Below, one piece after another: positions 1-20,000 of a stretch of 20,000 nucleotides of DNA (within the stretch, counting starts at the first letter, position 1; the number at the start of each line of letters is the position of its first letter). A model generated the notes under the pieces. That model made no database searches, was not told the DNA's origin, and saw only the letters and a list, made by a program, of their open reading frames with translations. This DNA comes from an uncultured virus (IMG/VR IMGVR_UViG_3300042465_007039) (lineage: Duplodnaviria; Heunggongvirae; Uroviricota; Caudoviricetes): the IMG/VR virus record IMGVR_UViG_3300042465_007039, positions 51,948-71,947 of that record; one strand, given 5' to 3'. Both the position numbers and the translations under genes were made by a program.

Positions 1-1
1 G

Positions 2-289
2 TGTCTGAGTTTTGGCCACGGCAAACCTCTGCACATTGGCCGAGGTGGTGCTATCTTGCTGGATGACCCAGCCGCATACAAGACCATGATCCGTCAACGA
101 TATGATGGTCGCGACCTCGATATCACACCCTGGCAAGCACAACACACATTTCAAGTTGGTTATCACTACAAGCCCACACCCGAAGAAGCTGTTCAAGGCC
201 TGGCCATGTTAGAAGGTATCAAAGAACAGGGCTGTGTGCCTGTGCCTGTCGCTTACCCAGATTTAAGAAACATTACCATAGTAGATTGA
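2..289 (+). CDS. DegT/DnrJ/EryC1/StrS-family PLP-dependent sugar aminotransferase, C-terminal part (5' truncated by window)
   Basis: Frame is open from position 2: CLSFGHGKPLHIGRGGAILLDD matches the SF-x3-K-x5-GG PLP-lysine motif; also GYHYK; stop TGA 287-289. Confidence 0.8.
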   Translation, partial: CLSFGHGKPLHIGRGGAILLDDPAAYKTMIRQRYDGRDLDITPWQAQHTFQVGYHYKPTPEEAVQGLAMLEGIKEQGCVPVPVAYPDLRNITIVD

Positions 290-314
290 CTTTGCGGTCT
301 AAATACTATACAAT
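286..314 (+). promoter_or_regulatory. sigma70-type promoter for folE
   Basis: TTGACT(286-291)-17 bp-TACAAT(309-314); TAAATA at 300-305 within the spacer. Confidence 0.65.
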
Positions 315-355
315 TAACAAAACGCAATCCACTGCGTCAACATCGGAGAACATAA

Positions 356-1195
356 TTGACAAAAGAATTTGTACCAGAAAAAATATTACGCAACACAGCT
401 GAATTTGCGCCAGATCAACTACTACATCCTGTAGCCGAATCAAAAACACATAACAATATCATTGCAGGTGCAGAGCAACAAGGCGATGACGATAAAGATT
501 ATAAAGAAGCATACCTAGGTGATCATCTTCGCTTCAAGATGAAACGTGAAGGCAAACGTTTCTGGGCAGGCGATAACATCAGCGAATATGTCACAGAAGA
601 AAATAAAGAACGCTTGATCGACGAAGCAGCCGAAGCATTTGAAACAGTGCTGGATCGACTGCTTATTGATCGAGAAACAGATCCCAACTCAAAAGGCACA
701 GCAAGGCGCCTGGCCAAAATGTATTTTAAGGAGATCATGGAAGGTAGATATGAACCAGCACCAGACGCAACAGCGTTCCCAAATGATAGTGAAGACCGTT
801 ATGAAGGTATGCTTGTTGTTCGAAGCGAGCTTCGTTCTATGTGTAGCCATCATCATCAACCCGTTAGCGGCGTTGCTTACATTGGTATTATTGCTGCTAA
901 TAAACTTATTGGTCTGTCTAAGTATACTCGCATTGCTCAGTGGTGTGCTCGCCGGGGCACACTTCAAGAAGAACTGTGTAATGACATTGCCCGAGAAATC
1001 TCCAAAGCTACCGACAGTGAAAACGTAGCAGTGTATATTCAGGCCACACATGGCTGCTGTGAGAATCGCGGCATCATGGCACATTCAAGTCTAACACAGA
1101 CCACAGTGCTCAAAGGTGCATTCAAGATGGACCAAGGTGTCAAGAAAGAATTCTTTGACAATATCAAACTACAACAGGACTTTGCACCACGATGA
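356..1195 (+). CDS. folE: GTP cyclohydrolase I
   Basis: Zn-ligand motifs SMCSHHH and HGCCENRG, plus GLSKYTRI and QEEL; TTG start after GGAG; long N-terminal extension makes the start uncertain. Confidence 0.95.
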   Translation: MTKEFVPEKILRNTAEFAPDQLLHPVAESKTHNNIIAGAEQQGDDDKDYKEAYLGDHLRFKMKREGKRFWAGDNISEYVTEENKERLIDEAAEAFETVLDRLLIDRETDPNSKGTARRLAKMYFKEIMEGRYEPAPDATAFPNDSEDRYEGMLVVRSELRSMCSHHHQPVSGVAYIGIIAANKLIGLSKYTRIAQWCARRGTLQEELCNDIAREISKATDSENVAVYIQATHGCCENRGIMAHSSLTQTTVLKGAFKMDQGVKKEFFDNIKLQQDFAPR

Positions 1196-1587
1196 CTGAT
1201 TTAGAACAAGCAATGCAGGACAAAATTGCTCCCTGGAACTTGGAAGTCTCTGAGTTAACAGATTTTCATGTGGCTGTGTTTCAGGATCGATATCCGGTGA
1301 CTCATGGTCACTTGTTGTTTGTACCCAAATACAATACTGCGGGAGTGATCCAGGATTGTTTTGAATCTGCCATGGCCGAAGGCAACCGAATGGTCGCAGC
1401 CGGCGAATGCGATGCATTCAACGTGGGTATGAACTCGGGTGCTGCTGCTGGACAAACAGTGATGTATCCGCATATACATCTGATTCCCAGGCGTACAGGC
1501 GACTGCACAGATCCTGTGGGCGGTGTGCGTGGTGTTATTGCAGGCCAGGCCAACTACAAACAACCCGGCTATCAACAGCCGTCATAA
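1192..1587 (+). CDS. HIT-family nucleotide hydrolase
   Basis: DRYPVTHGHLLFVPK and AGQTVMYPHIHLIPRR; the usual HxHxH reads YPHIH, so the first His of the triad is replaced. Confidence 0.9.
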   Translation: MTDLEQAMQDKIAPWNLEVSELTDFHVAVFQDRYPVTHGHLLFVPKYNTAGVIQDCFESAMAEGNRMVAAGECDAFNVGMNSGAAAGQTVMYPHIHLIPRRTGDCTDPVGGVRGVIAGQANYKQPGYQQPS

Positions 1588-1620
1588 GTAATGATCAAGC
1601 GGTCTTGGTGTCATTCCCGC

Positions 1621-1649
1621 TTTACAAACTCTGCCACCTATGCTATAAT
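1621..1649 (+). promoter_or_regulatory. sigma70-type promoter (extended -10) for queD
   Basis: TTTACA(1621-1626)-17 bp-TATAAT(1644-1649) preceded by TGn; AGGAG RBS follows. Confidence 0.6.
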
Positions 1650-1666
1650 CACATAGGAGAAAAAAC

Positions 1667-2218
1667 ATGGCAAACTCATCAGTCGACTTAATCCGTCATT
1701 TAGAAGAAAACTTACAAAACACTAGACCAGTGAACTATAGGTACACCAGCACCAAAGAGTATCACGACTCTTTTCCCTGCGCTTATAGACAATGGCGGGC
1801 TGATAGTCACTGTAATCTAATACACGGCTACAGCTTCAACATGAAGTTTTACTTTGGTACCAATGATCTGGATGCTCGCAACTGGGCTGCTGACTATGGC
1901 GGGCTTAAAGAACTCAAGGCTGTACTAGAAAGTCAATTTGATCACACTCTGCTGGTGGCCGAAGACGATCCTGAACTGGCATTTTACAAAGAAATGGAAC
2001 AGCGCAAGTTGGCCAAACTGACAATTCTGCCTAAGCTGGGTTGTGAAGGTCTGGCAGATCAGCTGTACAAGTATGTGAATGGTGTTTACATTCCTGACAT
2101 GTGGGGCCAAGCCGAGTCCAATCGCTTGTGGTGCTATCGTGTGGAAGTTCGCGAAACACAAGCCAACATGGCGTTCCGCGAAGGACATCGTGAGTGGAAT
2201 GAAGATTTATTTGCGTGA
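1667..2218 (+). CDS. queD: 6-carboxy-5,6,7,8-tetrahydropterin synthase (QueD/PTPS family)
   Basis: HCNLIHGY, DYGGLK, FDHTLL, CEGLA, VEVRET motifs; near folE and queE. Confidence 0.9.
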   Translation: MANSSVDLIRHLEENLQNTRPVNYRYTSTKEYHDSFPCAYRQWRADSHCNLIHGYSFNMKFYFGTNDLDARNWAADYGGLKELKAVLESQFDHTLLVAEDDPELAFYKEMEQRKLAKLTILPKLGCEGLADQLYKYVNGVYIPDMWGQAESNRLWCYRVEVRETQANMAFREGHREWNEDLFA

Positions 2219-2436
2219 GAAAACTAGCAACAGGTGCTGAAGTTCCTGATCTGGACAAGGCTGTGACACTCACAATCAAAACCAAGTGTCCTGCCAAGTG
2301 GATGCTGGTTGACATGGAAACTAGCGAAATGTATTCTCCATACGATACTCCTGGAAAACTGCAATGGAAAAAAATTGATCAAGATCAACATCCAGTGCTG
2401 AAACTTTTAAAGATTTATCCAAATGAAAAAATATAA
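2215..2436 (+). CDS. hypothetical protein
   Basis: 73-aa ORF overlapping the queD stop (GTGA), filling the gap to the next gene. Confidence 0.65.
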   Translation: MRKLATGAEVPDLDKAVTLTIKTKCPAKWMLVDMETSEMYSPYDTPGKLQWKKIDQDQHPVLKLLKIYPNEKI

Positions 2437-3277
2437 CATAGCAATTTTGCTGCCTACTCGTGGCAGAACACATGCGTTGGATCGCAGTGTACGTACCTTG
2501 ATCGACAACGCACATGACATAAAGAATGTACAGATCATGTTTGGATTTGATCGCGACGACACAGTGGGACTTGATTATTTTCGCACCAGTCTCCAACCCA
2601 AACTGGATCAACAGGGTGTGGATTATGTGGCTGTGCAGTTTAATCCCCTGGGCTATATCAACATCAACCGATATGGCAATATCTTGGCCGAACATGCTGA
2701 CGCAGACTGGTACATGTTCTGGAACGACGATGCTATTATGGAGACAGCTGAGTGGGACAGAATGATCGGCGAACGCACTGGTGAGTTTCGACTGTTGGCG
2801 GTGCACACTCACAATGATCACCCTTACAGCATTTTTCCCATTGTGCCTGCAGAGTGGATGGACATTCTTGGCCACTTGAGTCCGCATCAAATGATTGACG
2901 CTTGGTTGAGTCAACAGGCCTACATGTTGGACATCATGGACCGACTAGAAATCTATGTCACCCACGATCGTCATGATCTCACTGGCAACAATGCTGACGC
3001 CACGTTCAAAGGACGTATAGCACTGGAAGGCCGTCCTCATGATCCTGTAGACTTCCATCATATCTCCAACACTAAACGTCGCATGGCAGAATGTGAAAAA
3101 CTTGCAGTTTACATGCGATCTCTAGGCACGGATACTGCCTGGTGGGATAGCGTCAAAGCTGGTACACAAGATCCCTGGGTCAAACTCAAAGATTTTGATA
3201 CCAATCATCAGATGGTACAGTTCAACATGAAAGTTGATCCTGCCAGTGGCCAAGTAAATTATACTCCTGACCAATGA
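2423..3277 (+). CDS. glycosyltransferase, GT-A/GT2-like
   Basis: N-terminal IAILLPTRGR, FGFDRDD, and WYMFWNDD (DxD-like) motifs. Confidence 0.8.
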   Translation: MKKYNIAILLPTRGRTHALDRSVRTLIDNAHDIKNVQIMFGFDRDDTVGLDYFRTSLQPKLDQQGVDYVAVQFNPLGYININRYGNILAEHADADWYMFWNDDAIMETAEWDRMIGERTGEFRLLAVHTHNDHPYSIFPIVPAEWMDILGHLSPHQMIDAWLSQQAYMLDIMDRLEIYVTHDRHDLTGNNADATFKGRIALEGRPHDPVDFHHISNTKRRMAECEKLAVYMRSLGTDTAWWDSVKAGTQDPWVKLKDFDTNHQMVQFNMKVDPASGQVNYTPDQ

Positions 3278-3684
3278 CCCAGAAAATCCACAGTCGATCC
3301 CAACCAGACACTTTGTTAGCGTGTGTGATGTCAGCAGCTGACGCTGCAGGTCGCACGGACGCAGCAGATGCAGAAGAAATTTTACAAGCCAGTATTTTGC
3401 GATTGCCCACTGGCAAAACTATTGCTCCGCACTGTCATCTGCCACAGGTGCGAACTACTACAGGCACCTGTGAAGCCTGGGTTGTGGTGTCGGGTCGTGT
3501 GGTAGCACAGGTGTTTGATCTTGACCAGTCACTGGTCGCAACTGTGGGATTGACTGCAGGCGACTGTATGATCTTGTATCGCGGTGGGCACAACTTCACA
3601 GTGGTATCTGTAGATGCTGTGATATACGAAATCAAAAACGGTCCCTACAACGGACCCAAAGCTGACTCGGAAAAAATTCAATGA
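3274..3684 (+). CDS. cupin-fold protein (WbuC/sugar isomerase-like)
   Basis: PHCH...EAWVVVSG...LTAGD...GGHNF...EIKNGPY cupin motifs. Confidence 0.8.
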   Translation: MTQKIHSRSQPDTLLACVMSAADAAGRTDAADAEEILQASILRLPTGKTIAPHCHLPQVRTTTGTCEAWVVVSGRVVAQVFDLDQSLVATVGLTAGDCMILYRGGHNFTVVSVDAVIYEIKNGPYNGPKADSEKIQ

Positions 3685-4253
3685 AAACACTGGTATTTGG
3701 ATCCACAGGAGGTATTGGTTCCTGTGTGAGTGATCAATTGACTCAACAAGGACATCAAGTTGTAACTGTCACTCGTGCTGAGTTAGAATGCAGCAATGAC
3801 TTTTTAGAACAACAGATCTCTGATATCATTGCCCGAACGGAACCAGACTGGATATTCAACTGTATTGGTACGTTGGGCACCAATCAAAGCAGGTACCGAG
3901 AAGTATTTGATGCCAACTTTGGTAGTGCCTGGGCCATTGTGCGACACTATATCGACCACCCTGATCAAGCAGTCAAAATTGTACTGACCGGAAGTGCTGT
4001 ACACAATCAACCTCGTCGCAATCTGGTGCTGTATGCTGCCAGCAAATCGGCACTGCACAACATGTGGCAAAGCACTGAAGACATATTTGCCGGAACCAAT
4101 GTACACATTGCCTTGATACATCCTCCCAGAGTCAACACACCAATGTTGAATGGTAGACCAGGTGCCAGTTTGGAGCCAGAATACATGGCTCAGGTCATGA
4201 TAGATTTGACACGCACAATGAAAAGTCGTACACTACTAGAACTAGGAACTTAA
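3681..4253 (+). CDS. short-chain dehydrogenase/reductase
   Basis: GSTGGIG Rossmann motif, catalytic YAASK. Confidence 0.88.
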   Translation: MKTLVFGSTGGIGSCVSDQLTQQGHQVVTVTRAELECSNDFLEQQISDIIARTEPDWIFNCIGTLGTNQSRYREVFDANFGSAWAIVRHYIDHPDQAVKIVLTGSAVHNQPRRNLVLYAASKSALHNMWQSTEDIFAGTNVHIALIHPPRVNTPMLNGRPGASLEPEYMAQVMIDLTRTMKSRTLLELGT

Positions 4254-4255
4254 CA

Positions 4256-5233
4256 ATGAAAACAGCATTTATTACAGGCATTGCAGGACAAGACGGCAGT
4301 TATTTGGCCGAACACCTGCTGGAACAGGGCTATAGAGTCACTGGCATCATTCGACGCAATTCAACTGTGGAGCATCAAAAGGATCGCATTGGCAATCTAC
4401 CAGTGGAAGTGGAATACGGTGACCTAACTGATCAAAGCAGTCTGGAACGTGCACTGCGACTGTATCAACCCAATGAAATCTACAACCTGGGTGCACAAAG
4501 TCATGTGCGTATCAGTAGCGACATTCCACAGTTTACCACACAGGTCAATGCCTTGGGTGTGATCAACATGTTGGAGGCCTATCGCACTGTGGTTCCCGAA
4601 GCTAGATTTTATCAAGCTAGCAGCAGCGAGATGTTTGGATCCAGTGTGGATGCTGACAATTATCAGCGTGAGACCACTCCCATGCGACCGGTGAGCCCAT
4701 ATGGTTGTACCAAGGTGTTTGCCTACAACATGGTACATCACTATCGCAAGGCCTACCGGTTGCATGCGTCAAACGGTATATTGTTCAACCATGAGAGCCC
4801 GCGCCGTGGCTCAAATTTTGTGACCAACAAAGTGGTCAAAGGTGCTGTGGAGATTGCTCTGGGCTTGAGTAACCAGTTGGAGATGGGCAATATGGACAGT
4901 TATCGTGACTGGGGTCACAGCTATGATTATGTGCGAGCCATGCACCTGATTACACAACAAGACCAACCTGACGACTTTGTGGTGTCCACTGGCATTACTA
5001 GATCTGTGCGAGACATGTGTGAATATGTATTTGGACAACTGGGATTGAATTATCAAGACCATGTGATTCAGAATCCTAAATACCTTCGCCCAGAAGAACT
5101 GCCTTACTTGCGTGGAGACAACACCAAGATTGTCAAGCAACTGGGATGGCAACTCACATACACATTTGAAGCACTCATGGACGAAATGATTGAGCACTGG
5201 CAACACATTTACAGCCGACAACGCAACGATTAA
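4256..5233 (+). CDS. gmd: GDP-mannose 4,6-dehydratase
   Basis: ITGIAGQDGSYLAE, YNLGAQSHV, FYQASSSEMFG, SPYGCTK, NGILFNHESPRRG, RDWGH. Confidence 0.97.
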   Translation: MKTAFITGIAGQDGSYLAEHLLEQGYRVTGIIRRNSTVEHQKDRIGNLPVEVEYGDLTDQSSLERALRLYQPNEIYNLGAQSHVRISSDIPQFTTQVNALGVINMLEAYRTVVPEARFYQASSSEMFGSSVDADNYQRETTPMRPVSPYGCTKVFAYNMVHHYRKAYRLHASNGILFNHESPRRGSNFVTNKVVKGAVEIALGLSNQLEMGNMDSYRDWGHSYDYVRAMHLITQQDQPDDFVVSTGITRSVRDMCEYVFGQLGLNYQDHVIQNPKYLRPEELPYLRGDNTKIVKQLGWQLTYTFEALMDEMIEHWQHIYSRQRND

Positions 5234-5234
5234 C

Positions 5235-5942
5235 ATGAAAAAACTATTTACATTCGGATGTAGTTTTACCAACTATCGCTGGAGTACGTGGGCTAATTGT
5301 TTGGCCCCAGAATTTGATTATTTTGAAAATTGGGGGCAAGCCGGCGGCGGCAATCATTATATTTTTAATTCAGTAATGGAAGCGGATCAACGGTATTCAT
5401 TTGGACCTGACGATACTGTAGTAGTTTGTTGGACCAGCATTGATCGAGAAGACCGGTACATACAAGACAGATGGCACACACCGGGTAATGCATATTTTGC
5501 CAAGACAGTGTATCATCCAGACTATCTTCGATCTCACATTGATGAGCGAGGATTTTTAATTCGCGATCTGGCATACATCAAAGCTGTAAAAACTTTGTTA
5601 GAAAACCGGCCGGGCATAAACTGGAAATTTTTAAGCATGGTAGAACTAATGGCTCGACCTGTTGCCGACGACAATGTCAGTGTTTATAGAGATGTTATGA
5701 GACTGTATTCAGATGTGCTAGATACTATTTTGCCTGGATACGACAAAACTGTTTTTTTAAACAACTGGCCTAAACCAGGAGATGATCCACATCCCAGTCC
5801 CGAAGAACATTTGGCTTATCTAGATGTAGTGTTGCCAGGTTGGGTGACAAAAGAATCAACTCGTGTTAAAATGCATGAGGAAAGTATTAATTTAACAAAA
5901 ACCCCTGCACGTTCAGGAATAGCAAAGGTAAAAAGATTATGA
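5235..5942 (+). CDS. SGNH/GDSL-like hydrolase-fold protein
   Basis: FGCSFT near the N-terminus, GGGN, C-terminal DPHP; ATG 5235 just after the gmd stop preferred over 5190. Confidence 0.55.
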   Translation: MKKLFTFGCSFTNYRWSTWANCLAPEFDYFENWGQAGGGNHYIFNSVMEADQRYSFGPDDTVVVCWTSIDREDRYIQDRWHTPGNAYFAKTVYHPDYLRSHIDERGFLIRDLAYIKAVKTLLENRPGINWKFLSMVELMARPVADDNVSVYRDVMRLYSDVLDTILPGYDKTVFLNNWPKPGDDPHPSPEEHLAYLDVVLPGWVTKESTRVKMHEESINLTKTPARSGIAKVKRL

Positions 5943-6784
5943 AACTCAAAGTAAGTGAACTATTTTATTCAGCACAAGGCGAAGGTCGCTATGTAGGCGT
6001 TCCTTCAGTATTTCTACGCACGTTTGGTTGCAACTTTACCTGTTCAGGATTTGGCTGCAAGCCTGGAGAAAAATCCACAGAAGCAGACAAAGTGGCCAAG
6101 AAAGTTGAACTGTACAAGACTTTTGAAGAACTACCCTTGGTCACAACTGGCTGCGACAGCTATGCGTCATGGCACCCAGACTTCAAACATCTCAGTCCCA
6201 CATACACTGCACAAGAACTGGCAGACCGCATGACTGAACTGTTGCCCAATGGTGTGTGGCAACAGCCCAACGGCAATCCCGTGCACTTGGTAATCACTGG
6301 CGGCGAGCCCTTGCTGGGCTGGCAACGTGCTTATCCAGAACTGTTGGATATTCTAGCCGAACGTGGTCTGCGGCATATCACATTTGAAACCAATGGTACC
6401 CAAGAACTCACTCGAGATTTCAAACAGTATCTGGCCAACTGGTTTGGTGAGATCACTTTCAGCGTCAGCCCCAAGCTGAGTGTGAGTGGCGAAGCTTGGG
6501 CAGATGCTATACGGCCTGATGTGGTCTGGGATTATGAATCCTACGGTGTGACCTATCTCAAGTTTGTGGTAGAAAAGCCTGCGGACTTTGACGAACTGGA
6601 TCGTGCTGTGGCCGAATATCGCAGTCGTGAATTTGCAGGCCCTGTGTTTGTGATGCCTGTTGGCGGCGTGGTGTCAGTGTATAACGGCAACAGAATTAAC
6701 GTGGCCGACGAAGCACTTAAACGTGGCTACTGGTACAGTCCACGATTGCATGTGGATATCTGGGGCAATGGCTGGGGAAAATAA
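5939..6784 (+). CDS. queE: 7-carboxy-7-deazaguanine synthase (radical SAM)
   Basis: ELFYSAQGEG, FLRTFGCNFTC...GCDS, ITGGEP, FETNGT, SVSPK, SPRLHVDIWG. Confidence 0.93.
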   Translation: MKLKVSELFYSAQGEGRYVGVPSVFLRTFGCNFTCSGFGCKPGEKSTEADKVAKKVELYKTFEELPLVTTGCDSYASWHPDFKHLSPTYTAQELADRMTELLPNGVWQQPNGNPVHLVITGGEPLLGWQRAYPELLDILAERGLRHITFETNGTQELTRDFKQYLANWFGEITFSVSPKLSVSGEAWADAIRPDVVWDYESYGVTYLKFVVEKPADFDELDRAVAEYRSREFAGPVFVMPVGGVVSVYNGNRINVADEALKRGYWYSPRLHVDIWGNGWGK

Positions 6785-7201
6785 ATGTTCAACAAAATCA
6801 AAAAGTGGCTTGGCAATGACCGGCCTGCAGCAGGTGGCCTAGTGCCCCCAAAGCCTGAACCCAGGGCACCAAAAGCCAAGCCTCCGGTCAAGAGTGAGAA
6901 AGAGCTTGCAACTGAAAAAGGCGAGCCTTATGTTGCTATCTTGCGCATGGACGTTGACCCCGAAAACTTGCACCAAGGTGCGTTTGAACTAGACTGGAAC
7001 GAAATCTTTATTGCTCGACTGGTCAAAGCTGGCTACATGATCAAAAAAGACGACACTGACACAGAAATTATGGATCGCTGGTTTCAGAACGTGTGCCGCC
7101 ATGTGGTGATGGAAACTTGGGAACAAGAGCAGGCCATAAACAAATCAGGCATCTGGGTACGCAGCACTGACATTGGCAACGGTCGCAGCGAGGTATCATA
7201 A
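6785..7201 (+). CDS. hypothetical phage protein
   Basis: 138-aa ORF abutting the queE stop; Pro/Lys-rich N-terminus. Confidence 0.8.
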   Translation: MFNKIKKWLGNDRPAAGGLVPPKPEPRAPKAKPPVKSEKELATEKGEPYVAILRMDVDPENLHQGAFELDWNEIFIARLVKAGYMIKKDDTDTEIMDRWFQNVCRHVVMETWEQEQAINKSGIWVRSTDIGNGRSEVS

Positions 7202-7203
7202 AC

Positions 7204-7386
7204 ATGTACAACGTCGAAGAGCGCATGCAAGAATTGGCACTACCCATAGAAAAACAAATCCTAATGTGCGACAATCGCGAAGAACTGCTGATGATGGCTT
7301 GTGTTATGATGCAACGTACTCGAGAAATTTTTGATCAAGAAATTGGTGAGGCAGGCAGAAAATTAATGTTTAAAGATTTAGTATGA
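7204..7386 (+). CDS. hypothetical protein
   Basis: 60-aa ORF after GAGG, stop overlaps next start (ATGA). Confidence 0.7.
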   Translation: MYNVEERMQELALPIEKQILMCDNREELLMMACVMMQRTREIFDQEIGEAGRKLMFKDLV

Positions 7387-7859
7387 TATTTAATCACATC
7401 AAACAACTCAAACAAGACGGAAAGAAAATTGGCATCACTTTCTCAACCTTTGACATGCTGCATGCTGGCCACATTGCCATGCTGTCAGAAGCCAAGAACC
7501 ACTGCGATTATTTGATATGCGGCCTGCAAACTGATCCCACAATTGACAGACCTGATACCAAAAACAAACCTATACAAAGCATTGTGGAACGACAGATACA
7601 ATTGGCTGCTTGCCGTTATGTGGACGAAGTTGTGGTGTATCAAACTGAACAAGATCTCATTGACCTGTTGTTGATTCTGCCACTTGATGTGCGTGTGCTG
7701 GGTGTAGAATACAAGCATCAGGATTTTAGTGGTCGGTCCGAAGGTGCCCTGCGAGGAATTGAACTGGTATTCAACGGACGAGACCATAGTTTCTCCAGCA
7801 GTAGTCTACGCAAGCGTGTGGTTGCTGCCGAAAGTCACAAGGCACTGTCACACAAATGA
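7383..7859 (+). CDS. cytidylyltransferase (TagD/glycerol-3-phosphate CTase-like)
   Basis: TFDMLHAGH (HxGH), YVDEVV, RDHSFSSSSLR. Confidence 0.9.
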   Translation: MIFNHIKQLKQDGKKIGITFSTFDMLHAGHIAMLSEAKNHCDYLICGLQTDPTIDRPDTKNKPIQSIVERQIQLAACRYVDEVVVYQTEQDLIDLLLILPLDVRVLGVEYKHQDFSGRSEGALRGIELVFNGRDHSFSSSSLRKRVVAAESHKALSHK

Positions 7860-8593
7860 TCTTGTACGTTAATGGTTGTAGCCATAGTGCAGCCGCTGAG
7901 GCGTTGGTCAAATACGCCTGGTCATGTGATGACGGTGATCTATGGGGAACTGGAGCTGAGCCGCATCCTGCTAACCTGGCAGTTAGTTACGGCAAAAGAA
8001 TAGCAGACGCCATGGGCATGGACTTGATATGTCAGGCCAGTTCGGGCGGCAGCAACGATCGTGTTATTAGAACCACCACAGAATGGATCAATCACAATCA
8101 AGAACAATTGGCAAATACGTTTGTAATTTTGCAATGGACCACTTGGGAACGAGAAGAATGGTTGCATAATGGCACATGGTATCAAGTAAATGCTAGCGGA
8201 ATAGACACTGTGCCATCTGAACTACAAGAACGCTACAAAAACTATGTGGTAAATGTAGATTGGCCCAGTAAAACTCTTGATGCACATGATAAAATTTGGG
8301 CAATGCATTTGTACCTCAAACAGCTAGGCGTGCGACATTTGTTCTTTAGTGGCCACAGTACATTTAGTGATATCCAGGATCAACTCGACTGGGGCAAATA
8401 CTACATGTATCCGTATGTTCGGGAAGAATCCTATCATAATTGGCTAATAAACAACGGTGGCACCTATGCCAATGCCAAAAGTTATCATTTTGATGCCAAA
8501 AGTCATAGACTTTGGGCTGAACGTGTGCTACAATACATTAAAGATAACCAACTACTAGGCACCAATGAAATACCTGCTAATCGACACGTCTAA
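7856..8593 (+). CDS. SGNH/GDSL-like hydrolase-fold protein
   Basis: NGCSHS, GGSN, QWTTWEREE, C-terminal YHF; same motif layout as 5235-5942. Confidence 0.55.
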   Translation: MILYVNGCSHSAAAEALVKYAWSCDDGDLWGTGAEPHPANLAVSYGKRIADAMGMDLICQASSGGSNDRVIRTTTEWINHNQEQLANTFVILQWTTWEREEWLHNGTWYQVNASGIDTVPSELQERYKNYVVNVDWPSKTLDAHDKIWAMHLYLKQLGVRHLFFSGHSTFSDIQDQLDWGKYYMYPYVREESYHNWLINNGGTYANAKSYHFDAKSHRLWAERVLQYIKDNQLLGTNEIPANRHV

Positions 8594-9599
8594 CATGTTC
8601 TTTCGTGCCAGGCATCAAGCACATCGTGCCAGTGACACATGGACCAAGCTGGGTTTTGCCCTGCACCTGACTTTTATGAGTGCCAACAAGGTTGCTCGTG
8701 ATCTTGGAGCAGACCACGTGGTGTTTGCACTGGAAGGTCGCTCGTGGCGCAAAGACGTGTACAAACCCTACAAGGCCAACCGTGCTGTGGCACGTGGTGC
8801 CATGACTGAGACTGAATCCGAAGAAGACAAGATGTTTTGGGAGACTTATGATTTGATGACCCAGTATCTCTCAGCCAAGACCAATTGCAGTGTGATACGC
8901 TGTGCCACTGCCGAAGCAGACGATGTGATTGCTCGCTGGATCGCACTGCATCCACAAGACGAACATGTGATTGTGAGTTCAGACTCAGATTTTGTGCAAA
9001 TGATTGCACCCAATGTCAAACTCTACAACGGCATCAATGAACACTTGTTTGCTGTGGACGGTGTCACAGACAATCGTGGTCGCCGCCTGGCATTCACTGT
9101 TGAAAGCAACAGTAAAATCAAAGTAGGCAAGCCTGACCCCAAGTTTGAAATACCTGCAGACTATCAGCATTGGGCATTGTTCATGAAATGTATGCGTGGC
9201 GACCCAGGTGACAATGTGTTTTCGGCCTATCCTGGTGTGCGAGTAAAAGGCACCAAGAATCAGGTGGGCTTGACTGAAGCTTTCAAAGACCGTGATCGCC
9301 GTGGTTATGCCTGGAACAATCTCATGCTTCAGAGATGGTCTGACCACGAGCAAGCAGAACACCGAGTGCTAGACGACTACGAACGCAACCGTACCTTGAT
9401 CGATCTCACAGCACAGCCCGATGATGTCAAGGCCGCGGTAGATGCTGCCATTCGCGAACAAGTCAGTCACAAAGATGTGGGCATGGTAGGTGCACACTTT
9501 TTGAAATTCTGTGGCAAGTACGATCTTGTCAAACTCAGCGACCATGCAGATGCCATGGGTCGTTGGCTGAACACAACATACCAAGGAGTATTAAAATGA
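8565..9599 (+). CDS. rnh: T4 RNase H-like 5'-3' exonuclease/flap endonuclease
   Basis: LLIDTSN, SWRK, YKANR, EADD, SSDSDF, GDPGDNV, RNRTLIDL. Confidence 0.92.
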   Translation: MKYLLIDTSNMFFRARHQAHRASDTWTKLGFALHLTFMSANKVARDLGADHVVFALEGRSWRKDVYKPYKANRAVARGAMTETESEEDKMFWETYDLMTQYLSAKTNCSVIRCATAEADDVIARWIALHPQDEHVIVSSDSDFVQMIAPNVKLYNGINEHLFAVDGVTDNRGRRLAFTVESNSKIKVGKPDPKFEIPADYQHWALFMKCMRGDPGDNVFSAYPGVRVKGTKNQVGLTEAFKDRDRRGYAWNNLMLQRWSDHEQAEHRVLDDYERNRTLIDLTAQPDDVKAAVDAAIREQVSHKDVGMVGAHFLKFCGKYDLVKLSDHADAMGRWLNTTYQGVLK

Positions 9600-10039
9600 T
9601 CGAAGCAAAACCAGTTATTCCCGACAGATACTGGATCCTCAAACAGGACAACCGCAAGGTTGGGCAAATCGAAGCAGATGAATCTGGAGTCACTGTAAAG
9701 ATACAGAACCGTGTGGCCGGCTACAAAACCATCCGGATGGCTGGTCGCGAGGCCAATATTGAATTTACCAAGTTATCCAGTGTCAAGCCAGTCACCAACC
9801 AGGTGCATGGGTTTGAAGTCACCGGACGTGTGTACAATCCTGTATGGGATGTGAAACACCGATTGCCGTTGTTCACCCGCGACACCAAAAGCAAAAGCTG
9901 GTATGCTGCTGGATGGTACCGAGTCAAACAACATCGTGACTGGAAGACTGTGCAGAATCCCAAGTTGATTGCACTACAACGATATGACTATCAAGGCCCT
10001 TTTCACACCAAGGAACAAGCAAATGACAAATCCGTTTAG
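9596..10039 (+). CDS. hypothetical phage protein
   Basis: AGGAG RBS then ATG 9596 overlapping the rnh stop. Confidence 0.8.
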   Translation: MIEAKPVIPDRYWILKQDNRKVGQIEADESGVTVKIQNRVAGYKTIRMAGREANIEFTKLSSVKPVTNQVHGFEVTGRVYNPVWDVKHRLPLFTRDTKSKSWYAAGWYRVKQHRDWKTVQNPKLIALQRYDYQGPFHTKEQANDKSV

Positions 10040-10391
10040 AGATCAAGAGAAATTTATGCGAGCATGTGATCAGAAAACTGATGCGTATGCAATTTCTCAG
10101 TACAAGATGTATCTGAATCTAATTGACGAAGAACATGCTGAACTCAAACAAGCAGTGGCAGACGACGACATGACTGAACAGTTGGACGCCTTGATTGACA
10201 TCCTGGTGGTCACCATTGGTGCTATACATAGTGCTGGATTCAACGGCGAAGGTGCCTGGAAAGAAGTTATGAACACAAACTTTGCCAAGATTGATCGAGA
10301 CACCGGCAAGGTGCGCAAGCGTGAAGATGGCAAGGTACTCAAGCCCATGGGCTGGAAAGCACCTGAGCTTACGCCGTTCTTGAAGAAATAA
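10023..10391 (+). CDS. MazG-like/PRA-PH-like NTP pyrophosphohydrolase
   Basis: LIDEEHAEL...DALIDILVV...WKEVMNTNFAK...REDGKVLKP; ATG 10023 preferred. Confidence 0.85.
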   Translation: MTNPFRDQEKFMRACDQKTDAYAISQYKMYLNLIDEEHAELKQAVADDDMTEQLDALIDILVVTIGAIHSAGFNGEGAWKEVMNTNFAKIDRDTGKVRKREDGKVLKPMGWKAPELTPFLKK

Positions 10392-10416
10392 TATACAGAC
10401 TCAACGGAGAAATACC

Positions 10417-10557
10417 ATGCGACTAATCAATGATGAATACGACGATTGCTGGGTCTGGGTCGAAGATCACAATGAAGATCTAGAACTCAGTCCGCATTTT
10501 GACTACGAAGAAGACGCAATTCAATGGCGTGATCAAATGCAACAGGAGATCAAATAA
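10417..10557 (+). CDS. small acidic hypothetical protein (46 aa; absent from ORF track)
   Basis: GGAG RBS; MRLINDEYDDCWVWVEDHNEDLELSPHFDYEEDAIQWRDQMQQEIK; stop overlaps next ATG. Confidence 0.75.
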   Translation: MRLINDEYDDCWVWVEDHNEDLELSPHFDYEEDAIQWRDQMQQEIK

Positions 10558-10775
10558 TGAGTTTACACATCAATCGCTTTGTTGACAGCATCAAAGCACA
10601 CGAAAGTCGTGGTCAAAAAGACTTTGTCATGAGCATGCGAGACGCCAAGGACTTGCACAGCGACATTACCAAGTTGTTGTTGACGCTGGAACAGTTGCAT
10701 AACAAAGCACCTGGTGCCCAAAAAGACGAAGTAATTACCGTAGAACTCACTGGTGGTGGTTTTAAAAGTACATAG
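10557..10775 (+). CDS. hypothetical phage protein
   Basis: AGGAG RBS, 72-aa ORF. Confidence 0.8.
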   Translation: MSLHINRFVDSIKAHESRGQKDFVMSMRDAKDLHSDITKLLLTLEQLHNKAPGAQKDEVITVELTGGGFKST

Positions 10776-10795
10776 TTTATGTGATAAATAAATGT

Positions 10796-11092
10796 ATGAG
10801 TAGACCCAAACCTCAAGTGTTGATTGAGAACACAAACAAGAAGACTTACAAAACTGAGCAGGTGCTGGCCAGCGAAGGCGTATGGGCAGTGTTTTATGAG
10901 TCAAAGCCTATCAATTTAAAAACTTCAAACATGCTGACTCAGTATCCTGGACCCAAGTACAAAAAAGTATCTTTTTCAAATCCAGGACATGCTATCAATC
11001 TAGCTCGCAAACTCAACACACAATTCAAAACAGACAAGTTCTCTGTGGTGGTGTTGACACAGGGAACCCAAGTGTTCCCCAATGCTGTCTAA
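10796..11092 (+). CDS. hypothetical basic phage protein
   Basis: MSRPKP... start at ATG 10796, 5 nt after TAAATA. Confidence 0.8.
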   Translation: MSRPKPQVLIENTNKKTYKTEQVLASEGVWAVFYESKPINLKTSNMLTQYPGPKYKKVSFSNPGHAINLARKLNTQFKTDKFSVVVLTQGTQVFPNAV

Positions 11093-11447
11093 ACTAGATT
11101 ATACCAGGCACATGCTGTCGCTGTTGCCCAGCGATCACGGTTTGAGTTTGGAAATAGCTTTAAAAGATTGGTGGCAAGATATTCGTCCCGACGGCGGCCT
11201 ACGTTTGAGTTGCGAAGGATATCAAGTGTTCAAACAGCTGGGTATCGAAAGCTACGAATTTGATGTTCCTGTAGGTACACCAGCTAACCCGGGGCAGTTG
11301 GTTGCACTGAACAAACACTTGACTCATCCATACTTTATACAACTAGGCAAAAAGCCTCGCTTGGTATTTTTTGATGGTCGAGAAGCCAGTGCGTTTGCAC
11401 TGTATGGGGACATTGTTAAATTTACCCGGGGCCTAAATAGAGGTTGA
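11082..11447 (+). CDS. hypothetical phage protein
   Basis: 121-aa ORF overlapping the previous gene. Confidence 0.75.
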   Translation: MLSKLDYTRHMLSLLPSDHGLSLEIALKDWWQDIRPDGGLRLSCEGYQVFKQLGIESYEFDVPVGTPANPGQLVALNKHLTHPYFIQLGKKPRLVFFDGREASAFALYGDIVKFTRGLNRG

Positions 11448-11472
11448 CCAAAAACCCCAGATCGCTTATACT
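11444..11472 (+). promoter_or_regulatory. sigma70-type early promoter
   Basis: TTGACC-17 bp-TATACT. Confidence 0.75.
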
Positions 11473-11513
11473 GTAATTGTAGTAGTTAGTGACCCAAGTG
11501 AAAGGAGCTCAAA

Positions 11514-11702
11514 ATGGCAGAAGTCAAACTTTCCACACTGTACAAAGTCACAGTGACAGAATACGACTGTGGTGTGCAACGAGTTGACCCCGACGACATC
11601 CGGTATTTTACCACCCTGGAAGAAGCAGAAGCCTACAAATATCGCCAAGATTGTGGCGGCCCAGAATGCTACTGGCGTGCTAGCATTGAAAAAGTTGCAT
11701 AA
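11514..11702 (+). CDS. hypothetical protein
   Basis: AAGGAG RBS, 62-aa ORF. Confidence 0.8.
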   Translation: MAEVKLSTLYKVTVTEYDCGVQRVDPDDIRYFTTLEEAEAYKYRQDCGGPECYWRASIEKVA

Positions 11703-11767
11703 AAACAACACTTTTTAACCCCAAAAAGTAGTAATTTTGTAGTAATACTTTTCATGTGCAAAAACGG

Positions 11768-11796
11768 TTGACCAAAAACGCAAGATCGGTTATAAT
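11768..11796 (+). promoter_or_regulatory. sigma70-type early promoter (leaderless transcript)
   Basis: TTGACC-17 bp-TATAAT; ATG 11803 falls at the expected start site. Confidence 0.8.
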
Positions 11797-11802
11797 ATAC
11801 AC

Positions 11803-12141
11803 ATGAACACAAAAACACTAGCCCGTAAAAAGCGCACCGATCGTACTCATGTGATCTACATGATTGAGTCTGGCGCTGATTTTTACATTGGTGTTACTGC
11901 CAAGACCGAAAGCACTGTGAAGAAATCAGTGATCACTCGTTGCCGCAAGCACTTTTATCGCATGCGTTCTGAAGACAAGAGCTGGATGCTGTACGAGACC
12001 ATGCGAGCTCGTGGCGTTGGCAAATTCACTGTGCGTGTGATGGCTGTGGTGCGCGGCAAGACCGAAGCCCACAACCTGGAGCGTGGTTTGATCCGCGATA
12101 TGAAACCCAACCTGAACACAGATGTTCGTGGTGTTGCATAA
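11803..12141 (+). CDS. small GIY-YIG-like nuclease-domain protein
   Basis: VIYMI...FYIGVT...R..H...LE..LI...PNLN motif order. Confidence 0.7.
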   Translation: MNTKTLARKKRTDRTHVIYMIESGADFYIGVTAKTESTVKKSVITRCRKHFYRMRSEDKSWMLYETMRARGVGKFTVRVMAVVRGKTEAHNLERGLIRDMKPNLNTDVRGVA

Positions 12142-12150
12142 GGAGTTGAA

Positions 12151-12360
12151 ATGACAAAATTCGTACACATTGTTTATGTCCACCCCGTAGAACTGGGTGA
12201 ACCTAACTTGACAAAGGTCAAGGAAGAAAAAGAGTTTGAATCACATTTTAATGCACTGACTTGGGTAGACATTCGTAACGGTCGAGCAAAGCAAAAAGGT
12301 GAAGAGTTGCAGGCAGTCTACTACGGCTGTGTCAACGATGCTACAGGAGAATTGATATGA
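12151..12360 (+). CDS. hypothetical protein
   Basis: TAAGGAG RBS, 69-aa ORF. Confidence 0.8.
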   Translation: MTKFVHIVYVHPVELGEPNLTKVKEEKEFESHFNALTWVDIRNGRAKQKGEELQAVYYGCVNDATGELI

Positions 12361-12491
12361 GTATACTTAGAGGGGGCAAGACAGGTGCTGAGCCCGGACT
12401 CTTGCAGGATGATTCAAGAGCGTTGAGCCGCTGGTTTGCCAGCAGAATAGATGCTCGTTGGACACTCCGTAGGGTCTTGACAGATTTGTAA
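12357..12491 (+). CDS. hypothetical protein (44 aa; absent from ORF track)
   Basis: AGGAG RBS, ATGA overlap; MSILRGGKTGAEPGLLQDDSRALSRWFASRIDARWTLRRVLTDL. Confidence 0.65.
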   Translation: MSILRGGKTGAEPGLLQDDSRALSRWFASRIDARWTLRRVLTDL

Positions 12492-12505
12492 AACCGTGTT
12501 ATAAT
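12477..12505 (+). promoter_or_regulatory. consensus sigma70 promoter
   Basis: TTGACA-17 bp-TATAAT with extended TG. Confidence 0.85.
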
Positions 12506-12530
12506 ACATTCATTGCAACAAGGAATCATC

Positions 12531-12749
12531 ATGAAACAAATTACCACCATCGTCGGCACAATTATGTTTGGTATTGCGGGTCTACTGCTGCTGAGCTTTT
12601 TGCTGAGTTTGCCTGTGTATCTGCTGTGGAACGGTTGCTTGGTTGGCGCTGTTGCGGGAGTTAGTGAAGTGTCCTGGTTGCAGGCCTGGGGGCTGACTGT
12701 GTTGTGTGGCTTCTTGTTTAAATCTTCCACACATACCCCAAGCAAATAA
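12531..12749 (+). CDS. small membrane protein
   Basis: AAGGA RBS before ATG 12531; two hydrophobic stretches. Confidence 0.75.
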   Translation: MKQITTIVGTIMFGIAGLLLLSFLLSLPVYLLWNGCLVGAVAGVSEVSWLQAWGLTVLCGFLFKSSTHTPSK

Positions 12750-12764
12750 TCAAAAGGAATCAAC

Positions 12765-12938
12765 ATGGCTGGCAAAGCAAAATCAATCTATCTCACAGTC
12801 TTGCCCAAGGGCAAGCACCTGAGCGTGTTTAAAAAAGTGTTTTTTGAAGCCAAGAGCTACAATGAATACGTCAGAACAGATGAGTTCAAGGCACAATGGC
12901 CTGCTGATCAGTTTGACATTGTAAAAGAAACTTACTGA
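12765..12938 (+). CDS. hypothetical protein (57 aa; absent from ORF track)
   Basis: AAGGA RBS; MAGKAKSIYLTVLPKGKHLSVFKKVFFEAKSYNEYVRTDEFKAQWPADQFDIVKETY. Confidence 0.75.
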   Translation: MAGKAKSIYLTVLPKGKHLSVFKKVFFEAKSYNEYVRTDEFKAQWPADQFDIVKETY

Positions 12939-13069
12939 TGTATATTGCCAACCACAACAACACCATACAGCTACCCTGGGAGCCAGGTCTGTTGGAATGG
13001 TTGCAGGAGACTTATCCTTACTCCGGGTACAAGATTGTGACAAGGTCTTTGTCACAATGTGTCTGCTGA
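12938..13069 (+). CDS. hypothetical protein (43 aa; absent from ORF track)
   Basis: TGATG coupling; MYIANHNNTIQLPWEPGLLEWLQETYPYSGYKIVTRSLSQCVC. Confidence 0.55.
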   Translation: MYIANHNNTIQLPWEPGLLEWLQETYPYSGYKIVTRSLSQCVC

Positions 13070-13094
13070 AAAAACTACTGATAAGTAACACACT

Positions 13095-13508
13095 ATGGAA
13101 TTTTTACCTGTACTAGAACTCATTGATCGACTGTGCATTGCCCGGATCAAATTTGAAAGAACCAAGGGCGGCAATCAAGCCGAACTGTCTTGGTATGAAC
13201 AACGTTATCAGCAACTGATTGGCACTCTAACTCAGGGCCAACGAGCTGTGCTGGATCACAACATTGCAGAAATCACTGTGATACACAATCGTATCTGGGA
13301 TCTGGAATGGCAGTTGAAATCTGGCGTAGAGCACCTGTTGCCCATGGACGAGATTGGCCGGCGAGCCATTGCCATCCGCGACTGGAACAACAAACGCATT
13401 ACCTACAAGAATTCGATTGCTGCCTTGTTTGACCTGGATCTGAGAGAAATCAAAACTGATCATTTAAGTGACTCTGAACAGTTGTTTAAAACTGTTGACA
13501 CTAAATAA
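13095..13508 (+). CDS. hypothetical alpha-helical protein
   Basis: 137-aa ORF, 7 nt after TAAGTA. Confidence 0.8.
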   Translation: MEFLPVLELIDRLCIARIKFERTKGGNQAELSWYEQRYQQLIGTLTQGQRAVLDHNIAEITVIHNRIWDLEWQLKSGVEHLLPMDEIGRRAIAIRDWNNKRITYKNSIAALFDLDLREIKTDHLSDSEQLFKTVDTK

Positions 13509-13523
13509 TTTTCCTGTTAGAAT
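13495..13523 (+). promoter_or_regulatory. sigma70 promoter for tRNA pair
   Basis: TTGACA-17 bp-TAGAAT with extended TG, 8 nt before the tRNA. Confidence 0.75.
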
Positions 13524-13531
13524 ATAATTTA

Positions 13532-13608
13532 GGGACCTTAGCTCATTAGGTTAGAGCAGCAGACTCATAATCTGTTGGTGGAGTGTTCGAATCACTCAGG
13601 TCCTACCA
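13532..13608 (+). tRNA. tRNA with CAT anticodon, most likely Ile2 (lysidine type); Met not excluded
   Basis: Cloverleaf GGGACCT/AGGTCCT, anticodon arm GCAGA-CTCATAA-TCTGT, TTCGAAT loop, encoded CCA. Confidence 0.9.
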
Positions 13609-13613
13609 AACAT

Positions 13614-13688
13614 CTGGCGTTCGTATAATGGATAATACAGGGGATTTCTACTCCCCTAATAGCAGTTCGATTCTGTTACGCCGGACCA
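13614..13688 (+). tRNA. tRNA-Arg(TCT)
   Basis: CTGGCGT/ACGCCGG acceptor, GGGGA-TTTCTAC-TCCCC anticodon arm, TTCGATT loop, CCA. Confidence 0.9.
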
Positions 13689-13704
13689 GAATATAAGTAA
13701 TGGT

Positions 13705-14175
13705 ATGGAGCAAAAATCAAACCTAGTCAAAGGCAAAGACAGTTACGACTCTACATCAACCGGCGGATTGATTCCATTTTTTAATCGCAATGTAACACCT
13801 TATCCAACTGAAGCTGGTGGTCCTAAGTTTGATCTGGTGCCTGTCACACAGCAAAAAGATCTAATGATCAATCATGCCAGGATGTATGCACAACAAGAAC
13901 ACGATCGTATCATGGAACTGGTTGCAGTACTAGAAAAACAAGCACAAGCAATCAAGCGTAGACTAGATGTTACAGATGCAGTGCATGCCGCAGTGTACCA
14001 ATTTCAACCTGTTATGGGACAACAGTATTGGTTGGTGTGGAACCGGCGTCGACAACATACCTTGCTGACACAAAACGGCCCCGACGATTGGTCAAGTAGT
14101 GCTCCTGAAGACTATGAATACCAGACACAAGTAAAGTACATGGGTGACCATACATGGTTAGAGATTTTGAGTTAA
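13705..14175 (+). CDS. hypothetical protein (DUF2452-like, tentative)
   Basis: 156-aa ORF; coiled-coil segment followed by FQPVMGQQYWLV; family call from memory only. Confidence 0.65.
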   Translation: MEQKSNLVKGKDSYDSTSTGGLIPFFNRNVTPYPTEAGGPKFDLVPVTQQKDLMINHARMYAQQEHDRIMELVAVLEKQAQAIKRRLDVTDAVHAAVYQFQPVMGQQYWLVWNRRRQHTLLTQNGPDDWSSSAPEDYEYQTQVKYMGDHTWLEILS

Positions 14176-14207
14176 AGTAAAAATTACAAAGAAACAAAAA
14201 GATTATT

Positions 14208-14294
14208 GCGAGTATGGTGAAATAGGTAGACACAAGAGACTTAAAATCTCTCGCTCGCAAGGGCATGCCGGTTCAATTCCGGCTACTCGTACCA
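14208..14294 (+). tRNA. tRNA-Leu(TAA)
   Basis: GCGAGTA/TACTCGT acceptor, AGAGA-CTTAAAA-TCTCT, long variable arm, CCA. Confidence 0.95.
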
Positions 14295-14310
14295 CAACAA
14301 AAGGAACATT

Positions 14311-14556
14311 ATGAGCACAATTAAAAAACTGCAAGTGGAATTTGCCCCCGGAGCGTTTGACACCTTTGAAGGCACCCAAGAAGAACTAGACCAGCTGATG
14401 GCAGAGATTACTGATACATTTAGCAACATGACAACTGAAGATTTTGAGTCCCAGAATATTATGACCTTGGACGAAAACAACTTGACCGAAGCAGAGTGGG
14501 ATCTATTAGATGCAGAAGATGCATTGTTTCTCAGCCGCGGCCAATATCTACAATGA
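14311..14556 (+). CDS. small acidic hypothetical protein
   Basis: AAGGA RBS; 19 D/E versus 3 K/R in 81 aa. Confidence 0.8.
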   Translation: MSTIKKLQVEFAPGAFDTFEGTQEELDQLMAEITDTFSNMTTEDFESQNIMTLDENNLTEAEWDLLDAEDALFLSRGQYLQ

Positions 14557-14570
14557 TCAGTTAAAAAAAC

Positions 14571-15743
14571 GTGAAAAATTACTGGCCCGCCTACCAAGAC
14601 ATTGAGCTGGCCAGCACAGCCTTGAAGTGGGGCTACTACATACCCGGACTAATCGGTCAATACAGACCTGACATTGAACTGATTGAAATCAGACTGGATT
14701 TTAAAAAAAACACTGATTGTTACGGCAATGTCAAACACCATCATCGGGACGTGGACTACAGTGACTTGTCTGGCCAAATTGAATCGGCGCTTGCGTCAGG
14801 CAAAAAAGTTGGACTGTTGGTAGAAGATGAGCATGTGTACTATGAAAAAAATCATCAGTTAACTGCAATAGTGAATCGCTACCAAGACCATGCGGTGTAT
14901 TGGCTAACACAATACGATTCAAAAAGAATCAAGTTGATATATCAGGATCAGCACGGACTTGAATGCAAAATACTAGAATTGCCTTGGTTGATCTTGAATG
15001 AATGCTTGGTGTACAACTACATCAAACGCGTTCGGATACCTACTATAATTTTGTCACGGCGACATTATCAAGATCCCACTAGTAATTTTTTCACCGTGAC
15101 CGGCAAGTACGAACCTTTTAGGAAGCAACTGCTGGAAGCCCTGGTAGATCATGGTCTAGATCAATACGGACTGCTTACTGTGCCCAAAGATTCGCACGAC
15201 TGGTATCACTCGGACAAATATCAAATTGGTCAACAGGTGCAGATCGAATCGCATGCCCCGTATGGCACACCGCCCAGGAGAGATCATGACAAAATGGCTG
15301 CACAATTTTTTGAGAACAATGTGTGGCTCAGCTGCAATACGCAAAACTTTCTTCACCTGGAAAGAACCTACATAAACTATCCTCTGGCCATCATACCCGA
15401 AACTACTATGACCAATTTTTTTGCCACTGAAAAAAGCGTGTGGCCTGCGCTGCTGGGCAAGATGTTTTTGATTCTAGGGCCTGCAGGATGCATGAGCTAC
15501 ATTCAGCGATTCTACGATGTTGACCTGTCACAATTTATGAATCTTGATTTTGATCAAATAGATCCATTGACACATGAACATTTTTCTGAAAAAATAAATT
15601 GTATGTTGAGTCAAAATCGAGATTTTGTTGTTAACGCCAAACAGATACATGCACAGTACCGGGATCAATTTCAAGCAGCGCAAAACACCATTGGACCAAA
15701 CATCTACAAGTTTGTGCTGGCACAATTGGATCTGATTCAATAG
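14571..15743 (+). CDS. hypothetical protein, possibly GT-B glycosyltransferase-like (GT10-like C-terminal motif)
   Basis: 390-aa ORF; IIPET...FFATEKSVWPALLGKMFLILG resembles the E-x-Y/F-x-T-E-K motif of GT10-like proteins. Confidence 0.55.
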   Translation: MKNYWPAYQDIELASTALKWGYYIPGLIGQYRPDIELIEIRLDFKKNTDCYGNVKHHHRDVDYSDLSGQIESALASGKKVGLLVEDEHVYYEKNHQLTAIVNRYQDHAVYWLTQYDSKRIKLIYQDQHGLECKILELPWLILNECLVYNYIKRVRIPTIILSRRHYQDPTSNFFTVTGKYEPFRKQLLEALVDHGLDQYGLLTVPKDSHDWYHSDKYQIGQQVQIESHAPYGTPPRRDHDKMAAQFFENNVWLSCNTQNFLHLERTYINYPLAIIPETTMTNFFATEKSVWPALLGKMFLILGPAGCMSYIQRFYDVDLSQFMNLDFDQIDPLTHEHFSEKINCMLSQNRDFVVNAKQIHAQYRDQFQAAQNTIGPNIYKFVLAQLDLIQ

Positions 15744-15755
15744 ACTCAAACCCAC

Positions 15756-15784
15756 TTGACAGCATACGAGAATAAATATATACT
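15756..15784 (+). promoter_or_regulatory. sigma70 promoter of tmRNA
   Basis: TTGACA-17 bp-TATACT; TAAATA in spacer. Confidence 0.85.
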
Positions 15785-15790
15785 GCAAGT

Positions 15791-16970
15791 TAAGACTGTA
15801 TGAAGTAGATAGAAAAGGATTCTGGACGCGGGTCCTTTTAAGCGGCATCGAAGTGTCGTCTGACATAAATACACTTATGTATTACTATGTCTATCAAATA
15901 ACAAACTTGTTGAACGACAAAATCTATGTCGGGAAACATAAATCTGCCAAACACCCTTCTGAAAACGAATATTACGGCTCTGGGAAACAAATAACAGCCG
16001 CTATTAAAAAATACGGTATAGAAAACTTCAAGAAAGAAGTCTTATACTACTGCTCGTCATTGGAAGAAATGGCAGACAAAGAAGCAGAAGTGGTCACTGA
16101 AGATTTTGTAAAAAGACCCAACACTTACAATATGCACAAAGGTGGTACAGGAGGATGGGATCACTACAACGGTAGCAAAGAACACAGTGCTAATTCACGC
16201 AAAGGCGGCGTAAAAGGCGCAAAACGATTGAACGATTTTATAGCAGAGCAAAAGTTCAACGACACAGAGTGGTGGCAAAATTGGCACAGCAAAGTAGTAG
16301 AATCCAACAGATCTAAAAATAATAATAGCTGGTTGAACATTTCTGAAGATGAAATGCAAAGAAGAAAAAAACAACAGAGTGAAAATGCGGTAGGCAATAA
16401 GAATAGTCAGTATGGCAAGATTTGGATTTCAAATATATTGACAAAAGAAGTAAAACGCATTACAATAAATGATACTATTCCACAAGGATGGGCAAGGGGC
16501 AAGAAAGGCCATGCTCCTACCAAACTTTGGGTAAATAATGGTGTTAAGGAGCATTATATCTTACTTGAAAAACAGCAAGAATATGTCCTTAAAGGTTTTA
16601 GTAGTGGCAGACTTAAATCAAGTATGTCGCGAACGAGTATGGTAGTTTAACGCTTTGATAGAAAGAAGTTCTGGACCCGGCTAGCATTATGCCGGCAGGT
16701 CCACCATAAACATTTTGTAACCATCGAAAGATGAGTCAAATACCATAAGGTTAGAATAAAAACGGCTCTAACTACAAAATGTTTTTGATGGGCTTGAAAA
16801 GATTCGACAGGGCAACAAGTATTGACAAGATCTACTCGGCAATGTAGAAGCCGTTAGGGTTGGAGTATTTCGGCCGTAGACACAAAAAAAGTAAAAGCAA
16901 ACGACTCACAGTTCGCATTGGCTGCTTGAAAAAGCAATCTAGGGTAAGACATACCTCGTAACAGAAACTC
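15791..16970 (+). ncRNA. ssrA: circularly permuted (two-piece) tmRNA, acceptor piece interrupted by an endonuclease gene
   Basis: Acceptor end CAGGTCC-A-CCA (16696-16706) lies upstream of the 5' end GGGCTTG-AAAAGATTCGAC (16790+), giving G3:U70; intervening segment closed by AAACATTTTGTA/TACAAAATGTTT; tag frame ANDSQFALAA* at 16897-16929. Outer ends approximate. Confidence 0.92.
15877..16650 (+). CDS. GIY-YIG (Seg-like) homing endonuclease
   Basis: YVYQITN...KIYVGKH...YYGSG...KYGIENFKKE...E...YN catalytic domain; C-terminal WISN/WVNNG...GW/GF..G repeats; A-rich; ATG 15877 preferred over GTG 15853. Confidence 0.9.
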   Translation: MYYYVYQITNLLNDKIYVGKHKSAKHPSENEYYGSGKQITAAIKKYGIENFKKEVLYYCSSLEEMADKEAEVVTEDFVKRPNTYNMHKGGTGGWDHYNGSKEHSANSRKGGVKGAKRLNDFIAEQKFNDTEWWQNWHSKVVESNRSKNNNSWLNISEDEMQRRKKQQSENAVGNKNSQYGKIWISNILTKEVKRITINDTIPQGWARGKKGHAPTKLWVNNGVKEHYILLEKQQEYVLKGFSSGRLKSSMSRTSMVV

Positions 16971-16996
16971 AGAACCCGCTTTGGCGGGTTTCTTTT
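16971..16996 (+). terminator. intrinsic terminator of tmRNA
   Basis: AACCCGC-TTTG-GCGGGTT then TCTTTT. Confidence 0.85.
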
Positions 16997-17019
16997 AAAT
17001 ACAAAAACAGAATGAGATA

Positions 17020-17709
17020 ATGAACAAACCAATTATGTTCTTGGGAAGCGGCCAGCAAATTACAGAATTTGCAGAGACTTGCGATCTTAATGGGCAAAGT
17101 GTTGCAGGAATCGTCGATAGTGACTACTACGGCAATACCACAGACTATCAGGGCATACCTTATGTTGGTAGAGAAGATGATTTTGATTTTTCTGATGCTG
17201 CTGACAAGTATGATTTTTTCATTGGGTCAACGGCAGTTGCTGGAATGCCTCGCACTATACAACGCCGCAGACAATTTGTCGATCTAGTTGATCAATTGAA
17301 TTTGCCATGTGCAAATATTATTGATCCTCAATGCAGAATCAGTCCCGGGGCCAAGTTAGGCAAAGGAGTATACATTGGATATTCGTCCTGGATTTCTCAC
17401 CAGGTTGTGATTCACGATCACTGTATAATGCATTCATTGGCAGGATTAGGACACGGTTGTGTGATAGGAAAAAATACTACGTTCCAAAGAGCTAGTACTG
17501 CAGGTAGTAACGTGACATTTGGAGAAAATGTTATTGCTTTAATAGGTTCAAGATTTTTAGGATTTCCATCTATGAGCGTAGGAAACAATGCAATTATATA
17601 TCCCGGAATGGTAGTAATGCGAGATGTTGCCGCCGAAGAAATAGTTAAATTCAGTAGTAGAAAAATTTACTCAGGACTTGCGGAACAAGTCCCAACACAA
17701 GAGACTTAG
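17020..17709 (+). CDS. NeuD/PglD-like sugar acetyltransferase (hexapeptide repeat)
   Basis: N-terminal FLGSG Rossmann-like domain, NIIDP, left-handed beta-helix repeats LGKGVYIG/IHDHC/IGKNT/FGENV/VGNNA, catalytic-type GH. Confidence 0.85.
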   Translation: MNKPIMFLGSGQQITEFAETCDLNGQSVAGIVDSDYYGNTTDYQGIPYVGREDDFDFSDAADKYDFFIGSTAVAGMPRTIQRRRQFVDLVDQLNLPCANIIDPQCRISPGAKLGKGVYIGYSSWISHQVVIHDHCIMHSLAGLGHGCVIGKNTTFQRASTAGSNVTFGENVIALIGSRFLGFPSMSVGNNAIIYPGMVVMRDVAAEEIVKFSSRKIYSGLAEQVPTQET

Positions 17710-17726
17710 AATCTCTTGCTTGCACC

Positions 17727-18305
17727 ATGAAAGAACATATGATTTCTAGCAGTCCAGATCGTTACACTTTCCAGAAAGACAAGTACATTGAGCGTCGTCT
17801 TGAAGAAGGTCGCGATCTTGATGATCCCAATGTACAGGCCGTGATCCAACTCTATGATGATGCACGGGCCCAGGCTGATCAACATGCCCAGGATCCCGAG
17901 TGGCAAAAACACAACCTGGAGTTTGATCTGCGTACCGCAGACTGGATGGTTGCCAAGGTTCAAGAAAGCAGAGTGTACGCTCAAAATCTCTATGCTGCCT
18001 TGTGCAACAACCAGTTCCAGAAACAAGAAGTATGGCCCATACTGAAAGATCAGGTCTGGTCATGTTCGTGGCGCTATGCTGGCGGCATTGTGGCTGACAT
18101 GCGTGGCGAGGGTGACTACATTGACTGGTACTGTAGCGGCATCAAGGGCTATGAAGCCAGCCAGGAACAATCTGAGTGGAACATGCTGACTCCAGAGCAG
18201 CAGATGGCCCACAAGGAAAGCACAGCGTTTGTGAGCGAAAGCACAGTGACTGATGATGTCCGTGAAGACCTGGCTCGTCTGGGTTGGTCTGTGATTCCAG
18301 AATAA
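17727..18305 (+). CDS. hypothetical phage protein
   Basis: 192-aa ORF with YAQNLYAALCNN, WSCSWRYAGGIVA, GDYIDWYCSG. Confidence 0.8.
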   Translation: MKEHMISSSPDRYTFQKDKYIERRLEEGRDLDDPNVQAVIQLYDDARAQADQHAQDPEWQKHNLEFDLRTADWMVAKVQESRVYAQNLYAALCNNQFQKQEVWPILKDQVWSCSWRYAGGIVADMRGEGDYIDWYCSGIKGYEASQEQSEWNMLTPEQQMAHKESTAFVSESTVTDDVREDLARLGWSVIPE

Positions 18306-18332
18306 AAACTGCCACAAATTTTGCCAAAATAG

Positions 18333-18361
18333 TTGACTTTTGTCGCAAAGGCATATATACT
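18333..18361 (+). promoter_or_regulatory. sigma70 promoter P1 of RNA array
   Basis: TTGACT-17 bp-TATACT; ATG 18367 at the expected start site. Confidence 0.8.
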
Positions 18362-18366
18362 ACACT

Positions 18367-18465
18367 ATGATGATGCAAACTGTACTCACACTCAATCTAA
18401 TACCAACCAGCCCAGAGCTGGCCTATGAGAGCGATTGTCTTCAGGGTCTTTGCCGGTGTAGTTAA
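18367..18465 (+). CDS. putative leaderless leader peptide (32 aa)
   Basis: MMMQTVLTLNLIPTSPELAYESDCLQGLCRCS*; overlaps the 5' strand of the antiterminator. Confidence 0.5.
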   Translation: MMMQTVLTLNLIPTSPELAYESDCLQGLCRCS

Positions 18466-18512
18466 CAAAAGTACTGCATTCACAAAGACCCGCTAACTAG
18501 GCGGGTTTTTTT
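18444..18512 (+). terminator. intrinsic terminator with overlapping antiterminator (attenuator)
   Basis: Terminator ACCCGC-TAACTAG-GCGGGT-T6; competing helix GGGTCTTTG(18444-52)/CAAAGACCC(18483-91). Confidence 0.75.
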
Positions 18513-18522
18513 ATGGCGCTGG

Positions 18523-18551
18523 TAGACACAAAATCGCACCAGTGCTATAAT
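18523..18551 (+). promoter_or_regulatory. sigma70 promoter P2 of RNA array
   Basis: TAGACA-17 bp-TATAAT with extended TG. Confidence 0.75.
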
Positions 18552-18564
18552 ACACACATAACAG

Positions 18565-18606
18565 CAGCAAACGATCGAGTAGCTGAGTAGAATTCTTTAA
18601 AAATTT
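18565..18606 (+). promoter_or_regulatory. rrn-like boxB/boxA antitermination signal
   Basis: Short CAGC/GCTG hairpin followed by TTCTTTAAAAATTT, similar to rrn boxA GCTCTTTAACAATTT. Confidence 0.5.
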
Positions 18607-18636
18607 ACTGATATTTTTTCTTGCTACGGCAAGAAA

Positions 18637-18768
18637 TTATATTGAAACACATTTTCAATCTGAATTGACAGATACAAACAACCAAGGGGATCCGCTGGAC
18701 TTGAGCCAGGTGCATTCTGAATTGACAGAAATAAGGTTGTAAGGAGAGCCGAGTGTGTTTCAATATAA
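18637..18768 (+). ncRNA. unidentified structured RNA with twin hairpins
   Basis: 15-bp closing stem TTATATTGAAACACA/TGTGTTTCAATATAA; two copies of TCTG-AATTGA-CAGA; ACAACC/GGTTGT inner stem. Confidence 0.6.
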
Positions 18769-18775
18769 CAAATTT

Positions 18776-18850
18776 GGAGCATTCGTCTATCGGTTAGGAC
18801 AGTGGGTTTTCAGTCCACTAAGAGCGGTTCGACTCCGCTATGCTCTACCA
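18776..18850 (+). tRNA. tRNA-Glu(TTC)
   Basis: GGAGCAT/ATGCTCT, GTGGG-TTTTCAG-TCCAC, TTCGACT, CCA. Confidence 0.92.
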
Positions 18851-18855
18851 AAGTT

Positions 18856-18954
18856 TTGCACCTGGCGTAATGGAAGCGTTACAGGTTAGTATCGAAAGAT
18901 ATACCCGAGAGGCGATGCGGGGGGTGCAGGGTTCGATTCCCTGCGGTGCAATCA
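18856..18954 (+). ncRNA. tRNA-like RNA without canonical anticodon arm
   Basis: TTGCACC/GGTGCAA stem, D-loop-like TAATGGAA, T-arm CAGGG-TTCGATT-CCCTG; middle replaced by GAAA/GAGA tetraloop hairpins; ends TCA. Confidence 0.65.
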
Positions 18955-18960
18955 AGTTTA

Positions 18961-19046
18961 GGACAGTTGGCCGAGTGGTTGAAGGCGACGGACTGTAAAT
19001 CCGTTCTGTAAAAAGCGCAGTGGTTCAAATCCATTACTGTCCACCA
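18961..19046 (+). tRNA. tRNA-Tyr(GTA)
   Basis: GGACAGT/ACTGTCC, ACGGA-CTGTAAA-TCCGT, long variable arm, CCA. Confidence 0.95.
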
Positions 19047-19052
19047 AATTTA

Positions 19053-19127
19053 GGTGCGTTCATATAACGGTCATTATCCTGGATTGTCTATCCAGAGACG
19101 GGAGTTCGACTCTCCCACGCATCGCCA
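19053..19127 (+). tRNA. tRNA-Asp(GTC)
   Basis: GGTGCGT/ACGCATC, CTGGA-TTGTCTA-TCCAG, G73, CCA. Confidence 0.92.
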
Positions 19128-19134
19128 AGTTTTT

Positions 19135-19211
19135 GCCCCGGTGACGGAATTGGTATACGTGTTGGTCTTAGAAACCAAATTTTAGGAGTTCGAGTCTCCT
19201 CTGGGGCACCA
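19135..19211 (+). tRNA. tRNA-Leu(TAG), short variable loop
   Basis: GCCCCGG/CTGGGGC, TTGGT-CTTAGAA-ACCAA, 5-nt variable loop, CCA. Confidence 0.9.
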
Positions 19212-19276
19212 AGTTTAAGAGTTCGTCTAGAAACCGGTAAATTGTAGTTTGGTCTACAAGCTCTTGATTAGTTTAT

Positions 19277-19369
19277 GGCGTTATAGGATGTAACGGGGTG
19301 CGGTTTGCCTCAACCTTGAATGATCTTCAAGGTTTTCTTGCGTGGGTTCGAATCCCACATGATGCCCCA
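19277..19369 (+). ncRNA. tRNA-like RNA with His-type acceptor (G-1:C73)
   Basis: GGCGTTAT/ATGATGCC directly followed by CCA; T-arm GTGGG-TTCGAAT-CCCAC; non-canonical inner hairpins. Confidence 0.65.
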
Positions 19370-19374
19370 AGTTA

Positions 19375-19435
19375 TGCAGTTTTTGTCTGGAGTAATATTC
19401 CTGGACACGGATAAAAACAGAAATGTTCTGCGCCA
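19375..19435 (+). ncRNA. small CCA-ended structured RNA
   Basis: GCAG/CTGC-G-CCA, TTTTGTCTG/CGGATAAAA stem, ACA-GAAA-TGT hairpin. Confidence 0.45.
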
Positions 19436-19441
19436 AGTTAT

Positions 19442-19511
19442 GCCCTGGACTGTGTTGCGAGTCAGATTTGAAGCTGAACGTAGACAGGTTCAATTCCTGT
19501 TAGGGGCGCCA
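19442..19511 (+). ncRNA. degenerate tRNA or tRNA-like RNA (anticodon ambiguous, TTG/TGA)
   Basis: GCCCT/GGGGC-G-CCA, T-arm ACAGG-TTCAATT-CCTGT, TCAG-ATTTGAAG-CTGA arm with 8-nt loop, no canonical D-loop. Confidence 0.6.
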
Positions 19512-19514
19512 AGT

Positions 19515-19734
19515 TTTGTTAGAGTGTTAGCAAGAGAAAGTCACGCTGTCTAGGTTTCTTCGAAGAACCAAAGCAGTAGAAGGTGATGGGTTCGACACCC
19601 ACCCTGCGGGGAACTGCAGGGGTCCATTGAGGCGACTAAACTGGACCGGTATCCCAAGTAACTTACCGACTCCCGCTCGAGCTTGTTAATTCGGGTGAAT
19701 GGCAGCAATAACGTGGTGCTGCTACTTTAACAAA
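19515..19734 (+). ncRNA. unidentified multibranch structured RNA (about 220 nt)
   Basis: Closing stem TTTGTTAGAGT/ACTTTAACAAA, TTAGCAAG/CTTGTTAA, and at least five internal hairpins. Confidence 0.65.
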
Positions 19735-19740
19735 TTCAAC

Positions 19741-19933
19741 GTTCTGTCTAATCAACAGATACTGTGACCCGCAGGATGAGAAGTGCTGTGATAAGCAAGG
19801 GTGGTTCTAGTCCTACCGAACTAGCGTTAGCAATACGAGAACGGTCCCTGTCGGGAAGCGGGTGGAAGGTGCTGTGATATGCGGAGAAATCCAAGAGTTG
19901 ATGCACTACAATTACCGCCGGGGGATGCAGAGC
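19741..19933 (+). ncRNA. unidentified pseudoknotted structured RNA (about 190 nt)
   Basis: Closing GTTCTG/CAGAGC; ACCCGC/GCGGGT long-range pairing; TCCCTG.CGG/CCG.CGGGGG helix. Confidence 0.55.
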
Positions 19934-20000
19934 ATTTTTAAGTACATACCCTACGCCTACTTGGAATAGGAGATAGTGTCCATAGCACTGAAGAAAGGTT

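Follow-up and report, generated by a model that had tools for sequence, protein, structure and literature searches.

How a homing-type endonuclease gene can lie between two parts of a tmRNA gene, which encodes the ribosome-rescue RNA, without an intron and without loss of that RNA is the question raised by a locus of an uncultured virus (IMG/VR record IMGVR_UViG_3300042465_007039). The window, meaning the whole 20,000-nt stretch that was analysed, comprises positions 51,948 to 71,947 of that record, and all coordinates below refer to it. An earlier note on this DNA described a homing-type GIY-YIG gene between a truncated old acceptor piece of the tmRNA and a new one, a layout that is confirmed by the following features.

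15756..15784 (+): resident tmRNA promoter of the sigma-70 type, TTGACA-17-TATACT (11/12 consensus matches; predicted start at ~15791)
15791..15833 (+): relic ("stump") of the resident acceptor piece, 43 nt, from comparison with uninterrupted relatives; it contains the 5' strands of pairing helices and of the T-stem and runs one base into the T-loop
15813..15839 (+): junction hairpin predicted by folding, with 10 pairs (2 of them G.U) around a 7-nt loop, the 3' arm ending in TTTT
15834..15876 (+): left end of the imported nuclease unit with its 5' untranslated region, from family-conserved boxes
15848-15859 (+): conserved box TCGAAGTGTCGT, kept ahead of the ATG across the nuclease family
15864-15871 (+): conserved box CATAAATA, likewise kept ahead of the ATG across the family
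15877..16650 (+): SegB-like GIY-YIG homing endonuclease gene, 257 aa plus stop, from the ORF and from profile and T4 homology
16438..16466 (+): sigma-70-like promoter within the ORF, TTGACA, 17 nt, TACAAT (11/12), a candidate for the new tmRNA
16641..16706 (+): new complete acceptor piece, from RF04321 and covariation
16641-16645 (+): H1 5' strand of the new acceptor piece, GGTAG, within the final ORF codons
16677-16681, 16682-16690 and 16691-16695 (+): T-arm of the new acceptor piece, with CCGGC, a 9-nt loop and GCCGG
16696-16702 and 16703-16706 (+): acceptor 3' strand and ACCA of the new acceptor piece
16707..16789 (+): intervening spacer of the permuted gene, 83 nt
16790..16965 (+): coding piece of the tmRNA, from RF04321, of mosaic ancestry
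16790-16796 (+): acceptor 5' strand of the coding piece, GGGCTTG, with G3.U70 kept
16832-16836 (+): H1 3' strand of the coding piece, CTACT
16837..16870 (+): right-hand recombination junction zone from the alignment, in invariant pseudoknot-1 sequence common to all lineages
16897-16929 (+): tag frame of the coding piece, ANDSQFALAA plus stop
16972..16991 (+): intrinsic terminator closing the tmRNA unit, 8 pairs followed by a T run

The linked tmRNA

ARAGORN reported seven tRNAs in the window and missed the tmRNA, for which Rfam was therefore needed. The second copy matches the Rfam model RF04321 with 84.9 bits (threshold of 47) over model positions 1-213 and was also found in the whole record. 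Model position 1 corresponds to 16641, inside the ORF; since the copy begins there, it includes a whole acceptor piece. The match identifies the second copy as a complete permuted two-piece tmRNA; its lineage is another than that of the stump. It had been taken earlier for just a new acceptor 3' end, a description that falls short of the complete front half found here, in which the H1 strand, located within the final codons of the ORF, shows covariation with the coding piece.

The acceptor stem GGGCTTG/CAGGTCC shows 7/7 pairs, the third being G.U. This stem is fully paired in 19 of 20 loci and occurs in seven sequence variants, each with G.U at pair 3. H1 forms 5/5 pairs with the coding piece in 13 of 14 loci, with the covarying variants A-T, G.T and T-A, and this pattern marks the linked copy as the functional partner of the coding piece. 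A three-piece tmRNA, as proposed in the earlier note, is unnecessary because the H1 of the new copy covaries in this way. The T-loop of the window is not canonical, consisting of the 9-nt TAGCATTAT on a 5-bp stem, without the usual TTCRA. Non-canonical loops are common in this phage group, with GGCAG-type loops in 42 of 68 nuclease-free loci, and the odd loop recurs in L048, L052 and L114 and, with a compensated stem, in L125.

The alignment shows a mosaic coding piece, which resembles the nuclease-linked loci L055 and L064 up to ~16845 and the nuclease-free locus L023 from ~16870. On sequence comparison, this mosaic is consistent with a conversion tract whose end falls at 16837-16870.

The SegB-like nuclease and its relatives

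The nuclease reaches 29.2 bits against PF19835 (cut-off of 25 bits) and an E value of 1.7e-37 against phrog_314. In a tblastn comparison, T4 segB is the best of five T4 places, with 37.8% identity over residues 1-210 (82% of the length; E of 8e-34), and the nuclease has ~47 additional C-terminal residues relative to T4 SegB. Its YVG motif contains Y17 and G19. Catalytically dead SegB variants carry Y17A/G19A (PMC13096335), so the conserved tyrosine and glycine of GIY-YIG enzymes are present here at the very residues mutated there. The ORF starts at ATG 15877, a start conserved in homologues, and not at an upstream GTG as assumed before. By homology, the enzyme is a free-standing GIY-YIG homing-type relative of T4 SegB. 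Its free-standing nature agrees with the scan for group I and group II introns, whose models found no match in 15700-17050 even at E up to 10, as the earlier note had anticipated, and with the home-context gene, which is flanked by a terminator hairpin and the start of the tmRNA. A blastn search of 50,697 phage records returned just short nuclease matches of 69 to 74% identity and no close cultured relative.

About 20 or more distinct lake-phage loci carry a SegB-like nuclease fused to tmRNA. A full permuted tmRNA begins a few bases before the nuclease stop in 19 of the 20 loci scanned, and the twentieth, L057, runs off its contig. Of 34 scanned linked-lineage tmRNAs, 16 are accompanied by an intact nuclease and 6 by 3' remnants alone, and the other 12 lack it; judged by these alleles, every stage of the homing-endonuclease life cycle is represented. 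The home context is seen in L257, where a 793-nt nuclease unit occupies the place of the 37-nt promoter of L218 and L256. The adjoining tmRNA is 98.6 to 100% identical between them, and the upstream flank is 73 to 76% identical. This comparison places the home-context nuclease upstream of the tmRNA as a free-standing gene in place of the tmRNA promoter, contrary to the former view of a nuclease sitting inside the tmRNA. The promoter site within the ORF is kept in 15 of 19 family loci, with alternatives at -87 in L065, L066, L067 and L075, and none was found in L061 or L076. The site overlaps a conserved peptide, and its conservation alone is therefore no proof of a promoter.

SegB recognizes a 27-bp site that includes a tRNA T-stem-loop motif (PMC2330249). 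The perfect motif GGTTCRANTCC is absent from the linked T-arm of the window and present in two nuclease-linked alleles (L071 and L217) and in 16 of 68 nuclease-free loci, corresponding to 11 of 37 unique sequences. Six perfect copies lie in the tRNA region of the window itself, so specificity must go beyond the T-loop. The relic T-arm differs from the linked T-arm in 7/7 loci with a relic reaching the T-loop, and in L055 the relic goes back to an allele whose loop is non-canonical. That the linked allele is immune through loss of the SegB T-loop motif would be consistent within loci; the motif counts do not establish it statistically, and it is weakened by the six motifs of the tRNA region.

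Three IMG/VR contigs are identical over 9.2 kb, and contigs from other runs span the stump, the nuclease and the tmRNA with zero differences. At least half of the sampled words occur in 18 of the 24 listed lake runs, and the identical locus is present in many lake samples dated 2020-2024. The arrangement is not an assembly artefact. Intact nuclease-free alleles are present in the same lake samples, the read depth of the stump and the coding piece is several-fold above that of the nuclease, and no RNA run is listed as containing the locus, two presumed RNA runs having 0.04 of the sampled locus words. A search by the flanks revealed no near-isogenic nuclease-free relative (the upstream gene and promoter, 15300-15790, matched only copies of the same phage), and what looks like an invasion of the tmRNA of the window is read from a comparison between lineages instead of an empty site within one genome.

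The stump of the resident tmRNA

The 5' sequence of the relic continues unbroken into the T-loop, T-stem, acceptor strand and CCA in 30 of the 44 viral-contig loci containing its terminal 16-mer. Contigs of the same lakes (run X19, three contigs) likewise continue from 15832/15833 into an intact T-arm and CCA, so that the contiguity predicted earlier for relatives lacking the ORF is indeed found. The closest match is the nuclease-free L104, with 97.9% identity over 47 nt, and the resident promoter and leader also precede uninterrupted tmRNAs in relatives. These comparisons identify the stump as genuine tmRNA sequence. The break at the T-loop described in the earlier note is correct in kind but misplaced by one base, the end being 15833, one base into the loop, and not 15832. 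Upstream relics occur in 15 of 23 nuclease-bearing loci. The seven strongest comprise 28 to 51 nt and are 93 to 100% identical to tmRNAs from several lineages without the nuclease. Six of them stop inside the T-arm or right at its beginning, and that of L058 ends earlier, before the T-arm. By these matches, the stump and the linked copy are of different lineages.

The junction hairpin (15813-15839) folds with a predicted energy of -10.3 kcal/mol, in line with the masking hairpin claimed before, but with a z of -1.69 it is equalled by 13 of 200 shuffles. The predicted structure is thus real but weak, and not beyond chance in the window. In the fold, it sequesters the helix strand of the relic and the orphan T-stem strand, and it may serve as a weak terminator or insulator. 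Folding of 72-nt junction segments from 20 loci gave z values from +1.4 to -4.3, mostly insignificant. As a general feature the hairpin was dropped, most nuclease-bearing loci being without one.

The motifs from which pairings had been proposed all lie at the positions named for them (GTATG 15798-15802, AGTAGAT 15804-15810, AAGCG 15840-15844, CGCTT 16651-16655, ATCTACT 16830-16836, and CATAC 16950-16954). The AAGCG/CGCTT stem, thought to loop out the ORF, was rejected as unsupported: it has 5 bp across ~800 nt and neither energetic nor convincing comparative support, with weak pairing kept in some homologous loci and none in L074.

The consensus of T4-type late promoters is TATAAATA, which has 0 occurrences in the window. 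The CATAAATA box, with a single occurrence in the window, was rejected as such a promoter, given this absence and the presence of the box within the spacer of native tmRNA promoters as well.

Proposed replacement of the front half and its alternatives

The locus is probably a resident two-piece tmRNA gene that has been overwritten by a mobile cassette consisting of a free-standing SegB-like gene fused to a tmRNA front half of another lineage. Direct support comes from the anatomy, the SegB homology, the conserved fusion of nuclease and tmRNA, the covariation, the presence/absence polymorphism, the mosaic ancestry and the coexistence with intact alleles. For the cleavage site, the immunity of the linked allele, homing, the repair route, the promoter used and the processing of the RNA 5' end, we infer the following course. 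During co-infection, the nuclease would cut the tmRNA gene of a naive phage in or near the T-arm DNA, by analogy with T4 SegB. Repair would copy a donor tract reaching from the nuclease unit through its linked acceptor piece and the spacer to include the first third of the coding piece, and the copied tract would end in the invariant pseudoknot-1 sequence; the imported tract extends from 15834 to about 16837-16870. Because T4 SegB cuts near the CCA end and the relics end 5 to 20 nt earlier, resection or another kind of junction is required.

The nuclease brings a co-adapted RNA front half, and hence both strands of every helix arrive together, here those of the acceptor, H1 and H3 helices. With both strands moving jointly, the tmRNA would stay functional and splicing would not be needed. 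The cassette requires no intron because it brings a replacement tmRNA instead of being spliced out. The earlier idea that the element keeps the tmRNA usable through replacement is thereby upheld, with a complete RF04321 match and paired helices. The recipient promoter and the first 43 nt of the acceptor piece would be left as the stump, from which the cassette would now be transcribed and which would offer homology on the left-hand side for further homing. A longer transcript, starting at the old promoter or at the promoter within the ORF, would give rise to the new tmRNA as a two-piece RNA.

The acceptor piece may double as an mRNA, as the earlier note suggested; it overlaps the nuclease ORF in 19/19 loci where both can be scored. 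The H1 start at 16641 precedes the nuclease stop codon (16648-16650), with the same order in all 19 related loci scored, and the RNA of relatives without the nuclease begins a few bases ahead of H1. Processing to a native-like acceptor 5' end would consequently cut the nuclease mRNA before its stop codon. That this overlap forms a self-limiting circuit, in which freeing the acceptor 5' end produces a non-stop message and the nuclease is tagged for degradation by trans-translation, possibly by its own fused tmRNA, is an improbable extension; a toxic selfish nuclease would then be throttled by the RNA with which it hitch-hikes.

Among the alternatives, a selected regulatory role of the stump and hairpin is compatible with the replacement reading and, though doubtful, the least unlikely. 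Here, an attenuator or terminator would shield the toxic nuclease gene from the strong tmRNA promoter, or the hairpin would block competition of the orphan strand with the new acceptor piece. T runs follow the hairpin in the window, L056, L074, L075 and L065, and L074 has arms of another sequence than the window or L056 that are complementary all the same (z of -3.2 in L074). The hairpin of the window is nevertheless within chance, was not called by a terminator scan of the window and is absent at most nuclease-bearing loci, and L068 has the 3' arm of L074 without a complementary 5' arm, as expected for a merely inherited junction. A functional relic, lending its helices to a three-piece tmRNA while the downstream copy gives the T-arm and acceptor end alone, is very improbable. 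The GTATG/CATAC and AGTAGAT/ATCTACT complementarities exist, the latter with 7 perfect pairs compared to 5 (one G.U) for the downstream GGTAG/CTACT and with the same 7-mer match in L056. The downstream copy, however, fits the whole Rfam model, and its H1 covaries with the coding piece. AGTAGA is native to tmRNAs whose coding piece has no ATCTACT, the motif is missing from the relics of L055, L058, L064, L074 and L075, and the home-context loci are without any relic, so that the stump-coding pairing assumed for AGTAGAT/ATCTACT is not supported. The GTATG/CATAC pairing fares no better: it shows no covariation (4 pairs in L033 and none in L009), and GTATG is also contained in the downstream copy (16637-16641).

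Shuffling of promoter-stem-loop cassettes has been described for T4-type phages, and the duplication could by analogy stem from nuclease-independent recombination between repeated promoter-and-leader segments, in which a cassette in circular or tandem form would have entered the tmRNA leader. In L052 and L048, unrelated ORFs lie between a promoter-plus-leader fragment and a full tmRNA, with a common breakpoint before the T-arm, and the spacer and the leader are hot spots for insertions in general. This origin is nonetheless unlikely: nuclease-adjacent relics end in or at the T-arm, the region recognized by SegB-type enzymes, the linked copy resembles the relic only loosely and is of a different lineage, and the imported tract reaches into the coding piece, as expected for co-conversion from a break. 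There is little to recommend a decaying locus, in which the insertion destroyed the tmRNA and the downstream copy, bearing the odd 9-nt T-loop, does not function. The missing ARAGORN call, the lack of TTCRA and the Rfam score of 84.9 bits compared to 105 to 125 bits in relatives point that way, but every helix is paired, G3.U70 is kept, the tag frame is intact, the odd loop is recurrent and the identical locus persists across lake samples over the years given above. Least probable is a cryptic or unconventional intron whose removal would take out the insert and rebuild the old acceptor piece. In bacteria, tmRNA T-loops do harbor group I introns (PMC11915505); at this locus, however, the intron models are unmatched, merely 43 nt precede the ORF, and the insert is followed by a second complete 5' half, not by the missing 3' half of the T-loop.

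The replacement reading can be compared with several known systems. T4 SegB is a free-standing GIY-YIG homing endonuclease in a tRNA gene cluster (PMC2330249). The nuclease described here is homologous to it, likewise free-standing beside genes with a tRNA-type T-arm and co-inherited with neighboring RNA genes, and the relics end in or at the T-arm just as the SegB site includes the T-stem-loop motif (PMC2330249). In contrast to T4 SegB, its partner is a two-piece tmRNA instead of tRNAs, the final ORF codons and the stop lie inside the RNA gene, the home-context nuclease replaces the promoter of that gene, invasion of other lineages would leave a promoter-bearing stump, and the C terminus is longer, as described above; cleavage is known for T4 SegB and putative here. 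In phage T6, SegB drives segmental amplification of tRNA genes (PMC13096335). Both cases share a Seg nuclease that makes duplicated RNA-gene segments beside its own gene, with junctions at short homologies, but the tandem amplification of identical units under defense pressure in T6 differs from the single partial duplicate with copies of different lineages found here (PMC13096335). The T6 SegB paper does not mention tmRNA (PMC13096335).

Group I introns in tmRNA T-loops, some with LAGLIDADG endonuclease genes, are also endonuclease-bearing mobile elements at the T-loop of a tmRNA gene (PMC11915505). The present element differs in having neither ribozyme nor splicing, in its GIY-YIG instead of LAGLIDADG enzyme, in preserving function via replacement and not excision, and in its location in a permuted phage gene (PMC11915505). 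Genomic islands and prophages integrate into tmRNA or tRNA genes (PMC11915505). Self-splicing introns and integrase-borne replacement ends are the known ways for a selfish endonuclease to inhabit a structured RNA gene without killing the host RNA; a co-adapted front half dragged along by the endonuclease would be a third. The islands and prophages use an integrase, bring a replacement 3' end that is a near-identical copy and leave the displaced fragment at the other border. The cassette similarly brings a substitute segment, leaves the target RNA gene intact and has the displaced fragment at its other border, but it relies on a homing nuclease, displaces the 5' part and provides as replacement the diverged front half of a whole gene.

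No earlier description of a nuclease-tmRNA cassette was found in the literature outside subscription journals. Melnitz-type aquatic myophages share a phage-encoded permuted two-piece tmRNA behind an early-type promoter, and the available part of their description reports no nuclease, relic or duplicated leader (PMC9004378). The cassette extends the association of SegB with tRNA genes to tmRNA, and its natural variants, about 20 or more, offer a system for studying jumps of homing nucleases between diverged targets. The T-arm diversity of these phage tmRNAs may reflect an arms race with the nuclease, whose pressure may shape this diversity in abundant lake phages. The overwriting by a cassette accounts for the tmRNA leaders present in duplicate and the odd T-arms, both of which confuse the annotation of tmRNAs.

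Organization of the locus

The window comprises the final 20 kb of a viral record of 72 kb, for which CheckV estimates a completeness of ∼20%. Positions 15756 to 16991 form a single plus-strand unit from promoter through terminator, with the following features:

15756-15784, +: near-consensus promoter, TTGACA-17-TATACT (promoter scan)
15791-15833, +: tmRNA-derived segment, 43 nt (homologous loci)
between 15833 and 15877, +: leader of the ORF, 43 nt
15877-16650, +: GIY-YIG ORF (ORF call)
16641-16929, +: permuted tmRNA (Rfam RF04321, full model, 84.9 bits against a threshold of 47)
16972-16991, +: terminator

ARAGORN does not call the tmRNA at 16641-16929 in a scan of the window. The coordinates in the earlier note are all exact against the sequence. 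The arrangement is not an artefact, because three IMG/VR contigs are identical over 9.2 kb, contigs of other runs span 15771-16504 and 15793-16903 without a difference, and 18 of the 24 listed lake-water runs contain half or more of the sampled words.

Genes for tmRNA are known in a standard form, with introns (some of which carry LAGLIDADG nucleases) and in permuted form (PMC11915505), and two-piece tmRNAs of phages are likewise described (PMC9004378). Among the literature matches listed, none describes a Seg-type nuclease linked to tmRNA. No intron model is among the matches of an Rfam scan of 15700-17050 at a permissive cut-off (E up to 10), which are limited to tmRNA models and three sRNA hits due to chance; this bears out the absence of an intron claimed in the earlier note. 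The sequence 3' of the ORF is a second 5' half and not the missing half of the T-loop. The locus belongs with free-standing, intron-less homing, as a variant of that mode.

A hairpin proposed to mask the interrupted T-loop end folds as described (-10.3 kcal/mol), but its stability is equalled by 13 of 200 shuffles. Folding of the homologous loci on other viral contigs (L-numbers) reveals a hairpin at the same place in L056 and L074, with arms that differ in sequence yet match, that of L074 being significant; most nuclease-bearing loci lack it. The hairpin may be a weak insulator or due to chance, and a regulatory function is unlikely.

Resident stump and linked tmRNA

The segment at 15791-15833 is a genuine tmRNA stump, the truncated acceptor piece of a resident gene. 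It shows 97.9% identity over 47 nt with the nuclease-free locus L104. A search of viral contigs with a 16-mer from the stump end gives 44 loci. Four are interrupted, two from the same phage as the window and two (L013 and L020) with another GIY-YIG gene, and 10 are other tmRNA types or unrelated. ORF-free relatives had been predicted to run contiguously through the T-loop to CCA, and they do so, since the leader continues unbroken through the T-loop and T-stem to the acceptor strand and CCA in the other 30 loci, and contigs from metagenomes of the same lakes agree with the window to 15832/15833 before entering an intact T-arm and CCA. Read depth in lake metagenomes is several-fold higher over the stump and coding piece than over the ORF.

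In L013 and L020, which belong to the same tmRNA lineage, a second, shorter nuclease type interrupts the T-loop behind its fifth base (L020, 1493-2188). A complete second tmRNA with a different acceptor stem follows, and the end of the nuclease ORF overlaps both its start and the promoter (at -62).

The downstream copy, as judged from its sequence, is a complete tmRNA and the probable working partner. The RF04321 model starts at 16641, within the final ORF codons. A collection of nuclease homologues comprises 40 loci, among which 24 show 53-100% identity, as well as a remnant. A full permuted tmRNA starting a few bases 5' of the nuclease stop is found in 19 of 20 loci scanned, and the twentieth runs off its contig. 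The acceptor stem is paired 7/7 in 19 of 20 loci and occurs in seven sequence variants, every one with G.U at the third pair; L076, read by eye, is paired as well. The 5' strand of H1, a pairing helix between the two pieces, coincides with the codons for the final Ile/Met-Val-Val of the nuclease. All five H1 pairs form in 13 of 14 loci, with the strands AGTAG/CTACT in four, GGTAG/CTACT in two (the window among them) and TGTAG/CTACA in seven; L061 has one mismatch. With a complete copy whose acceptor stem and H1 pair across loci, the third RNA piece suggested in the earlier note is not required. The tag frame reads ANDSQFALAA, and the odd 9-nt T-loop also occurs in other phages, in L125 on a compensated stem.

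T-arms of closely related phage tmRNAs are diverse, with at least a dozen stem-loop variants in a PK1-anchored sample of viral contigs; among these alleles, the same T-stem carries either a tRNA-like TTCGACT or a GGCAGTG loop. The spacer between acceptor and coding piece is expanded to 140-430 nt in L010, L025, L032, L055 and L095. Expanded spacers contain apparent small ORFs right after CCA behind an AAGGA-like ribosome-binding site, which would make them protein genes within the excised part of the tmRNA precursor.

Home lineage and probable invasion of others

Comparison with related loci points to the window as an invasion of another tmRNA lineage. The stump lineage starts with GACTGT, which pairs with ACAGTC of its coding piece; the linked copy belongs to a GTAG/CTAC lineage. 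Aligned with other loci, the coding piece of the window is similar to those of nuclease-linked L055 and L064 as far as ∼16845 and to that of nuclease-free L023 from ∼16870 on, including the unusual tag end, and the switch falls within the invariant pseudoknot-1 sequence. Relics of one or another nuclease-free lineage lie upstream in 15 of 23 nuclease-bearing loci. Seven of these relics measure 28-51 nt, with 93-100% identity to nuclease-free lineages; six end in or at the T-arm and that of L058 before it. The ends lie one base beyond the stem in the window and L055, three in L056, five in L074 and L020, and within the stem in L064. The nucleases of the window, L055 and L056, ∼85% identical, adjoin relics of different lineages. 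The junction sequence of L074 recurs in L068 behind a different relic, as expected if the donor junction is copied and the far end of the stump is the recipient's.

Other insertions at the same tmRNA leader occur in L052 (798-1500) and L048 (100-1540), in the order promoter and leader fragment cut before the T-arm, unrelated ORF, and full tmRNA with the odd T-arm of the window. In addition, a remnant of the nuclease C-terminus lies upstream in L052, and L048 has a GIY-YIG gene on its other strand.

The leader of the linked tmRNA, used as query, retrieves 62 loci, 34 of them tmRNAs. The nuclease is intact in 16 of the 34, reduced to its last 10-60 codons in 6 and absent from 12; five of seven inspected loci of the last group have their own TTGAC-N17-TATAAT promoter. 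Presence and absence can be compared cleanly between L257, which has a nuclease unit of 793 nt, and L218/L256, which have a 37-nt promoter in its place. The unit is bordered upstream by a terminator hairpin and downstream by the tmRNA start, and its ORF runs at its end into the native tmRNA leader. Identity within the pair is 98.6-100% for the tmRNA and 73-76% for the upstream flank. At home, therefore, the nuclease is free-standing, 5' of the tmRNA and without a stump.

Nuclease, proposed mechanism and target specificity

The nuclease matches SegE_GIY-YIG in Pfam (29.2 bits) and homing endonuclease in PHROGs (1.7e-37). In a search against phage genomes, segB is the best of five places in T4 (37.8% identity, residues 1-210, E 8e-34). 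Y17 and G19, the residues changed in catalytically dead SegB, are kept. The SegB site spans 27 bp including the T-stem-loop motif GGTTCRANTCC, with cleavage near the CCA end (PMC2330249). SegB accompanies tRNA genes and drives their duplication (PMC13096335, which nowhere mentions tmRNA).

The box CATAAATA (15864-15871) is conserved across almost the whole nuclease family, 5-6 nt 5' of the ATG, and recurs in the linked lineage within the spacer of its native tmRNA promoters (L218 and L256). A more distant GIY-YIG homologue (L167, 2024-2659, 33% identity) is located 3' of the coding piece and not 5' of the acceptor piece.

By analogy with SegB, the nuclease would cut the tmRNA gene of a naive recipient at or close to the DNA encoding the T-arm, and donor-templated repair would bring in the nuclease unit together with its linked acceptor piece, the spacer and the coding piece as far as its first third. 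The acceptor, H1 and H3 helices would each arrive with both strands, and the recipient promoter and leader would be left behind as a stump. Once established, the stump-nuclease-tmRNA arrangement would offer homology at both sides for ordinary homing.

No promoter lies directly 5' of 16641. The tmRNA could be transcribed by read-through from 15756-15784 or from a candidate promoter inside the ORF (16438-16466), which is kept in 15 of 19 family loci, four having alternatives at -87. Its conservation is ambiguous as promoter evidence because it overlaps a conserved peptide. Either route implies 5' trimming of the acceptor piece or a long leader on it.

In all seven loci with a relic reaching the T-loop, the linked T-arm is unlike that of the relic and lacks a perfect SegB motif. 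An argument for immunity on this basis is weakened by perfect motifs in two nuclease-linked alleles (L071 and L217) and six in the tRNA region of the window, by their presence in only 16 of 68 nuclease-free loci sampled independently of the T-arm (11 of 37 unique sequences), most of which have a GGCAG-type loop instead, and by the L055 relic, which derives from a GGCAG-type allele. For these reasons the predicted specificity must include tmRNA-specific flanks.

T-arm-like elements at 18857-18952, 19341-19375, 19482-19515 and 19585-19600 are called by neither ARAGORN nor Rfam. They show perfect or near-perfect GGTTCRANTCC with trailing CCAAGTT as in neighbouring tRNAs, and at 18857-18952 a 7-bp acceptor-like stem encloses ∼96 nt. 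These elements may be unusual tRNAs or tRNA relics.

Follow-up and report, generated by a model that had tools for sequence, protein, structure and literature searches.

A gene for a folded non-coding RNA of about 225 nt, from a family without prior description, in the tRNA arrays of lake jumbo phages

The tRNA clusters of phages have long been known to hide stable RNAs of unknown role, T4 RNA C and D and later GOLLD and ROOL among them. A 20,000-nt stretch of DNA from an uncultured virus (the window) raises the question of whether a segment near its end, set within a tRNA array, encodes a further RNA of this sort. For this segment the initial annotation proposed a multibranch RNA that it left unidentified, set among phage tRNA genes much as GOLLD and ROOL are. 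The letters and coordinates of 19515-19734 agree with that description, and the proposal is borne out by strong covariation and by the absence of an Rfam match. The segment 19512-19739 (+ strand) is the gene for a folded non-coding RNA of ∼225 nt, which belongs to a family without prior description from the tRNA arrays of lake jumbo phages.

The element is one self-contained cassette at 19512-19739 (+) of a jumbo-phage tRNA array. On the 5′ side it adjoins a complete tRNA 3′ end, ...CCAAGUUU; on the 3′ side there are unrelated units, and a conserved AAUUCAA precedes the next one. The commonest 3′ ends in the family close with ...ACAAAUUCAA. The true 3′ border is 19739, as three related contigs match the window to this position and are unrelated beyond it. 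Because identity to these relatives is 99-100% as far as 19739 and breaks off there, and because in the related contig L003 the element sits behind another tRNA than in the window (the L003 spacer elsewhere is only 83% identical), the cassette is a discrete, conserved module. Its neighbours vary freely among phages, and a few members come after AT-rich non-tRNA sequence instead of a tRNA. The arrays that carry it contain ∼30 tRNAs each, whereas the cassette is present once per genome. Seven tRNAs are called in the window, none of which overlaps the element (ARAGORN, Rfam). Joints such as 18847->19509 represent array variants in relatives.

The family comprises at least 113 distinct sequences from uncultured lake phages, 108 of them full-length (205-244 nt). 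The covariance model R1 matches the window at 19511-19742 with 229.4 bits. At E<1e-10 it matches 75 of 75 chosen viral or MAG loci, and matches were found at 52 of 80 metagenome loci and 4 of 80 genome-collection loci. The other loci with the 18-mer search pattern (76/80 genome, 28/80 metagenome) are due to chance, as R1 finds no match there. The contig of the window has a single copy, as have all five other records examined (5/5), three of which are at least 98% complete; carrier phage genomes, where complete, measure 167-383 kb. Partial copies in L147, L157, L229, L377 and L384 score 30-69 bits with R1. A second relative suggested by nhmmer in L089 (1115-1221, E = 5.7e-6) was set aside, since the likeness lies mainly in a T-arm and R1 covers 24 nt only (18.2 bits). 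A host was not read from MAG labels either: the four genome-collection matches are on contigs of 2.9-23.9 kb whose labels (Planctomycetia, cyanobacterium, Flavobacterium, Crocinitomicaceae) disagree, and these contigs are probably mis-binned phage DNA.

Known families do not account for the element. The cmscan against Rfam that the initial annotation had proposed did not turn up a described family: over 18700-20000, Rfam 15 is empty across the element even at E<=10. Intron_gpI (RF00028) has no match in this interval at E<=10, and the same library gives 55-66 bits for the introns in L020, L021, L071 and L107. At the same threshold no match over the element was found with RNase P models of any type or with the hammerhead, twister, twister-sister, pistol, hatchet and HDV-like models; the ROOL and GOLLD models, and ARAGORN and the Rfam models for tRNA (RF00005) and tmRNA, also found none there. 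Queried with 601 nt and with 232 nt, blastn found nothing at 1e-5 in 50,697 deposited phage genomes; matches at E<=1 consist only of 24-25 nt in T4-like baseplate genes and are taken as chance. Full-text literature searches did not turn up a description of the family. The portion of PMC10690425 covered, a report of 10,006 candidate viral RNAs, mentions tRNA-like candidates only in general terms, and the core motif and two contig numbers are absent from those of its supplementary files that were covered; the family may be among its unnamed candidates.

The predicted stability of the 220-nt stretch alone is only in modest excess of chance (MFE -75.5 kcal/mol, z = -2.66; 3/200 shuffles fold as well). 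Comparison between phages is far more telling. The initial annotation had tied its proposal to covariation support, and this is present: in an alignment of 53 distinct homologues (A2), the 10 helices comprise 48 pairs, whose pairing stands at 97.4% where shuffles give 85.7%, and two-sided (compensatory) changes are found in 30/48 pairs against 17.0 +/- 1.7 in shuffles, with 0/500 shuffles reaching 30. Slid controls for A2 display 30-47% pairing and 6-10 pairs with two-sided changes. The fold is assigned to the + strand because G-U pairs are kept that would read C-A on the other strand (columns 35-68 in 52/53 sequences, columns 174-232 in 33/53). The + strand fold comprises P1-P2, an invariant junction rich in purines, one long hairpin, the central domain, a pseudoknot and a further two helices. 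The parts are as follows.

19512-19739 (+): whole RNA cassette, spanning from just after the ...GCGCCAAG of the upstream tRNA-like unit to the conserved tail ...ACAAATTCAA.
19515-19525 (+), with 19724-19734: closing stem P1; 9 pairs, 8 with two-sided changes, 98.5% paired.
19526-19529 (+), with URAC 19659-19662: 5′ strand of P2, GUYA; columns 18/166 are U-A 24, C-G 21, U-G 7.
19530-19539 (+): invariant purine-rich junction GCAAGAGAAA; GUYAGCAAGAGAAAGUCA is found in 107/108 full-length distinct members.
19540-19542 (+), with GAC 19644-19646: GUC, which closes the central multi-branch domain (RNAalifold; 98.7% paired).
19545-19577 (+): long hairpin H4 with self-complementary apex UUCGAA (106/108); 11 pairs, 8 two-sided.
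19587-19601 (+): T-arm-like hairpin with 4-bp stem and UUCGACA loop; columns 79/93 are U-A 32, C-G 20, and the T-loop motif is in 93/108.
19602-19621 (+): hairpin A, a capped stem with GGAA loop, variable and optional; cleanly deleted in L010.
19622-19636 (+): hairpin B, D-arm-like, with a short stem (GUC/GAC in the window) and GG in the loop; subtype stems GUGC/GCAC, AUAC/GUAU, GCA/UGC and UAGA/UCUA.
19644-19658 (+): GAC (partner of GUC), then the conserved strand CNRGUAUYCCAAG; CUGGAC..GUAUYCCAAGURAC in 100/108.
19666-19669 (+), with the H9 loop at 19714-19716: 5′ strand of the pseudoknot, CCGA; columns 172/234 are C-G 39, U-A 12.
19672-19695 (+): helix H8, CCCG/CGGG, whose loop opens with the palindrome CUCGAG (19676-19681); columns 181/208 are G-C 34, A-U 8, U-A 7.
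19702-19722 (+): last hairpin H9, GCAGCA/UGCUGC, with the 3′ part of its loop forming the pseudoknot strand; 6 pairs, 5 two-sided.
19724-19739 (+): 3′ strand of P1 and tail UUCAA, conserved in the family.

Six of the pairings drawn in the initial annotation recur in the family fold. Its outer stem (19515-25/19724-34) is conserved and covaries in A2, as do the T-loop-like hairpin at 19587-19601 and the GGCAGCA/TGCTGCT hairpin; GCTG/CAGT and the GGTT/AACC tip, likewise conserved and covarying, are parts of the one long hairpin at 19545-19577. The CCCTGCGG-GGAA-CTGCAGGG hairpin is real and covaries, yet it is optional and variable, and is missing altogether from L010. For CCCG/CGGG the pairing stands, conserved and covarying, whereas the suggested pseudoknot role does not, as this helix is nested. 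Three further pairings, 19527-34/19682-89, GTCCA/TGGAC and CGGTA/TACCG, are not conserved and are particular to this window: pairing over their 18 pairs amounts to 76.1% (shuffles, 75.5%), and 3 of these pairs are compensatory (2.7 expected), a number reached by 322/500 shuffles. The pseudoknot that does emerge also varies at columns 174/232 (G-U 33, U-G 7, C-G 5, A-U 3, G-C 3). The GUC/GAC helix is nearly invariant, so covariation neither supports nor tests this pairing. The most conserved nucleotides are the junction strands, GCAAGAGAAAGUCAC and CUGGAC..GUAUYCCAAGU, with ∼40 invariant junction nucleotides. Compared by eye, the junction does not appear to fit the consensus of a K-turn or an 11-nt receptor.

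The loop of H8 is of particular interest. Its palindrome occurs in 12 kinds, in 101/108 members, and its pairs covary (columns 182-193: C-G 18, G-C 16, U-A 15; columns 183-192: C-G 33, U-A 17). In the A3 alignment of 75 sequences, 30/30 distinct H8 loops hold a palindrome of at least 6 nt, which starts at the first loop position in 26/30; when single loops are shuffled, chance alone yields a 6-nt palindrome in about 8-42% of trials (15-84/200, depending on the loop). Adjacent pairs of the palindrome covary with no space for a hairpin loop, and pairing between copies is therefore suggested. A subtype with a replaced domain keeps GCUAGC within the replacement, where by our reading it would again lie in a hairpin loop. 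A perfect palindrome displayed in a loop is, through its covariation, indirect evidence of pairing between RNA copies. The H4 apex was considered as an intramolecular partner and rejected: UCGA is all that it has in common with the types CUCGAG and GUCGAC, and with the CCGG types it shares nothing. The retroviral DIS loop and the intermolecular loops of phi29 pRNA similarly present a self-complementary hexamer in a hairpin loop, whose sequence drifts while self-complementarity is kept. They are unrelated and belong to other biological settings, and pairing in trans of the phage RNA is only predicted.

The central domain resembles the elbow of a tRNA. As in tRNA and its mimics (the YrlA Y RNA domain and the tmRNA domain), a T-arm with a UUCRANY loop is present, here in 93/108 members; its loop could be a docking site for the short-stemmed GG-loop hairpin, and the arm itself could have a helix stacked on it. 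The central domains fold into at least two hairpins in 34 of 44 distinct cases, the commonest loop being a GNRA-type cap (GGAA, GCAA, GAAA), and the hairpin B loop contains GG in 33/44 distinct domains (MFE parse). The order differs from that of tRNA, running permuted from T-arm to capped stem to D-like hairpin, and both a free CCA end and a 7-nt anticodon loop are lacking. A loop caps the helix that follows the T-arm, where this helix is present at all. The module is absent or replaced in 15/108 members and hairpin A is optional; therefore the module cannot be the universal core of the RNA.

Contigs of four of four RNA libraries cover the element (4 studies; lake or marine). In library X15 two contigs, and in X17 one, have an Illumina adapter fused directly before 19530, and one X17 contig has the adapter before 19534, a minor end. 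Adapter-joined ends in two studies thus fix an RNA or cDNA 5′ end at G19530. The family RNA appears abundant in lake RNA samples, and the deep element contigs of the RNA libraries suggest that the RNA persists; the data are assembled contigs, so depth cannot rank genes, and carry-over of DNA is possible. No back-joined (circular, permuted-intron) form was detected within the element in four runs, which is little informative as all data are contigs.

The best explanation, in which we place slightly better than even confidence, is a stable, self-associating, tRNA-mimicking RNA carried as one cassette per genome in tRNA arrays, its function being one that we infer. The RNA would be transcribed together with the tRNAs and excised by tRNA-processing enzymes. 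Its central domain (T-arm, capped stem and D-arm-like hairpin with GG) would form a tRNA-elbow look-alike that is not chargeable. The palindrome of the H8 loop, perhaps together with the H4 apex UUCGAA, may pair with the same loop of a second copy, so that the RNA would act as a dimer or a larger RNA assembly. Judging from its context, such an assembly might display tRNA-like elbows to phage or host tRNA-handling factors as a decoy or scaffold. This account gives the most conserved strands, GCAAGAGAAAGUCAC and CUGGAC..GUAUYCCAAGU, no part to play. The 5′ third of the RNA was probably taken from a tRNA group I intron.

This last feature invites a catalytic reading. The initial annotation had noted a loose likeness to group I introns, of which one part holds: the S element (J8/7 plus the P7 3′ strand) of tRNA group I introns in other viral contigs has exactly the letters of AAGAGAAAGTC, which does not vary within the family, whereas GACTAAA, the would-be 5′ strand of P7, lacks conservation and is particular to this window. 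In Rfam-confirmed tRNA group I introns (L107, L043), the S element, P9.0 and the first part of P9 are near-identical to AAGAGAAAGUC-ACGCUAU.UAG; AAGAGAAAGUC, invariant among family members, equals their S element. In the comparison with introns of L107, L043, L021 and L020, these parts correspond to the new RNA's 5′ junction and to the beginning of its first hairpin. An nhmmer alignment of family positions 20-97 to L107 reaches E = 2.8e-5; since ten nucleotides at the core of the shared string belonged to the search pattern, only ∼9 flanking nucleotides are independent evidence. A T-arm follows ∼45-58 nt downstream, as in the 3′ exon, and H8 is made of paired Q-like (AAUCCCG..GAGC) and P-like (AAUUCGGGUGAA) strings. 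The RNA could accordingly be pictured as a ribozyme from a tRNA group I intron, with an S/J8/7-like strand in its active site, which cleaves or branches its own chain at A19529/G19530 and maybe acts as a dimer. That conservation is highest in the junction strands, and that the fixed end G19530 and the second stop at 19534 fall exactly at the junction start in two studies, would fit this picture, which is nonetheless unlikely. The R partner GACUUU is found in only 2/108 members, which leaves no P7 guanosine-binding helix, and GUC has an invariant GAC as its only partner, over 3 bp; because the R partner is missing, the element is not a group I intron, despite its S element. P1, P2, P3 and P5 are also lacking, and neither a P1 nor an internal guide sequence can be placed; by sequence reading the element lies between genes, not inside one. 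The order of P-like and Q-like strings is reversed, with the Q-like at 19670-19681 before the P-like at 19688-19699 and the two make up a single short helix closing a loop of 16 nt. With the group I model of Rfam there is no match at E<=10, no known self-cleaving class matches the element, and the end at 19530 may just as well be due to a host RNase or to a modified base at which reverse transcriptase stops. A new ribozyme class, built from a tRNA and its group I intron around a J8/7-like active centre, linked into a dimer by the palindrome and breaking or branching its own chain at A19529/G19530, is a decidedly improbable outcome. Self-cleavage or branching would explain the fixed 19530 end together with the second stop four bases on, and by analogy with the GIR1 ribozyme that second stop might mark a tiny lariat cap.

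The remaining possibilities stem from the tRNA surroundings. Embedded in arrays behind ...CCAAGUUU, with AAUUCAA before the next unit and a tRNA-like elbow that could recruit RNase P or RNase Z, the element might act in cis as a structural spacer within the polycistronic tRNA precursor: as an insulator of folding or a landing pad for nucleases it would aid the correct processing or the stability of neighbouring tRNAs, and after release it would have no role. Such a spacer would not be expected once per genome among ∼30 tRNAs per array, with freely varying neighbours and a few members behind AT-rich non-tRNA sequence; a pseudoknot, a covarying palindrome and ∼40 invariant junction nucleotides exceed by far what it needs, and the deep contigs in RNA libraries suggest persistence, so this role is quite doubtful. 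It is very unlikely that the RNA is a strongly reduced, phage-borne RNase P-like RNA that processes its own tRNA array. AGAGAAAGUC resembles the CR-I motif of RNase P RNA, GAGGAAAGUCC, and GGGUGAAUGG is loosely like CR-IV; type A RNase P RNA (RF00010) was found in 0/6 records searched (the window's contig and five other family-bearing records). Against this, RNase P models of any type find nothing at E<=10, and equivalents of P2, P3 and P15 are absent. The CR-I-like GUC pairs locally with GAC 19644-19646 in a nested helix, with no P4 pseudoknot to a CR-V strand beside P1, and what precedes the P1 3′ strand is a strongly covarying local hairpin; the initial annotation, too, could build neither a group I nor an RNase P fold, and this is confirmed. 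To our knowledge host RNase P suffices for all known phages, which also counts against a phage-borne enzyme. A decaying relic or pseudogene of an intron-bearing tRNA gene, devoid of function, would account for the mix of intron-like and tRNA-like pieces and for the partial copies in five loci. It is hardly credible in view of the 30 compensatory pairs, which argue strongly against it, and the element, at 99% identity between phages that have 83% in the neighbouring spacer, is kept as a single copy in complete 167-383-kb genomes and is present in four RNA libraries.

RNAs C and D of T4 (species 1 and 2, rnaC/rnaD) are small, stable RNAs of unknown function, ∼120-140 nt long, which are co-transcribed and co-processed with the tRNAs of their cluster; neither palindromic loops nor a pseudoknot are known to us from them. 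The new RNA shares their position inside a phage tRNA cluster but is longer, and no sequence relationship to them was found (blastn, 50,697 phage records). ROOL and GOLLD are described as phage- or prophage-encoded RNAs, often beside tRNA islands, with complex covarying folds that include pseudoknots and with no known protein partner or function (PMC12286853). They measure 580 to >800 nt and form homo-oligomers through kissing loops, some of whose contacts were first known as covariation only, the oligomers being 8- to 14-mer cages (PMC12286853). The new RNA is likewise phage-encoded next to tRNA genes and displays a covarying fold and a pseudoknot. It differs in its length of 205-244 nt, in the absence of sequence or model similarity, and in having its own tRNA-elbow-like module and group I S-like junction; its self-association is suggested by the palindrome, in contrast to the oligomers of ROOL and GOLLD.

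The family is a compact (225-nt), well-supported and widespread addition to the RNAs of tRNA clusters, and one that lends itself readily to study. Covariation defines its fold, it is apparently abundant in lake RNA, and its candidate dimerisation signal can be tested by simple mutants. The tRNA-elbow module points to tRNA-handling factors as targets. With a group I intron strand and tRNA arms, the RNA would be an example of evolution through recombined parts, and should the fixed G19530 end prove self-made, it would represent a new ribozyme class. The calibrated covariance model and the 113-sequence alignment built for the family are ready for Rfam-style curation and for structural work.

The window closes a viral source contig of 71,947 bp whose completeness is estimated at ~20%; the contig is therefore taken to be a fragment of a jumbo phage. 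From ~18,400 to the window end no convincing open reading frames were found, and a dense tRNA gene array is present instead. Seven tRNAs are called in the window by ARAGORN and the identical seven by Rfam, and ...CCA-AGUUU spacers lie between array units. A site resembling a promoter, at 11 of 12 matches, is present at 18523-18551, with no terminator-like site found downstream of it. Rfam also places a two-piece, alpha-type permuted tmRNA at 16585-16976 (84.9 bits to tmRNA_permuted).

A structured RNA element of ~225 nt is found in this array at 19512-19739. The initial annotation had called it unidentified, and its description of the sequence was borne out on inspection. Rfam 15, whose library covers GOLLD, ROOL, RNase P, group I, tRNA, tmRNA and self-cleaving ribozymes, gives nothing at gathering score and no family match even at E<=10 (1.3-kb search). 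Its nearest counterparts in genomic setting, and perhaps in behaviour, are ROOL and GOLLD (PMC12286853). The T4 RNAs C and D likewise belong here. No published description of the family was found in full-text literature searches. PMC10690425 reports 8,495 unnamed IMG/VR candidates, and the family may be among them.

The borders of the element come from three viral contigs retrieved by exact match to a 28-mer of the T-loop hairpin. Two are 100% identical to the window over 18400-19739 and unrelated beyond 19739. In the third, the match is confined to 19503-19739 (99% identity); the element is directly 3' of a tRNA-Leu(UAG) copy, and the other spacer DNA is 83% identical. Shared borders with differing flanks therefore define a unit of ~19512-19739 that behaves as a mobile module. 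A copy at 91% identity (locus L010) is without exactly the CCTGCGG-GGAA-CTGCAGG hairpin. Truncated copies at five loci (L147, L157, L229, L377, L384) keep only the first ~45-75 nt, comprising P1, the junction and the long hairpin in full or in part. Beyond this remnant comes a tRNA or sequence with no relation to the family, which suggests breakage through cassette insertion.

Of the 103 stretches that a two-motif pattern detected in the viral collection, roughly three quarters are true homologues, in every case within a tRNA array; in the remainder the pattern lies in tRNA genes that carry a group I intron. The family covariance model, R1 (227 positions, 41 pairs), matches all 75 selected loci at E<1e-10, 52 of 80 pattern-selected metagenome loci among the matches listed, and four of 80 loci of a species-genome collection, all four on short contigs of MAGs whose taxon labels disagree. 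Counted as distinct sequences, the family has at least 113 members, of which 108 are full-length (205-244 nt). By R1 search the window's own contig carries exactly one copy, as does each of five other records, three of which are genomes 98-100% complete (167, 340 and 383 kb). Fourteen DNA runs with a lake-water label, each from a different study, contain at least 59% of sampled words from 18700-20000, and the element is in none of 50,697 deposited phage genomes.

Folded alone, the stretch does modestly better than shuffles (z = -2.66). Alignment of 53 distinct homologues yields a structure of 48 pairs in 10 helices, with the following features; the + strand is assigned because G-U pairs are conserved.

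19515-25 / 19724-34, + strand: P1, also among the stems of the initial annotation
19526-29 / 19659-62, + strand: P2, GUYA/URAC
19540-42 / 19644-46, + strand: predicted GUC/GAC pairing, invariant, so that covariation cannot bear on it
19545-77, + strand: long hairpin
19587-601, + strand: T-loop hairpin
19672-75 / 19692-95, + strand: helix H8, CCCG/CGGG
19702-07 / 19717-22, + strand: last hairpin
19666-69 / 19714-16, + strand: pseudoknot with the loop of the last hairpin

Paired cells amount to 97.4%, against 85.7% in shuffles and 30-47% in slid controls. The covariation on which the initial annotation had staked its RNA is present: 30 pairs change on both sides, against 17.0 +/- 1.7 in shuffles (0 of 500 reach 30) and 6-10 in slid controls. 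One P2 column pair is U-A in 24, C-G in 21 and U-G in seven sequences, and the pseudoknot strands interchange across the family (ACCG/UGGU, UCCU/GGGA, CCAC/GUGG, CUGC/GCGG). The CCCG/CGGG proposed earlier as a possible pseudoknot does pair, but as helix H8. Three other proposed stems, 19527-34/19682-89, GTCCA/TGGAC and CGGTA/TACCG, behave as chance would have it, with 76.1% paired versus 75.5% shuffled and three compensatory pairs versus 2.7 expected.

Between the long hairpin and GAC are, in order, a T-arm, a capped stem and a GG-loop hairpin. The T-arm is found in 93 of 108 members, the T-loop being absent or replaced in the other 15. The stem has 6-10 bp, its commonest cap is a GNRA-type loop, and it is missing in some members; the third hairpin has, as a rule, a stem of 4 bp, and its loop contains GG in 33 of 44 distinct domains as parsed. 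The order matches the T-arm, acceptor-like stem and D-arm of a circularly permuted tRNA. Neither a free CCA end nor an anticodon loop is present in the module.

H8 encloses a loop that opens with a perfect palindrome, CUCGAG in the window and UCCGGA, GCCGGC, CCCGGG, GUCGAC, GCCUAGGC and others elsewhere; 12 kinds occur, in 101 of 108 members. Inner columns covary (alignment columns 182-193: C-G 18, G-C 16, U-A 15; 183-192: C-G 33, U-A 17). Such pairs leave 0 nt from which a hairpin loop could form, and they are most simply read as pairing in trans with the same loop of a second copy. A subtype with the whole domain replaced retains a hexamer palindrome, GCUAGC, which by reading of the sequence would be in a hairpin loop. 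As a 6-mer palindrome arises in ~8-42% of shuffling trials for single loops, the case for pairing is drawn from the palindrome's recurrence and covariation in the family as a whole. The long-hairpin apex, UUCGAA, is also self-complementary and invariant (106 of 108), so that covariation cannot bear on its pairing.

A loose group I likeness had been noted in the junction and a GACTAAA loop. Eleven pattern loci outside the family were submitted to Rfam, and four (L020, L021, L071, L107) contain a group I intron (55-66 bits); from their sequences as read, the others seem to be intron-bearing tRNA genes of this kind too. In these loci AAGAGAAAGUCC is the S element, forming P7 with the R element GACUUU. 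Identity to the family extends in L107 and L043 through ACGCUAU.UAG, and nhmmer aligns family positions 20-97 to L107 (E = 2.8e-5). The S-element string stands, as do P- and Q-like strings, which pair with each other as H8, but the P7 partner does not: GACTAAA varies freely across the family. GACUUU is in just two of 108 members, the order of the P and Q strings is the reverse of the intron's, P1, P2, P3 and P5 of the intron are all absent, the element is outside any gene and the Rfam model does not match. It is concluded that the element is not a group I intron; a piece of such a tRNA intron was probably recruited into the family. A group-I-derived self-cleaving or branching ribozyme is an unlikely reading, though the foremost of the rivals. 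A minimal RNase P-like RNA is very improbable: the CR-I resemblance of the initial annotation extends no further than the string, and no Rfam RNase P model matches. Type A RNase P RNA was found neither in the window's own contig nor in five family-bearing records.

Metatranscriptome contigs cover the element in all four runs (four studies; three labelled lake or freshwater, one marine) at identities of at least 88%. Summed contig depths reach hundreds to thousands, figures that cannot rank genes and may include DNA carry-over. More informatively, Illumina adapter is fused directly 5' of G19530 in two contigs of RNA library X15 and one of X17, and directly 5' of 19534 in one of X17. The fusion at G19530, where the invariant junction begins immediately 3' of the P2 5' strand, means that short cDNAs terminate at precisely this nucleotide in very large numbers. 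They mark either a genuine 5' end of the RNA or a strong block to reverse transcriptase, which may be due to a host RNase, to self-cleavage, to a branch or to base modification. One low-depth contig spans the element into the next unit (19671-19902). The preferred explanation is that a stable RNA would be cut out of the tRNA precursor, the sole step with direct support, would self-associate via the palindromic loop and, once associated, might present tRNA-like elbows to tRNA-handling factors as decoy or scaffold. A cis-acting processing spacer, which would suit the constant placement in tRNA arrays, is slightly less plausible than the ribozyme; a functionless relic, for a family with covarying helices, is scarcely credible.

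Several neighbouring features were also observed. The tmRNA of a relative (L008) has the tag peptide ANDSQFALAA as read by ARAGORN. An open reading frame at 15853-16650, whose 3' end overlaps the tmRNA gene start, has a SegE-type GIY-YIG endonuclease domain (E = 5e-7); a homing endonuclease adjoining the RNA array could be part of the reason for cassette shuffling among relatives. Four array units (18857-18945, 19218-19370, 19376-19428, 19431-19511) display a T-arm, 3' strand and CCA or CCA-like end, then AGUU, with no call from ARAGORN or the Rfam tRNA model; they may represent insertion-bearing tRNAs or else sequences that only resemble tRNAs. A second conserved non-coding cassette, with no Rfam match, is 3' of the element at 19740-20000, running off the contig end. 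It is also 3' of the element in L010 and L039, where its differences look compensatory, and directly 3' of a different tRNA end in one RNA contig; RNA-library contigs are deep over 19800-19887. At L002:3165-3324, and in L003 and L004, this site is occupied by a different unit, ~190 nt long and closed by a perfect inverted repeat of 21 nt, and then by a tRNA-like gene, tRNA-Ile(UAU) in L007 according to ARAGORN. Among the intron-bearing loci, an abiF RNA motif (45-54 bits) is found at L021:1273-1534, and likewise in L020 and L071, ~30 nt upstream of the tRNA gene interrupted by the group I intron.
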